In this document: piece after piece, positions 1-64,000 of the stretch
Layout: each line of letters opens with the position of its first letter
How positions within the stretch are numbered: the first letter of the stretch is position 1
DNA from: Actinomycetes bacterium
GTDB lineage: Bacteria; Actinomycetota; Actinomycetes; JAJZTN01
Direction: 5' to 3'
DNA: 64,000 nucleotides
NCBI GenBank assembly: GCA_021848885.1
Contig: JAJZTN010000001.1
Coordinates: 148 to 64,147, forward strand
Translations under genes and position numbers: made by a program
The notes under the pieces: generated by a model
The model's input: the letters and a program-made list of their open reading frames with translations, nothing else
Told to the model about the DNA's origin: nothing
Database searches by the model: none

Positions 1-10
1 CCTCAGCGGG

Positions 11-1480
11 GTGTGCGACGCGGAGGGTGTCGCGGTCGAGCGCACCGTGCTGCCGCTGGTGGTGCGGGCTGGTGGCGGGTCGGTGCGTGACTCCCTGTCG
101 ATCCTCGACCAGCTGCTCGCCGGGGCTGGGCAGGAGGGGGTCACCTACCAGCTCGCCACCGGCCTTCTCGGGTTCACCGACGCCGCCCTGCTCGATGACA
201 TCGTCGACGCCCTGGCCGCGACGGACGGAGCCGAGGTCTTCCGCATCCTCGATCGGGTCATCGAGGCCGGGCACAACCCGCGGCGCTTCGCCGAGGACCT
301 GCTCGAGCGCTTCCGCGATCTCATCGTCATCGACGCGGTGCCCGACGCCGCGGGGGTGATCATTGGCGAGGCGTCGCCGGATCGGCTCGACCGGATGCGC
401 GGGCAGGCCGCCCGGTTCGGCCCGAGCGCGCTGTCGCGGGCCGCTGATCTGGTCAACTCGGGGCTGACCGAGATGCGCGGCACGATGGCCCCGCGGCTGC
501 AGCTCGAGCTGATATGTGCGCGCATCCTGCTGCCCGGTGCCTACGACGACACCCGCAGCCTGCAGGCCCGGCTGGACCGGCTGGAGCGGCGCGTCGGCCT
601 CGCCACCGACGCCGGCGGGGCCAGCGCACCGGCGGCACCGGCGGCACCGGTCGCACCGGCGGCACCGGCGGCACCGGTCGCACCCGCGGAGCCCGCGGCA
701 CCGGTCGCACCCGCGGAGCCCGCGGCACCGGTCGCACCCGCGGAGCCCGCCGGGGAGGCTCAGGCGGGCGACACCGCGACCGCGCCGACCGCGCCGGCCG
801 ACCCACCCGCGCCGACCGCGCCGACCGCGCCGACCGCGCCGACCGCGCCGGGTGGGCTGGACCTCGCCGGCGTACGACGGCTGTGGCCGGACGTGCTCGA
901 CCGGGTCAAGTCGATGAAGCGGCTCACCTGGACCCTGCTCATGCACAACGCCCAGGTGCTCTCGGTGACCGGCGACAGCCTGGTGCTGGGCATGATCAAC
1001 GCGGGTGCGCGGGACTCCTTCGCCCGTGGTGGCAGCCCGGAGATCCTCCGACAGGCGTGCATCGACGTGCTGGGCGTCGACTGGCGGGTCGAGGCCGTCG
1101 TGGACCCCTCGGTGGACGCATCGGTGGGGCCCGGCCGGACCGGGACCACCGGGCCAGGTGGCACCGGCACGCCGGGCCGTCGCATCCCGCGGGGCTCGCG
1201 GCCGGCCGAGGGCGCCGCGGCGGCCGGCACCGGCCCGCACGCGACCGACCCTCACGCAACCGGCCCGCCCAGCACCGACCCGACCGGCACCGGCCCGCAA
1301 GCAACCGGCCCGACCGGCACCGGCCCGACCGGCACCGGCCCGGAGCCGCCGGTGGGGGCGGTGAGCGGGGTCGACGAGGTCTCACCAACCGATCCCGACG
1401 TCGAGGCCGACCTGACCGGGGCCGAGCTGCTGGCCCGCGAGCTGGGTGCCCAGGTGATCCAGGAGTACGACGAGGGCTGA
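11..1480 (+). CDS. dnaX: DNA polymerase III subunit tau/gamma, C-terminal portion (5' end outside window)
   Basis: The translation has the DnaX domain III-V motifs (GGSVRDSLSILDQLL..., RFAEDLLERFRDLIV). A long Ala/Pro-rich tandem-repeat linker follows (APAAPVAPAEP... and TGP repeats), then a conserved C-terminal domain. The ORF is open to the window edge. Confidence 0.85.
   Translation: MCDAEGVAVERTVLPLVVRAGGGSVRDSLSILDQLLAGAGQEGVTYQLATGLLGFTDAALLDDIVDALAATDGAEVFRILDRVIEAGHNPRRFAEDLLERFRDLIVIDAVPDAAGVIIGEASPDRLDRMRGQAARFGPSALSRAADLVNSGLTEMRGTMAPRLQLELICARILLPGAYDDTRSLQARLDRLERRVGLATDAGGASAPAAPAAPVAPAAPAAPVAPAEPAAPVAPAEPAAPVAPAEPAGEAQAGDTATAPTAPADPPAPTAPTAPTAPTAPGGLDLAGVRRLWPDVLDRVKSMKRLTWTLLMHNAQVLSVTGDSLVLGMINAGARDSFARGGSPEILRQACIDVLGVDWRVEAVVDPSVDASVGPGRTGTTGPGGTGTPGRRIPRGSRPAEGAAAAGTGPHATDPHATGPPSTDPTGTGPQATGPTGTGPTGTGPEPPVGAVSGVDEVSPTDPDVEADLTGAELLARELGAQVIQEYDEG
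606..850 (+). repeat. Imperfect tandem nucleotide repeats (about 15-33 nt units) encoding the Ala/Pro-rich linker of DnaX
   Basis: Repeated 'gcaccggcggcaccggtcgcacccgcggagcccgcg' units and 'gcgccgaccgcgccgaccgcg' units are visible. They translate to (APAAPV/APAEP)n and (APT)n. Confidence 0.7.
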
Positions 1481-1612
1481 CTGCACGCCGTGGACCGGGC
1501 CAGCACGTAGGCTCGGAGCCAGCCGGTCGGCGGACCGGCCACGTCCGATACGCCCGCCGTGCGGGCGTGTAGCCGAGGAGTCCTGGTGCTCGACAGCGCT
1601 GAGCCGGTTCTG

Positions 1613-1629
1613 CCCGGGCGGCTCGCCCG
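1613..1629 (+). terminator. Possible intrinsic terminator hairpin downstream of dnaX (CCGGGCG-gct-CGCCCGG). No U-tract.
   Basis: A perfect 7-bp GC stem with a 3-nt loop lies in the 220-bp dnaX-recR spacer. U-tract-less hairpins are common in high-GC actinobacteria. The call is weak. Confidence 0.3.
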
Positions 1630-1699
1630 GCCCCGGCAGGTGCGGGCGGGCGTCGCCGGCCCGGGCACCGGCGACACCGGCATGGGGGGCTAGGCCGTC

Positions 1700-2299
1700 A
1701 TGTACGAGGGAGTGGTCCAGGACCTCATCGACGAGCTCGGCCGGCTGCCCGGGGTGGGACCCAAGGGTGCCCAGCGGATCGCGTTCCACCTGCTGGCCGC
1801 CGACCCGGCCGACGTCCGCCGGCTGGTTGCCGCGATCACCGAGGTCAAGGAGCGGGTGCACTTCTGCCGGGTCTGCGGCAACGTCGCCCAGGACGAGGAG
1901 TGCCGGATCTGTCGCGACCCGCGCCGTGACGTCACCGTGCTGTGCGTGGTGGAGGAGCCCAAGGACGTCGTGGCGATCGAGCGGACCCGGGAGTTCCGGG
2001 GCCGCTACCACGTGCTCGGCGGGGCGATCAGCCCGATCGAGGGCGTCGGACCCGATGACCTGCGGGTGCGCGAGCTGATGACCAGGCTTGCCGACGGGGT
2101 CGTGACCGAGCTCATCCTGGCCACCGACCCCAACCTCGAGGGCGAGGCCACCGCGACCTACCTGGCACGGCTGGTCAAGCCGATGGGCCTGACCGTGACC
2201 CGGCTGGCCAGTGGCCTGCCGGTCGGCGGTGATCTCGAGTACGCCGACGAGGTCACGCTCGGCCGCGCGTTCGAAGGGAGGCGACTGATCGATGTCTGA
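1700..2299 (+). CDS. recR: Recombination protein RecR
   Basis: 199 aa with an N-terminal HhH ([17 protein letters not shown]), a C4 zinc finger (CRVCGN...CRIC) and a Toprim domain. The position after dnaX is canonical. Confidence 0.95.
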
Positions 2300-2930
2300 G
2301 CACGACACACCGGCGCAGGCCCAGGCCGAGGACCTGAGTGACTTCAGCGCCGAGATCGCCGATCAGGTGGAGAGCTTCGTGCTCGCCGTCCGGGAGATCG
2401 CCGCCGGGCAGAGCCCCGAGACCGCTGTGTCGATGCTGCTGCTGGAGGTCTCCCAGCTCATGCTGGCCGGTGGCCGGCTCGGAGCCATCTCCGACGTCAT
2501 CCCGGTGGAACGCTTCGAGCCTGACGCGGGCAGCGACCCCGACGTCGACGGGCTGCGTGCCTCGCTGGCCAACCTGCTCGAGCCGATCGACGAGTACACC
2601 GAGGTCTTCGACCCCTACGACACCCCTGCCGAGGTCGTCGTGATGCGGTTGTCCGACGACATCGCCGGCATCACCACCGACCTCGCGCACGGCCTGGTGC
2701 ACTTCCGCGAGGGCCGCACCGACGAAGCGCTGTGGTGGTGGCAGTTCTCCTACCTGTCCGACTGGGGGGCCACGGCCGGCTCGGTGCTGCGCGCGCTGAT
2801 CGCGGTCGTGTCGCACTCCCGGCTGGACGGCACCGCGCCGGTCGACGAGGTCGCCCTGGCCGAGGACCAGCTGCTGGCCGAGACCGCGGTGGCGGCCAAC
2901 GACGGCGTGACCGAGGCGCCCGGGCGGTGA
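2292..2930 (+). CDS. DUF5063-domain protein (conserved actinobacterial protein downstream of recR)
   Basis: 212 aa, acidic. Its start overlaps the recR stop, the typical recR-DUF5063 operon arrangement in Actinomycetota. Confidence 0.7.
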
Positions 2931-2955
2931 GACCGGCGCACCCCCGGCGCCGGGC

Positions 2956-3696
2956 TCATGCCGTCGGCACCGGGGTGGGGGAGACCGGCGGGGTGAAGAC
3001 CTGCGCACCCGGTGGCCCGGACAGGCTTGTCAGAGCCAGCGTGCCGGTCGGGTAGGTGAGCAGCCGGGGGACACCGGCGTCGCTGAGGCAGTAGCCGCCC
3101 GGGTCGACCGTGCCGCCGGAGACCTGGAAGCACGCCGCCGTGGGCAGCCCCGGCTCCTGCGCCATCGAGCCAGAGGCGTGCACCGTCACCTCCGGCGGCG
3201 CGGCGGCCAGGCCGGTCAGGTCGGTTGTGATGATGCGCTGCAACCCAGGGTCGAACACGTTGGGGATCGGGTGGTCCAGTGGCCCGACCAGCAGACAGAT
3301 GCGCGAGGTGCTGCCCAGCTGGCAGGAGACGTAGCCCTTCGGGGTGGTCATGAACAGCGTGGTGGCACTGGCCGAGACGATGTCGATGCGGTACTGGCCG
3401 CCCTGCTTGTAGATCCGCACCGTCGAGGGTGGCGTCGAGGGGTTGCTCGGGGTGAAGGCGAAGGTCCCGGTCCAGCTGGCGCCAGCGCCGAGCCTGGCCA
3501 GCCGGGCGAGGTCGGCAAGGGGACCGGACGCCGCGGTGGCCGACGGGCTGGTCGGTGCGGCGGGGCTGGGCGATGACGGGACGGCGGAGGTCGCCGGGGG
3601 CTGGGCCGGGGAGCTGGCGCAGCCGGCCAGCAGGGCGGTGGCCGCCAGCAGCAGCCCACCGTGCGCGTAGCGGGCCCCGCGCGATCGGAACGGCAC
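2956..3696 (-). CDS. Putative secreted lipoprotein, unknown function
   Basis: The N-terminus has a signal peptide with a lipobox ([12 protein letters not shown]). A Pro/Ser/Thr-rich linker follows. No recognisable catalytic motifs. Confidence 0.5.
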
Positions 3697-3807
3697 GAGG
3701 CCACCCTACGGTGCGAGGCTGCCCGGCAGGCACAGGCTCGGGGGGCTTCGGCAGGTCAGTTAGACTCCCTGCTCGTTGTGGCGTCGGTCGAGGAGCATGA
3801 GGCACCA

Positions 3808-5097
3808 GTGAGCCTGGTCGTGCAGAAGTACGGCGGGTCCTCGGTCGCCGACGCTGAGTCGATCAAGCAGGTCGCCCAGCGCATCGTGGCCACCCGCAGG
3901 GCCGGGCACGAGGTGGTCGTCGTGGTCTCCGCGATGGGGGACACCACCGACGAGCTCATCGAGCTGGCCGAGAAGGTGGCCCCGCTGCCGCCGGGGCGCG
4001 AGCTGGACATGCTGCTCACCGCGGGCGAGCGGATCTCGATGGCGCTGGTCGCGATGGCCATTGCCAACCTCGGGCACGAGGCGCGCTCGTTCACCGGAAG
4101 CCAGGCCGGGGTGATCACCGACTCTGCGCACGGGCGGGCCCGCATAATCGACGTGACCCCTGGCCGGATCCGTGGGGCGCTGGACGCCGGGGCGATCGCC
4201 ATCGTGGCCGGGTTCCAGGGGGTCTCGCAGAGCACCAAGGACATCACCACGCTGGGCCGCGGCGGCTCGGACACCACGGCGGTCGCCCTGGCTGCGGCGC
4301 TAGGTGCGCAGGTGTGCGAGATCTACACCGATGTCGACGGGGTGTTCACCGCCGACCCACGGATCGTGCCCACGGCGCGGCGGATCCCCCGCATCAGCTA
4401 CGAGGAGATGCTGGAGATGGCGGCCTCGGGGGCCAAGGTGCTGCACCTGCGTTGCGTGGAGTACGCCCGCCGCTACGGGATGCCGATCCACGTGCGGTCC
4501 TCGTTCTCGCAGGCCGAGGGAACCTGGGTCACCGAGAACCAGCCCGGGACAACCGAGACGGAAGGCGGGCAGGACATGGAGCAGGCCATCATCTCCGGGG
4601 TTGCGCACGACCGCAGCGAGGCCAAGGTCACGGTGGTCGGCGTGCCGGACAAGGTGGGCGAGGCGGCGCGGATCTTCACCGCGGTCTCCGGGGCGGAGAT
4701 CAACATCGACATGATCGTGCAGAACGTCTCGGCCGCGGCGACCGGGCGCACCGACATCTCCTTCACGCTGCCCAAGAGCGATGGCCAGGCGGCGCTGAAG
4801 GCGCTCGAGCGGATCCAGCCCGAGGTCGGCTTCGAGTCACTGCGCTACGACGACCGGATCGGCAAGGTCTCCCTCGTCGGGGCCGGGATGCGCTCCAACC
4901 CCGGGGTTTCGGCGAAGTTCTTCGCGGCGCTGGCCGATGCCGGTGTCAACATCGAGATGATCTCGACCTCGGAGATCCGGATCTCTGTCGTCGTGGACCA
5001 GGACGACGTGGACACGGCGGTCGCCTCCGTGCACCGCGCCTTCGAGCTGGACGACCCCGACGGCGCAGCGGTCGTCTACGCGGGGACGGGGCGCTGA
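3808..5097 (+). CDS. lysC: Aspartate kinase (aspartokinase alpha subunit). An internal in-frame start for the beta subunit lies at about 4576.
   Basis: The [10 protein letters not shown]... amino-acid kinase fold is followed by two C-terminal ACT domains. A GTG start at 3808 is chosen by homology to the canonical N-terminus; the ORF extends upstream to 3661. The stop overlaps the asd start (ATGA). Confidence 0.9.
4576..5097 (+). CDS. lysC: Aspartokinase beta (regulatory) subunit from an internal in-frame ATG
   Basis: An in-frame ATG ([26 protein letters not shown]...) is preceded by the purine-rich stretch gaaggcgggcagg. Its position and sequence match the known Corynebacterium/Mycobacterium lysC-beta start. 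Confidence 0.55.
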
Positions 5098-6155
5098 TGA
5101 GCAGCAAGCCGACCTTGGCCGTGGTCGGGGCCACCGGTGCCGTCGGCACGGTCATGCTCGACCTGCTGTCCACCCGGGAGGACGTCTGGGGTGAGATCCG
5201 CCTGGTCGCCTCGGCTCGTTCCGCCGGGCGCTGCCTCGTCGTACGTGGGCAGGAGATCGAGGTCCTCGCCCTGGCCGAGGAGGTCTTCGACGGGGTCGAC
5301 GTGGCGATGTTCGACGTGCCCGACGAGGTCTCGGCGACCTGGGCGCCGGTGGCGGCGGCGCACGGCGCGGTTGCTGTGGACAACTCCGGGGCGTTCCGGA
5401 TGGACCCCGAGGTGCCGCTCGTTGTGCCCGAGGTCAACCCGCACGCCGCCCGGGTGCGCCCGAAGGGGATCATCAGCAACCCGAACTGCACCACGCTGTC
5501 GATGATCGTGGCGATCGGGGCGCTGCATGCGGAGTTCGGCCTGGCCGAGCTCGTCGTGGCCTCCTACCAGGCCGCTTCCGGGGCAGGGCAGGCCGGCATC
5601 GACACGTTGCGCGAGCAGCTGGCGAAGGTGGCCGGCAACCGGGAGCTGGGCACCCGTGCCGGGGACGTGCGCCAGGTGGTGGGCGACTTCGGTCCGTTCC
5701 CGGCCCCGCTGGCTCTCAACGTGGTGCCCTGGGCCGGCTCGCTCAAGGAGGACGGCTGGTCCAGCGAGGAGCTCAAGGTCCGCAACGAGTCGCGCAAGAT
5801 CCTCGGACTGCCCAAGCTGCGGGTCTCGGCGACCTGTGTGCGGGTGCCGGTCATCACGACCCACTCGCTGGCCGTGCACGCGGTGTTCGAGCGGGAGGTG
5901 TCGGCCGGCGCGGCCCAGGAGATCCTGCGTGACGCCCCTGGCGTCGTACTCTTCGACGACCCTGCGGTCGGTGACTTCCCGACCCCGGCCGACGTGGTGG
6001 GCACCGACCCGACCTGGGTGGGGCGGATCCGCCAGGCCCTTGACGAGCCCCGCGCGCTGGACCTCTTCGTGTGCGGCGACAACTTGCGCAAGGGCGCGGC
6101 GCTCAACACCGCGCAGATCGCTGAGCTGGTCGCCGCGGAGCTGGCCGGTCGCTAG
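5097..6155 (+). CDS. asd: Aspartate-semialdehyde dehydrogenase
   Basis: The N-terminus [20 protein letters not shown] is a Rossmann motif. The active-site region NPNCTTL is present. The ATG overlaps the lysC stop, giving the classical lysC-asd operon. Confidence 0.95.
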
Positions 6156-6217
6156 CGGCGTCGGCCAGACCGCTTCGGCCAGACCGCTTCGGGCCACCGC
6201 GCGCCACCGGGCGCGCT

Positions 6218-7987
6218 TCAGCCGATGCGGCGCACACCGGCCAGGTGCCGGGCGCAGAAGTCCAGCTCTGCGCGCATCTGGCGCACCTGCTCGTCCACCA
6301 CGAGTGAGCCGTGCCCCGCGTCGAAGCGGTACACCTCGTGCGCCTGGCCGCGCTGGGCCAACGCGGCAAGGTAGTTCTCGATCTGGCGGATCGGGCAGCG
6401 TGGGTCGTTCTCCCCGGCCAGCACCAGCACCGGCACCCGCACCGCATCGACGTAGCTGAGCGGTGAGGACTCCCGGTAGCGGTCGGGCACCTGCTCGGGC
6501 GAGCCACCGAAAAGGGCCCGGTCGAAGGCCTGCAGGCTCTCCATCTCGTCCTCGTAGGCCGCCACGTAGTCGGCGACCGGGACAGCCGCGACGCCCAGCG
6601 CCCACAGCTCGGGCTGGGTGCCCAGGCCGAGCAGGGTGAGGAAACCGCCCCAGGACCCGCCGGCCAGCACGCACCGGTCCGAGTCGGCCAGGCCGCACTC
6701 GACGGCCCAGGCCCGCACCGCGGCGAGGTCCTCCAGCTCGGTCAGCCCGACCCGTGCCTCGTTCGCGTCCCGCCAGGCCGAGCCGTAGCCGGTCGAGCCG
6801 CGGTAGTTGACCCGTACGACGGCCAGCCCCGCGTCCACCCAGGCCGCCACGGTGGGGGAGAACTCGTCGCAGTCGTGCCAGGTGGGCCCGCCGTGCACGA
6901 GGAAGAGCGTCGGGTGCGGGCCGGGGCCGGCCGGTGTCGCGACAAGAGCGTGGATGGTGCCGCCAGGCCCGGGCACCCAGGCATCGGTGACCGGCACCGA
7001 GGGGGGAGCCGGCTCGCCTCCGGGCTCCAGCAGCGTCTCACCCGAGGTGGCAAGCAGCACCGGGGGCCAGGCGGCCGATGACCAGCGGAACTCCACCGTG
7101 CCGTCCGGGCGGGCGGTGGCCTCGGACACGACCCCCGCTGGGGTGCCCAGCGGCTCGACCCGCCCGGTGGCCAGGTCCAGGCGGTGCAGCTCGGCGCGCC
7201 CCTGGTGCTCGTGGGTGACCAGCAGGCCGGCGGCGTCGGGGTAGAACTCGGCGACCACCTCGCCGGGCAGGTCGATGACCAGCTCGGTCTGCTCACCGGT
7301 CGCCACGTCGAGCATGAGCAGCTCGGGTCGGCCGCGCCGCTCGTGCCGGACGAGCAACCGGGGGTCACCGGGCACCGGCGCGAACTCCACTGGCTCCACC
7401 CCGCGGCCCGGCCCGTCCCACAGCTCGGCCACCGCCGCGCCGTCGGCGACCCGCAGCACCCGAAGCGCCGGGTGGCGGGAGTCGCCGTGCTCGCTGTGAG
7501 TGATGGCGACAAGCTCCCCGTCCCGGGACAGCGCGGCCACCCCAGCGTCCTCGGCGTGCCGGTAGAGCGTCACCGCGGGGTGGCCGGGGCCCACCCGGTG
7601 GATGCTCGTGCCGGCCTCGTCGGAGCGGCCGATGACCGCCAGGCCAGCTGGGCCGAGAGCCAGCCCGGCCGGATAGCCGGCGGCGACGTCGGGGGCGGCC
7701 GGCTCGGCCACCCCAGCGTCGAAGGGCTGGCGCATCCAGACCCCGAGCTCGTCACCGTCGGTGTCGTCGAACCACCAGACGCTTGCCCCGTCCGGGCTTA
7801 TTGCCGCCTCGGACGTGCCGGCTGGCCGGTCGGTCAGCCGGCGCCGTGCCCCGGTGCTCCGGTCCCACGAGTAGACCTCAGTGCGCCCAGAGGCGTTGGA
7901 CAGGTAGATGCAGCGCCCGGGGGCCTCGGTGGCCCACTCCGGCAGGCTCATGCGTACGGCGCGGAAGCGTCGCTCCCATTCCGGCAT
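6218..7987 (-). CDS. S9 family peptidase (prolyl oligopeptidase / acylaminoacyl-peptidase-like)
   Basis: An N-terminal beta-propeller is followed by a C-terminal alpha/beta hydrolase domain with the GGSWGG nucleophile elbow. The start is placed at the internal ATG (MPEWERRF); the ORF runs to 8095. Confidence 0.75.
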   Translation of the reverse strand: MPEWERRFRAVRMSLPEWATEAPGRCIYLSNASGRTEVYSWDRSTGARRRLTDRPAGTSEAAISPDGASVWWFDDTDGDELGVWMRQPFDAGVAEPAAPDVAAGYPAGLALGPAGLAVIGRSDEAGTSIHRVGPGHPAVTLYRHAEDAGVAALSRDGELVAITHSEHGDSRHPALRVLRVADGAAVAELWDGPGRGVEPVEFAPVPGDPRLLVRHERRGRPELLMLDVATGEQTELVIDLPGEVVAEFYPDAAGLLVTHEHQGRAELHRLDLATGRVEPLGTPAGVVSEATARPDGTVEFRWSSAAWPPVLLATSGETLLEPGGEPAPPSVPVTDAWVPGPGGTIHALVATPAGPGPHPTLFLVHGGPTWHDCDEFSPTVAAWVDAGLAVVRVNYRGSTGYGSAWRDANEARVGLTELEDLAAVRAWAVECGLADSDRCVLAGGSWGGFLTLLGLGTQPELWALGVAAVPVADYVAAYEDEMESLQAFDRALFGGSPEQVPDRYRESSPLSYVDAVRVPVLVLAGENDPRCPIRQIENYLAALAQRGQAHEVYRFDAGHGSLVVDEQVRQMRAELDFCARHLAGVRRIG

Positions 7988-8091
7988 CGCCGAGGCCTGG
8001 GTCAGCGACGGGTGCGGGCCTGCCGGCCCCGCGGTGGTGGGCACGGCGCCATCCAAGCAGCCGGACGGGTTCGCCCGCGCAGACCCCTCCG

Positions 8092-9876
8092 TCATCCCAG
8101 GGTGGTGGGGTGGATGCCGTAGCGGCGCATCTTGCGGTAGATGGTGGCGCGGGAGATGCCGAGGTTCTTGGCGGCCTGGAAGACGTTGCCGTCATGCTCG
8201 AGCAGGCCGCGCAGGATGGTGTCACGTTCGGCGGACTCGATCGGGGTCAGGGGGGCGCGTGAGGTGACCCGGCACTCGGGGGGCAGGTCGTCGGGCTCGA
8301 CGACGCGCAGGGACTGCCGGCGGGCCAGGGCGCGCACGACGGTCTCGACCTGGCGGATGTTCTCCGGCCAGGGGCAGCGGTGCAGCAGGTGCATGGCGGC
8401 GGGGGAGCAGCTGAGGTCCCCCGCGGGACGGTATCGGCGCAGGAAGTGGCGCACCAGGGCGGTGATGTCCTCAGCCCGGTGGCGCACCGGGGGTAGCTGA
8501 ACGACGGCACCGCACAGGGCTTGCAGGGTGTCTGGGCCGAGTGTGGGCTGCTGGATCGTGACGAAGAGCCGGGCCGCCCGGTCCCGGTCGATCCGGGCGA
8601 GGGCCTCGGTGAGCAGCAGGGCCAGGCGGGGGCTGAGCAGGTGCGTGCCGCGCAGGACCAGCACCGTGTGCGGGTCGCGCATCGCCTCGGCCACGGCGGC
8701 CAGCCAGGTGTCCTCGGCCTGGACGGTCTCGGAGACCGGCGGGTCGACCAGGATCGGTGCGCGCCCGGTGGCCGCCCGGTGCACGGCGGTGACCAGGTGC
8801 GCCTTGCCGGTGCCGGCTTCCCCCAGGACGGCGGTCCAGACCCGGGCGGCGTAGGCAGCCTGCACCTCGGCGACGGCCTTGACCCAGGACGGTGCGCCCC
8901 CGACCACCCCGGGGGGGATCGGGGTGGTCCGCACCGAGTGGGTCATCTTGTCGCGCTGGGGCCCGACCAGGCGCACCTGGAAGACGACCCCGGTGTCGTT
9001 GTCCGGCTCGCTCGTGGTGGCTCGAAGCTCGACGACCCGCCCGGAGGGCAGGGTGACGCTGAGCGTCCCCGCGAAGCCGGGGTCCTCGGCGAACTCGCGG
9101 GCGTGCGCGAGCAGGGCCTCCTGGTCGGGGCCGGCGATCGTCGAGCGCAGCTTGTCGTTCATCATCACGACGTCGTCGTTGAGGGCCAGCACCGGCACCT
9201 GGCGCACCGAGCGGCAGGCCTGCATGTACCTCTCGAAAAGGTTGTACTCGCGCTGGGAGCTGATCCGGGCCAGCTCGCGCTCGATCTGCTGCGCGGTGGA
9301 CTGGGTCAGGGCCAGCGCAATACCACCCGAGCTGTGGCTGACCGGCGTGGTCAGGTTGAACGCCCCGAGCACGACCCGCCGGGTCGGGTGCAGGATCGGC
9401 ACCGCCGCGCAGTGCAGCGGGCGCAGATCCTCGACGTAGTGCTCGGTGCCGCTTATGACGGTGGCCTGACCGCTGGCTAGCGAGGTGCCGATGCCGTTCG
9501 TGCCGGCGTAGCGCTCGGAGAACACGTGGCCGGGGGCCAGCTGCACGCGGTTCAGCCGTGAGGTCAGCCCGGCGTGGGAGACCTTGCGGACCAGGACCAG
9601 GCCCTCCCTGTCGGTGAGCATGAGCGACACAGGCTCGTTGGCGAGCGCCCCGTGCAGGGTTTCCATGATCGGCGTCGCCGCGCGCACCAGCGCGGCGTCC
9701 GGGTCGGGGACCTGCTTGAAGGGGACGTTGAGCTGGCGCATGTCGACGGCGTGCTCGATCGAGCGCTGCCAGGACGCGACGACCATCTCCCGCACGACGG
9801 CGGGCTTCTTCCCGTCGACCCGCTTCTGCTCGGACAGGTAGCACTCGCGGGCAAGCTCGAGAGCACGCGTGGGCAC
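8092..9876 (-). CDS. GAF-domain / AAA+ / Fis-type HTH transcriptional activator (AcoR/PrpR-like, sigma-54-activator architecture)
   Basis: The central AAA+ module has a degenerate Walker A (GEAGTGKAH). The C-terminal Fis-type HTH reads GNVFQAAKNLGISRATIYRKMRRYGI. The gene is divergent from the Zn-ADH gene. The GTG start near 9876 is inferred; the ORF extends to 10083. Confidence 0.7.
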   Translation of the reverse strand: MPTRALELARECYLSEQKRVDGKKPAVVREMVVASWQRSIEHAVDMRQLNVPFKQVPDPDAALVRAATPIMETLHGALANEPVSLMLTDREGLVLVRKVSHAGLTSRLNRVQLAPGHVFSERYAGTNGIGTSLASGQATVISGTEHYVEDLRPLHCAAVPILHPTRRVVLGAFNLTTPVSHSSGGIALALTQSTAQQIERELARISSQREYNLFERYMQACRSVRQVPVLALNDDVVMMNDKLRSTIAGPDQEALLAHAREFAEDPGFAGTLSVTLPSGRVVELRATTSEPDNDTGVVFQVRLVGPQRDKMTHSVRTTPIPPGVVGGAPSWVKAVAEVQAAYAARVWTAVLGEAGTGKAHLVTAVHRAATGRAPILVDPPVSETVQAEDTWLAAVAEAMRDPHTVLVLRGTHLLSPRLALLLTEALARIDRDRAARLFVTIQQPTLGPDTLQALCGAVVQLPPVRHRAEDITALVRHFLRRYRPAGDLSCSPAAMHLLHRCPWPENIRQVETVVRALARRQSLRVVEPDDLPPECRVTSRAPLTPIESAERDTILRGLLEHDGNVFQAAKNLGISRATIYRKMRRYGIHPTTLG

Positions 9877-10098
9877 GCCGACTCCCTTCCGAGGGCACCA
9901 ACGGCCCTCACCGGGCCCCCGCGCCCACCAAGTGCACCGCAGGTTACACGGCGGTTTCGCGGGTGTCTCAGATTGAAACAGCAATCGACTCACAGTGAGA
10001 CAGTTCGCCAACTTCTCCATGCGCTGTGCTCTGCCCGAGGCAGCCGCAAGGCCGGCGCGCGCCTCGTCGAGCGCCGCCGGCACCGAGAGGAGTTCGCA

Positions 10099-11124
10099 AT
10101 GAAGGCCGTTCAGCTAGGCGCCTACGAGACGCCCCCGACCCTGGTCGACGTGCCCGACCCGAGCATCCAGGGCCCGCTCGACGTGATCGTGCGGATCGGC
10201 GGGGCCGGGGTCTGCCGCACCGACCTGCACATCATCGAGGGCCAGTGGCAGGAGAAGACCGGTGTCAGGCTGCCCTACACGCTCGGGCACGAGAACGCCG
10301 GCTGGATCGAGGCGGTCGGCGAGGCGGTCACCCACGTCGGTGTCGGCGACCCGGTGATCCTGCACCCCCTGGCCACCTGCGGCCTGTGCCGGGCATGCCG
10401 GGCCGGGGACGACGTCCACTGCGTCAACAGCGCGTTCCCCGGCATCGACAGCGATGGAGGGTACGCCGAGTACCTGCGCACCAGCGCCCGCTCGGTGGTC
10501 AAGCTGGACCCCTCGCTGGCTCCCGCGGGCGTCGCCGCGCTGGCCGACGCGGGGCTGACGGCGTACCACGCGGTCGCCAAGGCGGCGCGCAAGCTGCGGC
10601 CGGGGGACAAGGCCGTGGTCATCGGAGCCGGGGGTCTCGGCCACATCGGCGTGCAGGTGCTGCGGGCACTGTCGCCGGCGCAGATGATCGTCATCGACCG
10701 CTCGGCCGAGGCGCTGGCCCTGGCGGCCGAGCTGGGCGCCGAGCAGACCGTGCTCGCCGACGGCAACCAGGTCCAGGCCGTCATGGAGCTCACCGGCGGG
10801 ACCGGCGCCGAGGCCGTCATCGACTTCGTCGGCGAGGGCGGGGCCGTCGAGGACGGCGTCGCCATGCTGCGCCGGGCCGGGGACTACTACGTCATCGGAT
10901 ACGGCGGGCGGATCAACGTGCCCACCATCGACATCATCTCCACCGAGATCAACTTCGTCGGAAACCTCGTGGGGTCCTACAACGACCTCGTCGAACTCAT
11001 GGTGCTTGCCGCGCAGGACAAGGTGACGCTGCACACCAAGACTTACGCCCTGTCCGACTTCGCGTCGGCACTGGACGACCTCGACCACGGCAGGGTTCGC
11101 GGCCGGGCCATCTTGGTCCCCTGA
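10099..11124 (+). CDS. Zinc-dependent alcohol dehydrogenase (MDR superfamily)
   Basis: The start MKAVQLGAYETPP is followed by catalytic Zn ligands (C..H..E), the structural Zn cluster CGLCRACRAG...C, and the GxGxxG motif VIGAGGLGH. Confidence 0.85.
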   Translation: MKAVQLGAYETPPTLVDVPDPSIQGPLDVIVRIGGAGVCRTDLHIIEGQWQEKTGVRLPYTLGHENAGWIEAVGEAVTHVGVGDPVILHPLATCGLCRACRAGDDVHCVNSAFPGIDSDGGYAEYLRTSARSVVKLDPSLAPAGVAALADAGLTAYHAVAKAARKLRPGDKAVVIGAGGLGHIGVQVLRALSPAQMIVIDRSAEALALAAELGAEQTVLADGNQVQAVMELTGGTGAEAVIDFVGEGGAVEDGVAMLRRAGDYYVIGYGGRINVPTIDIISTEINFVGNLVGSYNDLVELMVLAAQDKVTLHTKTYALSDFASALDDLDHGRVRGRAILVP

Positions 11125-11165
11125 CAGGCCGCCCCAACAGCTCACAACCCGAAGAGAGGCTCGAC

Positions 11166-12773
11166 ATGACCAAGCACAGGAGAGCCAAGCTGGCAGCGGC
11201 GCTGGCGGTCAGCGCGCTCGCCGTCACCGCCTGCAGCGCCGGCGGCGGTGGTTCTGGCGCCAGCAAGCCCGACAAGCCCGCGAAGTTCGCCCCGGGCTCG
11301 GACATCAGCTACACCAAGTACGGGTCGAACTACCCCTCGACCACCGTCAAGGACGTGCCCGGCCCGTGCAGCTACGAGTCCATCAGCAAGAAGGACTACT
11401 CGGGGCGGACCCTGAGGGTCATCTCGCACGCCGTCCCGGTGATGGGCGAGCCCACACAGCTGCACGCCAAGCAGTTCGCCGAGCTCACCGGCGCCAAGGT
11501 GGACGTCGTCAACGTGCCCTTCGGCGAGCTGTACCAGAAGATCCTCACCCCCTTGCAGGCCGGCCAGCCGGCGTACGACGTGATGTTCTACCCGTCCCTG
11601 TGGATCGGAGACATGGCGCCCTACCTTGCGCCGGTGCCGCAGAAGTACCTCGACACCGCGCAGATGAAGGACGTCACCAAGGCCTACATGCAGGTCGCGA
11701 CCTGGAACGGCAAGGTCGTGCAGTACCCCGTGGACGGTGACCGGCACTACCTGAAGGTGCGCTCGGACATCATCGACAGCCCCAAGTGGCAGGCGGCGTA
11801 CAAGGCGGCCACCGGCAAGACGCTGGAGGTGCCCAAGACCTGGGAGGAGTACCAGCAGATCGCCCAGTTCTTCAGCGGCAAGGACTGGTCGGGCAGCGGC
11901 AAGCTGAACTACGGCAGCGCCGAGGTGACCAAGCGCGACGACCTGATGTTCTCCGCCTTCATCAGCCGGGCCGCGGCGTACGCCAAGAACCCCAACGTCA
12001 AGACCGGGTTCTTCTTCGACGTCGACACGATGAAGCCCGAGATCAACAACCCCGGTTTCGTCCGTGCGCTCACCGACTTCGTCAAGGCCAAGTCGACCTG
12101 GCCGCCCGGTGGCGCCAACTTCGGACTCGGTGACGAGATCTTCTCCTTCGGCGGCGGCCAGACCCTGATGTCCTACAGCTGGGACGACGCGTTCATCCAG
12201 GCGCAGCAACCGGACAGCAAGATCCGCAACGAGGTCGAGGCGGCCCAGCTTCCCGGCGCCACCCAGGTGTGGAACCGCGACACCAACCAGTGGGACACCC
12301 CGGCCAGCATCAACCAGGTGCCGTACTTCACCTGGGGCTGGACCTCGGCAGTCGCCAAGGACAGCAAGCAGCAGACGATGGCGTTCGACTTCCTGTGCTT
12401 CTTCAGCAACGACGCCAACACCGCCCTCGACCTGACGATCGGCCGGTTCGGGATCAACCCCTACCGCAACGCGCACTTCGACGCCGCGTTCTGGGAGAAG
12501 CAGGGCTGGAGCAAGCAGACCGCCGAGACCTACGTCAAGACGCTGTCCGACATGGAGAAGAGCCCCAACCGGGTGTTCGACCTGCGAGTGCCTGGCGTCA
12601 ACCAGTACATGTCGTCGCTGGCCAACGGGGTCGCCGACGCCATCTCCGGCCAGAAGCAGCCGCAGCAGGCCCTGGACGACGTCGCCAAGGAGTGGAACGA
12701 CATCACCACCCAGGTGGGCAAGGACAAGGTGCAGGCGGCCTACCGCAACGTGGTCGCGCTGGAGAACGGCTGA
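11166..12773 (+). CDS. ABC transporter extracellular solute-binding lipoprotein (family 1 / CUT1-like, unusually large at ~535 aa)
   Basis: The start MTKHRRAKLAAALAVSALAVTAC gives a signal peptide plus lipobox. The protein is Trp/Tyr-rich, typical of sugar-binding SBPs. It lies upstream of two MalF/MalG-type permease genes. Confidence 0.8.
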   Translation: MTKHRRAKLAAALAVSALAVTACSAGGGGSGASKPDKPAKFAPGSDISYTKYGSNYPSTTVKDVPGPCSYESISKKDYSGRTLRVISHAVPVMGEPTQLHAKQFAELTGAKVDVVNVPFGELYQKILTPLQAGQPAYDVMFYPSLWIGDMAPYLAPVPQKYLDTAQMKDVTKAYMQVATWNGKVVQYPVDGDRHYLKVRSDIIDSPKWQAAYKAATGKTLEVPKTWEEYQQIAQFFSGKDWSGSGKLNYGSAEVTKRDDLMFSAFISRAAAYAKNPNVKTGFFFDVDTMKPEINNPGFVRALTDFVKAKSTWPPGGANFGLGDEIFSFGGGQTLMSYSWDDAFIQAQQPDSKIRNEVEAAQLPGATQVWNRDTNQWDTPASINQVPYFTWGWTSAVAKDSKQQTMAFDFLCFFSNDANTALDLTIGRFGINPYRNAHFDAAFWEKQGWSKQTAETYVKTLSDMEKSPNRVFDLRVPGVNQYMSSLANGVADAISGQKQPQQALDDVAKEWNDITTQVGKDKVQAAYRNVVALENG

Positions 12774-12877
12774 CGGAGGTGACCTGAGCCCGGGGGCGGA
12801 CACCGACCTCGTCCGCCCCCGGGCCCAGGGCCGTCCGAGCGCCCCATCACGTCCAACCGCAAGGAGAGGAGGGAGTC

Positions 12878-13753
12878 GTGGACGGCATGCGCAGGTACAA
12901 GAGCATGTTCCTGCTCCCGGGCCTGCTCACCCTGTTCATCATCATCATCTTCCCGTTGCTGTTCACGATCCGGGTGAGCTTCTCCGGCTGGAACGTGAGC
13001 AACCCGCACATGGACTTCATCGGCGGGGCCAACTTCGTCCGGATGCTCGCCGACCACCGGTTCTGGGCCTCGATCCTCCGGCTGATCCTGCTGGCTGGCG
13101 GGACGGTGCTCATCGAGTACGTCCTCGGGTTCGCCCTTGCCCTCATGGTGTGGAGGAACGTGCGCGGTCAGCGGGTGTGGCGGGTGCTGTTCCTCGTCCC
13201 CATGATGACCACGCCGGTCGTCATGGCGGCCATCTGGCAGACGATCTTCAACGAGTCGCTGGGCCCGGTCAACGACCTGCTCGGGCGTGTGGGGCTGCCC
13301 ACGGTGCAGTGGCTCACCAGCACCGGACCCGCCACGGTCGCGCTGATGACCGTCGAGATCTGGCAGTGGACGCCCTTCATGTTCCTGCTGCTGCTGGCCG
13401 GGCTGCTCAGCCTGTCCAAGGAGCCGTTCATGGCTGCCGCCATCGACGGCGCCGGTCCGGTGCGGACCTTCTTCAAGGTGACCTTCCCGCTGATGGCGCC
13501 GGTCTCGGTCACCGCCCTGATCATCCGGCTGATCGAGGCCTCGAAGATGTCCGACTCGGTGTACGTCCTGACCTCCGGCGGCCCCGGCTCGTCCACCGAG
13601 ACACCTGGGTACTACCTCTACATCCGGGGCCTGAAGGAGCAGCAGACCGGGTACGCCGGATCGCTCTCACTCACCTACCTGGTGCTGATGATCGTCACGC
13701 TGACAATCGTGTCCAGGCTGCTGGTGCGCACCCTGAAGACCAGGACGGGCTGA
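12878..13753 (+). CDS. ABC transporter permease (MalF/UgpA-type, 6 TM)
   Basis: A hydrophobic N-terminus and six predicted TM segments. The permease 'EAA' loop region reads IDGAGPVRTFFKVTFPLM. Confidence 0.85.
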   Translation: MDGMRRYKSMFLLPGLLTLFIIIIFPLLFTIRVSFSGWNVSNPHMDFIGGANFVRMLADHRFWASILRLILLAGGTVLIEYVLGFALALMVWRNVRGQRVWRVLFLVPMMTTPVVMAAIWQTIFNESLGPVNDLLGRVGLPTVQWLTSTGPATVALMTVEIWQWTPFMFLLLLAGLLSLSKEPFMAAAIDGAGPVRTFFKVTFPLMAPVSVTALIIRLIEASKMSDSVYVLTSGGPGSSTETPGYYLYIRGLKEQQTGYAGSLSLTYLVLMIVTLTIVSRLLVRTLKTRTG

Positions 13754-13754
13754 G

Positions 13755-14597
13755 ATGTCTCGCGCATACCTGACGTTCAAGTACGCGTTCATCGCGGTGT
13801 GGGCCAGCTTCGTGGCCGGCCCGTTCGTGTGGGCGCTGACCACGAGCTTCAAAGACGCCAACGGCGTGCAGGGCGGGGCGACGTACCTGCCGTGGGTGGA
13901 CTACAAGCCCACCACCAGGGGCTGGCAGGACATCTTCGGCGGGGAAGGCGGCGTGAACGTCATCCAGCCGTTTCTCAACAGCCTGCAGATCACGGTGCTC
14001 GCCTCGGCGATCTCGCTGGTGCTCGGCTCGCTGGCCGCGTACGGGCTGTCGCGGTACACCTACCGGATCGGGCGCATGAAGAACGCGGACATCGTGTTCT
14101 TCTTCGTCTCCCAGCGGATCATGCCTCCGATCGTGCTGGTCATCCCGTTCTTCTTCCTGCTGCAGTTCGCGGGGCTGCTCGACTCGATCCCGGGCCTGGT
14201 CATCGTCACCGTCGCGCTGCTGCTTCCGATCGCCGTCTGGGTGATGGTGGACTTCTTCAACAACATCCCGCGCGAGATCGACGAGATGGCCATGCTGGAC
14301 GGCTGCCACCCGTTCGCCGCGTTCGTCCGCACGATCCTGCCGAACTCGTTGCCAGGCATCACGGTGGCCGCGATGTTCTGCGCTGTCTTCGGCTGGAACG
14401 ACTTCTTCTTCGCGTTCCGCCTCACTTTCACCGAGGTGCAGACGCTGCCCCAGGCCGTGGTCGCGCTGAACTCCTCGATCCCGCCGTGGTGGACGCTGTC
14501 CGCCGCCTCGCTCTTCGGCATCTCGCCTCTTGTGCTGCTGGCCGTCTGGGTCGAGCGCTACCTTTCGCGGGGCAACCTGGCCGGGGCGGTCCGGTGA
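13755..14597 (+). CDS. ABC transporter permease (MalG/UgpE-type)
   Basis: Six TM segments. The EAA-like motif is LDGCHPFAAFVRTILPNSLPG. The gene is translationally coupled to the preceding permease gene. Confidence 0.85.
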   Translation: MSRAYLTFKYAFIAVWASFVAGPFVWALTTSFKDANGVQGGATYLPWVDYKPTTRGWQDIFGGEGGVNVIQPFLNSLQITVLASAISLVLGSLAAYGLSRYTYRIGRMKNADIVFFFVSQRIMPPIVLVIPFFFLLQFAGLLDSIPGLVIVTVALLLPIAVWVMVDFFNNIPREIDEMAMLDGCHPFAAFVRTILPNSLPGITVAAMFCAVFGWNDFFFAFRLTFTEVQTLPQAVVALNSSIPPWWTLSAASLFGISPLVLLAVWVERYLSRGNLAGAVR

Positions 14598-15673
14598 CCC
14601 TGACCGCGCGCGGCCTGACCCTGTCCGTCGAGGGCGTCGACCATCTCCGCGACATCACCCTGGACCTGCGGCCCGGACGCATCTACACGGTCATCGGGCG
14701 CACCCTGGCGGGCAAGTCCTCGCTGCTGCGGGTGCTGGCCGGTCTGCAGCGGGTGGACGCTGGGACGCTGACGCAGGACGGCACCGACCTGCTGCAGGTG
14801 CCCGTGTGGCGCCGCGACACGGCCATGGTCTACCAGCAGTTCATCAACTATCCGCACCTGAACGTGTTCGACAACGTCGCGTTCCCCTTGCGCAGAGCCA
14901 AGCTGAGCGGCGAGCAGGTGCGGCTGCGGGCCACCGAGAGCCTGGCCAAGGTGGGGCTTTCCGACTTCCACGCCCGCAAACCCTCCCAGCTCTCTGGCGG
15001 GCAGCAGCAGCGGGTGGCTCTCGCCCGTGCGCTGGCCCGGCGCTGCAAGACCCTGCTGCTGGACGAACCCCTGGTGAACCTGGACTACAAGCTTCGCGAG
15101 CAGCTGCGCGAGGAGTTCCGCGAGCTGTTCTCCGGGGTCGGGGACTCGGTCGTCGTCTACACCACCACCGAGACCACCGAGGCGATGATGCTAGGCGATG
15201 AGGTCATCGTCATGCACGAGGGCCGGATCGTGCAGACCGGGACCCCGGCCGAGGTTTTCGACGCCCCGGCGACCACCACGGTGGCCCAGATCATCAACGA
15301 GCCGCCCATGAACATCATCCCCGGCACGGTCACGGGCGGGCGGATGCGTCTGAACGACCTCGGGGCGGTTGACCTGCCCGCACACCTGGCGGGCTTGCCG
15401 GACGGGCCGTGTCAGTTCGGTCTGCGGGCCACGGACCTCTCCCTGTCCTCGTCGGAGGGACTGCGCGGTGACGTGACGTTCGTCGAGATCTCGGGCTCGG
15501 AGACGTTCGTGCATGTGGTCATCGCCGACATCCCGATGGTGGTGCAGCTGGAGGGGATCCACGACGTGTCACTGGGCGACGCGGTTCTCGTCACGATCCG
15601 CAGCGACCGGCTGTTCGCGTTCTCGGCGCAGGGCGACCTGCTGGTCGCCCCGTCGGAGCAGGGGGGACGCTGA
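14594..15673 (+). CDS. ABC transporter ATP-binding protein 1 (MalK-like, with C-terminal TOBE-like domain); H-loop degenerate
   Basis: Walker A GRTLAGKSS, Q-loop, canonical signature LSGGQQQRVALARAL and Walker B LLLDEPL are present. The H-loop His is replaced (VVVYTTTETTE). The GTG start overlaps the permease stop. Confidence 0.8.
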   Translation: MTLTARGLTLSVEGVDHLRDITLDLRPGRIYTVIGRTLAGKSSLLRVLAGLQRVDAGTLTQDGTDLLQVPVWRRDTAMVYQQFINYPHLNVFDNVAFPLRRAKLSGEQVRLRATESLAKVGLSDFHARKPSQLSGGQQQRVALARALARRCKTLLLDEPLVNLDYKLREQLREEFRELFSGVGDSVVVYTTTETTEAMMLGDEVIVMHEGRIVQTGTPAEVFDAPATTTVAQIINEPPMNIIPGTVTGGRMRLNDLGAVDLPAHLAGLPDGPCQFGLRATDLSLSSSEGLRGDVTFVEISGSETFVHVVIADIPMVVQLEGIHDVSLGDAVLVTIRSDRLFAFSAQGDLLVAPSEQGGR

Positions 15674-15674
15674 G

Positions 15675-16799
15675 ATGGCCCAGCTGGAGCTGCTCGACGT
15701 CGGGCACTGCTACGTCCCTGGCGAGGGCGAGGACCGCTGGGCGCTCAAGCCGCTCACCGTGACGTTCGAGGCCGGCAAGACCTACGCCCTGGTCGGGCCC
15801 TCGGGCTGCGGCAAGACCACCCTGCTGAACATCCTGTCCGGGCTCGTCTCGCCGACGCGCGGCCGGGTGCTCTTCGACGGCGCGGACATGACCCGCCGGT
15901 CCACGCGCGAGCGAAACATCGCTCAGGTGTTCCAGTTCCCGGTGATCTACACCTCGATGACCGTCTACCAGAACCTGGCCTTCCCGCTGGAGTGCCGCAA
16001 CTGGGACAGCCGGCGGATCGACGCCAAGGTGCGCACCGTGGCCGAGGCGCTCGGCCTGGGCGACCGGCTCAAGGAACCGGCGCGCAAGCTCAACGCCGAC
16101 GACAAGCAGCTGATCTCCCTGGGCCGCGGCCTGGTGCGGGACGACGTCGCCGCACTGCTCATGGACGAGCCGCTCACCGTCATCGACCCCCAGCTGAAGT
16201 TCTCGCTGCGTCGCAGGATCCGCGAGATCAGCGAGCAGTTCCGTCCGACGGTCATCTACGTGACCCACGACCAGTACGAGGCGATGAGCTTCGTCGAGGA
16301 GCTGCTCGTGATGAAGGACGGGCAGGTCATGCAGCAAGGCACCCCCGAGGAGCTTTTCGAGAGCCCGCGATCGGCCTATGTCGGCTACTTCATCGGCTCG
16401 CCCTCGATGAACTTCCTGGACGTCACCCAGGACGGTTCCGGTGTCTGGCTGGCGGGCCAGCGGCTGGCCATGTCCTGGCAGCCCCCGGCTGCTCGAGTGC
16501 CAGCCGAGGCTTCCGGAGCCGGTGCCGCGCAGGCGGGCGTCCTGCAGGCGGGCATCCGGCCCGAGTACGTGCGGCTGGCCTCGGCGCCTGGGCCGAACAC
16601 GTTCCCGGCGCGGCTACAGGCAGTGCGCGACCATGGGCCGCTACGGGTGCTGCACGTCGAGATCGGCGGGCAGCGGCTGGCTCTGAAGCTGGCGCGCGAG
16701 GCGGGAGTCCCCCATGGGGACACGCTGCTGGTCGAGCTGCCGCGCGCGAAGGTGCTGCCCTACGTCGGCGGCCAGCTCGCGACCGTCGTGGCGGGCTGA
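15675..16799 (+). CDS. ABC transporter ATP-binding protein 2 (MalK-like); signature motif degenerate
   Basis: Canonical Walker A GPSGCGKTT, Walker B LLMDEPL and H-loop VTHDQ are present. The LSGGQ signature is replaced by LISLGRG. A C-terminal TOBE-like domain is present. Confidence 0.8.
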   Translation: MAQLELLDVGHCYVPGEGEDRWALKPLTVTFEAGKTYALVGPSGCGKTTLLNILSGLVSPTRGRVLFDGADMTRRSTRERNIAQVFQFPVIYTSMTVYQNLAFPLECRNWDSRRIDAKVRTVAEALGLGDRLKEPARKLNADDKQLISLGRGLVRDDVAALLMDEPLTVIDPQLKFSLRRRIREISEQFRPTVIYVTHDQYEAMSFVEELLVMKDGQVMQQGTPEELFESPRSAYVGYFIGSPSMNFLDVTQDGSGVWLAGQRLAMSWQPPAARVPAEASGAGAAQAGVLQAGIRPEYVRLASAPGPNTFPARLQAVRDHGPLRVLHVEIGGQRLALKLAREAGVPHGDTLLVELPRAKVLPYVGGQLATVVAG

Positions 16800-16861
16800 G
16801 CGCGCCCTGTGTCGTGCCATCCGCCCTGCCCAGGCCCGACCGTCAGCGACCGGCAGCGGCG

Positions 16862-17233
16862 CGGTCGGTCGTCCCCGGGGCGACCCCGGCCCACACGGCT
16901 GAACTGGTCCTGCGGCTACGCAAGCAGCTGTCCGAGGCCGGGCTGGACGCCGGCGCCGACACCATCGGCTGGCACCTGACCCACCACCACGGCACGACGC
17001 TGTCCCGAGCGACGATCAACCGGATCCTGGTCCGGGCCGGCGCAGTCACCCCGGAACCCGCGAAGCGCCCGAAGAGCAGCTACCTGCGGTTCGAGGCCGA
17101 GCTACCGAACGAGACCTGGCAGGCCGACTTCACCCACTACCGCCTCTCCGACGGCGCCCGCCGCATCAGCCACCGCGGCGGTACCCGACGCATCGAGGAA
17201 GGCACCGACGTCGAGATCCTCACCTGGCTCGAC
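16862..17233 (+). pseudogene. IS481-family transposase, internal 5' fragment (truncated at both ends)
   Basis: The translation AELVLRLRKQLSEAGLDAGADTIGWHLTHHH...KRPKSSYLRFEAELPNETWQADFTHYRLSDG...TDVEILTWLD matches the conserved N-terminal/early DDE region of IS481-family transposases. Homology stops abruptly at about 17233. Confidence 0.6.
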
Positions 17234-17824
17234 GGTGGCGATCAGGAACTTGCGCAGCGTCTTGGCCTCGGCGTTGGGGATGACGCTCATCCTGGCCCGC
17301 CCGTAGCCCCGCGGTTCGCGCAGCTCCACCGCGATCACCACCAACGTCTTGCCGAGCGCGCCGCATCCTCGCGGGCCCGGTTCCTCGCCGCTGATGCAGG
17401 TCTCGTCGACCTCGACCCGGCCGGTCAGGACCTCTCGGCCGGGCCGCACCGTCGCGGTCCGGTAGCGGTGCAGCATCGCCCACGCCGTCTGGTAGGAGCC
17501 CAGCCCGAGCAACTTCTGCATCGTCAACGCCGACGCCCCGCCCGGATCGGCGGTCATGTACCAAGCCGCGGCGAACCACACCGTCAACCCCGTACGCGTA
17601 TCCTGGAAGATCCTCCCCGAGGTGCGCGAGACCCGCTTACAGCACCCGCCGCAACGCCACACCCGGCCCGCACCCACCGTCGTGGCCACCCGTCCGCACT
17701 TCGGGCACATCGGCCCGGACGGCCAGCGCAGCCAGTCCAGGTAGTCCATGCACGCCTCGTCGTCGGGGAGCCACGCCCTCAACTCCGCGTACGAACCCGG
17801 ATAGTGCACACCGCGTGACGGCAC
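17233..17824 (-). pseudogene. IS1595-family (ISXO2-like) transposase, N-terminal fragment truncated at 3' end
   Basis: The zinc-ribbon CPKCG...CGGCC plus ...ARMSVIPNAEAKTLRKFLIATVEPG is typical of IS1595-family transposases. Homology ends where the IS481 fragment abuts. The low-GC patch 17825-17900 just upstream may be the element terminus. Confidence 0.6.
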
Positions 17825-18214
17825 ACGATGAACCTGCCTCAGGTGGCAGTGAAATGGATAACCCGCTAACCCATTAGCCGAATTCGGTGAAGTTCAGAGT
17901 GGCGTCGGCGATCAGCGCAGCCCGGTCGAATGCGGAGCCGTCCTCATATCCGTTGAACAGCAGTCGGACCAGGATGGCGTCGTCCGGCAGGGGCGCCTCA
18001 TCGCGGATCAGACGCTGGCGGGCCATTCTCCGAGCCTGCGGGCCGGACCAGTTGCTGACCGGCACTGAACGACCGCTATGTGATGGGGTCTTGGATCGCT
18101 GATCAGGCTTCGATGGGGCGCGCGCTGGCGGAATCTCTCCACGTTCGTGCCCGGCCAAGCACGACGTCGGTCTCAGCGGCGTAGTCGTTCTTGTCGGGCC
18201 ACTCACGTCGTCTG

Positions 18215-18913
18215 TCAGGCGCCTGAGGTGGCCCGCACCCGGGTAGCCAGCGCCTCGGCAAAGGAGACGATGAGCGGGTGCGGCTGGGAGTCGCTGAGTT
18301 CGGGCTGGAAGAGAGTGGCGAGGAAGAACGGGTGCCCGGGCAACTCGATGACGCGGGCCATGCCGTCGTCGTCGCGACCCGAGACCACCAGCCCAGCGTC
18401 GACGAGCGTCTGCTCATACCGCTCGACCGGGCCGTAGCTGCAGTTGAAGCGCTCGGTACGGTGCAGGGCCCCGATCGCCGTGGCGGCAAGGGTCCGCGGC
18501 GCGAGATGCACCTGTGCCTCATGGCCGATGAGTGAGCACGCCAAGGGCGCGACGACGAGCACCTTGCCGTCCGGATCGTTCTCGGCGTGCCGTGCCTCGG
18601 TGACGCCGGCGACGTTTCGCGCGAACTCCAGAATCGCGTGCTGGAAGCCCCCGCAGCTCCCGAAGAACGGGATGTCGCCCTGGCGGGCCACGCGGACGGC
18701 CTCGAGCGCTCCGGCCTCGGATGCGTAGGGCGAACCGGGCACCAGCCAGACCCCGTCGAACGCCGCGATCTCGTTGGTCTCCACGTCGTCGGTGGCGACC
18801 CAGTAGGCCTCGATGGCCGGGCCGGCGAGGGCAGCGAGCACATCCGGAATACGGGTGTGGGCTGCGACATGCGGTGATCGGTCTCCGACGAGGGCGAGGC
18901 GCGGGGTTCTCAT
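18215..18913 (-). CDS. Class I glutamine amidotransferase-like protein (CTP-synthase C-terminal-domain-related family)
   Basis: The Cys-His-Glu triad context reads FFGSCGGFQHAI...HPFFLATLFQPE. The protein resembles the PyrG GATase domain but stands alone. The catalytic Cys is not encoded by an in-frame TGA, so this is not the selenoprotein form. Confidence 0.75.
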   Translation of the reverse strand: MRTPRLALVGDRSPHVAAHTRIPDVLAALAGPAIEAYWVATDDVETNEIAAFDGVWLVPGSPYASEAGALEAVRVARQGDIPFFGSCGGFQHAILEFARNVAGVTEARHAENDPDGKVLVVAPLACSLIGHEAQVHLAPRTLAATAIGALHRTERFNCSYGPVERYEQTLVDAGLVVSGRDDDGMARVIELPGHPFFLATLFQPELSDSQPHPLIVSFAEALATRVRATSGA

Positions 18914-18938
18914 AGCCTGATCGTGTCAGCCAACTCCG

Positions 18939-18953
18939 ATCGTGTGAAACGAT
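18939..18953. promoter_or_regulatory. LysR-type T-N11-A box (ATCGT-gtgaaac-GAT), within four GATCGT repeats, in the divergent GATase/LysR intergenic region
   Basis: ATCGT and ACGAT form an inverted repeat with T-N11-A spacing. It is centred in the 74-bp spacer between the divergent starts. GATCGT occurs four times across 18918-18985. Confidence 0.5.
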
Positions 18954-18987
18954 CGTTTGAGATGTTCCGATAAGGGAAGGTGATCGT

Positions 18988-19893
18988 TTGGACATCCGTG
19001 CACTGCGCAGTTTTCTCACCGTCCTCGAACTGACGTCGTTCTCGCGCGCGGCCGAGAGCCTCGGATTCACCCAGTCGGCGATCTCGCAGCAGATCGCCAC
19101 CCTTGAGCGCGAGATCGGCGCCACGCTCGTGGTGCGCCGACCCGTGGGCCCAACACGGGTCGGCGAGCGCTTCGCTGAGCATGCCCGAGAGATCCTGGCC
19201 ACGCTCGACGCGGCGCGCGCCGACACGAAACGGCTCATGGACCTTGACCTGATCGACCCGGTCGTACGGGTCGGGCTGAGCCCGGCCGCCGATGACCGGC
19301 TGATGACCGACGCGATGTCCGGACGCGCCACCCATGCCTCGCACTTCCTGGTCGGCGAGCCTGCAATGGTCGCCGAGCGGTTCAACCTCGGCGCCGTCGA
19401 CCTTGCGGTGGTTGACGGCGTGACCGCGCCGAGCGACCCGCTTGCGATCCGCTACCTGAGCGGCACCTCGGTACGCGTCGTGCGTGAGTCATCACTGTCG
19501 GTCCTGATGCCGGTCGACCATCCATTCGCCCGGCGCCGCGGAGTGGACCTGGCTGCGCTCGGAGCCGCCCTGTGGGTGGACGCGCCGGCCGGCGCCTGCC
19601 CTTCCGCGGCTCTCGGGGCCGCGGCAAGGGAACCGCTACGGCTAGGGATCCGCTACGACGGCGCCCGACGCGCGACGCTGCACGCCCTGGTGCGATCCGG
19701 GCGCGGCCTCGCCTGCGAGCCTGCAGACTCCCCGGTCGGCCCTGGTCTGGTTCTCGTGCCGCTACGCTCCCCGCGCCTCACACATCGCATCGAGGTCTGG
19801 TGGCACGAGCCCGACCGTCGGGCCGTCCTTGAGGTGAAGGAAGGACTCGTAGCGCCGTCCGCCTGGTGGCAAAAGGGTGGTCGTGGCCGTTGA
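18988..19893 (+). CDS. LysR-family transcriptional regulator
   Basis: The N-terminal HTH reads MDIRALRSFLTVLELTSFSRAAESLGFTQSAISQQIATLEREIG, followed by a substrate-binding domain. The gene is divergent from the GATase gene. A TTG start is likely. Confidence 0.9.
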   Translation: MDIRALRSFLTVLELTSFSRAAESLGFTQSAISQQIATLEREIGATLVVRRPVGPTRVGERFAEHAREILATLDAARADTKRLMDLDLIDPVVRVGLSPAADDRLMTDAMSGRATHASHFLVGEPAMVAERFNLGAVDLAVVDGVTAPSDPLAIRYLSGTSVRVVRESSLSVLMPVDHPFARRRGVDLAALGAALWVDAPAGACPSAALGAAAREPLRLGIRYDGARRATLHALVRSGRGLACEPADSPVGPGLVLVPLRSPRLTHRIEVWWHEPDRRAVLEVKEGLVAPSAWWQKGGRGR

Positions 19894-20520
19894 TCAAGTG
19901 GTACGTGCTCCTCTGGATCAATTCGGCGGTCCGTCGAACATCGCTTAACGCCACTTAAGCGCTGTCAAGCGACCGTGCAGTTTCGCGCTTATCGAACGCA
20001 TGCGTTGCGTGCAAGTCGGTGCGATTGCGGGGTCGGCTCCGGGAACCCGGGACAAGGAGCGCGCGCGATGAGATGGCCCTCTACAGGCTCGGTCCGATGC
20101 CGCGTTCATGGCCGGGTGGGTACACGGGGGACAGCGAGTGCCAACGCGTGGGCTCGGCCGCTCGTGCCCGGTTCGCGTCCTCGGTGATCCTCTCGACCGC
20201 GGCTCGTGCTGCCCTGTCGTGTATGAGCTGGGCGGCCTCGGTGACGGGTAGGGCCTCGAGCTCGGCGAGGGTGCGACGTGCGTGGGCTGCGCGGCTGTGC
20301 GACGCGGCGGCGCGGGCCTCGGCGCCGCTGGACCCCTCGCCGACACTCCGCCGGAGCGCCGCCCGTGCGTGTGCGTGGTGCGTGGTGAGGTCATGCAGCT
20401 GTTGGTGGGCTTGTGCGGCGCCCTGTCGCGCTTCGATGACTCGCGGGTCGGTGTCGGCTCGCTGCCCGGCGACGTCCTCGTCCCAGGCGCAGATGCCGAC
20501 CTCCGTCTGCGGCACGTCGC

Positions 20521-20772
20521 CCTGAGACCCACGACCGCGTCCGCCACGACAAGATCGACAAAGCCGGCACCGTCACCCTGCGCGTCGCCTGCCGACTGCG
20601 CCACATCGGCGTCGGTCGAACCTACGCCGGAACCGACATCATCCTGCTCGTCCAAGACCTCCACACCACCATCGTGAACGCCACCACCGGCGAGATCCTC
20701 CGCGACCTGATCATCGACCCACGAAAGGACTACCAGCCCACCGGACGTCCACCCGGCCCCACAAAAACCTAG
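20521..20772 (+). pseudogene. IS481-family transposase, C-terminal fragment
   Basis: The translation ...[82 protein letters not shown] is the characteristic C-terminus of actinobacterial IS481-family transposases. There is no start and no upstream catalytic core. Confidence 0.6.
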
Positions 20773-20773
20773 A

Positions 20774-20798
20774 CCGGACCTGCAGATCGCAGGTCCGG
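20774..20798. terminator. GC-rich hairpin (CCGGACCTGC-agat-GCAGGTCCGG) between the IS481 fragment stop and the tRNA-Pro 3' end; likely tRNA terminator / element boundary
   Basis: A perfect 10-bp inverted repeat with a 4-nt loop lies immediately 3' of the minus-strand tRNA. Confidence 0.45.
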
Positions 20799-20825
20799 CC
20801 CATTCCGATGTCCCGAGACATCACA

Positions 20826-20901
<76 letters not shown>

Positions 20902-20950
20902 GAAGTGCCGCCGCAGTCTAGCCGAGCGTCGGGGGCCCGGCGAACCGAGC

Positions 20951-21895
20951 TCAGCGCGGCAGCAGGGTGAGCAGGGTCGCCTCGGGTGGGCAGGCGAAGC
21001 GCACCGGTGCGTACGGCGAGGTGCCCAGCCCGGCCGAGACGTGCAGCCAGCCCCGGGCGGTGCCGTAGGGCGTGGCGACCACGTGCTCGGACAGCCCGCG
21101 GGCCCGGCCCGGGTCCAGGTCGCAGTTGGTCACCAGGGCGCCGAGGCCGGGCACCCGCAGCTGACCGCCGTGGGTGTGCCCCGCCAGCACCAACGAGAAC
21201 CCGTCGGCGACCATCCGGTCGACGACCCGGTGGTAGGGGGCGTGCACCACGCCCAGCCCGAGGTCGACCTCGGGTGAGACCCGCCCGGCCACCTCCTCGT
21301 AGCGGTCGAGGTTGATGTGCGGGTCGTCGGTGCCCACCAGCTCGACTGAGTGCCCACCGACGCGCAGCACGGTGCGGGCGTTGTCCAGGTCCACCCAACC
21401 TCGCGCCATCAGCCCCTCGCTCAGGTCCTTCCAGGGCAGGTGCCGGCCGTGCACACGCACCTGCTCGCCCCTGGGCAGCAGGTAGCGGGCCGGGTTCTTC
21501 GGCTTCGGTCCGTAGTAGTCGTTGGAGCCGCGCACGAAAACCCCAGGGATCTCCAGCAGCGGGCCGAGTGCGTCGAGCAGGTCCGGCACGGCGTCGGCGT
21601 GCGCGATGTTGTCCCCGGTGTCGACCACGAGGTCCGGCTCCAGGTGGGCCAGCCGGTTGATCCAGGCCCGCTTGCGTGCCTGGTTAGGGGTCAGGTGCAG
21701 GTCGGATAGGTGCAGCACGCGAAGCGGGGCCACCCCGGCTGGCAGCACCGCCACCTCGACCCGGCGGAGCCGGTAGGAGCGCACCTCGTAGCCGGCCGCG
21801 TAGGCCAGCCCTGCCGCCGCGGCAGCGAGCGCGGCACCAGCCAGCTGGGTCCGGCGCCTGGGGGCGAGGATCCACGGGGTCGGGCGTCGGGGCAT
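20951..21895 (-). CDS. Membrane-anchored metallophosphoesterase (calcineurin-like)
   Basis: An N-terminal TM is followed by the phosphoesterase motifs LHLSDLHL, DTGDN, GSNDYY and GHTHGGQ. Confidence 0.85.
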   Translation of the reverse strand: MPRRPTPWILAPRRRTQLAGAALAAAAAGLAYAAGYEVRSYRLRRVEVAVLPAGVAPLRVLHLSDLHLTPNQARKRAWINRLAHLEPDLVVDTGDNIAHADAVPDLLDALGPLLEIPGVFVRGSNDYYGPKPKNPARYLLPRGEQVRVHGRHLPWKDLSEGLMARGWVDLDNARTVLRVGGHSVELVGTDDPHINLDRYEEVAGRVSPEVDLGLGVVHAPYHRVVDRMVADGFSLVLAGHTHGGQLRVPGLGALVTNCDLDPGRARGLSEHVVATPYGTARGWLHVSAGLGTSPYAPVRFACPPEATLLTLLPR

Positions 21896-21951
21896 CCGGC
21901 CATGGTGCCATCGAGGCTGGTGGCGGTGGGAACTGGTGGGAGACTGCCCGC

Positions 21952-22431
21952 GTGTCCACCGATCCCACCCCCACCCTGAAGGCCCGGTTGCGGGCCGACC
22001 TGTCCGCCGCGATCAAGGGCCGGGACGAGCTGCGCTCGGCGACGATCCGGATGGCACTGACCGCCATCACCACCGCGGAGGTGGCCGGGGCCGTTGCCCG
22101 GGAGCTCAGCGACGAGGAGGTCCTCGTGGTGCTGGGCAAGGAGGCCAAGAAGCGCCGCGAGGCGGCCGAGGCCTTCGCGGGGGCCGGCCGCGCCGAGCTG
22201 GCCAGCCGGGAGCTGGACGAGCTGGGCGTGCTGGAGGGCTACCTGCCGCGGCCGTTGACCGACGCCGAGCTGGACGAGGTCGTCGAGCGGGCGCTGGCCG
22301 GGCTGGGCGAGCTGGCGGCCGGGCCGGCGGCGATGGGCCCGGCGATGAAGGCCGCGCAGGCCGCAGTGGCCGGGCGCGCCGAGGGCGGCCGGGTGGCTGC
22401 CGCCGTACGCCGCCGGCTGAGCGCCGACTGA
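21952..22431 (+). CDS. GatB/YqeY-domain protein
   Basis: 159 aa. The helical YqeY fold signature reads LKARLRADLSAAIKGRDELRSATIRMALTAI. Confidence 0.85.
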   Translation: MSTDPTPTLKARLRADLSAAIKGRDELRSATIRMALTAITTAEVAGAVARELSDEEVLVVLGKEAKKRREAAEAFAGAGRAELASRELDELGVLEGYLPRPLTDAELDEVVERALAGLGELAAGPAAMGPAMKAAQAAVAGRAEGGRVAAAVRRRLSAD

Positions 22432-22492
22432 GCGCCGGCTGAGCGCCGACTGAACCGGCTCGGCCGAGCGGCTGGCCCCAGCCTCGCCCGGC

Positions 22493-24916
22493 TCAGCCGC
22501 CCGCGGGGAGTGTCGGGCAGTTCTTCTTCTTCGTGCAGGTCGGGCTCGGCAGCGGCAGGATCGTGAACGTCGGGTTCGGCGTCGGTGATGCCGTCATCGT
22601 GGCACCGCTGGTGTCGGTCGGTGTAGGCGTCGGCGTGGGTGTCGGCGGGGTGCCGTTGCTCAGCTGCAGCGCCACCACCTCACCGGAGGCCGCCTTGGCG
22701 CCGGCCGCGGGAGCGGTGGCGGCGACCGTTCCTGCCGGCTGGATGGAGTCGACCATGATCGGGTCGACCTGGGCGAGCAGGCCTACGGCCTGCAGCGCCC
22801 GGGCCGCGTCGGCCGGGGTCATCCCGGTGACGTCGGGGACCGTGACGCCGATGCCGTTGACCACCGTCGGGTCCGGCCCCGGGAAGGTGCTGACCGGGAC
22901 GTTCGCCAGGGCCGCGCTCATCGCCTTCTGCCAGATCGGGCCGGGCAGGCAGCCACCGCACACCTGGGCGTAGTAGCGCCCGCCGATCGTGACGTTGCGC
23001 AGGCTGTAGGTCGCGGTGTCGGGATTGCCGGCCCACACCGCGGCGGAGAGGTCGGGGGTGTAGCCGTCGTACCAGACCGAGACCAACCCGTCGGTGGTGC
23101 CGGTCTTGCCGGCGGCCGGACGACCGATGCCCAGCCGGGCTCCGGTGCCACCGGGCTTCATGACGCCCTGCAGCAGGTAGTTGACCGCGTCGGCCACCTT
23201 CTGCGGGATGGCCTGCTGGCACGAGGGGGCGGGCCGGGCGATCACCGCGTTGTTCCGGTCGACCACCGAGGTGATGACCATCGGGTCACAGTGCAGCCCC
23301 CGGGCGGCGAAGGTGGCGTATGCCTGGGCCATCGTCAACGGCGAGACCGTGGCCACCCCGAGGGTGAACGACTTCACCATCGGAAGTGGTGAGCCGTTGG
23401 CGTTGGTCACCCCGAGGTCGGTGGCGACATGCCAGGGGTCGCACACCCCGACGCGCTGCTCGAGCTGGGCGAAATAGGTGTTGATCGACCCCGCGATGCC
23501 GCTGGCCATCGTGTAGGTGCCGTTCTCCGAGCGCAGCTCGTTGGTGGGCGACCACCGGTCGGTGAGCACCTGCCCGTTGCAGGCTGCCACGTTGCCGATC
23601 TGCACCTGGTAGGGCGCCTTGATCGGGTAGTTCAACGGGTAGCCCTTCTCGATCGCGGCCGCGGCCACGAAGGGCTTGAACGTCGAGCCGGCCTGGAACC
23701 CTCCGCTGGCTCCGTACTTCTGGTCGACCGCGTAGTTGACCGTGGTCTGGCCCTTGCCCTGCCCGTAGGGGCGGCTCTGGGCGATGGCGAGCACCTTGCC
23801 GGTGCCCGGCTGCACCATCGCGATCGCCGAGGCGACCGTGTCGGTTGGGCTGACGAAGGCGTTCACCGCGTCCTGGGCCGCTTTCTGCACATCCGGGTCC
23901 AGCGTGGTGCGGATGGTCAGCCCGCCGCGGCGAAGCAGCTGGGCGCGAGCATCCGGTGTCGAGCCGAACTGCGGGTCGTTCAGGATGGTCTGCTGGATGT
24001 AGTCGCAGAAGAACGGGTAGGGCCCGTTGGCGCAGCCGTTCTCGGTCGGGCTCACCTTCAGCCCGAGCGGGGCCGCCCGGGCGGCCGCGGCCTGTGCGGC
24101 GCTGAGGTGGCCGAGCTCGGCCATCCGTTCCAGCACGATGTTGCGTCGCTGCAGCGCGAGCGTCGGGTCGCGGGTGGGGTCATAGCTGACCGGGGACTGC
24201 ACCAGGCCGGCCAGCAGTGCCGCCTGCGCAAGGGTGAGGTCGGCGGCCGAGACGCTGAAGTAGTGCCGGGCCGCGGCCTCCACGCCGTACGCACCGCTGC
24301 CGAAGTAGGCGATGTTGAGGTAGCGGTTGAGGATCTCGTCCTTGCTGTAGCGCTCCTCCAGCGCGATGGCGTAGCGCAGCTCGCGGATCTTGCGGCCATA
24401 GTCGACCGCCCGCGCGTCCTGCGCGGCCTGGGCGTTGCCGGAGGCGGCCGCGCTCTCCACCAGGACGTTCTTGACGTACTGCTGGGTCAGGGTGGAGCCG
24501 CCCTGCACCGCCTGGCCCGAGGTGTTGCTGACGAAGGCTCGCAGCGTGCCACGCAGGTCCATGCCGCCGTGCTCGTAGAAGCGGGAGTCCTCGATGTCGA
24601 CGATGGCCTGGCGCATCACCGGGGCGATCTGGCTCAGCGGTACGTCGATGCGGTTCTCGAAGTAGAAGGTGGCGATGACGTGGCCCTGGTCGTCGAGGAT
24701 CCTGGTGCGCTGCGGCAGGGCGGGGATGTCCAAGGAGCTGGGCAGCAACTCGAACGAGGCGATGCCCGAGCGGGTGAGCCAGCCCAGGCCCCCGGTGACG
24801 GGGACGAGCAGACCGGCCAGCAGCAGCCCGGCCACGACGGTGAGCACCAGGAAGCCGAACAGCCGACCGAGGTAGCCGCCCGGGGAGGCCAGGCGATTGG
24901 CGGCGGAGCGTGGCAT
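22493..24916 (-). CDS. ponA: Bifunctional class A penicillin-binding protein (PBP1A-type) with C-terminal PASTA domain
   Basis: An N-terminal TM is followed by the glycosyltransferase motifs EDSRFYEHGG and RYLNIAYFG. The transpeptidase motifs are STFKP, SxN and KTGT. The C-terminal PASTA domain is followed by a Pro/Thr-rich tail. The start is taken at MPRSAANR; the ORF extends to 25093. Confidence 0.85.
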   Translation of the reverse strand: MPRSAANRLASPGGYLGRLFGFLVLTVVAGLLLAGLLVPVTGGLGWLTRSGIASFELLPSSLDIPALPQRTRILDDQGHVIATFYFENRIDVPLSQIAPVMRQAIVDIEDSRFYEHGGMDLRGTLRAFVSNTSGQAVQGGSTLTQQYVKNVLVESAAASGNAQAAQDARAVDYGRKIRELRYAIALEERYSKDEILNRYLNIAYFGSGAYGVEAAARHYFSVSAADLTLAQAALLAGLVQSPVSYDPTRDPTLALQRRNIVLERMAELGHLSAAQAAAARAAPLGLKVSPTENGCANGPYPFFCDYIQQTILNDPQFGSTPDARAQLLRRGGLTIRTTLDPDVQKAAQDAVNAFVSPTDTVASAIAMVQPGTGKVLAIAQSRPYGQGKGQTTVNYAVDQKYGASGGFQAGSTFKPFVAAAAIEKGYPLNYPIKAPYQVQIGNVAACNGQVLTDRWSPTNELRSENGTYTMASGIAGSINTYFAQLEQRVGVCDPWHVATDLGVTNANGSPLPMVKSFTLGVATVSPLTMAQAYATFAARGLHCDPMVITSVVDRNNAVIARPAPSCQQAIPQKVADAVNYLLQGVMKPGGTGARLGIGRPAAGKTGTTDGLVSVWYDGYTPDLSAAVWAGNPDTATYSLRNVTIGGRYYAQVCGGCLPGPIWQKAMSAALANVPVSTFPGPDPTVVNGIGVTVPDVTGMTPADAARALQAVGLLAQVDPIMVDSIQPAGTVAATAPAAGAKAASGEVVALQLSNGTPPTPTPTPTPTDTSGATMTASPTPNPTFTILPLPSPTCTKKKNCPTLPAGG

Positions 24917-24960
24917 GCACCGCAGGGTACGTGCTGCACCGTGCCGGGCCCAGTCAGCTC

Positions 24961-25040
24961 GCCCCCCGGCTCCGCCCGTAGGGCCCCCCGGCTCCGCCCG
25001 TAGGGCCCCCCGGCTCCGCCCGTAGGGCCCCCCGCGGGGC
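24961..25040. repeat. Three tandem 22-nt repeats (gccccccggctccgcccgtagg) plus a partial copy in the ponA upstream region
   Basis: Perfect direct repeats are visible in the sequence, about 45-125 bp upstream of the ponA start and 190 bp upstream of the divergent whiB start. Confidence 0.8.
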
Positions 25041-25228
25041 GTGATAACTAGTCCTTTAGAGCTACATGAACATGGACCGATGGGGGCTGTCACGCGCGGT
25101 GGTCATCTCCGTAGCGTGCTGGTATCGACTTGACAGAGACTTTGCTAGACGTTGGGCTGTTCCTGTCGGATGATGACCGGGCCAGGTCGCCCAGGGTGAG
25201 CGCGGCACGGGAGAACGGACGGTCTGCG

Positions 25229-25537
25229 ATGACGTGGGAGACCGAGTGGGCGACGCGGGGAGCCTGCCGAACCACTGACCCTGACATGCTTTTTGTCCAG
25301 GGGGCGGCGCAGAACCGCGCAAAGTCGGTCTGCACGGGCTGCCCAGTGCGTGCAGAGTGCCTGGCCGACGCGCTGGACAACCGCGTCGAGTTCGGTGTCT
25401 GGGGCGGGATGACTGAGCGTGAGCGTCGCGCTCTGCTACGTCGGCGACCGAACGTGACGTCCTGGCGCACGCTGCTGCAGGCGGCCCGGGAAGACTACGA
25501 GCGCCATTACGGAGTGTCGCTGCCGGTCGCCATGTAA
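25229..25537 (+). CDS. whiB: WhiB-family transcription factor (Fe-S redox sensor)
   Basis: Four conserved Cys (C..C..C..C: GACRTTDPDMLF...CTGCPVRAEC) and the C-terminal GVWGG turn plus basic tail. A TTGACA-like -35 hexamer lies upstream at about 25126. Confidence 0.85.
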   Translation: MTWETEWATRGACRTTDPDMLFVQGAAQNRAKSVCTGCPVRAECLADALDNRVEFGVWGGMTERERRALLRRRPNVTSWRTLLQAAREDYERHYGVSLPVAM

Positions 25538-25622
25538 GGGGTCCGGGCCGGGCGGTGCCTGGTGCGGGACGCGCCCGAGGAGGGGTGGGCACGTCCCGCA
25601 CCAGTTGCGTCTCGGGCCCGTG

Positions 25623-26837
25623 TCAGCGGCGGGTGTCAGCGGCGCCCGGGGCATTGTCCGAGGCGCTGCCCCAGGCGAGGTCCCGTGCCAGGTCGCGCAG
25701 CCCGTCCAGGTCGTGCACATCTCCGGGCCGGGCCACCACCTCGACCACGCCGACCTTGGGATGCGCTGCGGTGAAGCGCTCGGCCAGATGGCGCTCGCGG
25801 GCGATCAGCCGCTCCCGGTCGGCGTGCAGCCTGAGCAGCTCGGCGGTGAGCCGGTGGGCCCCGGTCGCCTCCAGCTGCTCGGCGGCGGCCAGTGCCCGCT
25901 CAGGGGAGATCTCCGGTGCGTCCGTGGCGTGCACCCGGTTGAGCACCAGACCACCCAGCGGCATGCCCTCCTCGGCCAGCCGCTCGGTGAAGTACGACGC
26001 CTCGCGTAGCGCGTCGCGCTCCGGGATGGCCACCACGAGGAAGCTTGTGCCGGGTGCCTTCAGCAGCCGGTAGGTGGACTCGGCCCGCTCACGGAACCCC
26101 CCGAACAGGGTGTCGAAGGCGGCGACGAAGGTCTGCACGTCCTTGAGCACCTGGGCGCCGAGAACCCTGGTCAGCGCCCCGGTCACCATGCTGAAGCCGG
26201 TGTTGAGGACTCTCAGGTAAGCCCGGCCGCCGGCCTTGGCAGGGGCCAGAAGGATCTTGATCAGCCGGCCGTCGAGGAAGGAGCCGAGCCGCTTGGGTGC
26301 GTCGAGGAAGTCCAGCGCCGAGCGGCTCGGCGGGGTGTCCACGACGATGAGGTCCCACTGCCCGGTCCGGTCCGCCTGGGCGCGCAGCTGCCCGAGCTTC
26401 TCCATCGCCATGTACTCCTGGGTGCCGGCGAAGCTGGAGGACAGCGACTGGTAGAAGGGGTTGTCCAGGATGGCCTGCGCCCGAGCCTCGTCGGCGTGCG
26501 CCAGGACGATCTCGTCGAAGGTCCGCTTCATGTCAAGCATCATCGCGTCGAGGGACCCGCCGGCCCTCTGGTCGACCCCGGGCACCCGGCGTGGGGTGTT
26601 GTCCAGCTCGGTCAGGCCCATCGACTGGGCCAGTCGCCGCGCCGGGTCGATTGTCAGCACCACGACGTTGCGGCCCCGCTCTGCGGCGTGCAGCGCCAGG
26701 GCCGCGGCCGTGGTGGTCTTGCCGACGCCACCGGCCCCGCAGCACACCACGGTCCGGATCCGGCGGTCCCCGATCAGCCCGCCCAGGTCCAGGGTCGGCC
26801 CCAGCGGCGGGTGCCCGCTCGGACCCGCCGCGCTCAC
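25623..26837 (-). CDS. ArsA/Get3-family anion-transporting-type ATPase (second of a pair)
   Basis: The deviant Walker A reads [17 protein letters not shown]. It lies in tandem, with overlapping stop/start, to another ArsA-like gene. This paired arrangement is conserved in actinobacteria. Confidence 0.8.
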
Positions 26838-27889
26838 GCCGCGCCGCCGGCGGTGAGCCGAGCGGAGAGCTCGTAGAGCGCACCGAGGTCGATCCCGCCG
26901 TGCACCAGAGGCAGCTCGTAGGTCGGGCGAGCCAGCCCTGCCAGGCTGCGCCGTTCGGCGCGCTCCAGCTGGACCCGCAGCGCGTGCCGGCGCGCCTCGG
27001 CCAGCAGCCCGCGGGCCGAACCCTCCGGCAGGCCGACGGCGGTCAGGCCGGCCGCCACCTGCTCGACGTCGAGCCCACCGCGAGCCGCCGCGTCGATCTC
27101 ACGGGCCCGCAGCGGTGAGGTGCGCACCATGTTCACCACGATCCCGCCGACCTGCAGCCCGGCGGCCTCCAGCTGGGCGACCCCGTCGGTGGTCTCCTGC
27201 ACCGGCATCTCCTCGAGCACCGTGACCAGGTGCACGGCGGTCTGTGGTGATCCGATCAACCGCATGATCGCGTCGGCCTGGTTGCGGATCGGGCCGACCC
27301 GCGCAAGCCCGGCCACCTCGGAGTTGACGTTGAGGAAGCGGGTGATCCGCCCGGTGGGCGGGGCGTCCATGACGACCGCGTCGTACACCGGCACCCCGGC
27401 CTGGCGTCGGTTGGTCGCCTCGTAGGCCTTGCCCGTCAGCAGCACGTCGCGCAGCCCCGGAGCGATCGTCGTGGCGAAGTCGATGGCGCCGATGCGGTCG
27501 AGCATCTTCCCGGCCCGCCCGGCCCGGTAGAACAGCTCGAGGTACTCCAGCAGCGCAGCCTCGGGGTCGATGGCCAGTGCCATGACCTCGCCGCCATCGG
27601 GTGCAAGCGCGACGCGGCGCTCCTGGTAGGGAAGCGGCGGGGAGTCGAAGAGCCCGGCGATGCCCTGCCGGCCCTCCACCTCGACCAGCAGGGTACGCCG
27701 GCCCCCGTTGGCCAGCGCGATCGCCAGCGCGGCCGCCACGGTGGTCTTGCCGGTGCCGCCCTTGCCGGTGACCACGTGCAGGCGCACGCCCTCCCAGTCG
27801 CTGCCACGCATCGCCCTGGTCACCTGCCGCAGCGTAGTGATCGCCGCCGGGCCGGTCGCACCTATCGGGCGGCGATACGCTCCGGGCAT
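26834..27889 (-). CDS. ArsA/Get3-family ATPase (first of the pair)
   Basis: [23 protein letters not shown]... The alternative start MRGSDWEG at 27811 is closer to homolog N-termini. The ATG at 27889 overlaps the divergent DUF4177 start in a CATG palindrome. Confidence 0.8.
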
Positions 27890-28043
27890 GACGACCTGGG
27901 AGTACGCGACCGTCCCGCTGCTGGTGCATGCGACGAAGCAGATTCTGGACACCTGGGGCTCGGACGGCTGGGAGCTGGTCACCGTCGTACCCGGCCCCAG
28001 TGCCGACCAGCTGGTGGCCTACCTCAAGCGGCCGCGGTCATGA
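27888..28043 (+). CDS. Small DUF4177-like protein (51 aa)
   Basis: [49 protein letters not shown]. Its stop overlaps the ridA start (ATGA). Confidence 0.55.
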   Translation: MTTWEYATVPLLVHATKQILDTWGSDGWELVTVVPGPSADQLVAYLKRPRS

Positions 28044-28516
28044 GCGACGCGCTGACCCCCGAGCAGCGGCTGGCCAACCTGGGTCTGCGGCTGCCCGAGG
28101 TGCCCACCCCGGTGGCGGCGTACCTGCCTGCGGTGCGCAGTGGTCCATGGGTCTACACCTCCGGGCAGCTGCCCAGCGTCGGCGGCACGCTGCAGGCCAC
28201 CGGGAGGCTCGGGGCCGAGATCAGTCCCGAGCAGGGCTACGAGCTGGCCCGCACCTGCGCACTGAACGCGATTGCCGCCATCCGGTCGGTGACCGGGGAG
28301 CTCTCCCGGGTCACCCGGGTGGTCAAGGTGGTCGGTTTCGTGGCCAGCGCGCCGGGGTTCACCGGGCAGCCGGGGGTGCTCAACGGGGCCAGCGAGCTGC
28401 TCGGGGAGGTCTTCGGAGCCGCCGGCCGGCACGCGCGCAGCGCGGTCGGAGTGGCCGAGCTGCCGCTGGGTGCCCCGGTCGAGGTCGAGGTCATCGTCGA
28501 GGTTAGCGACGGCTGA
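28040..28516 (+). CDS. RidA/YjgF/TdcF-family reactive-intermediate deaminase-like protein
   Basis: 158 aa chorismate-mutase-like fold. The translation has VVKVVGFV and GVAELPLGAPVEVEVIV. Confidence 0.8.
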   Translation: MSDALTPEQRLANLGLRLPEVPTPVAAYLPAVRSGPWVYTSGQLPSVGGTLQATGRLGAEISPEQGYELARTCALNAIAAIRSVTGELSRVTRVVKVVGFVASAPGFTGQPGVLNGASELLGEVFGAAGRHARSAVGVAELPLGAPVEVEVIVEVSDG

Positions 28517-28541
28517 GCGTCTCGCGCACTCAGCCCAGCCG

Positions 28542-29372
28542 ATGCCGGCTGGGCTGGAGGTGCGCGCTCGGGCCTTCCTGTCCGGGCAGGTCGAGCCTGC
28601 GCCCACCCGGGACGCCGCCACGGTCGCGCTGGTCCGTGACGGCGCGGCGGGGCTGGAGGTGCTGCTGCTGCGCCGGGTGGCCACGATGGCCTTCGCCGCC
28701 GGCATGCACGTCTTCCCCGGCGGGCGGGTCGACCCTGCCGACGCCGACCCGGGCACCGCCTGGAGCGGGCCGGACCCGGACTGGTTCGGCCAGCGGCTCG
28801 GCTGCCCCGCCGAGACCGCCCGGGCCTTGGTGTGCGCGGCGGTGCGGGAGACCTTCGAGGAGTGCGGTGTGCTGCTCGCCGAACCCGCGGATGCCGCGGG
28901 TGGGCCGGACGCACCGGAGCACGACTGGGAGGCGCAGCGCACCGCGTTGCTGCAGCGGCAGGCCACGTTGGGCGGACTGCTGGCCCGGCGCGGGCTGGCG
29001 GTCGGGGCCGGGCTGCTGCGCCCGCTCGCGCACTGGATCACCCCGGAGTTCGAGCCGCGCCGCTACGACACCCGTTTCTTCCTGGCTCGGCTGCCGGATG
29101 GGCAGCGGGCCCGCCACGTCGGCGGCGAGGCCGCGCAGACCGGGTGGCTGCGCCCCCAGGAGGCCCTGGACCGCCACGCGGCCGGCCAGATGGCGATGCT
29201 GCCCCCGACGGTCGACGTGCTCGCTGTGCTGTCCGGTGTGCCGGACGTGGCTGCGGCCTTCACGCTGGAGACCCCTATCGTCGCGCTGCTGCCACGACCG
29301 GTGCTCGACGCCCAGGGCCGGCTGCTGCTGGACGTGCGGCCGCGCGCGGACCCGGTCGGGCCGAACCGGTGA
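28542..29372 (+). CDS. NUDIX hydrolase
   Basis: The Nudix box reads GGRVDPADADPGTAWSGPD...AAVRETFEECG, matching GX5EX7REUXEEXGU. The start is approximate. Confidence 0.7.
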   Translation: MPAGLEVRARAFLSGQVEPAPTRDAATVALVRDGAAGLEVLLLRRVATMAFAAGMHVFPGGRVDPADADPGTAWSGPDPDWFGQRLGCPAETARALVCAAVRETFEECGVLLAEPADAAGGPDAPEHDWEAQRTALLQRQATLGGLLARRGLAVGAGLLRPLAHWITPEFEPRRYDTRFFLARLPDGQRARHVGGEAAQTGWLRPQEALDRHAAGQMAMLPPTVDVLAVLSGVPDVAAAFTLETPIVALLPRPVLDAQGRLLLDVRPRADPVGPNR

Positions 29373-30214
29373 GCGGCGCGAGCCCCGACGTCGAGCCGGG
29401 CGAGTTCGCGCACCCGGGACCGGGGCGGGCCTGGGCCGGGGGAGCGGTCAGCCAGCGCGCCCGGTGTGTGCTTGCCCCCAACCCGGGACCGATGACGCTG
29501 GAGGGCACCAACACCTGGGTGCTCGGTGAGCCGGGGGCCCGCCGCGTCGTCGTCGTTGATCCCGGCCCGGGCATTGAGGAGCACCTGCTGGCCGTGCGCG
29601 CCGACGTGCTGCAGACCGGTCGGCGGGTCGGGCTGGTGCTGCTGACCCACCGACACCCCGACCACGCCGAGGGTGCGGCTCGCTTCGCCGAGCTGACCGG
29701 GGCCCCGGTGCGCGCCCTGGACCCGTCCGGGCTGCTGGGCGCCGAGGGACTCACCGACGACAGCACGCTCGAGGTGGACGGGCTGGTGCTGCGGGTTCTG
29801 CGCACTCCGGGGCACACCGGCGACTCGGTCTGCCTCCTGCTGCCGGCCGAGGGGTCGATGCTCACCGGTGACACCGTGCTGGGGCGCGGCACGAGCGTGG
29901 TGGCCCACCCGGATGGACGGCTGGCCGACTACCTCGACTCGCTGCACAGGTTGGTGGAGTGGTCAAGCCGGGCCGGGCTGCGCCTGCTGCTGCCCGGTCA
30001 CGGTCCGGTGCTGCCAGACCCCGCGGGGGTGCTGGCCGGCTACCTGGCGCACCGCGCCGAACGGCTCGAGCAGGTGCGGGCGGCTGTGGCGGCCGGGGAC
30101 CGGACCGCCGCGGAGGTCGTGGCCCGGGTGTATTCCGATGTGGATCGCAGCCTCTGGCCGGCGGCCGAGCTGTCGGTGCGTGCCCAGCTGGAGTACCTGC
30201 GCCAGCATGGCTGA
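29369..30214 (+). CDS. MBL-fold metallo-hydrolase
   Basis: The HxHxDH motif reads LLTHRHPDHAEG. Downstream His/Asp ligands are present. The GTG start overlaps the NUDIX stop (GTGA). Confidence 0.75.
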   Translation: MSGASPDVEPGEFAHPGPGRAWAGGAVSQRARCVLAPNPGPMTLEGTNTWVLGEPGARRVVVVDPGPGIEEHLLAVRADVLQTGRRVGLVLLTHRHPDHAEGAARFAELTGAPVRALDPSGLLGAEGLTDDSTLEVDGLVLRVLRTPGHTGDSVCLLLPAEGSMLTGDTVLGRGTSVVAHPDGRLADYLDSLHRLVEWSSRAGLRLLLPGHGPVLPDPAGVLAGYLAHRAERLEQVRAAVAAGDRTAAEVVARVYSDVDRSLWPAAELSVRAQLEYLRQHG

Positions 30215-30249
30215 GCGGCCTCGGGGGCCGCTCAGTGCTCGACCGGGGG

Positions 30250-30924
30250 TCAGCGGGCCCGGCGGCTCAGCCGGTCGACGTCGAGGATGACCACCGCTCG
30301 CGCCTCCAGGCGCAGCCAGCCGCGGGTGGCGAAGTCTGCCAGCGCCTTGTTGACCGTCTCGCGGGAGGCGCCGACGAGCTGGGCCAGCTCCTCCTGGGTC
30401 AGGTCGTGGTTGACGTGCAGCCCGTCCTCGCGCGATATCCCGAAACGGGTGGACAGGTCCAGCAACGCCTTGGCCACCCGGCCGGGGACGTCGGAGAAGA
30501 CCAGGTCTGACAACGAGTCGTTGGTGCGCCGCAGCCGTCGGGCCAGGGCCCGCAGCAACCCGGCGGCCACCTCCGGTCGCTGCGCCAGCCACGGCTTGAG
30601 GTCCTCGTGCCCGACACCGAGTGCGACGACGTCGGTGACCGCCGTGGCGGTCGCGGTGCGCGGGCCGGGGTCGAAGAGCGAGAGCTCGCCGAACATCTCC
30701 CCCGGGCCGAGCACGGCGACGAGGTTCTCCCGGCCGTCCCCGGAGGCCCGGCCGAGCTTGATCTTGCCCTCGGTCACGATGTAGAGCCGGTCGCCCGGCT
30801 CACCCTCGGCGAAGAGCACCTCGCCCCGGTTGATCTGCACCTCGACCATCGACTGGCGCAGTGCCGATGCGGCCTCGTCGTCGAGAGCAGCGAACAGTGG
30901 TGCCTGTCGCACGAAGTCGTCCAC
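30250..30924 (-). CDS. crp: Crp/Fnr-family cAMP-receptor-type global regulator
   Basis: The cNMP-binding domain reads GEMFGELSLFD...RTATA. The C-terminal HTH reads TQEELAQLVGASRETVNKALADFATRGW. This is the GlxR/Crp(Mt) type. Confidence 0.9.
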   Translation of the reverse strand: MDDFVRQAPLFAALDDEAASALRQSMVEVQINRGEVLFAEGEPGDRLYIVTEGKIKLGRASGDGRENLVAVLGPGEMFGELSLFDPGPRTATATAVTDVVALGVGHEDLKPWLAQRPEVAAGLLRALARRLRRTNDSLSDLVFSDVPGRVAKALLDLSTRFGISREDGLHVNHDLTQEELAQLVGASRETVNKALADFATRGWLRLEARAVVILDVDRLSRRAR

Positions 30925-31051
30925 GCGACCCTCCTGCTGGCGAGTGATCGCGACCAGTGTGCCGCACGTCCCATCGGTCCGTCGCCCGGGTGGGTGGCCG
31001 TCCTCTGGCGATGTCGGCGCACGGCAACCGGGGACCTGCCCTCGCCTGCCG

Positions 31052-31172
31052 CGACGACCTAACCCCGCCTTCCGCCGCGACCCAACCCCGCCTGCCGCGG
31101 CGACCTAACCCCGCCTTCCGCCGCGACCCAACCCCGCCTGCCGCGGCGACCTAACCGCGCCTGCCGCCGCGG
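31052..31172. repeat. About five tandem copies of an alternating 23-nt repeat (gacctaaccccgccttccgccgc / gacccaaccccgcctgccgcggc) in the crp upstream region
   Basis: The direct repeats are visible on lines 31021-31180. They sit 130-250 bp upstream of the crp start and overlap the 3' end of the next gene. Confidence 0.8.
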
Positions 31173-31825
31173 TCCGGTGTCGGTCGGGGCGGTGGCACGG
31201 GCAGGGCCAGCAGGGCTGCCCGTGGGTCCTCGTGATAGCGCGCGACGAGCTCGCCGGTGGCGGCGTCGATCCGCTCGTGCAGGGCTGTCCGGTAGGCCGA
31301 CATGGCCTCGGCCAGGTCGGTCAGGCGCCCCATGATCTCCTCGGTGGGTTCGGCACCGGACAGGTCGAGATGGCGCCACAGCTTCGCGATGTGTGAGTCC
31401 TCGGCCCGCTCGTCGAAGACCGGGATGGACAGCAGTGCGTCCCGCCGGGCCGTGGTGACCGGGTCGGCCAGCACCCGGCAGAGCCGCTCGACCAGGTCCA
31501 CCTGGTGCTCACCCGGGCCGACCGCTACGTCGGTGAGCGCCAGATCGATCCGACCGTGCAGCAGACGTCGCCAGTAGGAGATCCGCACCTCCTCCGACAT
31601 CAGCGCCGTACGGTAGGCGCGCAGCTCGGCAAGGCTCAGGTGAGCCAGCTCCGGCCGCCGGCAAGGTCGCCCGCGCGCGCGGCGCGCTCGTCCACTCGTC
31701 TCCTGCGACTCCCCCGTGGCGCGTGCTGGGTCTGCCGCTGTGACGGTCACGCTTTTGCCTCCTTGAGTCGTCCCTGGACTCGTCGGGGGCAGCCCGGATC
31801 TTGAGCGGTTCGGGCTCGACCTCAC
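31151..31825 (-). CDS. Hypothetical coiled-coil protein with RsiG-like E/S-x2-R-x3-H-x3-D repeats (start uncertain)
   Basis: Two related helices: ...LAELRAYRTALMSEEVRISYWRRLLHGRIDL... and ...LAEAMSAYRTALHERID.... Both fit S(x)2R(x)3H(x)3D and the first fits E(x)3S(x)2R(x)3H(x)3D, reminiscent of the RsiG c-di-GMP-binding motif E(x)3S(x)2R(x)3Q(x)3D. Confidence 0.45.
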   Translation of the reverse strand: MRSSPNRSRSGLPPTSPGTTQGGKSVTVTAADPARATGESQETSGRARRARGRPCRRPELAHLSLAELRAYRTALMSEEVRISYWRRLLHGRIDLALTDVAVGPGEHQVDLVERLCRVLADPVTTARRDALLSIPVFDERAEDSHIAKLWRHLDLSGAEPTEEIMGRLTDLAEAMSAYRTALHERIDAATGELVARYHEDPRAALLALPVPPPRPTPDRGGRRG

Positions 31826-31865
31826 CCGGAAGGGGCAACGCGAGAACGGCGCTTAGGCTGGACGG

Positions 31866-32597
31866 GTGCCCAACCCACCCCGCCAGGAGACCCGGCTGCA
31901 GCTGGTCCGCCGAGCCCGTCGGATCAACCGGCTGCTCGCTCAGCGTTACCCGGACGCCACGATCGAGCTGAACTTCAGCACCCCGCTCGAGCTGCTGGTG
32001 GCCACGGTGCTGTCCGCCCAGTGCACCGATGTTCGCGTCAACATGACGACACCAGTGCTCTTCGCGCGCTACCGATCGGCGGCCGACTACGCGGGCGCCG
32101 ATCGGGCCCAGCTCGAGGAGATGATCAGACCGACCGGGTTCTTCCGGGCCAAGACTGACAGCCTGATCAAGCTCGGGCAGGCGCTGCAGGAGCGCTTCGA
32201 CGGAGAGGTGCCGCGCCGGATGGCTGACCTCGTCACCTTGCCGGGGGTCGGCCGGAAGACCGCCAACGTCGTGCTGGGCAACGCCTTCGGGACCCCCGGG
32301 ATCACCGTCGACACCCACGTGGGTCGCCTGTCCCGGCGGTTGGGGTGGACCACCGAGACCGACCCGGTCAAGGTCGAGGCCGAGCTGGGTGAGCTGTTCC
32401 CGCGCTCGGAGTGGACCATGCTCAGCCACCGGCTGATCTTCCACGGCCGCCGGACCTGCTTCGCGCGTCGTCCGGCCTGCGGTGTGTGCCCGGTGGCCAC
32501 GCTGTGCCCGTCCTTCGGAGTGGGGGAGACCGACCCGAGCAAGGCGGCCGCGCTGGTCAAGGACGTCCCGCCAGAGGGTCTCGAGGACGCCGGTTGA
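31866..32597 (+). CDS. nth: Endonuclease III (DNA glycosylase / AP lyase)
   Basis: The HhH-GPD motif reads [13 protein letters not shown]. The C-terminal 4Fe-4S cluster is C-x6-C-x2-C-x5-C ([17 protein letters not shown]). Confidence 0.9.
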
Positions 32598-33298
32598 GTG
32601 CGCCCGGGCGCTGGCTGCTGCCTGGCCTGCTGGCTCTGGCGGTGGCCACGCTGGCCGGCTGTGCGGCGCCGTCGGGCGGCACCGGGGTTCCGGCGGGGCC
32701 GGGCGCGGCCTCCCCGGTCGGCTCCGGTTCCTCTCCCGGCGGGGCACCTGGTGCGGCCAGCGCCGGTGCGGTCAGCTCCGGTGGGGCTAACCCCGATGCC
32801 TCGGTCTCGGCGATGGCCGCCACCGCGCGGCTGGACCCCTGCCCGCCCAGCCGCACCGCGCTGCCCGCCACCCCGGACGGGCTGCCCGACGTCACACTGG
32901 CTTGTCTGGGCCCGGCCGGTTCGCGCACCGTGCGGCTGGCCGGGCTGGACGGGCCCGCGGTGGTCAATGTGTGGGCGTCCTGGTGTGTTCCCTGTCGGCA
33001 GGAGGCACCGCTGATCCAGCAGCTGCATGCCCAAGCGGGTCCGCGCCTTCTCGTGCTGGGGGTCGACTTCGCCGATGCGGCCCCGTTGGCGTTGGACTTC
33101 GCCGCCACCCAGGGGCTGCACTACCCCTCGGTGGTGTCCTCGACCGAGCAGTTCCCGTTGCCGCGATGGGCGCCCGGGCTGCCGCTGACCCTCATGATCG
33201 ACGCCGAGGGCCGCATCGTCGACGTCCAGCGCGGTCCGTTCACCACGTGGGCCCAGCTTCGCGACACCGTGGCCCGCCGGCTCGGGGTGGTCCTGTGA
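32594..33298 (+). CDS. TlpA/ResA-like thiol:disulfide oxidoreductase lipoprotein
   Basis: Signal peptide plus lipobox ([12 protein letters not shown]). The thioredoxin CxxC active site is [11 protein letters not shown]. The TTG start overlaps the nth stop. Confidence 0.75.
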
Positions 33299-34026
33299 GT
33301 GGGACGCCACCGGCGCCGGACCCATCGGACCCACCGAACCCGCCGGACCCACAGGGGCCGTCGCACCCGCCGGGGCCGGCTGGGTCGTTGCCGGGCTGGC
33401 TGAGCGGGCTGCTCGCCGCGGCCGGGAGCGTCGAGGTGGCCGACCTGTCCCGCTTCGAACCACCCGAGGACGGGGGGCGGGCCTCCGCCGTGCTCATCCT
33501 GATCGGTGAGTCCGACCGGGGTCGCGACCTGTTGCTCATCGAGCGGGCCCACGGCATGCGCTCTCACGCCGGTCAGGTGGCCTTCCCCGGCGGAGCCCTG
33601 GACCCCGCCGACGACGGGCCGGTGGCCGCGGCGCTGAGGGAGGCGCGCGAGGAGACCGGGCTGGACCCCGCGGGGGTGCTGCCTTTCGCGACGCTTCCCG
33701 ACCTCTACCTGCCGCCCAGCGGCTACGTCGTCACCCCGGTGCTCGGCTGGTGGCAGCGACCCTCGCCGGTCAGCGTCGTCGACCCTGACGAGGTGGCCTC
33801 GGTGCACCGGGTCCCGTTGACCGAGCTGCTGGACCCGGCCAACCGGTTCCGGGTGCGCCACCCCAGCGGCTACGTCGGGCCGGGTTTCCGGGTCGCGGGG
33901 CTTTTCGTCTGGGGGTTCACCGCGGGGCTGATCGACCGCGTGGCGGCGTTGGCCGGCTGGGAGCAGCCGTGGGACCGTAACCGCTACGAAGATCTTCCTC
34001 CGCACCTGCTCGGAGACAGACGGTGA
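33295..34026 (+). CDS. NUDIX hydrolase (CoA pyrophosphatase-like)
   Basis: The Nudix box reads GGALDPADDGPVAAALREAREETGL. A Pro-rich N-terminal tail. The GTG start overlaps the upstream stop. Confidence 0.75.
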   Translation: MSGTPPAPDPSDPPNPPDPQGPSHPPGPAGSLPGWLSGLLAAAGSVEVADLSRFEPPEDGGRASAVLILIGESDRGRDLLLIERAHGMRSHAGQVAFPGGALDPADDGPVAAALREAREETGLDPAGVLPFATLPDLYLPPSGYVVTPVLGWWQRPSPVSVVDPDEVASVHRVPLTELLDPANRFRVRHPSGYVGPGFRVAGLFVWGFTAGLIDRVAALAGWEQPWDRNRYEDLPPHLLGDRR

Positions 34027-35207
34027 ACCTGCTTGACATCCTGCTCGTCCTCGCCTGCCTCTCTTTCGCCGTCTCCGGCTTCCGGCAGGGCTTCGTCGTC
34101 GGTGTGCTGTCCTTCGCCGGCTTCCTCGGCGGCGGTGCGCTGGGCATGACCCTGGCGCCGCGGCTGGTCACCGGGATCAGCTCCGCGCAGCTGCAGGCGC
34201 TCGTGTCGATCGGGATCGTGTTCATGGTCGCTTCGCTCGGCCAGGTGGTCGCGCTGCTGGTCGGTGGGCGACTGCGGTCGGGGATCCGTTGGCGCCCGGC
34301 CAGGGTGCTCGACTCCACCCTCGGCGCGTTGCTCTCAGCGGTGTCGGTGCTGCTGGTGGCCTGGTTCCTGGCCTCGGCGCTGCGGGTCGGGCCTCTACCG
34401 CAGGTGTCCGCGCAGATCCGCGGCTCGATGATCATCAACCGGATCGACACACTGATGCCCGCCCAGGCCCGCACCCTGTTCTCCTCGTTCCGGCGGGTGC
34501 TGGACAACAACGGTTTCCCCCGGGTGTTCGGCACCCTCGCCCCGGAGACGATCGTCCCGGTCGAGCCGCCCACCTCCGCGCTGCTGTCCGACCCGGACAT
34601 CAAGCGGGCGGCGGCCAGCATCGTCAAGGTGGTCGGGCTGGCCGCCTCGTGCAACCGCGACGTCGAGGGCACCGGCTTCGTCATCGCCGCACACCGGGTG
34701 CTCACCAACGCTCACGTGGTCGCCGGGGTGCGCACCCCGACCGTGCAGGTCGGCGGGACGGGCCGGCGCTACCAGGGCCGGGTCGTCTACTACAACCCAG
34801 ACGTGGACATCGCCGTCATCGACGTTCCCGGGCTTTCCGCGCCGGCACTGGCCTTCACCGTCGACGCCACCCGGGGCGACCCGGCGGTGGCGGCCGGCTT
34901 CCCGCTGGACGGGCCCTACCAGCTCAGCCCGGCCAGGGTGCGCGACGTCATCGAGGCACGCGGGCCGAACATCTACGACTCCGCGCAGGTGACCCGCCAG
35001 ATCTACTCCCTCTACGTCACGATCGAGCCGGGCAACTCTGGTGGGCCGCTGCTTGCCGCCAGCGGCAAGGTGTACGGGGTGATCTTCGCCAAGTCGGTGG
35101 ACAGCTCGACCACCGGCTACGCGTTGACCTACACCGAGATCAAGCCTCTGCTTCCCGCGGCGGTGGCGGCCACGACCGCGGTGCCGACCGGGGCGTGCGC
35201 GAACTGA
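34023..35207 (+). CDS. MarP-like membrane serine protease (CvpA-like 4-TM N-domain plus trypsin-like S1 domain)
   Basis: A four-TM N-terminus is followed by the S1 protease triad context TNAHVV, D and GNSGGPL. Confidence 0.8.
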   Translation: MNLLDILLVLACLSFAVSGFRQGFVVGVLSFAGFLGGGALGMTLAPRLVTGISSAQLQALVSIGIVFMVASLGQVVALLVGGRLRSGIRWRPARVLDSTLGALLSAVSVLLVAWFLASALRVGPLPQVSAQIRGSMIINRIDTLMPAQARTLFSSFRRVLDNNGFPRVFGTLAPETIVPVEPPTSALLSDPDIKRAAASIVKVVGLAASCNRDVEGTGFVIAAHRVLTNAHVVAGVRTPTVQVGGTGRRYQGRVVYYNPDVDIAVIDVPGLSAPALAFTVDATRGDPAVAAGFPLDGPYQLSPARVRDVIEARGPNIYDSAQVTRQIYSLYVTIEPGNSGGPLLAASGKVYGVIFAKSVDSSTTGYALTYTEIKPLLPAAVAATTAVPTGACAN

Positions 35208-35234
35208 CCCGCCCCGACGGTGCCGGGTTGCACG

Positions 35235-36146
35235 TCAGCGGCTGCCCAGGAAGTCCAGCAGCTCGGCGATGACGCGGCTGGGGGCCTCCTCGTGCGGGAA
35301 GTGCCCGACCTGTTCGAGCAGCCGCCAGCGGTAGTCGGCGCTGACATACCGGGCGCCGCCGGCAAGCTCCGGGGCGACGAGCGGGTCCCGCGCCCCGTGC
35401 AGCTGCAGCACCGGCACGCTCATCGGGGTGGCCATCACCGCCGCGTAGCGGCGACCGTCGGTGCGCGGCAGCGACCGGAAGGCCCAGCGATGGAACTCCA
35501 AGGCGCAGTGCGCCACGGCCGGAATCGTGAACGCCTCGCCGAACACCGCGGGGGCCTGGCTGTCGGCCCAGTCCAGTTGGGACCACTCGCGCAGCATCGC
35601 GACCACGGCTGCCCCGCTGTCCCGGCGAAGTCTGCGCTCAGGCAGCAACGGAAGCTGCAGCGGCAGCGCGCGCAGGCAGGAGGCAAGCGCCGTGGCCTCG
35701 CGCGGCAGCACCGCCCGCTGGGCCCGCGGATGGGCCGCGGACAGCACAGCCACCGAACGCACCATGTCCCCGGCAAGCACAGGCATCGACCAGGCCAGCA
35801 TGCCGCCGAGACCATGCCCCACCACGTCGACCTGCTGGGCGCCGAGGGAGCGCACCACCCCGGCCACATCGCCGGTGAGGGTGAACGGGTCGTAGCCGCG
35901 GGGAGGTTTGTCGCTGGCGCCATAGCCGCGCAGGTCCATGGCGACAGCCCGGTAGCCGGCTTCGGCCAGCGCCGGCAGGACCACGCGCCAGGCCCACCAG
36001 AACTGCGGGAAGCCGTGCAGCAGCACCACCATGGGCCCCTCGCCCATCTCGGCGACGTGGAAGCGGGCGCCGTTGGCGGCGACCATGCGGTGCTCCCAGG
36101 GGCCGGGCCGCAGTGCGAGGGACGGCTCGGCGCGCAGTGTGCTCAC
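35235..36146 (-). CDS. Alpha/beta hydrolase (epoxide hydrolase EphE-like)
   Basis: VVLLHGFPQFWWAWR is the epoxide-hydrolase HGFP oxyanion motif. The nucleophile elbow is GHGLGG. The start is approximate; the ORF extends to 36302. Confidence 0.7.
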   Translation of the reverse strand: MSTLRAEPSLALRPGPWEHRMVAANGARFHVAEMGEGPMVVLLHGFPQFWWAWRVVLPALAEAGYRAVAMDLRGYGASDKPPRGYDPFTLTGDVAGVVRSLGAQQVDVVGHGLGGMLAWSMPVLAGDMVRSVAVLSAAHPRAQRAVLPREATALASCLRALPLQLPLLPERRLRRDSGAAVVAMLREWSQLDWADSQAPAVFGEAFTIPAVAHCALEFHRWAFRSLPRTDGRRYAAVMATPMSVPVLQLHGARDPLVAPELAGGARYVSADYRWRLLEQVGHFPHEEAPSRVIAELLDFLGSR

Positions 36147-36565
36147 CGGCTCGTGGACCTGCGCCTGAGGTTGGCCACGGTCTGCTTCGTGGTGGCGGCC
36201 GCACGCTGCGGCGGGTGCACGCGGCGTACCGAGGCGGCACCGAGCGCGCCCAGGATCCCCGCGACGAGCAGGAGGGCGGCGGCGACGAGGAGGAACGCCC
36301 ACCCGGGTGCCAGCCCCAGGGCCACCAGCCCGTCGGCGGCCGCCACCAAGGCGAGCACCAGCGCGAGTGCGCCCAGTGAGGCGGCCGCGGCGAACATCGC
36401 ACCCCCCAAGGCGGCCCGCCGCGCGCTGACCTTCAGCTCGGCCTTGGCCAGCTCGACCTCGGCGCGCACCAGGGAGGAGACGTCCCGGCTGATCCCGGCG
36501 AGCAGCTCGCCTATCGAGGCCTCGGTGGCTGGCCCGGCGCCGTTGCCCGCCGTGGGCTCGCTCAT
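36143..36565 (-). CDS. Small membrane protein, holin-X / phage-holin-3-like
   Basis: An amphipathic N-terminal helix (LVRAEVELAKAELK) is followed by two TM segments. The start is taken at MSEPTAG; the ORF extends upstream with low-complexity sequence. Confidence 0.45.
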   Translation of the reverse strand: MSEPTAGNGAGPATEASIGELLAGISRDVSSLVRAEVELAKAELKVSARRAALGGAMFAAAASLGALALVLALVAAADGLVALGLAPGWAFLLVAAALLLVAGILGALGAASVRRVHPPQRAAATTKQTVANLRRRSTSR

Positions 36566-36593
36566 GGGTGACCCTCCTCGTGTCCTCGCCGGC

Positions 36594-37678
36594 TCAGGCG
36601 GGACCGGTGCCGGTCTCCGCCGGGCCCCATCCTGCCTCCTCACCGCCTTCGTCCGGGCCGGCCTCGTCGATTCGACGGTAGGCGGCGTTGCGGGCCCGAA
36701 GGTCCAGCGAGGCGAGCACAGCCGCCAGCAGCGACCCGACGAGGATGCCCAGCCTGACATGCTCGGCGCGGGCGGGGTCCCCGGCGAAGGCGAGCTCGCC
36801 CATGAGCAGGGAGACGGTGAAGCCCACCCCGCCCAGCAGTGCCACCCCGGCCATGTCCGCCCAGGCGAGGTCCGGGTGCAGCTCGGCTCGGGTGAAGCGG
36901 GCCACCAGCCAGGCCCCGCCGAGCACCCCGAGGAACTTGCCGACCACCAGTCCTGCCACCACCGCCACCGCCGCCCGGTCGCTCAGCGCGGCGCCCAGCG
37001 CGCCGCGGGCCAGTGGCGCCCCCGCTGAGAGCAACGCGAAGACGGGCACCGCCACCCCGGCTGACAGGGGTCGCACCCGGTGCTCGAGCCGCTCCGCCGG
37101 GGAGTGCGTCTCACCCGGGTCCGGTCGCACCCGGGTGAGCAACCCGATGGCCACTCCGGCGATCGTGGCGTGCACGCCGCTGGCATGCACCAGTGCCCAG
37201 ATGAGCAGGGCCAGCGGCAGGTGGATCCACCAGGCGGTGACCCGGCGGTGCGCGAACCAGGCATACAGGGCCAGCAGCAGGCCGGCCCGGCCGCGGCGAG
37301 CAGGTAGATCCCGGCCGGCACGAGCATGCCGGCGATCGCTGCGACGACGGGCAGGAGCGCCGTGGAAGGCCGGGCGAGCTGACCGCAGACGATCTCGCGC
37401 TTGAGCTCCAGCCCCGCGACGAAGAAGAAGATCGCCAGCAGGCCGTCGGCGGCCCATGCGCGCAAGGACAGGTCAAGGTGGAGTGCGGCTGGGCCGATGA
37501 CCGCCTCGCGCAGCGACAGGTAGCTCGCGCTCCAGGCGGAGTTGGCCCACACCATCGCGACCACGGCGGCCGCCAGCAGCAGCGCGCCGGCGACGGTCTC
37601 CTCGCGCAGCATGGCCAGTACGAAGCCGCGCTCCGGACGGGGCAGCCTCTCCAGCAGGGCACGGCGGAACTCGTTCAT
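36594..37678 (-). pseudogene. nhaA: Na+/H+ antiporter NhaA, disrupted by frameshift plus internal deletion
   Basis: An N-terminal frame (36983..37678) encodes NhaA TM I-III ([16 protein letters not shown]...VPAGIYLL). A C-terminal frame (36594..~37330) encodes TM VI-XII (...[14 protein letters not shown]...GVGFTVSLLM...). The TM IV-V segment with the conserved DD motif is absent from all three frames. Confidence 0.55.
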
Positions 37679-37951
37679 GCGGCTCCGGGCGGGTCAACGC
37701 GCGCAGCGGCGCACGACATGCGTCCCGACCCTGCGCCGGGGCCGACCAGACTTCCCGGCCCTCCAGTGCGGGTGGGTCTAGCCAGGTCCCCGGCGCAGGA
37801 CGACTGACGTACGACGTCGAACCACCTGGTGTGGGCGGGCGGTGACCCGCCCACACCAGGTGGCGCACCCCCCGGCCCCCCTGATGTGCTCATCCCCCTT
37901 CAGGGTGTGGGCACGACTGTCAGGAGTTCGCCCGGGCACCGGCGCGGTGGG

Positions 37952-39919
<1,968 letters not shown>

Positions 39920-40132
39920 TCCTCGTAGTCGTCAGAGCCGATGTTCGGCCGCAGCCGTGCCAGCGGGGCACGCCGGCCGCTACCCACGATCGAACCCCGT
40001 CACCGGGGTGCTGTGCCTACCCCACCCCAGCGCGGGTCCGGGGGCAAGGTGTCGGGTCCACGTGCGGGCTCCCCGGCCCGCTCGATGTCGCCGAGCGACC
40101 CGGGGAGCCATAGCGGTGGCTGGTCCGTGTGC

Positions 40133-40747
40133 CTAACGCGGCCAGACCGGGAAGGCCGCCCGCTTGAAGGTCGCGTTGGCCACCCCCGCGAACGAGCCGT
40201 ACCAGGCACCGAAGGCGGTGAGCAGGCCGAGGTAGCCACCGAGCTTGTGCAACCCGCTGGCTCCGGCCAGCGCACCCCAGGTGAGCGCGATGAAGGTGAG
40301 CACCAGCAGGATGAAGACCACGAAGACCACACCGTTGGTCCTGGACGCGGCGATCGTCATGTAGGCGGTGAAGATCGTCCAGCCCAGCAGGTACCAGCCC
40401 ACGCCCTTGGCGGCGTCGGCCCCCGCTTGGGAGAGGTCGGTGTGGGCCACCAGGTACCAGAACGAGAGCCAGAACGCGCCGTAGGAGCTGAACGCCAGGG
40501 CACCGAAGGTGTTGCCCTTGGCGAACTCCCACATCCCGGCGAACAGCTGGGTGATGCCGCCGTAGAACAGCGCCAGGCCGAGGACGACGCCCTCGACCGA
40601 GCCGGGGATCAGTCCGGCGTTGACCGAGCTGAGGAAGAACGTGGTCATCGCGAAAGCGCCGAGGCCCAGCGGGCCCGGGTCGGCGAACCCGGTGCCGGTG
40701 CTCGCGGGTGCCGGCGCGGTCTGCTGGGGCGTTTCGGTTGCAGCCAC
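40133..40747 (-). CDS. GPR1/FUN34/YaaH-family acetate/succinate channel (SatP-like)
   Basis: 204 aa with six TM segments. The family signature is NPGPLGLGAF...FYGG. Confidence 0.85.
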   Translation of the reverse strand: MAATETPQQTAPAPASTGTGFADPGPLGLGAFAMTTFFLSSVNAGLIPGSVEGVVLGLALFYGGITQLFAGMWEFAKGNTFGALAFSSYGAFWLSFWYLVAHTDLSQAGADAAKGVGWYLLGWTIFTAYMTIAASRTNGVVFVVFILLVLTFIALTWGALAGASGLHKLGGYLGLLTAFGAWYGSFAGVANATFKRAAFPVWPR

Positions 40748-40925
40748 AGCCGCTCCTTTCTGTCATCGGACCCTTGACGGGTCGACTCGGCGGTGGCGGA
40801 ACGCCGCGCCGTGGTTGCGACGCTAGGTGTGACCAGAGGCACACGTGAGGGGCCCGGTCGGGCTTCTCGTCAAGCGGTGCCGCCGTGGCGTCGAGCGGCG
40901 CACCGGGACCGCCGAACGGTTGCGC

Positions 40926-42656
40926 TCAGGCGGTCGGGTCCGGGCGCAGGCTGAGCGACTCGGGGGTGTGCATGCGTGCCAGCGCCCGCCCGGTCCCCTC
41001 GGGCAGGCGGCGGCGGGTTGCGTACGAGGTCGCCACCATGACGGTGAAAGCCAGGGGGACACACCAGGCCGCTGGCTGGGTCAGCAGAGCCGCGGTCCAG
41101 CCGGAGGTGGGGTGGGTCAGGATGGTGGTGAGCACCGCCAGTGCGGCCAGCCCGCCACCGACGACCAGACCGGTGGCCGCGCCCACGTCGGTGAGCCGGC
41201 GCCACCAGATGCCCAGCAGCAGCAGCGGGCAGAACGAGGACGCCGCCACCGCGAAGGCCAGCCCGACCGCGTCGGCCACCGGCAACCGGTAGGCGGCCAC
41301 CGAGATCAGGTAGGGGATCGTCACCGCGACGACGCTCGCCCAGCGGAAGGCCCGCACCGAGGCCACCCGCCGCAGCACGTCCTGGGCCAGTACGCCGGAG
41401 ACCGACACGGTCAAGCCGGAGGAGGTGGACAGGAACGCCGCGAAGGCCCCGGCGGTCACCAGGGCGGAGAGCAGCTGTCCGAGGGGTCCCGGTATCACCC
41501 GGGCCGGCAGCAGCAGCACCGCGGCGTCGGTGCGGCCGGTCAGCAGCAGGTCGGGGGTGTACACGCGGGCCAGCACGCCGTACACCGTCGGCAGCAGGTA
41601 GAAGCCGGACAGCAGCACGAGCACCGCCACCGTGGCCCGCCGGGCCGAGCGCCCGTCCGGGTTGGTGTAGAAGCGCACCAGCACATGCGGCAGGCCCATG
41701 GTGCCGAGGAAGGTCGCCAGCATCAGCGAGTAGGTGGCATACAGCGGGTGGTCCGTGCCCGGGCCGCCCTGCAACGGGCGCAGCCACGTGGAGTTGTGCA
41801 CGGTCGAGGCCCCCAGCCCCTGCGGCACCACAGTCCCGGCGGGCAGCAGCACGGTGGCGCCCGCGCCGAGGTAGTGCGTCCCCGCGGTCAGTGTCACCGG
41901 GCCGTTGACATCAGCCCCGTCAAGGCTGCCGTGCACGACGACCTGGGCGCTGGCCGGTGCCTGCACCGAGGTTCCCGTGGCCAGCTGGACCTGGATCGGC
42001 TCGCGGGTGGTCGGGAACGCCGTGCCTGCCGGAGTGGGCCCCCCGCTCGCCTGCCAGTGCAGCAGCACCACGACCAGCGGGACGAGCAGCGCGGTGACCT
42101 TCGTCCAGTACTGGAAGGCCTGCACGAAGGTGATCGAGCGCATCCCCCCCGCAAGAACGTTGGTCAGCACCACGATGGCGACGATGAGCGAGCCGGCCCA
42201 CGGTGGTGCACCGGTGACGGTGTGCAGGGTCAGGCTGGCACCCTGCAGCTGCGGGACGAGGTAGAGCCAGCCGATCACCACGACGAGCACGCTGGAGATC
42301 CGCCGAACCGGGATCGAGGACAGCCGAGCCTCGGCGAAGTCGGGCAGGGTGTAGGCCCCCGAGCGACGCAGCGGTGCGGCCACGAACAGCAGCAGGATGA
42401 GGTATCCGGCGGTGTAGCCCACGGGGTACCAGAGCATGTCCACGCCGTAGGCGAGGATCAGCCCGGCCACGCCGAGGAAGGAGGCCGCGGACAGGTACTC
42501 CCCGCTGATGGCCGAGGCGTTCCAGGCCGGTGAGACGGTGCGCGAGGCGACGTAGAAGTCGCTCGTGGTGCGGGCCATCCGCAGCCCGTAGGCGCCGATC
42601 ACCAGGGTGGCCACGGTGACCAGCAGCACCGCGACGATGCTGGCGGGAGTGCTCAC
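40926..42656 (-). CDS. actP: Sodium:solute symporter family cation/acetate symporter (ActP-like)
   Basis: A 13-14 TM SSF fold (GEYLSAASFLG...). The GTG start overlaps the DUF485 stop. The long upstream ORF extension is high-GC artefact. Confidence 0.8.
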   Translation of the reverse strand: MSTPASIVAVLLVTVATLVIGAYGLRMARTTSDFYVASRTVSPAWNASAISGEYLSAASFLGVAGLILAYGVDMLWYPVGYTAGYLILLLFVAAPLRRSGAYTLPDFAEARLSSIPVRRISSVLVVVIGWLYLVPQLQGASLTLHTVTGAPPWAGSLIVAIVVLTNVLAGGMRSITFVQAFQYWTKVTALLVPLVVVLLHWQASGGPTPAGTAFPTTREPIQVQLATGTSVQAPASAQVVVHGSLDGADVNGPVTLTAGTHYLGAGATVLLPAGTVVPQGLGASTVHNSTWLRPLQGGPGTDHPLYATYSLMLATFLGTMGLPHVLVRFYTNPDGRSARRATVAVLVLLSGFYLLPTVYGVLARVYTPDLLLTGRTDAAVLLLPARVIPGPLGQLLSALVTAGAFAAFLSTSSGLTVSVSGVLAQDVLRRVASVRAFRWASVVAVTIPYLISVAAYRLPVADAVGLAFAVAASSFCPLLLLGIWWRRLTDVGAATGLVVGGGLAALAVLTTILTHPTSGWTAALLTQPAAWCVPLAFTVMVATSYATRRRLPEGTGRALARMHTPESLSLRPDPTA

Positions 42657-42985
42657 CGGCGGCCGACGATCTCGACGAAGTCCCGCTCGGTGCGCTCGGC
42701 TGCGCGCACGAAGAGCCAGCCGGTAAGGCACAGCCCCGGGTAGACCAGGGCGCCCAGCAGCAGCCAGGGCACCGGCACACCCAGCACAGCCCAGGACCGC
42801 AGGCGCGGCTCCACGGCGAACAGCAGCGGCAGCCCGCCGAGCAGCACCACGGCTCCGCCCAGCACGAACAGCGCAAGACGCAGCTGGGCGTGCATGAGGG
42901 TGCGCAGCAGGACCTCGCCGAGCTGGGTCTGCGCGTCGATCTCGCGAGCCGCCGAGTGCGCCACGGGCTGGCGGGAGGCCCACAT
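42653..42985 (-). CDS. DUF485-domain small membrane protein (YjcH-like, actP partner)
   Basis: 110 aa with two TM segments, immediately upstream of and coupled to actP, as in yjcH-actP operons. Confidence 0.65.
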   Translation of the reverse strand: MWASRQPVAHSAAREIDAQTQLGEVLLRTLMHAQLRLALFVLGGAVVLLGGLPLLFAVEPRLRSWAVLGVPVPWLLLGALVYPGLCLTGWLFVRAAERTERDFVEIVGRR

Positions 42986-43068
42986 GCGCGGGGAGGTTAT
43001 GCGGACCCGCTGGGCGCGGCGCTCGCCCGGCCAGTCGGGCGGCCCCGTGCGGCGCGGGCCGGTGTCGC

Positions 43069-43812
43069 TCACCCCTGCGGCCCCGCCTCGGTGGGCGAGC
43101 GGCGCAGCAGCACGTCGCGCAGGTCCCGGCTGTGGCGGCGCGAGACGTGCAGCACGTCCGGGCCGACCTTGACGCTCCACCGCCCGGAGTGCGCCCGGAC
43201 CTCGTCGACATGGGCGAGGGCCACCAGGGTGCTGCGGTGGATGCGCAGGAACCCCGCATCCCTCCAGCGCTCCTCCAGGGCTGTCAGCGGCACCCGGACC
43301 AGGTGGTTGCCGGTCGGGGTGTGCAGCCGGGCGTAGTCCCCGTGCGCCTCGACCCAGCGCACCTCGGAGCGGGCCACGAACCGGGTCACCCCGGCCAGCT
43401 CGACCGCGATGGTCTCCTCGCTGACCGGCACGGGCGTGGCCCCCGGCGCGTCCCGGGCCTGCACCACCCGACGGATCGCCTCGGACAGTCGCTGCTCCCG
43501 CACGGGCTTGAGCAGGTAGTCCACCGCGTTGAGGTCGAAGGCGTCCACCGCGTAGTCCTCGTGGGCGGTGACGAAGACGATGAGCGGAGGGGACCTGAAG
43601 CGGGCCAGCACCCTCGCCAGGTCCAGCCCGTCCAGCCCTGGCATCCGGATGTCGAGGAAGAGCGCGTCGACCTGCTCCTCCTCCAACGTGCGCAGCGCCT
43701 CGGCCCCGTCCGAGGCGGTGCGCACCGCGGCCACCCGCTCGTCCTGGCGCAGCAGCCAGCTCAGCTCGTCCAAGGCCGGCTGCTCGTCGTCTACGACGAG
43801 GACACGCAGCAT
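43069..43812 (-). CDS. Two-component response regulator, LytTR family
   Basis: Receiver domain (MLRVLVVDDE...D...LFLDIRMPGLDGL) plus a C-terminal LytTR DNA-binding domain. Confidence 0.9.
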   Translation of the reverse strand: MLRVLVVDDEQPALDELSWLLRQDERVAAVRTASDGAEALRTLEEEQVDALFLDIRMPGLDGLDLARVLARFRSPPLIVFVTAHEDYAVDAFDLNAVDYLLKPVREQRLSEAIRRVVQARDAPGATPVPVSEETIAVELAGVTRFVARSEVRWVEAHGDYARLHTPTGNHLVRVPLTALEERWRDAGFLRIHRSTLVALAHVDEVRAHSGRWSVKVGPDVLHVSRRHSRDLRDVLLRRSPTEAGPQG

Positions 43813-43878
43813 GCGCCGCAGCGTACGACGCCCTCGGCGCGGCGTCTGCTGTCGCCGCGCCGGTCTGGCGCCCCCGGC

Positions 43879-45063
43879 TCAGCTCGCCCGGACGCCGGGG
43901 TGGAACTTCGGCAGCCGGACACTGACCTTGGTTCCGGCTCCAACCGCGGTCTCGATGACCAGGCCGTACTCGTCGCCATAGACCTGGCGCAGCCGGGCGT
44001 CGACGTTGGCCAGTCCCATGCTCGAGCCGCCGCCCTCCCCGGACAGCGCGCGGCGGACCTGCTCGGGTTCGATGCCCACCCCGTCGTCCTCGATGCTGAT
44101 ATGCGCCTCGGTTCCGACGTTCTCCGCCACGATCGCGATGCTGCCGCGACCCGGCCGGCTTTCCAGGCCGTGCCGTACGGCGTTCTCCACGATTGGTTGC
44201 AGGCACAGGAACGGCAGCGCGACCGGCAGCACCTCCGGGGCGATCTGCAACGAGACCACCAGCCGGTCCCCGAAACGGGCTCTCTCCAGGAGCAGGTAGC
44301 GCTCGATCGAGCGAAGCTCCTCGGCCAACGTCGTGAAGTCACCGTGGCGGCGGAAGGAGTATCGGGTGAAGTCGGCGAACTCCAGCAACAGCTCCCGGGC
44401 TCGCTCCGGGTCGGTGCGCACGAACGAGGCGATCGCGGTGAGGGAGTTGTAGATGAAGTGCGGGGAGATCTGTGCGCGCAGCGCTCGCAGCTCGGCCTCC
44501 ATGAGCCGGGTGCGGGAGGCACCCAGCTCGGCGAGCTCGACCTGACCTGACACCCAGCCGGCCACCTCCTGGGTGGCCCGCACCAGGCCTGCCGAGGCGG
44601 CCCCGCTGTAGGCCGCGAGCGTGCCGATGACGTGCCCCCCCGCGCTGATCGGGGCGATCACCGCCGTGCGCACGGGGCAGTCCAGCTGTCGGCAGCCCAA
44701 CGTCGTCGCACCGAGAACCTCGGTGCGACCCGACTCCATCACCCGGCGGGCGTGCTCGACGGCCTCGGCGGCGTGTGAGTCCCCGGTGCCCTCCCAGACC
44801 AGCAGCTGCTGCCCATCGGTGATCGCCAGAGCGGAGGCGCCCAGCAGGGCCCGCAGGTGGCGGGCCGCCTTGGTCGCTCCGGTCTTGGTCAGCCCGGCGC
44901 GCAGCGGGGGTGCGGCCAGCGAGGCGGTGTGCAAGGTGGCGAAGGTGGCCCGGTCGGCGGCACTGCCCAGCCCGCGGCGGTGCGCCAGCACCCGGTAGGC
45001 CAGTGCCGCGCCGCCGAAGGCGACAAGCCCGGCGATGGCCAGCGTCGTGGCGGAGTCCGGCAC
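43879..45063 (-). CDS. Sensor histidine kinase, LytS/YehU-type (GAF plus His_kinase plus HATPase)
   Basis: The PF06580 phospho-acceptor box is ISPHFIYNSL. N-box NAVRHGL, G1 and G2 boxes are present. An N-terminal TM is followed by a GAF-like domain. Confidence 0.85.
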   Translation of the reverse strand: MPDSATTLAIAGLVAFGGAALAYRVLAHRRGLGSAADRATFATLHTASLAAPPLRAGLTKTGATKAARHLRALLGASALAITDGQQLLVWEGTGDSHAAEAVEHARRVMESGRTEVLGATTLGCRQLDCPVRTAVIAPISAGGHVIGTLAAYSGAASAGLVRATQEVAGWVSGQVELAELGASRTRLMEAELRALRAQISPHFIYNSLTAIASFVRTDPERARELLLEFADFTRYSFRRHGDFTTLAEELRSIERYLLLERARFGDRLVVSLQIAPEVLPVALPFLCLQPIVENAVRHGLESRPGRGSIAIVAENVGTEAHISIEDDGVGIEPEQVRRALSGEGGGSSMGLANVDARLRQVYGDEYGLVIETAVGAGTKVSVRLPKFHPGVRAS

Positions 45064-45305
45064 GGGTGCACGCTATCGCCGCCGCATGGGCAGACGGCGC
45101 CTCCCGAAGGAGGCGCCGTCTCACGCACGGCTGCCGGGTGACCAGGCGTGCACTTCTCTCACCGGGTCGGGGCGGGCCCGGCACGGCGGGTCCTTTCGTG
45201 GACTGGTCGCACGTGGGTGCCCGGAGGCCGTACGAGGTCCGTACGTCCCGGCTCACCCCGAGCAGTGCTGCGGCGTGACCCCGGACGCGTGGTCCATGTC
45301 CCTTT

Positions 45306-46208
45306 CTAGCTCAGGCCTGTGCCACGGAGAAGGGGCTGGCGCGCATCTTTACTTTCGGTCCGGCCTGCCGCGCCAGACCGACGGGGCGGGACCGCCAGTC
45401 GGGACCTCCCGCGCCGGCGGGCGGCCATCCAGACCAGTCCCGCCGTGGCGGCGCCCGCGGCAGCCGCGGCAAGCGCGGGCCCACCCGCCATCGCCAGCGG
45501 GCTGGAGCGTTCGCGAAGCGCGATCGAGCGGCTGAAGGTCAGCACCGGCCAGCCGCGGGCCGCGGCCTCCTTGCGCAGCGCCCGGTCAGGGTTCACCGCG
45601 ACCGGGTGCCCGACGGTGGCCAGCATCGGCAGGTCGGTGATCGAGTCGCTGTAGGCGAAGCTTTCCGGCAGGTGGTAGCCGACCATGGCGGCAACCTCGC
45701 GCACGGCCTCGGCCTTGCCCTCGCCGTAGGAGTAGAAGTCGATCTCGCCGGTGTACCTGCCGTCCTGGACCACCATGCGCGTGGCGATCACACGGTCGGC
45801 GCCGAGCAGCTCACCGATCGGCTCGACGACTTCTGCGCCGGAGGAGGAGACGATGACGACGTCGCGGCCGGCGGCATGGTGGCCCTCGATGAGGGAGACC
45901 GCCTCGTCGTAGACGATCGGGTCGATCAGCTCGTGCAGGGTCTCGGCAACGATGTCCTTGACCTGCTGGACGTCCCAGCCGGCGCACATCGCGGAGATGG
46001 AGGCGCGCAGACGCTCCATCTGGTCGTGGTCGGCCCCACCGATGAGATAGACGAACTGGGCGTAGGCGCTCTTGAGCACGGCGCGTCGGTTGATCAGCCC
46101 ACCGCGGTAGAAGGGCCGGGAGAAGGCCAGCGTGCTGGACTTGGCGATGATGGTCTTGTCCAGGTCGAAGAACGCGGCGGCTCGGGGGGCGGTCGGCGCT
46201 GCGTCCAT
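45306..46208 (-). CDS. HAD-IB family hydrolase (SerB-like phosphatase)
   Basis: The HAD motif I is FFDLDKTII. Motifs II-IV are present. A C-terminal hydrophobic/basic tail follows. Confidence 0.8.
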   Translation of the reverse strand: MDAAPTAPRAAAFFDLDKTIIAKSSTLAFSRPFYRGGLINRRAVLKSAYAQFVYLIGGADHDQMERLRASISAMCAGWDVQQVKDIVAETLHELIDPIVYDEAVSLIEGHHAAGRDVVIVSSSGAEVVEPIGELLGADRVIATRMVVQDGRYTGEIDFYSYGEGKAEAVREVAAMVGYHLPESFAYSDSITDLPMLATVGHPVAVNPDRALRKEAAARGWPVLTFSRSIALRERSSPLAMAGGPALAAAAAGAATAGLVWMAARRRGRSRLAVPPRRSGAAGRTESKDARQPLLRGTGLS

Positions 46209-46583
46209 GCAGTCGAGGATAGGCGTTGCTGGTGTCGGCCCGGCGTGCCGCTTGCCTTGCCGGCGTTCTCGGGGTCACCATGGATGCGACGCCCCATCCC
46301 CCGTGGGCGTGAACCGTGCCGACCCCTCCCCCCCTGGGCCGGACGGTCCTGACGGCCCCCGCCTCCCCCCGGCGGGGGCCGTCCTCGTAGCACCCCCGGC
46401 TGGGCTCTCGCCGGGTTGTGGCGGCTGTGCACAGGCGCAGCAAGCCGACACCCTCATGCACAGGTGTCGCGCGCCCGGCGTTCTCCCGGCACCCACGGCC
46501 GCACTCTGGGGTCTGGCACAACCTCGGAGGCGCCGGTGGTCGGTCATGCACGTGGGCGGTCCGCTCGGACAGCGTCAGCAGGC

Positions 46584-47654
46584 GTGCTGCTCGCCTCGGC
46601 AGATCCGGCCCTGGTCAACCCGGTGCTGGAGGTTGCGGCAACCGTTGACGTCCCGGTCGAGCGGGCCGCCTCGATCGAGGCGGTGCGGGGCCGCTGGTCC
46701 GAGGCGTCGTTGGTGCTGGTCGGCGCCGACCTGGCTGGTGGGCTTTGTGCGGCGCTGTCTGGCAGCTTCGCGGGATCGCCGCGCCCGTCGGGGATCGTGC
46801 TGCTGGCCGGGCAGGAGCGCCCCGAGCTGTGGCGCTGGGCGGTGGAGCTGGGAGCGAGCCGGGTGGCCCTGCTTCCCGAGTGCCGGACGTGGCTGGCCGA
46901 GGCTCTGCCGGCGTACGTGGCCGGGCCGAGGGCATCCCTGGTCGGCGTGATCGGTGGTCGCGGAGGCGCCGGCGCCTCATGCCTGGCGGTCGGGCTGGCG
47001 ATGAGCGGGCGGCGGCTGGGCCACTCGGTTGTGCTGGTCGACGCCGACCCGCTCGGTGGCGGGATCGACCTCGTGGTGGGTGCAGAGCAGTCCGGCGGGC
47101 TGCGCTGGCCCGAGCTGGCGCACGCGGCCGGGCGGATCGCGCCGCAGCCGCTGCTGCAGGCGCTGGTGCAGGCCGACGGGGTGCGGGTGCTCTCATGGGA
47201 CCGAGGTGATCGGTTGGCAGTGCCGGCGGCGGCCGCCCAGGCGGTCACCGCGGCGCTTCGTGCCGCTGCCGACCTCGTTGTGGTGGACCTGCCACGCTCA
47301 GCGGAACCGGCCGCGGACGCCCTCTTGGCTGAGCTGGACCTGCTGCTGCTCGTCGTGCCGGCCGAGGTGCGGGCGAGCGCCGCGGCGGGCAGGGTCGCGA
47401 CCCGGGTTGCCCCGCTGGTCCGTGACGTCCGGCTGGTCGTGCGTGGCCCGGCCCCGGCCGATCTCGAGCCGGAGGTCGTGGCCGAATCGGTCGGGCTGCC
47501 GTTGGCGGCATGGCTGCCGGCCGAGCCCGGCCTCACACAGGCACTGGAGCGTGGTGACCCACCGGCGGCAACCGGTCGGGGGCCGCTCGCGCGGGTCTGC
47601 ACGAGCCTGCTGGCTGGCCTGCCGATCTCGGCTGCGCTCGACGGAGCTGGCTGA
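46584..47654 (+). CDS. Ssd/CpaE-like septum-site-determining ParA/MinD-superfamily ATPase of the Tad locus
   Basis: The deviant Walker A is GGRGGAGAS, within VGVIGGRGGAGASCLAVGLA. A receiver-like N-domain precedes it. The start is uncertain; the ORF runs from 46416. Confidence 0.65.
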   Translation: MLLASADPALVNPVLEVAATVDVPVERAASIEAVRGRWSEASLVLVGADLAGGLCAALSGSFAGSPRPSGIVLLAGQERPELWRWAVELGASRVALLPECRTWLAEALPAYVAGPRASLVGVIGGRGGAGASCLAVGLAMSGRRLGHSVVLVDADPLGGGIDLVVGAEQSGGLRWPELAHAAGRIAPQPLLQALVQADGVRVLSWDRGDRLAVPAAAAQAVTAALRAAADLVVVDLPRSAEPAADALLAELDLLLLVVPAEVRASAAAGRVATRVAPLVRDVRLVVRGPAPADLEPEVVAESVGLPLAAWLPAEPGLTQALERGDPPAATGRGPLARVCTSLLAGLPISAALDGAG

Positions 47655-48913
47655 TGGGTCCTCACCGGGGCCTTGAGATGGGCCGTGCCGATGAGCTGGG
47701 CCGATGGGCGGAGCCGATCAGTCTCGACGTTGTCGGACCTGAGCTGTCTGTCCGGCTCCTCGAGGACGTCCGGGCCCATCTGGTGCGCAACGGTTCCGAC
47801 CCGGGACCGATGGAGGTCGCTGCGGCTCTGCGCGAGCAGGGTCTCGTGCTTGCCGATGACCAGCTTGCCCGGCTGACCGGGCTCGTCCGGCAGGAGCTAA
47901 CCGGGGCAGGGCCCCTCGAGCACCTGCTGCGCTGCCCGGGAGTCACCGACGTGCTCGTCAACGGCCCCGACGAGGTGTGGCTGGACCGCGGCACTGGCTT
48001 GGAGCGCACCGAGCTGCGGCTCGGTGACGAGGCGGCGGTGCGTCGGCTGGCCCAACGCCTGGCGGTCAGTGCCGGGCGCAGGCTCGACGATGCCTCGCCG
48101 TACGTCGACGCCCAGCTTCCCGACGGGAGCAGGCTGCATGCGGTGCTGCCTCCACTGTCGGTGGGTGGCACCGTGCTCTCGCTGCGGGTGCCACGGCGCC
48201 TCGCGATGAGCCTGGCTGACCTCGCCGCCGCCGGGGCACTGTCCGGGGGCATGCAGGCGACCCTGGCCAGTCTCGCCCGCGCCAAGGTCGCGCTGCTGGT
48301 CACCGGCGGGACCGGGTCGGGCAAGACCACGTTGCTGTCCGCCTTGGTCGGGGCCGGTGACCCAACTGAGCGGGTGGTCGTGGTGGAGGACTGCGCCGAG
48401 ATGGTCACCGACCACCCCCATGTGCTGCGGCTGCAGGCCCGCCCCGCCAATGTCGAGGGGCGCGGCGAGGTCACCATGCGTGAGCTGGTCCGTCAGGCGT
48501 TGCGGATGCGCCCGGACCGGCTCGTCGTGGGGGAGGCCAGGGGGGCCGAGATCGTGGAGCTGCTGGCCGCTCTGAACACCGGGCACGAGGGTGGTCTGGC
48601 GACCCTGCACGCCAACGAGGTGAGCGATGTCCCGGCGCGGGTGGAGGCGCTCGCCCTGCCGACCGGCATGCCGCGTGGTGCTGTGCACGCGCAGCTGGGT
48701 GCCGGTGTGCAGGCGGTGGTGCACGTGGTGCGCGAAGCGGGTGCGCGAAGGGTGGCAACCCTTGGATGGGTCCGCCGCGGGCCGACGGGGGTCAGCGTCG
48801 TGCCGGCACTGACCCAGACCGCGGACCTGCGTCTGCTCCCGGGCCCGGCGGTCGAGCAGCTCGGTGCTCGCCTGGGCAAGGCCCCGTGGCTGGTCGGCCC
48901 GCGGGAATCGTGA
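47654..48913 (+). CDS. tadA: TadA/CpaF-family type II/IV secretion ATPase
   Basis: Walker A GGTGSGKTT, Asp box, Walker B VVVEDCAEM and His box LNTGHEGGLATLHAN. The start overlaps the Ssd stop. Confidence 0.9.
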   Translation: MGPHRGLEMGRADELGRWAEPISLDVVGPELSVRLLEDVRAHLVRNGSDPGPMEVAAALREQGLVLADDQLARLTGLVRQELTGAGPLEHLLRCPGVTDVLVNGPDEVWLDRGTGLERTELRLGDEAAVRRLAQRLAVSAGRRLDDASPYVDAQLPDGSRLHAVLPPLSVGGTVLSLRVPRRLAMSLADLAAAGALSGGMQATLASLARAKVALLVTGGTGSGKTTLLSALVGAGDPTERVVVVEDCAEMVTDHPHVLRLQARPANVEGRGEVTMRELVRQALRMRPDRLVVGEARGAEIVELLAALNTGHEGGLATLHANEVSDVPARVEALALPTGMPRGAVHAQLGAGVQAVVHVVREAGARRVATLGWVRRGPTGVSVVPALTQTADLRLLPGPAVEQLGARLGKAPWLVGPRES

Positions 48914-49683
48914 GCGCTCTCCTGCTCGCCGCGCTCGCGACGGGGCTGGCGACCGCGATGCTGGTCGGCCATCCCGGGGCCGGGACGGCTCGACTGCGCC
49001 GGCTGACCTCAGGGTTGGCGGCCTCGGCCCGGCCGCCGGGCGAGGAGCCGAGCCGGTCAACCGGGTCAGCCCGCCGCGCCCCCAGGGTGACGGTCAGGGG
49101 CTGGCGGCGCCCGGGCCTGACGGGCTCGCTGGCTCGCGACCGTCGGCAAGCGGTGGTCGAGCTGTGCGCGGCGGTCTCGACCGAGCTTGGAGCGGGGCAA
49201 CCACCGCAGCTGGCGTTGGTCTCGGCGGTTCGCTTTCTCGGCGACCCGGCCGATCTGGCGGAGCTGCTTCGCCCCGCCCTGGCGGTGGCTCACTCGGGCG
49301 GTGACGTCGCGCAGGAGCTGCGGCGGGTGGCTGGGCTTCCCGGTGCCGAGGGCCTGGGCGCGGTGGCCGCGTGCTGGGAGGCCACCCAGGCCACCGGGTC
49401 GGGGTTGTCCACCGCTCTGGGTCGGGTTGGCGAGGCGCTGCGGGCCGAGCTGGAGCACCGGCGTGACATCGAGACGGAGCTTGCCGGGCCCCGGGCCAGC
49501 GCCCGACTGCTGGTGCTGCTCCCCGCGGTCGGGGTGCTGCTGGGTCTCGGCTTGGGCGTCGACCCGCTCGGCTGGCTGCTCGGAACAGTGCCGGGCCGCA
49601 TCGTCGCCGCCGTCGGCGTGGGTCTGGACCTGCTCGGTGCGTGGTGGGTGGCCCGGCTGGTCCGTGTCGCCGTCGATGACTGA
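48910..49683 (+). CDS. tadB: TadB-like type II secretion system F-domain membrane protein
   Basis: A polytopic membrane protein following tadA. The GTG start overlaps the tadA stop. Confidence 0.7.
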   Translation: MSALLLAALATGLATAMLVGHPGAGTARLRRLTSGLAASARPPGEEPSRSTGSARRAPRVTVRGWRRPGLTGSLARDRRQAVVELCAAVSTELGAGQPPQLALVSAVRFLGDPADLAELLRPALAVAHSGGDVAQELRRVAGLPGAEGLGAVAACWEATQATGSGLSTALGRVGEALRAELEHRRDIETELAGPRASARLLVLLPAVGVLLGLGLGVDPLGWLLGTVPGRIVAAVGVGLDLLGAWWVARLVRVAVDD

Positions 49684-49694
49684 CCGGGACGGGG

Positions 49695-50516
49695 GTGTCT
49701 GTGCTCGTCAGGACCAGCTGGCCCGTGCTGCTGGCTTGCAGCCTTCTCGTCATCGCAACCGCCCTGCCCGGCATCGCGCGTGCTGCCGCCAAGCGGCGGC
49801 TGGGTGGGCTGAACCGCCGCGTGGCTGCTGTGCGCCAGCCGGCCCGGTCGGGATCGCCGTCCCCGCGCTCCCTCGGCTGGACTGGGCGAGTCGCGGCAGG
49901 CCCCTTCGGGGCGCTGGACTCGGCGATGCTGGCCAGCATCACGTTGGCAGCGGCGGTGGCCCTGCTGCTCCCGGCGCCGCTGGGGGTGACGGCCGGGCTG
50001 ATCGTCACCATGGTGCTGCCCGGGCGGTTGCGTCGGCTCGAACCGACCGTGAAGCGGCGGGAACGGCAGCGCATCGCAGCCGACGCCCCGTTGGCGGCTG
50101 AGCTCTTCGCAGCCTGCGTGCTCGGTGGGGCCGATCCGGTCTCCGCAAGCGGTGTGGTCGCCCGCGCCGTCGGCGGCCCGCTGGGGCGCCGCCTCGAGGC
50201 TGCCGGCACCGCGATCCGTCTGGGCTCAGACCCCGCCGTGGTGTGGGCCGGACTGGGCAGCGAGGCGAGCCTGGCGGGCTGGGGCTCGATGCTTGCTCGG
50301 GCGAGCAGCAGCGGCGCTCCCGTCGCCACGATGGTGCTCGCCTTGGCCGAGCAGGCCCGTGTCGCGCGTCGTAGCCGACGGGCCGCGGCCATCCGTCGAG
50401 CGTCGGTCTGGGCGACTGTGCCGCTCGGGGTGTGCTTCCTTCCGGCCTTCTTTCTGCTGGGTGTCGTGCCGGTCGCCGTGAGTGTGGCCGGGCCCGTCCT
50501 GGGGTTGCTGCGCTGA
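49695..50516 (+). CDS. tadC: TadC-like type II secretion system F-domain membrane protein
   Basis: A hydrophobic N-terminus plus a T2SSF-like C-terminal TM pair, in operon context after tadB. Confidence 0.7.
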   Translation: MSVLVRTSWPVLLACSLLVIATALPGIARAAAKRRLGGLNRRVAAVRQPARSGSPSPRSLGWTGRVAAGPFGALDSAMLASITLAAAVALLLPAPLGVTAGLIVTMVLPGRLRRLEPTVKRRERQRIAADAPLAAELFAACVLGGADPVSASGVVARAVGGPLGRRLEAAGTAIRLGSDPAVVWAGLGSEASLAGWGSMLARASSSGAPVATMVLALAEQARVARRSRRAAAIRRASVWATVPLGVCFLPAFFLLGVVPVAVSVAGPVLGLLR

Positions 50517-50726
50517 CGGGCTGCTCGCTCCCGCGAAACGGGTCGGGTCTGCGGCCGCCTGTGCGGGCGCGCCGGGTCCCGCTCCGTCCACAGCGGGGTG
50601 GCGGCGGCTTCTCGACCACAGCGAGGACGCCGGGACCTCCGGGGACCGGGTGGCCGGCGCACCGTGAGGGCGGCCGTTGCCCCGGCCACCGCGCCGGCCG
50701 GATGCCGGAGGACATGGAGGTGCCAC

Positions 50727-50906
50727 ATGATGAGTGTCCTGACCCGGTTGCGCCGCGGCGAGGCCGGCATGACCACGGCGGAGTACGCCGTGGGGACCGT
50801 TGCCGCCTGCGGGTTCGGCGGTGTGCTGCTCAAGCTGCTGACCAGCGACACGGTCGTCCGGCTGATCACTGACCTGATCCGCCGAGCGCTGTCGCTGGCG
50901 ATCTGA
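50727..50906 (+). CDS. Flp-like pilin / DUF4244 small protein
   Basis: MMSVLTRLRRGEAGMTTAEYAVGTVAACGFGGVLLKLL... carries the GMTTAEYA pre-pilin-like motif of Flp / DUF4244 proteins. A GGAGG RBS lies upstream. Confidence 0.6.
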   Translation: MMSVLTRLRRGEAGMTTAEYAVGTVAACGFGGVLLKLLTSDTVVRLITDLIRRALSLAI

Positions 50907-51031
50907 GCGGGCACGTCCCGGTTGGGTGGTGGCCGTCGCGACTGCCACCACCCAGCCGGGCTGCGCGAGGACGGGGTGGGGCCCCGACGGACCGGTCGTC
51001 ACGACTGGAGGCCGGCGCCGCCACGGTCGAG

Positions 51032-51346
51032 GTGGCTGTGCTGCTGCCAGCCGTGGTGCTGGCGTTCCTGGCGGGCTCGTGGGGGGTGGGTGCGGTGACT
51101 GCACAGATGAGATGCGTCGACGCGGCACGCGAGGTGGCCAGGGCGATCGCTCGCGGCGAGCAGCCGGGCGACGCGCGGGGGCTGGCCGGCATGCTCGCCC
51201 CGGGCTCGGCTCGTGTCGAGGTCAGCGAGGGTGAGGGCCTGGTGCGGGTGACCGTCCGGGCGCCGATCCGGCTGCCGGGCACGCTCGGGCGGGTGTGGCC
51301 GGCTGTGGAGGTGTCCGGATCGGCGACCACTGTGGCCGAGCCGTGA
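51032..51346 (+). CDS. TadE-like protein (N-terminus probably extends upstream; no canonical start found)
   Basis: The in-frame upstream sequence ...DRSSRLEAGAATVEVAVLLPAVVLAFLAG... matches the TadE motif (G-S/A-A-T-V-E plus hydrophobic helix). The ORF-track start is at 51032 (GTG). Confidence 0.55.
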   Translation: MAVLLPAVVLAFLAGSWGVGAVTAQMRCVDAAREVARAIARGEQPGDARGLAGMLAPGSARVEVSEGEGLVRVTVRAPIRLPGTLGRVWPAVEVSGSATTVAEP

Positions 51347-51496
51347 CGCGAGCCGTGACGCGAACCGCGACACGAGCCGCGACACGAGCAGTGACACGAG
51401 ACGCGCCACGAGCAGTGACACGAGCAGTGACACGAGCAGTGACACGAGACGCGCCACGAGACGCGCCACGAGACGCGCCACGGGCCGTGACGCGGG
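51338..51496 (+). repeat. 12-nt minisatellite of about 13 copies (agcagtgacacg / agccgtgacgcg / agacgcgccacg variants), in frame, encoding (A/D)(V/A)(T/P)R tetrapeptide repeats
   Basis: The 12-nt periodicity is directly visible on lines 51301-51481. In the +frame of ORF 51295..51855 it translates AVTRAVTRTATRAATRAVTRDAPRAVTRAVTRAVTRDAPRDAPRDAPRAVTR. Several units contain in-frame GTG codons. Confidence 0.9.
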
Positions 51497-51855
51497 AGCG
51501 ATGCCGCCGAGAGTCCGGATCCGCCGGCCTGGCGGTGCTGGCCGTCGCGGCGGGCATCGGGTTGCTCGGGCTGTTCGCCGCCGTGCTCGGCACGGTCGCG
51601 GTGGCGCGGCACAGTGCCGCCGCGGCGGCCGACCTGGCGGCTCTGGGGGCCGCCGAGTCGATGGCCGCCGGTCCGCAGGCCGCCTGCCGACAGGCGGCCC
51701 GGCTGGCCACTGCGATGGGGGTGGCGCTGGCCGAGTGCCGGCCGGGGCCACCCGGTGCGGTGCTCGTCGTCGTGCAGGCCCGGCCGTGGCGGGCCCAGCT
51801 GCTCGGTCGCACGGTGCTCCTTCCCGGGCCGCGAGTCACGGCCAGGGCCGGTTGA
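51487..51855 (+). CDS. TadE/TadG-like secreted protein (pseudopilin-like); true start ambiguous
   Basis: The C-terminal 110 aa (RESGSAGLAVLAVAAGIGLLGLFAAVLGTVAVARHSAAAAADLAALGAAE...) match the TadE-like family. The start may be any in-frame GTG in the upstream minisatellite, or the ATG at 51295. Confidence 0.5.
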   Translation: MTRERCRRESGSAGLAVLAVAAGIGLLGLFAAVLGTVAVARHSAAAAADLAALGAAESMAAGPQAACRQAARLATAMGVALAECRPGPPGAVLVVVQARPWRAQLLGRTVLLPGPRVTARAG

Positions 51856-51960
51856 AGCCACTTCCCAGGCCGCGAGTCACTCCCCGGGCCGGGGCGGCGG
51901 GGCCAGGGCCGGTTGAAGCCACTTCCCAGGCCGCGAGCCACTTCCCGGGCCGCGAGTCAC
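51841..51960. repeat. About 60-nt tandem duplication (ccagggccggttgaagccacttcccaggccgcgag[t/c]cact...gggccggggcggcgggg) in the convergent intergenic region
   Basis: The direct repeat lies between the TadE-like stop and the helicase stop. Confidence 0.7.
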
Positions 51961-54392
51961 TGCCCGGGCCGGGGCGGCGGGGCCGCCTCGTCGGTCGGCG
52001 GTGCTCCCTCCAGCAGCACGTCGAGCAGGGCGAGGGCCCCGCCCTTGTCCAGCGGGTCGTTGCCGTTGCCGCACTTGGGTGACTGCACGCACGAGGGGCA
52101 CCCGGTGGCGCACCCGCACAGGCCGATCGCCTCGCGTGTGGCGCGCAGCCAGGGCAGCGCAGAGTCGAAGCCGCGCTCGGCGAAGCCTGCTCCGCCGGGG
52201 TGCCCGTCATGGACGAAGACGGTGGCCCGCCCGGTGTCGGGGTGCATGGCGGTGGAGACACCCCCGACGTCCCAGCGGTCGCAGGTGGCCAGCAGAGGCA
52301 GAAGCCCGATCGCGGCGTGCTCGGCGGCGTGGGTGGCGCCGGGGACCGCGGCCTCGTCGAGCCCCGCTGCGTCGAGCTGGTCGTCATCGGCGGTCCACCA
52401 CACCGCCGTGGTGCGCAGGATGCGTGTCGGCAGGTCCAGTGGCTGCTGACCCAAGGACTGCCCGGTCAGCACCCGCCGCCGGGTGAAGGAGACGACCTGA
52501 CTGGTCACCTCCACCACCCCGAGGCTCAGCTCGGTGCGACCCCAACCGCGCCGACGAAGCGTCTGCAGCACTCGCAGGTCGCTGACCTGGTGGGCCGAGG
52601 TGGTCCAGTCGATGTCCGGGGCCGCCCGGACGTGCGCAACGTTCTCGCTCAGGTCCAGCCGCTCCACCAGGAAGCTCTCCCCCTGGTGCAGGTAGACCGC
52701 CCCGTCATGGACGCTGCCGTGGGCCGCGGAGGGGTCGACGGTGCCAAGCAGACGGCCGGTGCCGACCTCGACCACCCGCACCGCCGCACCGCCGGCCCCG
52801 CGCAGGTCGGCCAGGTCGCTGGCCCGCTCCGGCCGGGTCCAGAACCAGCCGGCCGGACGTCGGCGCAGCTGGCCCGCCGCGCACAGCCGGTCCAGGATCG
52901 TCTCGGTGCCCGGGCCGAACATGGCCAGCTCGGGCTCGGTCAGCGGCAGCTCGGCCGCCGCCGCGGCCAGGTGCGGGGCCAGGACATAAGGGTTCTCCGG
53001 GTCCAGCACGCTCGCCTCGACCGGCCGGTCCAGAAGTGCCTGCGGGTGGTGCACGAGGTAGGTGTCCAGCGGGTCGTCGCGGGCGACGAGAACGCCCAGG
53101 GACTCGCCTTGCCCGCGCCCGGCCCGTCCGATCTGCTGCCAGAACGAGGCACGGGTGCCCGGGTAGCCGGCCAGCAGCACGGCGTCGAGCCCGGCGATGT
53201 CGACGCCGAGCTCGAGTGCGCTGGTGGTGGCCAGCCCGAGCAGTCGGCCCGAGCGCAGCCGGGCCTCCAGCGCGCGGCGTTCCTCGGGAAGGTAACCGGC
53301 CCGGTAGGCGGCCACCCGCTCGGTCAGTCCCTCGTCGACCTCGGCCAGCAGTCGCCGGGCTCCCAGCGCCACCGCCTCGGCGCCCCGGCGGGACCGTACG
53401 AAGCCCAGCGTGCGCACGCCCGCCACGACCAGGTCGGCCAACAGCTCGGCGGTCTCGGCGGTCGCGGTCCGGCGCACCGGTGCCCCGTCCTCGCCGCGAG
53501 CCTCGCTCAGCGGTGGCTCCCACAGCGCCACCACGGTGCGCCCGCGCGGGGAGGCGTCCGCGTGCACCGCCGCGACGTCGAGTCCGGTCAGCCGTCGCGC
53601 CGAGTGCTCGGGGTCTGCGACGGTCGCCGAGGCGAGCACGAAGGTCGGCTCTGCCCGGTAGCGGGCCGCCACCCGGCGCAACCTGCGCAGCACTGCCGCC
53701 ACGTGCGAGCCGAAGACGCCGCGGTAGACGTGGCACTCGTCGACCACGACATAGCGAAGCGCGCGCAGGAACGAGGCCCACGACTCGTGCCCCGGCAGCA
53801 CCCCGTGGTGCAGCATGTCCGGGTTGGTCAGGACGTACGCCGCGTGGGCCCGCACCCAGGACCGGTCCCCGATCGGGGTGTCCCCGTCGTAGGTGGCGGC
53901 ACGTACCTCGGGCAGGCTCAGGCCCGCCAACCGGTGCAGCTGGTCGGCGGCCAGCGCTTTCGTCGGCGCCAGGTAGAGCACCGTGGCGCCGCGCCCGCTC
54001 GGGGCCGTCTGGCCCTGCAGCACCGCGGTCAACCCCGGCAGCAGATAGGCCAGGGACTTGCCCGAGGAGGTGCCGGTGGCGAGCACGACGTGCACCCCCG
54101 CGTGAGCCAGCTCGGCGGCTCGCACCTGGTGGAGCCACGGGCGTTGGACGCCGGTGCGCTCAAGTGCCCCGCGCAGCCGCGGGTCCACCCAGTCGGGCCA
54201 CTCCGCGTTGACCGCGGCGCGAGCCGGGAGCACCGCCGTGTGCACTAGCCGATCGGATCGCCGCGGAGCGCCCAGCAGCGCAGCCAGCGCGGGGCTTGGC
54301 GAGGCGTCGGAGACAGCCAGCGCGGGGCTTGGCGAGGCGTCGGATGACGGCTCGCCCGGGTGGCCGGTCGGCTCTGGTCGGGTCTCAGACAT
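51957..54392 (-). CDS. DEAD/DEAH-box helicase with C-terminal DUF1998 zinc-ribbon domain (MrfA-like)
   Basis: Walker A ATGTSSGKS, DECH box, helicase C domain, and C-terminal CGCATGCPSCVQSPKCGNGNDPLDK. The start is taken at MSETRPEP; the ORF extends to 54575. Confidence 0.85.
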   Translation of the reverse strand: MSETRPEPTGHPGEPSSDASPSPALAVSDASPSPALAALLGAPRRSDRLVHTAVLPARAAVNAEWPDWVDPRLRGALERTGVQRPWLHQVRAAELAHAGVHVVLATGTSSGKSLAYLLPGLTAVLQGQTAPSGRGATVLYLAPTKALAADQLHRLAGLSLPEVRAATYDGDTPIGDRSWVRAHAAYVLTNPDMLHHGVLPGHESWASFLRALRYVVVDECHVYRGVFGSHVAAVLRRLRRVAARYRAEPTFVLASATVADPEHSARRLTGLDVAAVHADASPRGRTVVALWEPPLSEARGEDGAPVRRTATAETAELLADLVVAGVRTLGFVRSRRGAEAVALGARRLLAEVDEGLTERVAAYRAGYLPEERRALEARLRSGRLLGLATTSALELGVDIAGLDAVLLAGYPGTRASFWQQIGRAGRGQGESLGVLVARDDPLDTYLVHHPQALLDRPVEASVLDPENPYVLAPHLAAAAAELPLTEPELAMFGPGTETILDRLCAAGQLRRRPAGWFWTRPERASDLADLRGAGGAAVRVVEVGTGRLLGTVDPSAAHGSVHDGAVYLHQGESFLVERLDLSENVAHVRAAPDIDWTTSAHQVSDLRVLQTLRRRGWGRTELSLGVVEVTSQVVSFTRRRVLTGQSLGQQPLDLPTRILRTTAVWWTADDDQLDAAGLDEAAVPGATHAAEHAAIGLLPLLATCDRWDVGGVSTAMHPDTGRATVFVHDGHPGGAGFAERGFDSALPWLRATREAIGLCGCATGCPSCVQSPKCGNGNDPLDKGGALALLDVLLEGAPPTDEAAPPPRPGQ

Positions 54393-54534
54393 CGACGGCA
54401 GTGTGCGCCACCGGGGCTGAGGCGCTCCCGGGTGGTTGAATGCCGGGTATCTGGACAGCATGGACTGCACGGCGTCATGACGCAGGACCGACACGCTTTC
54501 GCGAGATCTTCGGCCGAGTCCGACTGGAGGCACT

Positions 54535-54873
54535 GTGGACCTGACCCTGTCGACCCGTGAGGAGGGCGGGCGCACCGTCGTCGAGGTCGGCGGCGAGATC
54601 GACGTCTACACCGCGCCGAAGTTGCGCGAGCAGCTCGTCGACCTGGTCGCGCAAGGCCAGTACCACCTCGTCGTGGACATGCAAGGGGTGGACTTCCTCG
54701 ACTCCACCGGCCTGGGGGTCCTGGTCGGGGGACTCAAACGGGTGCGTGCACACGACGGCTCGCTGCGCCTGGTCTGCTCCCAGGAGCGCATCCTGAAGAT
54801 CTTCCGGATAACGGGGCTCACCAAGGTGTTCCCGATCCACGACTCCGTGGCCGACGCGGTCGCAGCCGAGTGA
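54535..54873 (+). CDS. STAS-domain anti-sigma-factor antagonist (RsbV/SpoIIAA-like)
   Basis: 112 aa. The conserved phospho-Ser context reads [13 protein letters not shown]. Confidence 0.85.
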
Positions 54874-54901
54874 GCGCTGGTCCACGCCTGGTCGTCTCGC
54901 C

Positions 54902-55435
54902 GTGGCCACGGTCCGGCTGACCTTCGCCGCGGTGCCGGCCCAGGTGCGCACCGCGCGGCTGGTGGCCGTGGCGATGGCCCGCCATGCCGGAGTTGCCGAG
55001 GCCGAGCTGGACGACGTGCGGTTGGCTGTCGGGCAGGCGGCGGTGCGCGCCGTGCAGCTGCACCAGGTGCACTGCCCCGGGGCGGCGATCACGGTGCTCC
55101 TCGAGGACACCGACGGGCTGGTCGTCACGGTGCTCGACCGGGTCCCCGACGCCGCGGCCTCCGGGATGGAGCCGTTCCCGGGCGCACTGAGCACCTCGGA
55201 CCTGCCTTCCGCCGTGGCCAGCTCGGCCATCGTTGCTGGCGCGCTCGCCGCCCCGGGGGTCACCCCCGAGGCGGTGACCGTCTCCGCCGCCGTCGGGCTC
55301 GCGGTCATCACCGAACTGGTCGAGCAGGTCGAGGTCTCGGACACGCCGGAGGGCGGATCGGTTCGGATGCGCTGGCCCGCGCCGAGCGCACCGGGCGCCG
55401 GGCGTCGTGACCCGCGGCATGCCCCGACGAGGTAA
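54902..55435 (+). CDS. Putative anti-sigma regulatory factor (RsbW/SpoIIAB-like position; ATP-binding motifs not evident)
   Basis: It follows the STAS gene. The length and the N-terminal ARLVAVAMARHAGV helix resemble RsbW-like kinases, but N/G1/G2 boxes are not recognisable. The GTG start is at 54902. Confidence 0.45.
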   Translation: MATVRLTFAAVPAQVRTARLVAVAMARHAGVAEAELDDVRLAVGQAAVRAVQLHQVHCPGAAITVLLEDTDGLVVTVLDRVPDAAASGMEPFPGALSTSDLPSAVASSAIVAGALAAPGVTPEAVTVSAAVGLAVITELVEQVEVSDTPEGGSVRMRWPAPSAPGAGRRDPRHAPTR

Positions 55436-55635
55436 ACGCTTGCAGTTTCAGCGTTCTCGCGCCCCGGGTTGGACGTGATCGCCGTCCCCCGTAGACTCCG
55501 GCCCGCCGGGCGGACCCGATGCACCCGCATCAGCGGTCGGCCCTTCAACCGTCCCCGAGGTCATGTCCTTGTGACATGGCCGCGGCCGCGTCAGCAGCAT
55601 GGGGGCGTGCTCGCGACCATCGTCAAGGAGGACGA

Positions 55636-57921
55636 ATGTCCGGCATCACCCTCGCGCGCAGCGGTGCTGCGATCTCGCTGACCGGTGAGCACCTGGGCTA
55701 CGTCGTCGCGGTCTTCGTCATCGCCCTTGCGGCGCTGGCGATGGCGGTGACGTTCCGCCGCGAGGTGCTCTCCCACGGCGAGGGCACGCAGAACATGCAG
55801 ACCATCGCTCGCGCGGTGCAGGAGGGTGCATCGGCGTACCTGAATCGGCAGTTCCGCACCCTCGGCGTCTTCGTCGTGGTGGTGTTCCTGCTGCTGTTCG
55901 TGCTGCCGGGGGACCCGAGCGTGCGGATCGGCAGGTCGATCTTCTTCGTCATCGGCGCGGTGTTCTCCGGGTCGATCGGCTACCTCGGCATGTGGCTGGC
56001 CACGCGGGCGAACGTGCGGGTTGCCTCTGCCGCCGGCGAGGCGGACGGGCGCCTCATCGCGACCCGGATCGCCTTCCGCACCGGTGGCACGGTCGGGATG
56101 TCGACGGTCGGCCTGGGCTTGATCGGCGCATCGCTGGTGGTGCTCATCTACCGCGGCAACGCCCCCAGCGTGTTGGAGGGCTTCGGCTTCGGTGCGGCCA
56201 CCCTGGCCATGTTCATGCGTGTCGGCGGTGGGATCTTCACCAAGGCCGCCGACGTCGGTGCCGACCTGGTGGGCAAGGTCGAGGCCGGCATCCCGGAGGA
56301 CGACCCGCGCAACGCGGCCACCATCGCCGACAACGTCGGGGACAACGTCGGTGACTGCGCCGGCATGGCGGCTGACCTCTTCGAGTCCTACGCGGTCACC
56401 TTGGTCGCCGCACTCATCCTGGGCAAGGCCGCCTTCGGTGAGATCGGCCTGGTCTTCCCGCTGCTCATCCCGGCCATCGGCGCCGTCACCGCCGTCCTGG
56501 GCATCTACGTCACGGAGCCTCGCCAGGGCGAGAGCGGGCTGCACGCGATCAACCGCGGTTTCTACATCTCCGCTGCCGTCTCTGCGGTGCTCAGCGTCCT
56601 GGCGGCCGTGATCATCCTGCCGGGCAGCTTCGCCGGGCTCAGCAACGCCGCGGCCGGGGCCACGGGCAACCCCAAGGTCATCGCCTCTGTCGCCGTGCTC
56701 ATCGGCATCGTGCTGGCCGGGGTCATCCTCTGGCTCACCGGCTACTTCACCGGCACCGAGCACCGCCCCACCCGGGATGTCGCCAAGACCTCGCTGACCG
56801 GCGCAGCCACCGTGCTGCTCTCCGGGTTCTCGCTCGGGCTGGAGTCGGCGGTCTACACGGCCGTCATCATCGGCGCGGCCGTCTACGGAGCCTTCCTGCT
56901 CGGGGGCGGCACAGTGACAGTGTCGCTCTTCGCCATCGCGCTGGCCGGGTGCGGCCTGCTGACCACCGTGGGTGTCATCGTCGCGATGGACACCTTCGGT
57001 CCGGTCTCGGACAACGCCCAGGGCATCGCGGAGATGTCCGGGGACGTCGACGAGGCCGGGGCCCGCATCCTCACCGACCTCGACGCGGTCGGCAACACCA
57101 CCAAGGCGATCACCAAGGGCATCGCCATCGCCACCGCTGTGCTGGCCGCCACGGCGCTCTTCGGCTCCTACACCGACGCGGTCAAGGAGGCGCTGGGCTC
57201 CGGCTCCGACGCGTTCGCCCAGTTCCTGGCCAACTCCCAGGTGTTCAGCCCCAACACCCTCGTGGGGCTCATCCTCGGGGCCGCGGTGGTGTTCCTGTTC
57301 TCGGGGCTGGCCATCAACGCCGTGTCGCGGGCCGCTGGGGCGGTGGTCTTCGAGGTACGCCGGCAGTTCGCCGAGCACCCAGGGATCATGGACGGCAGCG
57401 AGCGCCCTGAGTACTACCGGGTCGTGGACATCTGCACCCGTGACTCGCTGCGCGAGCTGGCCACCCCCGGGCTGCTGGCGGTCATGGCCCCCGTCGCGGT
57501 CGGCTTCGGTCTCGGCGTCGGCCCGCTGGCCGGCTACCTGGCCGGTGCGATCGGCGCCGGCACGCTCATGGCGATCCTGCTAGCCAACTCCGGCGGCGCC
57601 TGGGACAACGCCAAGAAGCTCGTCGAGGACGGCCGCTACGGTGGCAAGGGCAGCGATGCCCATGCCGCCACCGTCATCGGGGACACCGTCGGTGACCCGT
57701 TCAAGGACACCGCCGGCCCGGCCATCAACCCGCTGCTGAAGGTGATGAACCTGGTCTCGGTGCTCATCGCCCCGGCGGTGGTGTCGCTGACCTACGGCAC
57801 CTCGTCATCCACGCCGGTGCGGTTGGCCATCGCGCTGGTCGCTGTCGCGGTGATCGTGGCAGCGGTCACGGTGTCCAAGCGCCGGCCGGTGTCCTTGGGT
57901 GCCGAGACGGTCGCGGCCTGA
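55636..57921 (+). CDS. hppA: Membrane-bound proton-translocating inorganic pyrophosphatase (H+-PPase)
   Basis: About 760 aa with 16 TM segments. The signature motifs are GGG(I/L)FTKAADVGADLVGKVE and DNVGDNVGD. An AAGGAGG RBS precedes the ATG. Confidence 0.9.
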   Translation: MSGITLARSGAAISLTGEHLGYVVAVFVIALAALAMAVTFRREVLSHGEGTQNMQTIARAVQEGASAYLNRQFRTLGVFVVVVFLLLFVLPGDPSVRIGRSIFFVIGAVFSGSIGYLGMWLATRANVRVASAAGEADGRLIATRIAFRTGGTVGMSTVGLGLIGASLVVLIYRGNAPSVLEGFGFGAATLAMFMRVGGGIFTKAADVGADLVGKVEAGIPEDDPRNAATIADNVGDNVGDCAGMAADLFESYAVTLVAALILGKAAFGEIGLVFPLLIPAIGAVTAVLGIYVTEPRQGESGLHAINRGFYISAAVSAVLSVLAAVIILPGSFAGLSNAAAGATGNPKVIASVAVLIGIVLAGVILWLTGYFTGTEHRPTRDVAKTSLTGAATVLLSGFSLGLESAVYTAVIIGAAVYGAFLLGGGTVTVSLFAIALAGCGLLTTVGVIVAMDTFGPVSDNAQGIAEMSGDVDEAGARILTDLDAVGNTTKAITKGIAIATAVLAATALFGSYTDAVKEALGSGSDAFAQFLANSQVFSPNTLVGLILGAAVVFLFSGLAINAVSRAAGAVVFEVRRQFAEHPGIMDGSERPEYYRVVDICTRDSLRELATPGLLAVMAPVAVGFGLGVGPLAGYLAGAIGAGTLMAILLANSGGAWDNAKKLVEDGRYGGKGSDAHAATVIGDTVGDPFKDTAGPAINPLLKVMNLVSVLIAPAVVSLTYGTSSSTPVRLAIALVAVAVIVAAVTVSKRRPVSLGAETVAA

Positions 57922-58041
57922 GCGAGCCGGCACCGCCTCCGGCGGGCCGGGACGGCCTGCCGCTGCCCCCCGCAGACCGGCGACCTGGTCCACTGGTTAG
58001 CGTGAGACGTCCGTCCGGGACCTCTCGAGGAGGGGGAGCAC

Positions 58042-60771
58042 GTGCCTGAGCCCAGCGCGGCCGGCCTACGCCGGCTCGTGATCGTCGAGTCGCCGGCCAA
58101 GGCGAAGACGATCCAGGGCTACCTCGGTGCCGGCTTCGAGGTCGAGGCGAGCATCGGCCACATCCGTGACCTGCCGAGCCCCTCGGAGCTGCCCGCGACG
58201 GAGAAGAAGGGCCGCTTCGCCCGTTTCGCCGTCGACGTCGACAACGACTTCGAGCCCTACTACGTCGTCGACCCGGACAAGCGCAAGAAGGTCGCTGAGC
58301 TCAAGCGCAAGCTGGCCGAGGCCGACGAGCTGCTGCTGGCCACCGACGAGGACCGCGAGGGCGAGGCGATCGCCTGGCACCTGCGCGAGGTGCTCAAGCC
58401 GCGCGTACCCGTCCGTCGGATGGTCTTCCACGAGATCACCCGGGAGGCCATCCGGGAGGCGGTGGCCAACACCCGCGAGCTGGACCAGCGGCTGGTCGAC
58501 GCGCAGGAGACCCGCCGCATCCTGGACCGGCTCTACGGCTACGAGGTCTCCCCGGTGCTGTGGCGCAAGGTCCGCGCGGGGCTCAGCGCCGGCCGCGTGC
58601 AGTCCGTTGCGACCCGGCTGGTGGTCGAGCGTGAGCGGGCCCGGATGAGCTTCGTCGTCGCCGGCTACTGGGACCTGCAGGGTCGCTTCGCCGTGCCGGG
58701 GGTCGCCGGTGCGGACCCGCAGACCGGTTCCGACGCGGCCTTCACCGCTCGGCTCACCGCGGTGGACGGTCGGCGGGTCGCCACCGGACGCGACTTCGGC
58801 CCGGACGGCGAGCTGCTGCCCGAGCGCAACGTCGTCGTGCTCGACCAGGTTGTGGCGGCTGCCCTTGCTGACGGGCTGGGCGGGGCCGCCTTCACCGTGC
58901 GTTCGGTGGAGGACCGGCCATACACCCGCCGGCCGGCCGCGCCGTTCATCACGTCCACGCTGCAGCAGGAGGCCAGCCGCAAGCTGCGCTTCAGCTCGCA
59001 GACCACGATGCGGGTGGCCCAGCGCCTCTACGAGTCCGGCTTCATCACCTACATGCGCACCGACTCGACCACGCTGTCGGACTCGGCACTGGCCGCCGCG
59101 CGGGCCCAGGTCCGCGAGCTCTACGGCGCCGAGTACGTCCCCGACGTCCCGCGCCGCTATGAGCGCAAGGTGAAGAACGCCCAGGAGGCGCACGAGGCGA
59201 TCCGCCCGGCCGGTGACGCCTTCCGCACCCCGGGGCAGGTGGCGGGGGAGATCTCCGGTGACGAGTTCGCCCTCTACGAGCTGATCTGGAAACGCACGGT
59301 GGCCTCGCAGATGACCGACGCGCGGGGCAGGACCGCCACGGTCCGCCTCGGTGCGCGCACTCTGGCCTCGAGCCCGGGTGCCGCGGGGATGCCGGACGGA
59401 ACGGACGCGGAGTTCACCGCGTCGGGGACCGTCATCACCTTCCGTGGCTTCATGGCGGCCTACGAAGAGGGCAGCGACGAGGAGGGGGCGGAGCGGCGCG
59501 AGGAGGAGCGCCGACTGCCACCGCTGAGGACCGGGGATCCGCTGCTCGTCGAAGCGCTGCAGGCCGACGGGCACCAGACCAGCCCCCCGGCCCGCTACAC
59601 CGAGGCCACGTTGGTCAAGGCCATGGAGGAGCGTGGCATCGGCCGGCCCTCGACGTACGCCTCGATCATGGGCACCATCCTGGACCGCGGCTACATCTTC
59701 AAGAAGGGCACGGCTCTTGTGCCCACCTGGCTGGCCTTCTCCGTGGTCGGCCTGCTCGAGCGGCACTTCGGCCGTTTGGTCGACTACGACTTCACTGCCT
59801 CGATGGAGGAGGACCTGGACCGGATCGCCGGTGGCGACGAGGACCGGGTGCGCTGGCTGTCCCGGTTCTACTTCGGCACCGGCAACGGCGACGAGCTCGG
59901 TGGCCTGCGCAGGCTGGTCGAGAGCCTCGGTGACATCGATGCCCGAGAGGTCAACACCATCCCGATCGGGGCGGGTATCGCTGTGCGGGTTGGGCGCTAC
60001 GGGCCCTATCTCGAGCGCGAGGACGCCTCCGGCGGACCGGCGCAACGAGCCGCGCTGCCGGCCGACCTGGCTCCCGACGAGCTCGACGTCGAGACGGCCG
60101 AGCGGTTGCTGGACCAGCCCTCGGCCGAGCGCAGCCTGGGCATGGACCCGGGCACAGGCCGGGAGATCGTCGTCAAGTCCGGCCGGTTCGGCCCCTATGT
60201 CACCGAGCTGCTCGAGGAGGGGGCACCGAAGTCGGCCAAGCCGCGCACCGCCTCGCTCTTCGCCACGATGCAGCCGGAGACCATCACCCTCGAGGACGCC
60301 CTGCGGCTGCTCAGCCTGCCTCGCACGGTGGGCGTCGACCCGGCTAGCGGCGAGCAGATCATCGCCCAGAACGGCCGCTATGGCCCCTACCTCAAGCGCG
60401 GCAACGACTCCCGCTCACTTGAGACCGAGGAGCAGCTCTTCACGGTGACCCTCGAGGAGGCGCTGGAGCTCTACGCCCAGCCCAAGCAGCGCGGCCGGAC
60501 CCGGGCCAGCGGCGGCGCCTCGGCGCGCGAGCTGGGTGCCGACCCGGTCAGCGGTCGCCCCATCGTGGTGAAGTCGGGGCGGTTCGGCCCCTACGTCACC
60601 GACGGGGAGACCAACGCCACGCTGCGCAGCGGAGACGACCCGGACTCGATCGAGCTGGACCGGGCGGCCGAGCTGCTCGCAGACAAGCGGGCCAAGGGAC
60701 CGGCCAAGCGGCCGGCTGGCGCCCGGCGCCCCCGGGCCGGCAAGGCGCCCTCTGCTCGACCCGGCTCCTGA
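58042..60771 (+). CDS. topA: DNA topoisomerase I
   Basis: The Toprim domain starts LVIVESPAKAKTI. The active-site Tyr region and a Lys/Arg/Ala-rich C-terminal tail with GRFGPY repeats are typical of actinobacterial TopA. Confidence 0.95.
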   Translation: MPEPSAAGLRRLVIVESPAKAKTIQGYLGAGFEVEASIGHIRDLPSPSELPATEKKGRFARFAVDVDNDFEPYYVVDPDKRKKVAELKRKLAEADELLLATDEDREGEAIAWHLREVLKPRVPVRRMVFHEITREAIREAVANTRELDQRLVDAQETRRILDRLYGYEVSPVLWRKVRAGLSAGRVQSVATRLVVERERARMSFVVAGYWDLQGRFAVPGVAGADPQTGSDAAFTARLTAVDGRRVATGRDFGPDGELLPERNVVVLDQVVAAALADGLGGAAFTVRSVEDRPYTRRPAAPFITSTLQQEASRKLRFSSQTTMRVAQRLYESGFITYMRTDSTTLSDSALAAARAQVRELYGAEYVPDVPRRYERKVKNAQEAHEAIRPAGDAFRTPGQVAGEISGDEFALYELIWKRTVASQMTDARGRTATVRLGARTLASSPGAAGMPDGTDAEFTASGTVITFRGFMAAYEEGSDEEGAERREEERRLPPLRTGDPLLVEALQADGHQTSPPARYTEATLVKAMEERGIGRPSTYASIMGTILDRGYIFKKGTALVPTWLAFSVVGLLERHFGRLVDYDFTASMEEDLDRIAGGDEDRVRWLSRFYFGTGNGDELGGLRRLVESLGDIDAREVNTIPIGAGIAVRVGRYGPYLEREDASGGPAQRAALPADLAPDELDVETAERLLDQPSAERSLGMDPGTGREIVVKSGRFGPYVTELLEEGAPKSAKPRTASLFATMQPETITLEDALRLLSLPRTVGVDPASGEQIIAQNGRYGPYLKRGNDSRSLETEEQLFTVTLEEALELYAQPKQRGRTRASGGASARELGADPVSGRPIVVKSGRFGPYVTDGETNATLRSGDDPDSIELDRAAELLADKRAKGPAKRPAGARRPRAGKAPSARPGS

Positions 60772-60869
60772 GCCCGGCGCCTTAGCCCGGCTCCGCGAGC
60801 CCCGCCTCCGCGAGCCCCACCTCCCCGAGCCCGGGCCGGAGATGTCGGCGCCGCGGTTAGGCTGGCCCG

Positions 60870-61541
60870 GTGCCCCAGCCCCGACAGGCCCGGCCCGCCG
60901 CCGACGCCCCGACCGGGCTCTTCATCGCCTTCGAGGGTGGCGAGGGGGCCGGCAAGTCCACCCAGGTGCACCGGCTCGCGCAGTGGCTGCGCGAGCAGGA
61001 CCACGAGGTCGTGGTCACCTTCGAACCGGGCGACACCAAGCTGGGGCGGGCGTTGCGCGAGGTGCTGCTGCACCTTGAGGGCCCCCGGCCCACCCCGGTG
61101 GCCGAGGCGCTGCTCTTCGCCGCCGACCGGGCCGAGCATGTGGCGCGGGTGGTCCGCCCGGCCCTGGCCGCAGGCGCGGTGGTGCTGACCGACCGCTTCA
61201 GCGACTCCTCCATCGCCTACCAGGGCGGGGCCCGCCGGCTCGGCACGGCCCGCATCGCCGAGCTGGCCAGCTGGGCCACCGGAGGGCTGCGCCCTGACCT
61301 CACCGTGCTGCTCGACCTGCCACCGCGGGTCGGCCTGGCTCGCTTCGCAACCCCGCACGACCGGCTGGAGTCCGAGCCCCTGCAGTTCCACGACCGAGTC
61401 CGGTCCAGCTTCCTGGAGCTGGCCGCGGCGGACCCGGCCGGGCATGTCGTCATCGACGCCAGTGCCGAGGTCGAGCAGGTGGCCCAGGCGGTGCGCGCCG
61501 CGGTCGAGGCGCTGCTCCATGATGCTCGGCAGCCACTATGA
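60870..61541 (+). CDS. tmk: Thymidylate kinase
   Basis: The P-loop reads FIAFEGGEGAGKSTQ. The DRF motif and lid region are present. Confidence 0.9.
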   Translation: MPQPRQARPAADAPTGLFIAFEGGEGAGKSTQVHRLAQWLREQDHEVVVTFEPGDTKLGRALREVLLHLEGPRPTPVAEALLFAADRAEHVARVVRPALAAGAVVLTDRFSDSSIAYQGGARRLGTARIAELASWATGGLRPDLTVLLDLPPRVGLARFATPHDRLESEPLQFHDRVRSSFLELAAADPAGHVVIDASAEVEQVAQAVRAAVEALLHDARQPL

Positions 61542-62755
61542 GCGTCTTCTCGGCTCTCGTCGGGCAGACCCACGCGGTCGCCACCCTGTCCGCTGCCGCC
61601 GCCGACGCCGCCGCGGTGCTGGTCGGTGGTCCCGCCGGGTCGATGACGCACGCCTGGCTGCTCACCGGCCCGCCCGGCTCGGGCCGCTCCATCGCAGCCC
61701 GAGCCTTCGCCGCTGCGCTGCAGTGCCCGAGCGGGGGGTGCGGCACCTGCCCGAGCTGCCGCACCACCCTGGCCGGCACCCACCCGGACCTGGAGGTGCT
61801 GCGCACCGAGGCGCTCTCAATCGGGGTGGCCGAGGTGCGCGAGCTGGTCCTCGGCGCGGCGCGTCGCCCCTCCCGTGGGCGCTGGCAGGTGGTGCTGGTC
61901 GAGGACGCCGACCGGCTGACCGAGCCTGCCGCCAATGCCGCGCTCAAGGCGATCGAGGAGCCGGGCGAGCGCACCGTGTGGCTGCTGTGCGCGCCCGCGC
62001 CGGAAGACCTGCTGCCCACCGTCAGGTCGCGCTGTCGGCACGTGCTGCTGCACACCCCGCCGCTGGCCGACGTCGCCGCCCACCTGGTCGAGCATGACGG
62101 GGTCGACCAGGCGATGGCCGCCTTCGCCGCGCGTGCGGCCCAGGGCCATATCGGGCGGGCGCGGCGCCTCGCCCTGGACGAGCAGGCGCGGCTGCGTCGC
62201 TCCGATGTGCTGCGGGTGCCCTTCGCCGTCGCCCGGGTCAGCGATGCCGTGATGGCCGCCGGCGCCCTGGTCGAGTCGGCCGGTGAGGAAGCCACGGCCG
62301 CCAGCGCCGAGCTGGACGCGGCGGAGTCGGCCGCGCTGGGCCGTGCGCTGGGCGAGGGCAGCACCGGGCGCGGCCTGCCGGCTTCAGCCCGGGCCGCGCT
62401 GAAGGACCTCGAGCGAGCCCAGAAGACCCGAGCCACCCGGTTGCGCCGCGACGCCCTGGACCGGGCCCTGACCGACCTGGCCGCGCTCTACCGCGACGTG
62501 CTCGCTGTCCAGTTCGGCGCCGAGGTCACTCTCACCGCCGAGGAGCTGCGCCCGCAGGTGCGCCGGCTGGCCGAGGCGAGCACCCCGGAGTCCACCCTGG
62601 CCCGAATCGAGGCGGTGCTTTCCGCACGGGCGGCCATCGAGGCCAACGTCGCCCCGCTGCTGGCCGTTGAGGCGCTCGCGGTGCGGCTGTGGGACCCGGC
62701 CAGCCGGTCCGACGATTCGGCGGTGACGGCACCGGGTGCGCTGACCAGCCGTTAG
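61538..62755 (+). CDS. holB: DNA polymerase III subunit delta'
   Basis: AAA+ Walker A HAWLLTGPPGSGRS, zinc module CPSGGCGTCPSC, sensor motifs. The tmk-holB order is conserved. Confidence 0.85.
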   Translation: MSVFSALVGQTHAVATLSAAAADAAAVLVGGPAGSMTHAWLLTGPPGSGRSIAARAFAAALQCPSGGCGTCPSCRTTLAGTHPDLEVLRTEALSIGVAEVRELVLGAARRPSRGRWQVVLVEDADRLTEPAANAALKAIEEPGERTVWLLCAPAPEDLLPTVRSRCRHVLLHTPPLADVAAHLVEHDGVDQAMAAFAARAAQGHIGRARRLALDEQARLRRSDVLRVPFAVARVSDAVMAAGALVESAGEEATAASAELDAAESAALGRALGEGSTGRGLPASARAALKDLERAQKTRATRLRRDALDRALTDLAALYRDVLAVQFGAEVTLTAEELRPQVRRLAEASTPESTLARIEAVLSARAAIEANVAPLLAVEALAVRLWDPASRSDDSAVTAPGALTSR

Positions 62756-62794
62756 GGTCGCCGTACCGTCTCTGCCGTCTGCGAGGAGGCACCC

Positions 62795-63661
62795 GTGGGC
62801 CTGGTGATGGCGGTCGCCTTCACCCGACGCGGGCGGCTGTACTACCTCGACCCTGGCCGCCACCGCCCCCGGGTGGGCGAGAAGGTGCTCGTGCCCACCG
62901 CCGATGGCCCCGAGGTGGCCGAGTGCGTGTGGCCGCCCGAGTGGGTCGAGGAGGATATCGGCGGGCTGCCGGTGTGCGCCGGTCTGGCAGGCGAGGACGA
63001 TCTCGAGCGCGACGGGGCCAACAGGCGTCGGCGCGCCGAGGTGCTCGTCGTGACCCGCCGGCTGGTGCGTGCGCACGCCCTGCCGATGAAGGTGGTCGCG
63101 GTCGACGTGCTGCCCGAGCAGGTGACCGTCTACTACAGCGCACCGCACCGGGTCGACTTCCGGGCCTTGCTCCGCCAGCTCGGCGCCGAGCTGGGGGTGC
63201 GGCTCGTGCTGCGCCAGCTCGGTGCCCGCGACGAGGCCCGGGTGCAGGGCGGGATCGGTCCCTGCGGGCGCGAGCTGTGCTGTTCGACTTTCCTGCCCGA
63301 CTTCGAGCCGGTCAGCGTGCGAATGGCCAAGGACCAGGACCTGGCGCGCAACCCGCTGCGCATCGCCGGGGCCTGCGGTCGGCTGATGTGCTGCCTTGCC
63401 TACGAGCAACCGCTGTACGCCGAGTTCCGGCAGGCGGCACCGGCGATGGGGGCCGAGGTCACCACACCGGAGGGTGCGGGCCGTGTTGTCGGCTACGACG
63501 TGCCTCGCGGGCAGGTGATGGTCCGGTTGCGCGAGACTGGGCGGCGGCGTGGTTGCACGCTGGCCGACGTGTGCCCAACCCGGCAGGCCCGCCGGGCGCG
63601 GGAGGGGCGTTGGACCGGCCACCTTGGGGCCGGCGAGCCGACTGATCGGGGGCAGCGGTGA
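62795..63661 (+). CDS. PSP1 C-terminal domain protein (RicT/YaaT-like)
   Basis: The PSP1 domain has conserved Cys clusters (GPCGRELCCSTFL...CGRLMCCLAYE). It is commonly linked to holB. Confidence 0.8.
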   Translation: MGLVMAVAFTRRGRLYYLDPGRHRPRVGEKVLVPTADGPEVAECVWPPEWVEEDIGGLPVCAGLAGEDDLERDGANRRRRAEVLVVTRRLVRAHALPMKVVAVDVLPEQVTVYYSAPHRVDFRALLRQLGAELGVRLVLRQLGARDEARVQGGIGPCGRELCCSTFLPDFEPVSVRMAKDQDLARNPLRIAGACGRLMCCLAYEQPLYAEFRQAAPAMGAEVTTPEGAGRVVGYDVPRGQVMVRLRETGRRRGCTLADVCPTRQARRAREGRWTGHLGAGEPTDRGQR

Positions 63662-64000
63662 TGAGGCGGACGGGTCCGGTTCTCGGTTGGGGCCGAAAGG
63701 CCTGCGACGGCGCGACCTCCGGCGCATCCTGGCGCGGCTGGGTGGTCGCCGCAGTTGCCGGCACGCTTGTGCTGGCAGGGTGCACAAGCCCGAGCGGCGT
63801 ACGGGCGTCCGGCGGCGCGAGTTCGAGCGAGTCCGGCGGCACGAGCGGCCCCACCAGCTCGAGCCCCGGCGCGACAAGCCCGCTCGCCTCTGCGAGCACC
63901 GACCCGGCCAAGGACCCAGCGCTGGCCCGGTTCTATCACCAGAAGCTGAGCTGGGTTCCCTGCCAGGTGCCCTCGGGTGCCTCCGGCTTCCAGTGCGCCA
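63661..64000 (+). CDS. Putative lipoprotein, N-terminal part (runs off window end)
   Basis: ATGAGGCGG... translates MRRTGPVLGW...VAAVAGTLVLAGC, a signal peptide plus lipobox, then a Ser/Gly-rich linker. There is no stop before 64000. Confidence 0.45.
   Translation, partial: MRRTGPVLGWGRKACDGATSGASWRGWVVAAVAGTLVLAGCTSPSGVRASGGASSSESGGTSGPTSSSPGATSPLASASTDPAKDPALARFYHQKLSWVPCQVPSGASGFQCA

Follow-up and report, generated by a model that had tools for sequence, protein, structure and literature searches.

Importers of the maltose type (MalFGK2/CUT1; ATPases MalK, UgpC, SugC, MsmX and AlgS) combine a MalE-like substrate-binding protein (SBP) and MalF/MalG permeases with ATPases that carry C-terminal OB/TOBE domains, and these ATPases form a homodimer with two consensus ATP sites. 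Non-identical nucleotide-binding domains (NBDs), with deviations in a degenerate site that include the H-loop and the signature, have been described for TM287/288, BmrCD, TAP1/2 and CFTR (PMC3971661, PMC7756269). Fused-NBD ATPases with one ATP site degenerate by sequence are also known from SBP-dependent importers, namely RbsA and NupO (PMC11466899). The described system closest to the locus reported here is the glycerol importer GlpSTPQUV, which has a two-ATPase architecture (PMC7912956) and of which examples are found in Rhizobium leguminosarum VF39 and in Cupriavidus (Rmet_2229-2234; 'glycerol transport system' in KEGG). The gene order of genuine glp operons is glpD-glpS-glpT-glpP-glpQ-DUF2160-glpV-glpK; glpD is carried, glpK is usually present, and a DeoR/GlpR regulator is found in Comamonas.

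The locus lies in a window of 64,000 nucleotides from an Actinomycetes bacterium (GCA_021848885.1 JAJZTN010000001.1:148-64147) and comprises seven genes, which together form an uptake-and-oxidation module. A divergent gene on the minus strand (8092..10083) encodes an AcoR/DhaR-like regulator with GAF, AAA+ lid and Fis-type HTH domains. The other six genes are on the plus strand and encode a Zn-dependent medium-chain alcohol dehydrogenase (ADH; 10099..11124, 341 aa, Pfam ADH_N and ADH_zinc_N), the SBP (11166..12773), a MalF/UgpA/GlpP-like permease 1 (12878..13753; BPD_transp_1, 4.6e-18), a MalG/UgpE/GlpQ-like permease 2 (13755..14597; BPD_transp_1, 5.6e-11), a GlpS-like ATPase 1 (14594..15673, 359 aa) and a GlpT-like ATPase 2 (15675..16799, 374 aa). 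The ADH gene ends 41 nt 5' of the SBP gene, and the gaps from the SBP gene through the permeases to ATPase 2 are 104, 1, -4 and 1 nt, the GTG start of ATPase 1 overlapping the stop of permease 2. The ADH and the regulator had been regarded in the initial annotation as mere neighbours, but this view has to be given up, since the order regulator-ADH-SBP-permease-permease-ATPase-ATPase is that of a conserved module. The synteny from the ADH to ATPase 2 recurs in about 80 loci of Actinomycetota, Alpha-, Beta- and Gammaproteobacteria and Chloroflexota, and among the loci whose contig reaches that far, L053 is the only one in which the ADH gene does not lie directly 5' of the SBP gene. Taken as a whole, it is likely that this module imports a small polyol or diol by means of an obligate heterodimeric motor with one consensus and one non-catalytic ATP site.

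The transporter belongs to the Type I (MalFGK-like, CUT1) ABC importers, in a clade shared with GlpSTPQUV. The SBP was called at 535 aa, in agreement with the earlier estimate of its size, and a lipobox (LAVTAC, aa 18-23) marks it as a lipoprotein. Its match to Pfam SBP_bac_1 is weak (E = 8.6e-4, below gathering), while its homologues carry PF01547/PF13416, and identity to homologues in three phyla is 62-81%. The AF2 model (pLDDT 88.9) matched MalE-type sugar SBPs in Foldseek with probability 1.0 and a TM of 0.8 on targets of about 400 aa, which suggests a MalE-like (cluster D) fold with extra segments; di- and oligosaccharide binders were matched as well. Permease 1 has weak NCBIfam matches to UgpA, GlcT and MalF, and permease 2 is similar to MalG/UgpE. 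The MalE-like SBP, the two BPD_transp_1 permeases and the MalK-type ATPases with OB/TOBE domains are those of CUT1 systems, but in place of the usual single homodimeric ATPase there are two adjacent paralogous ATPase genes, whose paired motifs would give one degenerate site.

The presence of two distinct MalK-like ATPases behind the two permeases, proposed in the initial annotation, was borne out by the gene calls, and their products are only 32% identical. The nearest solved relatives of both are AlgS, MalK, SugC and MsmX, of which the AlgS, MalK and SugC types are homodimeric. Motifs were read from HMMER alignments to solved MalK-type ATPases and from a MAFFT alignment with E. coli MalK, and all of them are on the plus strand. 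ATPase 1 matches Pfam ABC_tran and TOBE_2 above the cut-off and OB_MalK below it. It has an intact Q-loop, signature (LSGGQQQ, 14990-15010), Walker B (LLLDEP, 15053-15070) and D-loop (LVNLD, 15071-15085); its Walker A is non-standard (GRTLAGKS, 14696-14719), an A-loop aromatic residue is missing, and the H-loop reads YTTTET (15158-15175) against the canonical YVTHDQ, with Thr in the place of the His. ATPase 2 matches ABC_tran, OB_MalK and TOBE_2, all above cut-offs, and has a canonical A-loop (GHCY, 15702-15713) and an intact Walker A (GPSGCGKT, 15795-15818), Q-loop (QVFQFP, 15924-15941), Walker B (LLMDEP, 16155-16172) and H-loop (YVTHDQ, 16257-16274). Its signature (LNADDKQ, 16089-16109) and D-loop (LTVID, 16173-16187; TVID) are degenerate, LNADD (aa 139-143) being aligned to LSGGQ.

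These alignments agree with the earlier description of ATPase 1 as a protein with a canonical LSGGQ and a replaced H-loop His, and of ATPase 2 as a protein with a degenerate signature beside intact Walker A, Walker B and H-loop motifs. The H-loop and signature substitutions are real in both HMMER and MAFFT and are not products of misalignment; only the exact signature residues had been mis-assigned, because the heptapeptide LISLGRG (aa 146-152), then taken for the signature, lies 7 residues 3' of LNADD and aligns to the post-signature helix (RVAIGRT in MalK). The conclusion of asymmetry is unchanged by this correction. The earlier list of defects, correct for the H-loop and the signature, was incomplete, and the A-loop and Walker A of ATPase 1 and the D-loop of ATPase 2 have to be added to it, so that five elements deviate together.

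Conservation was evaluated in 81 ATPase pairs, of which one is that of the window, 79 come from related loci and one from a glp operon, and the asymmetric motif pattern was found in every one of them, in Actinomycetota, Pseudomonadota and Chloroflexota. Among ATPase 1-type proteins, LSGGQ, the Walker A Lys and the Walker B Asp and Glu are present in 81/81, whereas neither the H-loop His (Thr in 79, Ala in 2) nor the A-loop aromatic occurs even once; the commonest Walker A is GRT[ML]AGKT. Among ATPase 2-type proteins, the His, the A-loop Tyr and the Lys, Gln, Asp and Glu are invariant (81/81), SGGQ is found in none, the D-loop is LTVID in all, and in 78 of them Asp stands in the place of the second signature Gly (Gly137 position). 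Losses of His and SGGQ that are invariant over 81 pairs are not due to chance. The replacement motifs (TTEP; L-T/S-A-D-x-K-Q; TVID) are themselves conserved, although the NBDs share on average only 68-75% pairwise identity, which argues for selection rather than decay. The same asymmetry was seen in five canonical glp operons, and in a neighbour-joining tree GlpS joined ATPase 1 and GlpT joined ATPase 2 in clades that each had 100/100 bootstrap support, the two subtrees mirroring each other. The asymmetry thus predates the split from the GlpS/GlpT ATPases, and this origin, the 32% identity and the invariance across several phyla rule against the pair being a recent duplicate.

When the motifs are placed in the head-to-tail arrangement of established ABC structures, which is assumed to apply here, all of the defects would fall into one composite site, and the reciprocal set (A-loop, Walker motifs, Q-loop and H-loop of ATPase 2 with the signature and D-loop of ATPase 1) is canonical in 81/81 pairs. 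The combination of the defects into one degenerate and one consensus site, as first proposed, is therefore supported by motif mapping in every pair, as a prediction from sequence. If ATPase 2 paired with itself, both sites would lack a signature, and in an ATPase 1 homodimer both would lack the His. Only the heterodimer gives a canonical site, and we infer that ATPase 1 and ATPase 2 form an obligate heterodimer as the motor. Its consensus site, built from the A-loop Tyr, Walker A/B, Q-loop and H-loop His of ATPase 2 and the LSGGQ and D-loop of ATPase 1, would be the one at which ATP is hydrolysed to power transport. In the second site, Walker A/B of ATPase 1, with no A-loop aromatic and with Thr in the H-loop, would face LNADD and TVID of ATPase 2. 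This site is predicted to be non-catalytic; most likely Mg-ATP stays bound there without turnover, or the site maintains the register of the dimer in some other way. ATP holding is suggested because the Walker A Lys/Thr, Walker B Asp-Glu and Q-loop Gln have not been lost from ATPase 1; each transport cycle would then consume about one ATP, although slow hydrolysis at this site may occur, since ATPase 1 still has its Walker A Lys and its catalytic Glu.

The gathering of all deviations in one composite site is shared with TM287/288, BmrCD, TAP1/2 and CFTR, but those proteins have the exporter fold and the opposite direction of transport, and in them the Walker B Glu is mostly replaced, a change that is absent here, where ATPase 1 keeps the Glu in 81/81 and has lost the A-loop aromatic instead. 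In RbsA and NupO (CUT2-type) the second Walker A is without Lys, the NBDs are on one chain and the permeases are of the RbsC type, whereas here the subunits are separate and MalK-type with regulatory domains, and both Walker A lysines are intact. The initial annotation had called such asymmetry unusual for an SBP-dependent importer; this is too broad in view of RbsA/NupO and of the CUT1 two-ATPase set of GlpSTPQUV, but for maltose-type (CUT1) importers no report of a degenerate ATP site was found in the literature. The pairing of one normal with one crippled site, a design well known in exporters, would be met here in a maltose-type importer.

Other readings of the motor were weighed against the same data. 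It is hardly credible that the two ATPases belong to different transporters, each homodimeric, or that one of them works with a different permease pair or has a regulatory role. Actinomycete MsiK, a single ATPase, can serve several CUT1 permease pairs, so ATPase genes need not be dedicated; but the two genes lie side by side, with a 1-nt gap or an overlap, in 80/80 ADH-linked loci that reach that far, and side by side in all glp operons examined, their trees are mirrored, and either homodimer would be without a complete site. A natural single-gene fusion also exists: protein P0122, identical in three independent assemblies, is GlpS-type in its N-terminal and GlpT-type in its C-terminal half, and its gene is the sole ATPase gene of its permease-permease-DUF2160-SBP operon. 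Two competent sites in a functionally symmetric heterodimer that tolerates the substitutions would fit the fact that neither subunit has lost its catalytic Glu or its Walker A Lys, and also the tolerance of some ABC proteins for H-loop changes; this is nevertheless very improbable, as five elements deviate jointly in the same composite site while the other is invariant and canonical, and MalK, HisP and HlyB are severely defective when the H-loop His or the signature Ser/Gly is mutated. Possible, though unlikely, is a real heterodimer whose degenerate site is free of nucleotide and serves as a permanent protein-protein contact, in which, for example, the signature Asp forms a pair with Lys or Arg in Walker A of ATPase 1. 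The universal loss of the A-loop aromatic, the Asp at the Gly137 position and the non-standard Walker A of ATPase 1 all point in this direction, but the Walker A Lys/Thr, Walker B Asp/Glu and Q-loop Gln of ATPase 1, kept in 78-81/81, are hard to account for without Mg-nucleotide. A heterodimer with one hydrolytic and one ATP-holding, non-catalytic site is the reading that we prefer.

A further alternative concerns the transporter as a whole, namely that the locus is a plain GlpSTPQUV orthologue that imports glycerol, with the ADH as a glycerol dehydrogenase. Both systems have two different MalK-like ATPases, two permeases, a large SBP and an identical motif asymmetry, so the two-ATPase architecture itself was already known; ATPase 1 shares 39% identity with Azospirillum GlpS and ATPase 2 shares 47% with Azospirillum GlpT, each clustering with its counterpart, many relatives are labelled 'glycerol transport system ATP-binding protein' by JGI, and the regulator has as its best NCBIfam match DhaR (1.5e-39, below its cut-off), the regulator of a dihydroxyacetone-kinase operon. 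Such orthology is still distinctly unlikely, because the ADH-linked ATPases and the Glp ATPases form reciprocally monophyletic groups (96-100/100), the permeases are only 29% (permease 1-GlpP) and 30% (permease 2-GlpQ) identical to those of Azospirillum, and the SBP aligns with GlpV at 28% identity over 190 N-terminal residues and not beyond, GlpV-type SBPs being about 575-585 aa long against 535 aa here. For the small membrane protein GlpU (DUF2160), a tblastn search with five GlpU sequences found no match below E = 0.2 in the window, and in 83 related loci none reached E <= 1e-3; the intergenic gaps at the window locus are too short to leave room for a DUF2160/GlpU gene. Linked glpK, glpD or DeoR-type GlpR genes were found neither in the window nor in its relatives, which have the Zn-ADH and the AcoR/DhaR-like regulator instead, and the SBP gene comes first at the window locus, whereas the ATPases come first in glp operons. 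On these sequence comparisons, the locus represents an uncharacterised sister subfamily of GlpSTPQUV.

This sister subfamily probably takes up a small neutral polyol or diol that bears a secondary hydroxyl. Once in the cytoplasm, the compound would be oxidised by the ADH, whose gene is co-transcribed, and the divergent GAF-HTH regulator would exert control. The nearest solved relatives of the ADH are Aeropyrum pernix ADH (1H2B, 3e-103) and the secondary-alcohol ADH-A of Rhodococcus ruber, and no specific NCBIfam model was matched above its cut-off. This secondary-alcohol type of the ADH and the glycerol import of the nearest characterised relative were counted for a polyol or diol. The assignment is a guess, and a weak one, since identity to GlpV is low, the SBP fold also fits saccharides, the ADH is unspecific, and no further catabolic genes are conserved near the related loci.

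A divergent GAF, AAA+ and Fis-HTH regulator adjoining an alcohol dehydrogenase is also the arrangement of AcoR/DhaR alcohol and ketol operons, but acoABC and dhaKLM are not linked here, and no Sigma54_activat domain was detected with Pfam in the regulator, which matches GAF, AAA_lid_14 and HTH_8. Its true start is probably downstream of that of the longest ORF. In 45 actinobacterial loci a homologue was detected that is placed and oriented as in the window, and in 24 other loci this position is taken by a 664-aa regulator family, the Ponticoccus member of which is 23% identical to the window regulator over 617 aa.

The transporter is encoded by a compact forward-strand array, which comprises genes for a Zn-alcohol dehydrogenase (Zn-ADH; 10099-11124, 341 aa), a solute-binding protein (SBP; 11166-12773, 535 aa, lipobox LAVTAC), two permeases with BPD_transp_1 matches and two ATPases of the MalK/UgpC group. 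Permease 1 (12878-13753) is UgpA/MalF-like and permease 2 (13755-14597) is MalG/UgpE-like according to Pfam and NCBIfam; ATPase 1 (14594-15673, 359 aa) and ATPase 2 (15675-16799, 374 aa) both carry C-terminal OB_MalK and TOBE_2 matches. The successive gaps between these genes are 41, 104, 1, -4, and 1 nt, and the coordinates and gene calls of the initial annotation were found to be correct. An AcoR/DhaR-like regulator with GAF, AAA_lid_14, and HTH_8 domains (8092-10083, reverse strand) is divergent from the ADH gene. The adjoining reverse-strand gene (6218-8095) encodes a serine peptidase of the prolyl-oligopeptidase family (S9), whose N-terminal region is beta-propeller-like; at other loci it does not accompany the module. 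Scans for promoters, terminators, and repeats across 9700-17300 and in the divergent intergenic region were uninformative.

Nucleotide-binding domains (NBDs) universally dimerize head to tail, and each ATP site consists of the A-loop, Walker A and B, Q-loop, and H-loop of one subunit, completed by its partner's signature and D-loop. The motifs of both ATPases were read from HMMER alignments to solved MalK-type ATPases and from MAFFT alignments including Escherichia coli MalK. ATPase 1 lacks an A-loop aromatic residue at the position of MalK W13 and has an atypical Walker A (GRTLAGKS), an intact Q-loop, Walker B LLLDEP, and an H-loop with Thr in place of His (YTTTET), together with the signature LSGGQQQ and the D-loop VNLD. 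ATPase 2 has an A-loop Tyr, Walker A GPSGCGKT, Q-loop QVFQFP, Walker B LLMDEP, and H-loop YVTHDQ, together with a degenerate signature, LNADDKQ, and the D-loop TVID, the usual D-loop form being SNLD. In such a head-to-tail pair, all deviations would fall in a single site, where the P-loop of ATPase 1 meets the signature of ATPase 2, and the reciprocal site would be fully canonical. This confirms the asymmetric pair noticed in the initial annotation, with one motif reassigned: the ATPase 2 signature is degenerate as claimed, but the residues given for it (LISLGRG) are the segment just past the signature. The degenerate elements named there, the ATPase 1 H-loop and the ATPase 2 signature, stand as part of a longer list.

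Scanning GTDB with the SBP, one genome per species, yielded at least 489 confirmed relatives, and 80 loci were fetched from Streptomyces, Micromonospora, Planotetraspora, Janibacter, Alpha-, Beta-, and Gammaproteobacteria, and Chloroflexota, plus three plasmid loci. The order ADH-SBP-permease 1-permease 2-ATPase 1-ATPase 2 is kept wherever the contig reaches, and among the fetched loci the ADH gene is missing only in one (L053). The asymmetry was then counted in 81 ATPase pairs (the window, 79 related loci, and one glp operon). The H-loop His is present in none of the ATPase 1-type proteins (Thr in 79, Ala in 2) and in all 81 of the ATPase 2 type, and likewise the A-loop aromatic residue occurs in 0/81 and, as Tyr, in 81/81, respectively. 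The signature SGGQ is found in 81/81 of the ATPase 1 type and 0/81 of the ATPase 2 type, which mostly have L-T/S-A-D-x-K-Q. The Walker A Lys and the Walker B Asp and Glu are invariant in both types (81/81 each), the Q-loop Gln occurs in 78/81 and 81/81, and the D-loop reads [A/V/G]NLD in the ATPase 1 type and LTVID in all 81 of the ATPase 2 type. Mean NBD identity is only 68-75%, yet the replacement motifs themselves are conserved, which indicates that the altered site is under selection rather than eroding.

The nearest characterized relatives are glycerol importers. A tblastn search of plasmids with ATPase 2 recovered canonical glycerol operons at 46-50% identity in Azospirillum, Comamonas, Thalassospira, Paracoccus, and Tistrella. 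They run glpD-glpS-glpT-glpP-glpQ-DUF2160-glpV and usually continue with glpK. A description of the encoded GlpSTPQUV glycerol ABC importer exists for Rhizobium leguminosarum VF39, and the system has also been recognized in Cupriavidus and Ralstonia (PMC7912956, PMC11223650). Importers of this kind thus offer a documented precedent for the two-ATPase architecture. The GlpS/GlpT pairs have exactly the asymmetry of the window in 5/5 cases. In a neighbor-joining tree with MalK and two UgpC-type ATPases as outgroups, ATPase 1 groups with GlpS and ATPase 2 with GlpT (100/100 each), the ADH-linked subfamily (the window locus and its relatives) and the Glp subfamily are reciprocally monophyletic (96-100/100), and the ATPase 1/GlpS half mirrors the ATPase 2/GlpT half. 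According to this topology, duplication and degeneration came before the two subfamilies separated, and the partners co-diverged. A recent duplication, or a pair containing pseudogenes, is ruled out by the tree together with the 81-pair motif counts and the identity of only 32% between ATPase 1 and ATPase 2.

The window locus differs from the glp operons in several other components. Its SBP shares 28% identity with GlpV and is alignable over 190 residues only, and its permeases share about 30% identity with GlpP and GlpQ. DUF2160 (GlpU) is absent from the window and 83 related loci, and no glpK, glpD, or DeoR-type GlpR gene is linked to the window locus; in their place, the ADH-linked loci conserve the Zn-ADH and the divergently transcribed regulator, which combines GAF, AAA+ lid, and Fis-type HTH domains. 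The window locus is thus not a Glp orthologue but an uncharacterized sister subfamily of the known two-ATPase importer. The default labels glycerol or "multiple sugar" transporter should be avoided for it, and such ATPase pairs should be annotated as heterodimers.

A search of ATPase 2 against 1.84 billion cluster representatives extended this picture. In the best 46 alignable representatives (of 47 top-ranked), Walker A is intact and the signature degenerate in 46/46, with the H-loop His in all but one, and a degenerate signature occurs in about 85 of the best 150. Further degenerate types were LSLFEKQ with the D-loop LTAVE and Walker A GASGAGKT, LGPGERQ, and LDxxxRQ (P0154-P0187 and others). 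At one locus (L091:2-1956), an LSLFEKQ-type ATPase immediately follows a partner whose signature is LSGGQQQ and whose H-loop (YNTSDP) lacks His, so the asymmetric pair is not confined to the ADH-linked and Glp subfamilies. A large clade, rather than one operon, thus appears to be marked by the asymmetric design.

Evidence that the two ATPases work together is indirect but consistent, and comes from gene adjacency, the mirrored trees, the incomplete homodimers, and a fusion protein. The two genes are immediate neighbors at every locus, in many cases with an overlap, and by motif counts either homodimer would be without a complete site. The fusion, P0122 (588 aa), joins a GlpS-type N-half (LSGGQ, YATTDP) to a GlpT-type C-half (LATDVRQ, YVTHDQ). 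Its first half has lost the C-terminal regulatory domain. P0122 is identical in three independent metagenome assemblies (L093:5520-11496; L094, L095) and is the sole ATPase gene of its glp-type operon, in which genes for two permeases, DUF2160, and an SBP of 573 aa come after it; on these two grounds the fusion evidence was limited to this protein. Other long matches (530-884 aa, all singletons), some with broken motifs, are probably for the most part GlpS-GlpT read-through or frameshift artefacts. An alignment built for P0122 was dropped, since MAFFT matched ATPase 1 of the window locus to the wrong half and frameshifts had damaged several of the "fusions". The motor would accordingly be pictured as an obligate ATPase 1/ATPase 2 heterodimer with one catalytic and one non-catalytic site, the latter either holding ATP without hydrolysis or serving as a nucleotide-free contact.

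The ADH and the regulator, initially taken as mere neighbors, both belong to the conserved module. The closest solved relatives of the ADH are the Aeropyrum pernix ADH (3e-103) and the secondary-alcohol ADH-A of Rhodococcus ruber. The regulator has no Sigma54_activat domain detectable with Pfam, nor has its Ponticoccus orthologue (L006:534-2483, reverse strand), which is annotated as sigma-54-dependent; the AAA+ core of this family may be degenerate and sigma-54 not required. Clustering of flanking ORFs, noisy from antisense ORFs in high-G+C DNA, revealed no conserved catabolic gene besides the ADH and the regulator. The glycerol-importing nearest characterized transporter, the secondary-alcohol-type ADH, and the AcoR/DhaR-like regulator together point to a small neutral polyol or diol, oxidized by the ADH after uptake, as the putative cargo, which is the weakest part of the explanation.

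Several features suggest that the module is horizontally mobile. The first element past the ATPase 2 stop codon (16800-17824) is a truncated IS1595-family transposase (17102-17824, reverse strand; Zn_ribbon_IS1595 and a partial DDE_Tnp_IS1595). The region is high in G+C (0.65-0.76), and over the transporter genes (composition of 12001-16000) the value drops to 0.654-0.678, against 0.72-0.75 in most flanking sequence. Orthologous clusters are carried on Streptomyces linear plasmids with an adjoining IS4 transposase (L004), and SBP identity between phyla is 62-69%. An IS481-like remnant seen by eye at about 16.9-17.1 kb (forward strand) was discarded as it has no Pfam support. The module occurs across phyla in at least several hundred species genomes (at least 489), so identification of its substrate would reveal what a common and mobile catabolic island does.

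Type I ABC importers have been modeled on homodimeric motors such as MalK2, HisP2, and MetN2, and the number of ATP molecules used per cycle is still debated. A widespread natural heterodimer of MalK-family ATPases, its consensus site invariant and its degenerate site conserved, would be a ready-made system for this question, and the consensus/degenerate design would extend from exporters to classical binding-protein-dependent importers. Reviews treat such pairs as an exporter feature (PMC3971661, PMC7756269), and a single intact site suffices for the histidine importer HisP, though not universally (PMC3971661). The only importers for which a degenerate site was found described are those with the fused ATPases RbsA and NupO (PMC11466899). 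Full-text literature searches found no statement on GlpS/GlpT motif asymmetry, DUF2160, or an AcoR-ADH-ABC module, with the original description of GlpSTPQUV (Ding et al. 2012), which may comment on motifs, outside their coverage; the PDB copy searched holds no structure of a family member. That a degenerate site is conserved throughout a family of MalK-type importers seems undescribed so far. The initial consensus/degenerate interpretation is thus supported with four corrections, concerning the precedent for the architecture, degenerate sites in importers, the inclusion of the ADH and regulator in the module, and the additional degenerate elements. Taken jointly, the observations allow a reading that we hold at slightly less than even chances: a broad SBP-dependent MalK-type clade (GlpSTPQUV and the ADH-linked and LSLFEKQ/LGPGERQ/LDxxxRQ subfamilies) would run obligatorily on an asymmetric NBD heterodimer whose second site is conserved, selected, and non-catalytic, and the window locus would be a horizontally spread uptake-plus-oxidation module for a small alcohol or polyol. 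If so, the clade would be the importer counterpart of TM287/288 or CFTR, apparently unremarked, and a natural experiment on one versus two ATP per cycle in Type I importers.

The SBP gave weak MalE matches only in a sequence search of the PDB and generic MalE-type sugar binders in a fold search, and its confident AF2 model (pLDDT 88.9) shows a MalE-type fold to which about 100 residues are added. Its nearest relatives outside the family, on rhizobial plasmids (L002, L003), are 484-546 aa long with 28-35% identity; their operons contain one UgpC-type ATPase and RbsD/FucU or ribokinase genes, and because of the single ATPase they were assigned to a different family. Large SBPs thus also occur with a single ATPase, and SBP size alone does not predict the two-ATPase design. 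The Gly-rich segment GGANFGLGDEIFSFGGGQ (residues 315-332; 12108-12161) is nearly invariant in 62 homologues from several phyla and is the sole internal SBP region with pLDDT below 50 in the AF2 model; this segment may form a mobile loop that acts as a hinge or gates the ligand.

What the first reader, a model, noticed from the sequence alone, without database searches (positions are those of the whole stretch)
51338..51496. In-frame 12-nt minisatellite (~13 copies) at the junction of two TadE-like genes in the Tad/Flp pilus locus
- A perfectly phased 12-nt repeat, with variants agcagtgacacg, agccgtgacgcg and agacgcgccacg, starts at the stop codon of the TadE-like gene.
- It runs ~160 nt into the next ORF, translating in that frame as (A/D)(V/A)(T/P)R x13.
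- The downstream protein is a TadE/TadG-like secreted (pseudopilin-type) protein; its recognisable domain begins right after the repeat.
- The unit length is a multiple of 3 and most units carry an in-frame GTG.
- Copy-number slippage would therefore change either the length of an N-terminal tetrapeptide-repeat extension or the choice and spacing of the start codon, without breaking frame.
- That is a plausible contingency locus (VNTR) acting on a surface or pilus-associated protein. It may also form a structured RNA element inside the operon.
- I am not aware of a described repeat at this position in Tad loci.
Basis: seen in the sequence. Interest (0 to 1): 0.65.

Follow-up and report, generated by a model that had tools for sequence, protein, structure and literature searches.

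The report
Tandem-amplified stop/start junction between pilin genes
The 12 bases that hold the overlapping stop and start codons of two neighbouring pilus genes have been copied 13 times in a row; the array is real and a tidy curiosity, but it shows no sign of varying between strains and is probably a tolerated extension of a disposable leader peptide.

Summary
The repeat is real: 13 phased 12-nt units at 51337-51492 (TRF score 156-191; shuffled windows reach at most 71). It lies between a TadE_Rv3655c-type gene and an Rv3654c-family gene of the actinobacterial Tad/helicase neighbourhood.

In 38 of 55 other actinobacterial loci these two genes share an in-frame GTGA or ATGA stop/start overlap. 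About 20 nt then separate the upstream stop from the downstream conserved core. Here that distance is 164 nt, which is 20 + 12x12. The array is therefore a slipped-strand amplification of the 12 nt spanning that overlap.

The first GTG (51343) keeps the overlap with the upstream stop. The last GTG (51487) keeps the ancestral N-terminus. No candidate start has its own Shine-Dalgarno sequence. Translation therefore most likely begins at the coupled first GTG. That would add up to 48 Arg-rich residues ahead of a conserved, prepilin-like Gly-Ser site.

Sister lineages lack the array or carry unrelated in-frame insertions at the same junction. Long leaders are common in the family.

Three near-identical assemblies differ by SNPs and one 15-nt indel, yet all carry exactly 13 copies. 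The contingency-locus idea has no support so far, and the RNA-element idea is weak.

The parts
51337..51492 (+). 12-nt minisatellite, 13 units. The edge units (1, 2, 13) are of the ancestral type CG(A/G)GCCGTGACG. The interior holds runs of variant units: CGAGCAGTGACA x4, CGAGACGCGCCA x4 and CGA(A/G)CCGCGACA x2.
   Evidence: TRF; phased unit listing; identical in L001-L003; no other copy of the unit dimers in the window.
51343..51346 (+). First GTGA. The TGA stop of the Rv3655c-like gene (51344-46) overlaps a GTG (51343-45) that is in the frame of the Rv3654c-like gene. This keeps the ancestral -4 coupled geometry. The same GTGA recurs at 51355, 51391, 51415, 51427, 51439 and 51487.
   Evidence: Sequence. 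An in-frame NTGA overlap occurs at this junction in 38 of 55 relatives and in the sister lineages L089/L090/L091/L092 and L094-96.
51032..51346 (+). TadE_Rv3655c-type minor pilin gene (upstream gene). The array leaves its C-terminus ...TTVAEP* untouched.
   Evidence: NF041390, 95.1 bits against a cutoff of 40; Pfam TadE. Sister proteins P0123/P0124 are 70/68% identical.
51343..51855 (+). Longest coupled reading of the Rv3654c-family gene (170 aa). The leader is M-TR-(AVTR/TATR/AATR/DAPR)x12-ERCRRESG, i.e. 56 residues before the conserved core.
   Evidence: Frame is open. The first GTG is the start nearest the upstream stop. No candidate start has SD pairing above background. Inference from termination-reinitiation behaviour reviewed in PMC12548453.
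51487..51855 (+). Shortest reading of the same gene (122 aa, MTRERCRRESGSAG...). This is the ancestral N-terminus and is what gene callers annotate (P0001).
   Evidence: Gene calls in L001-L003. Homologous to the sister start MRQRGEAGSAG in L089. Eight codons precede the core, against a family median of 14 as called.
51511..51852 (+). Conserved Rv3654c-family core. It has the motif E-S-G-S-A (Gly codon 51517-19) followed by a hydrophobic helix, AGLAVLAVAAGIGLLGLFAAVLG. The Gly|Ser bond is a putative prepilin-type cleavage point.
   Evidence: TIGR03816, 65.3 bits against a cutoff of 50.95, model positions 1-108 of 109. Gly is conserved in 50 of 51 relatives within [DE]-R-G-[SA]-[AG]-T-V-W. Cleavage is inferred, not shown.
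51823..51971 (+). Second array, at the 3' end of the same gene (19/61-nt period). An exact 37-mer containing the gene's own stop codon (TGA 51853-55) recurs at 51840 and 51901.
   Evidence: TRF; exact-match search.
50727..50906 (+). Flp-like pilin (DUF4244). It has a strong SD and served as the anchor for exact-protein look-ups.
   Evidence: PF14029, 81.9 bits; SD pairing -12.9 kcal/mol.
47654..48913 (+). TadA-family ATPase (context: start of the tad-like operon segment).
   Evidence: TIGR03819, 459.7 bits.
51957..54575 (-). Convergent DEAH-box helicase of the 'helicase/secretion neighbourhood'.
   Evidence: TIGR03817, 1189.8 bits.

Best explanation
The array is a young minisatellite made by replication slippage. 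The slippage amplified the 12 bp that span the GTGA stop/start overlap between the Rv3655c-like and Rv3654c-like pseudopilin genes.

Shown:
- The ancestral state was a single GTGA overlap with about 8 codons before the conserved core.
- The window has 12 extra units (144 nt) inserted exactly there.
- The upstream protein is unchanged.
- The downstream frame stays open.
- The first GTG keeps the coupled -4 geometry and the last GTG keeps the ancestral N-terminus.
- The array arose after the split from the nearest sampled lineages and went through several rounds of slippage, as shown by runs of identical variant units.

Inferred, about 55-60% likely:
- No candidate GTG has its own Shine-Dalgarno sequence, and re-initiating ribosomes take the start nearest the stop. 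Translation therefore starts mainly at the first (or second) GTG.
- The array would then be translated as an Arg-rich tetrapeptide-repeat leader. It adds up to 48 residues (12 Arg, 4 Asp) on the cytoplasmic side of the N-terminal helix.

Inferred, less certain:
- The leader precedes a conserved [DE]xG|[SA] site that resembles a prepilin-peptidase site. The leader may therefore be removed, or be irrelevant to the mature protein.
- That would explain why this junction tolerates insertions in many lineages.

Net effect: a tolerated, near-neutral expansion that survived a selection filter. Only duplications that preserve both the stop and an in-frame start persist at a zero-length intergenic junction. 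It is not a demonstrated switch.
For: - Junction geometry in 55 genomes: 38 have an in-frame GTGA (27) or ATGA (11) overlap. The median distance from stop to core is 20 nt; the window has 164 = 20 + 144.
- Sister lineage L089/L090 has a plain ATGA overlap and starts MRQRGEAGSAG, homologous to the window's last-GTG start. L091 has GTGA followed by an unrelated ~146-nt in-frame insertion.
- Independent repeats at the same junction: L013, 12-nt CCCGTGAACCGG x3.2; L025, 16 nt; L010, 22 nt x2; L021, 18 nt x2.5.
- L013, L014, L025 and L091 have no in-frame start closer than 33, 19, 24 and 26 codons to the core. Long leaders must therefore be translated in those relatives.
- Called leaders across 146 family representatives have a median of 14 residues; 24 are at least 35 and 10 are at least 56 residues.
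- SD pairing of all seven GTGs is -2.2 to -4.1 kcal/mol, against a background mean of -4.5 and -12.9 for Flp.
- The review PMC12548453 reports that -4 NTGA is the commonest coupled spacing, that coupling falls with distance, and that a scanning ribosome uses the start nearest the stop.
- Gly is conserved in 50 of 51 relatives.
- The window is rich in tandem duplications at gene ends.
Against: - There is no direct evidence for which GTG is used.
- GC3 in the array in the downstream frame is 0.50, against 0.88 in the flanking coding sequence. This shows no codon adaptation; that is expected for a young array but is also what an untranslated spacer would show.
- Gene callers choose the last GTG.
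- A modest predicted hairpin covers the first units and could hinder initiation there.
- The Gly|Ser site lacks the Glu at +5 that is typical of Flp/TadE substrates.
- A motif search found no prepilin peptidase in the window.
- Enrichment of repeats at this junction (14.5% of bases against 2.2%) is measured against mostly coding flanks, so it is only suggestive.
Confidence: 0.65

Rival explanations
1. Untranslated intercistronic spacer. The downstream gene starts only at the last GTG (51487). The array is a 140-nt non-coding insertion that uncouples it from the upstream gene and probably lowers its translation.
For: - Gene callers annotate the 122-aa product.
- The last GTG reproduces the ancestral N-terminus and the family-typical short leader.
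- GC3 in the array in that frame is only 0.50.
Against: - The last GTG has no SD (-3.0 kcal/mol) and lies +141 nt from the stop, where coupling is weak.
- Six in-frame GTGs with equal or better context lie upstream of it, the first at the -4 position.
- Relatives demonstrably translate long leaders from the overlap.
Confidence: 0.25
2. Contingency locus (VNTR). Frequent slippage changes copy number within populations. This tunes leader length, or the dosage of the minor pseudopilin relative to its partner.
For: - The unit is a multiple of 3, and runs of 3-4 identical units show repeated slippage in the past.
- Each GTGA unit is a potential restart site.
- The same junction has expanded independently in other lineages.
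- The gene belongs to a surface-organelle locus.
Against: - All four full-length copies have exactly 13 units, although they differ by SNPs and by a 15-nt indel elsewhere.
- The left part of the array is identical in four further samples.
- Copy-number change would not switch anything on or off because the frame is kept.
- The affected segment is a leader outside the conserved core.
- The genome carries many similar arrays at gene ends, so a specific adaptive role is not required.
Confidence: 0.1
3. Structured RNA, or a protein-binding iteron array, acting inside the operon (for example as a processing or regulatory site).
For: MFE is -80.5 kcal/mol against -71.9 +/- 3.9 for shuffles, z = -2.2. 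The spacing is regular at 12 nt.
Against: - 3 of 200 shuffles fold as well.
- There is no Rfam family above noise; the best hits are miRNA models at 18-22 bits against gathering scores of 83-90.
- The array is absent from sister lineages, so there is no conservation or covariation to support a structure.
- There are no promoter- or terminator-like sites.
Confidence: 0.04

Closest known systems
MIRUs (mycobacterial interspersed repetitive units) at intercistronic junctions
   Same: Both are actinobacterial tandem repeats sitting at stop/start junctions inside operons. Both preserve -4 (NTGA) translational coupling, so that the insertion is tolerated (as summarised in PMC12548453).
   Different: - MIRUs are roughly 40-100-bp units (own knowledge), dispersed at many loci and apparently mobile. 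They carry their own small ORF, coupled on both sides.
- Here the unit is 12 nt and derives from the local junction itself.
- It is not found elsewhere in the window.
- It is fused in frame to the downstream gene and does not form a separate mini-ORF.
In-frame coding VNTRs such as the 12-bp vrrA repeat of Bacillus anthracis (own knowledge, not checked here)
   Same: Both are short units whose length is a multiple of three, amplified in tandem within an ORF. Both change protein length without a frameshift.
   Different: - Those loci are defined by copy-number polymorphism between strains, which was not seen here.
- Here the unit contains a stop codon in one frame and a start codon in another, and it lies at a gene boundary.
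Simple-sequence contingency loci of Neisseria/Haemophilus (own knowledge)
   Same: Both are tandem repeats associated with surface-structure genes.
   Different: - Classic contingency repeats have units that are not multiples of three, or lie in promoters, so that slippage switches expression on and off.
- This array preserves frame, and no variation was observed.
Variable-length leader peptides of type IV prepilins/pseudopilins (Flp/TadE/TadF class; own knowledge)
   Same: Both have a basic N-terminal leader, then an invariant Gly, then a hydrophobic helix. Leader length varies widely in the family.
   Different: - The Rv3654c family lacks the Glu at +5.
- Cleavage has not been shown for this family.
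- A leader built from a still-recognisable tandem repeat has not, to my knowledge, been described.

Membership tests
Rv3654c-family TadE-like protein (TIGR03816), downstream gene | HMM score above the curated cutoff over the full model | tested here: met
   65.3 bits against a cutoff of 50.95, model positions 1-108 of 109, residues 73-186 of ORF 51295-51855.
Rv3654c-family TadE-like protein (TIGR03816), downstream gene | Genomic neighbourhood with a TadA-type ATPase (TIGR03819) and a DEAH helicase (TIGR03817) | tested here: met
   Both are present above cutoff, at 47654-48913 and 51957-54575(-).
TadE_Rv3655c minor pilin (NF041390), upstream gene | HMM score above the cutoff | tested here: met
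   95.1 bits against a cutoff of 40. However, there is no canonical start upstream of its G/AATVE motif.
VNTR / contingency locus | Tandem array of short units beyond chance | tested here: met
   TRF score 156-191, against at most 71 in 20 shuffles.
VNTR / contingency locus | Copy-number polymorphism among closely related strains or within populations | tested here: inconclusive
   4 of 4 full-length copies have 13 units despite SNPs and one indel elsewhere. Only near-clonal assemblies were available and no reads.
VNTR / contingency locus | Copy-number change alters expression or the product in a selectable way | not testable with these tools
   This needs reporters or proteomics. By sequence, only the leader length or the start spacing would change.
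MIRU-type intercistronic repeat | Located at a stop/start junction of co-transcribed genes with -4 coupling preserved | tested here: met
   The first unit keeps the GTGA overlap.
MIRU-type intercistronic repeat | Dispersed family of units of tens of bp, present at many loci | tested here: not met
   The unit is 12 nt. No other match of the unit dimers (up to 4 mismatches) occurs in the 64-kb window. The array is absent from sister lineages.
MIRU-type intercistronic repeat | Own small ORF terminated before or at the downstream start | tested here: not met
   In the downstream frame the array has no stop and runs into the gene.
Type IV prepilin-like leader | Invariant Gly at -1, followed by a hydrophobic helix | tested here: met
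   Gly in 50 of 51 relatives; the window reads ESG|SAGLAVLAVAAGIGLL.
Type IV prepilin-like leader | Glu at +5, and cleavage by a prepilin peptidase | tested here: not met
   Position +5 is Ala (S-A-G-L-A). A motif search found no A24-peptidase-like gene in the window. Cleavage itself is not testable here.
Known structured RNA (Rfam) | Match reaching a family's gathering score | tested here: not met
   Best matches are 18-22 bits against gathering scores of 49-90.

The most novel reading that the evidence does not exclude
The NTGA junction between the Rv3655c-type and Rv3654c-type pseudopilin genes may be a recurrent, selected hot-spot for in-frame repeat expansion across Actinobacteria. On this reading the 13-unit array, with its seven reiterated stop/start overlaps, works as a heritable 'coupling rheostat'. 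Copy number would set how many ribosomes restart, and how long a basic leader the minor pseudopilin carries. That would tune pilus or secretion-apparatus stoichiometry, making the array a true contingency locus of a new geometry.
Probability: 0.1. Interest if true: 0.55.

Novelty: new member of a known kind. Interest (0 to 1): 0.28.

Why it matters
If the reading is right, this is an unusually clear record of how a zero-length gene junction can expand. Only a duplication that carries both the stop and the start survives, and the result is a gene with seven equivalent restart sites.

That makes it a ready-made natural test for models of termination-reinitiation and start-site choice in high-GC bacteria.

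It also shows that the leader of Rv3654c-family proteins is a length-hypervariable segment. Homologues of this family are reported as secreted anti-apoptotic factors in M. tuberculosis (PMC2864267).

It does not at present reveal a new regulatory mechanism or a new kind of element.

Tried and rejected
- Homology search with the 186-aa ORF was swamped by low-complexity words and returned only the self cluster.
These were useful for junction statistics but not for within-species comparison.
- The TadA protein search showed that the lineage is isolated. The nearest hit is 83% identical, on a 2.3-kb contig too short to reach the junction.
- The metagenome scan with the upstream protein gave only 47-48% relatives.
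- The break of the Logan contigs inside the array was considered as possible biological heterogeneity. It was rejected because it coincides with the only 32-nt exact internal repeat, a k=31 graph branch.
- RNA structure, Rfam and the promoter/terminator scan gave nothing convincing.
- A regex search for a prepilin-peptidase GxGD motif in six frames found nothing credible.
- A synonymous/non-synonymous count among unit variants gave about 3 synonymous to 4 non-synonymous inferred events, read by hand from the units. That is too few to say anything.
- Assembly artefact was rejected. Three independent assemblies, including a k141 MEGAHIT contig, reproduce the array exactly.
- The exhaustive HMMER search with array plus core found no family member whose leader is homologous to the array. 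Only unrelated low-complexity proteins matched residues 1-53.

Full report
**Observation**

The window has 72% G+C. TRF reports an array at 51337-51491 with period 12, 12.9 copies, 84% matches and score 156, or 191 when read as period 48. Twenty Markov-shuffled windows gave maximum scores of 42-71, and 29-49 rows against 97 in the real sequence.

Read in phase from 51337 there are 13 units. Units 1, 2 and 13 are CG(A/G)GCCGTGACG. The interior holds CGA(A/G)CCGCGACA (x2), CGAGCAGTGACA (x4) and CGAGACGCGCCA (x4). There are runs of three identical units at 51421-51444 and 51445-51480.

**Context**

The locus is the conserved actinobacterial 'helicase/secretion neighbourhood':

| Feature | Coordinates |
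|---|---|
| TadA-type ATPase (TIGR03819) | 47654-48913 |
| Two T2SSF proteins | 48766-49683 and 49695-50516 |
| DUF4244 Flp-like pilin | 50727-50906 |
| TadE_Rv3655c-type minor pilin (NF041390) | ends with TGA at 51344-46 |
| Rv3654c-family protein (TIGR03816) | model position 1 at nt 51511 |
| Convergent DEAH helicase (TIGR03817) | 51957-54575, minus strand |

In M. tuberculosis the homologous seven-gene operon is co-transcribed, and Rv3654c/Rv3655c are reported as secreted (PMC2864267).

**What the unit is**

Every GTGA-bearing unit carries a TGA in the upstream gene's frame and a GTG in the downstream gene's frame.

I located both genes in 55 other actinobacterial genomes (tblastn). In 38 of them the upstream stop and the downstream start form an in-frame GTGA (27) or ATGA (11) overlap. 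The median distance from the stop to the conserved core of the downstream protein is 20 nt. In the window that distance is 164 nt, which is 20 + 144, or exactly twelve extra 12-nt units.

Removing the twelve extra units restores ...GCC GAG CCG TGA overlapping GTG ACG CGG GAG..., which reads MTRERCRRESGSAG.

The nearest sampled lineages confirm this:
- L089/L090, whose upstream protein is 68% identical, have a plain ATGA overlap followed by MRQRGEAGSAG.
- L092 and L094-96 likewise have plain overlaps.
- L091 (70% identical) has a GTGA overlap followed by an unrelated ~146-nt in-frame insertion carrying its own 21-nt duplication.

The array is therefore a lineage-specific slipped-strand amplification of the stop/start overlap. 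The runs of identical variant units show several rounds of slippage.

**Is the junction special?**

Independent events occur at the same place:
- Yinghuangia L013 has a 12-nt CCCGTGAACCGG repeat (x3.2) starting at the GTGA.
- L025 has a 16-nt repeat, L010 a 22-nt duplication and L021 an 18-nt x2.5 repeat. All span or abut the overlap.
- Actinomadura, Spirillospora and Nonomuraea loci have 400-1100-nt gaps holding 15-32-nt arrays.

Tandem repeats cover 14.5% of junction-zone bases against 2.2% elsewhere in the loci. The comparison set is mostly coding, so this is suggestive only.

The window itself is rich in tandem duplications at gene ends:
- 31029-31171 spans the stop of one minus-strand ORF.
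- An exact 37-mer containing the downstream gene's own stop codon recurs at 51840 and 51901.
- A perfect 33-nt in-frame duplication sits in the helicase N-terminus.

The simplest reading is a mutation-prone, tolerant genome combined with a selection filter. At a zero-length junction, only duplications that keep both a stop and an in-frame start survive.

**Which start is used (inference)**

In-frame GTGs lie 56, 52, 40, 32, 28, 24 and 8 codons before the core. None pairs with the anti-SD better than background: -2.2 to -4.1 kcal/mol, against a background mean of -4.5 and -12.9 for the Flp start. Initiation must therefore depend on the upstream ribosome.

The review PMC12548453 states three relevant points:
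- -4 NTGA is the commonest coupled spacing.
- Coupling falls with distance.
- When two starts are offered, the ribosome uses the one nearest the stop.

That favours the first GTG (51343), whose upstream context is identical to the ancestral one. The product would then be 170 aa, with a leader M-TR-(AVTR/TATR/AATR/DAPR)x12-ERCRRESG. The leader has 12 Arg and 4 Asp in its 48 extra residues.

Long leaders are real in this family. In L013, L014, L025 and L091 there is no in-frame start closer than 33, 19, 24 and 26 codons to the core. Among 146 family representatives the called leader has a median of 14 residues, with 24 at 35 or more and 10 at 56 or more.

The leader ends at a [DE]-R-G-[SA]-[AG]-T-V-W motif with Gly in 50 of 51 relatives, followed by a hydrophobic helix. 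This resembles a prepilin cleavage site, although Glu at +5 is missing and cleavage is untested.

Evidence against translation of the array:
- GC3 in the array is only 0.50 in that frame, against 0.88 for the flanking coding sequence.
- Gene callers pick the last GTG, giving P0001 of 122 aa.
- A modest hairpin covers the first units.

I put the translated-leader reading at about 55-60% and the untranslated-spacer reading at about 25%.

**Variability**

Exact-protein look-ups found three other assemblies spanning the array: GCA_027393435.1, GCA_027447745.1 and ERZ27237461. They are 99.6-99.96% identical to the window. They have 1-3 SNPs each, and L002 carries a 15-nt imperfect tandem insertion in TadC at ~49856. 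All have exactly 13 units with no mismatch in the array.

Four Logan contigs share the left part and end at 51410, at the k=31 branch point.

No closer relatives exist in the searched collections. The nearest TadA is 83% identical, and the rest are 64% or less. The contingency-locus hypothesis therefore has no positive support, and the test has little power.

**RNA element**

The fold z-score is -2.2, with 3 of 200 shuffles as good. Rfam gives only sub-threshold miRNA noise. There are no promoter- or terminator-like sites, and the array is not conserved in sister lineages. This reading is unlikely.

**Comparison with known elements**

The array works most like a MIRU-type intercistronic repeat, in that it is tolerated because -4 coupling is preserved. 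It fails two MIRU membership tests: it is not a dispersed family, and it has no ORF of its own.

It has the form of an in-frame coding VNTR, but the defining polymorphism was not seen.

I file it as a new member of a known kind: a minisatellite at a gene boundary. Its unusual feature is that the unit is the stop/start overlap itself.

**Verdict**

The array is real, well explained in origin, probably near-neutral, and of modest interest.

Noticed in passing
window 50906-51038: The TadE_Rv3655c-type gene has no ATG, GTG or TTG upstream of its conserved prepilin-like motif (EAG/AATVEVAVLLP). The frame is open from the Flp stop at 50906, but the first canonical start is the GTG at 51032, inside the motif. 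Gene callers start at 51038, which has SD-like pairing of -10.4 kcal/mol. Sister proteins P0123/P0124 have normal 17-34-residue leaders. The cause is either a non-canonical start (CTG at 51005) or a leaderless, truncated pseudopilin in this lineage. The sequence is identical in L001-L003.
   Followed up: partly
window 51823-51971: A second array sits at the 3' end of the Rv3654c-family gene. An exact 37-mer, GGCCAGGGCCGGTTGAAGCCACTTCCCAGGCCGCGAG, contains the gene's stop codon and occurs at 51840 and 51901, within a looser 19-nt periodicity. Both ends of this small gene are thus flanked by duplications of its terminal codons. L001 differs from the window by one SNP here (51899).
   Followed up: partly
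window 54281-54344 (- strand gene): A perfect 33-nt tandem duplication lies in frame in the N-terminal extension of the DEAH helicase (SDASPSPALAV x2), upstream of the TIGR03817 core.
   Followed up: no
window 31029-31171: A 23/46-nt array (x6.2) spans the stop of minus-strand ORF 31151-31852 and the region upstream of the next minus-strand ORF. On the coding strand most units contain GGTTAGG (TAG). This is another array that begins at a gene's stop codon.
   Followed up: partly
window 24961-25034: A 22-nt unit is repeated 3.4 times at 100% identity, near the 5' end of a long minus-strand open frame (22493-25102). It was not characterised.
   Followed up: no
L002 ~1-700 / window ~49856: Strain-level polymorphism: L002 (GCA_027447745.1) carries a 15-nt imperfect tandem insertion (GCCGTCCCCGACCGG next to GCCGTCCCCGCGC) in the TadC-like gene, giving 278 instead of 273 aa. 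Slippage indels therefore do segregate in this population even though the 12-nt array does not vary.
   Followed up: yes
L038 11527-11673; L062 11914-12036; L063 9924-10049; L087 9990-10081; L051 10916-11007: Actinomadura, Spirillospora and Nonomuraea genomes have 400-1100-nt spacers between the two TadE-like genes. The spacers are filled with 15-32-nt tandem arrays; for example L038 has a 23-nt unit x6.4 at 99% identity. It was not examined whether these are regulatory, mobile or neutral.
   Followed up: no
window 625-850 and 1229-1342: Dense 9/27-nt and 15/45-nt repeats lie inside a GC3 = 0.90 plus-strand ORF (2-1480). This is a low-complexity, repeat-rich protein and was not identified.
   Followed up: no
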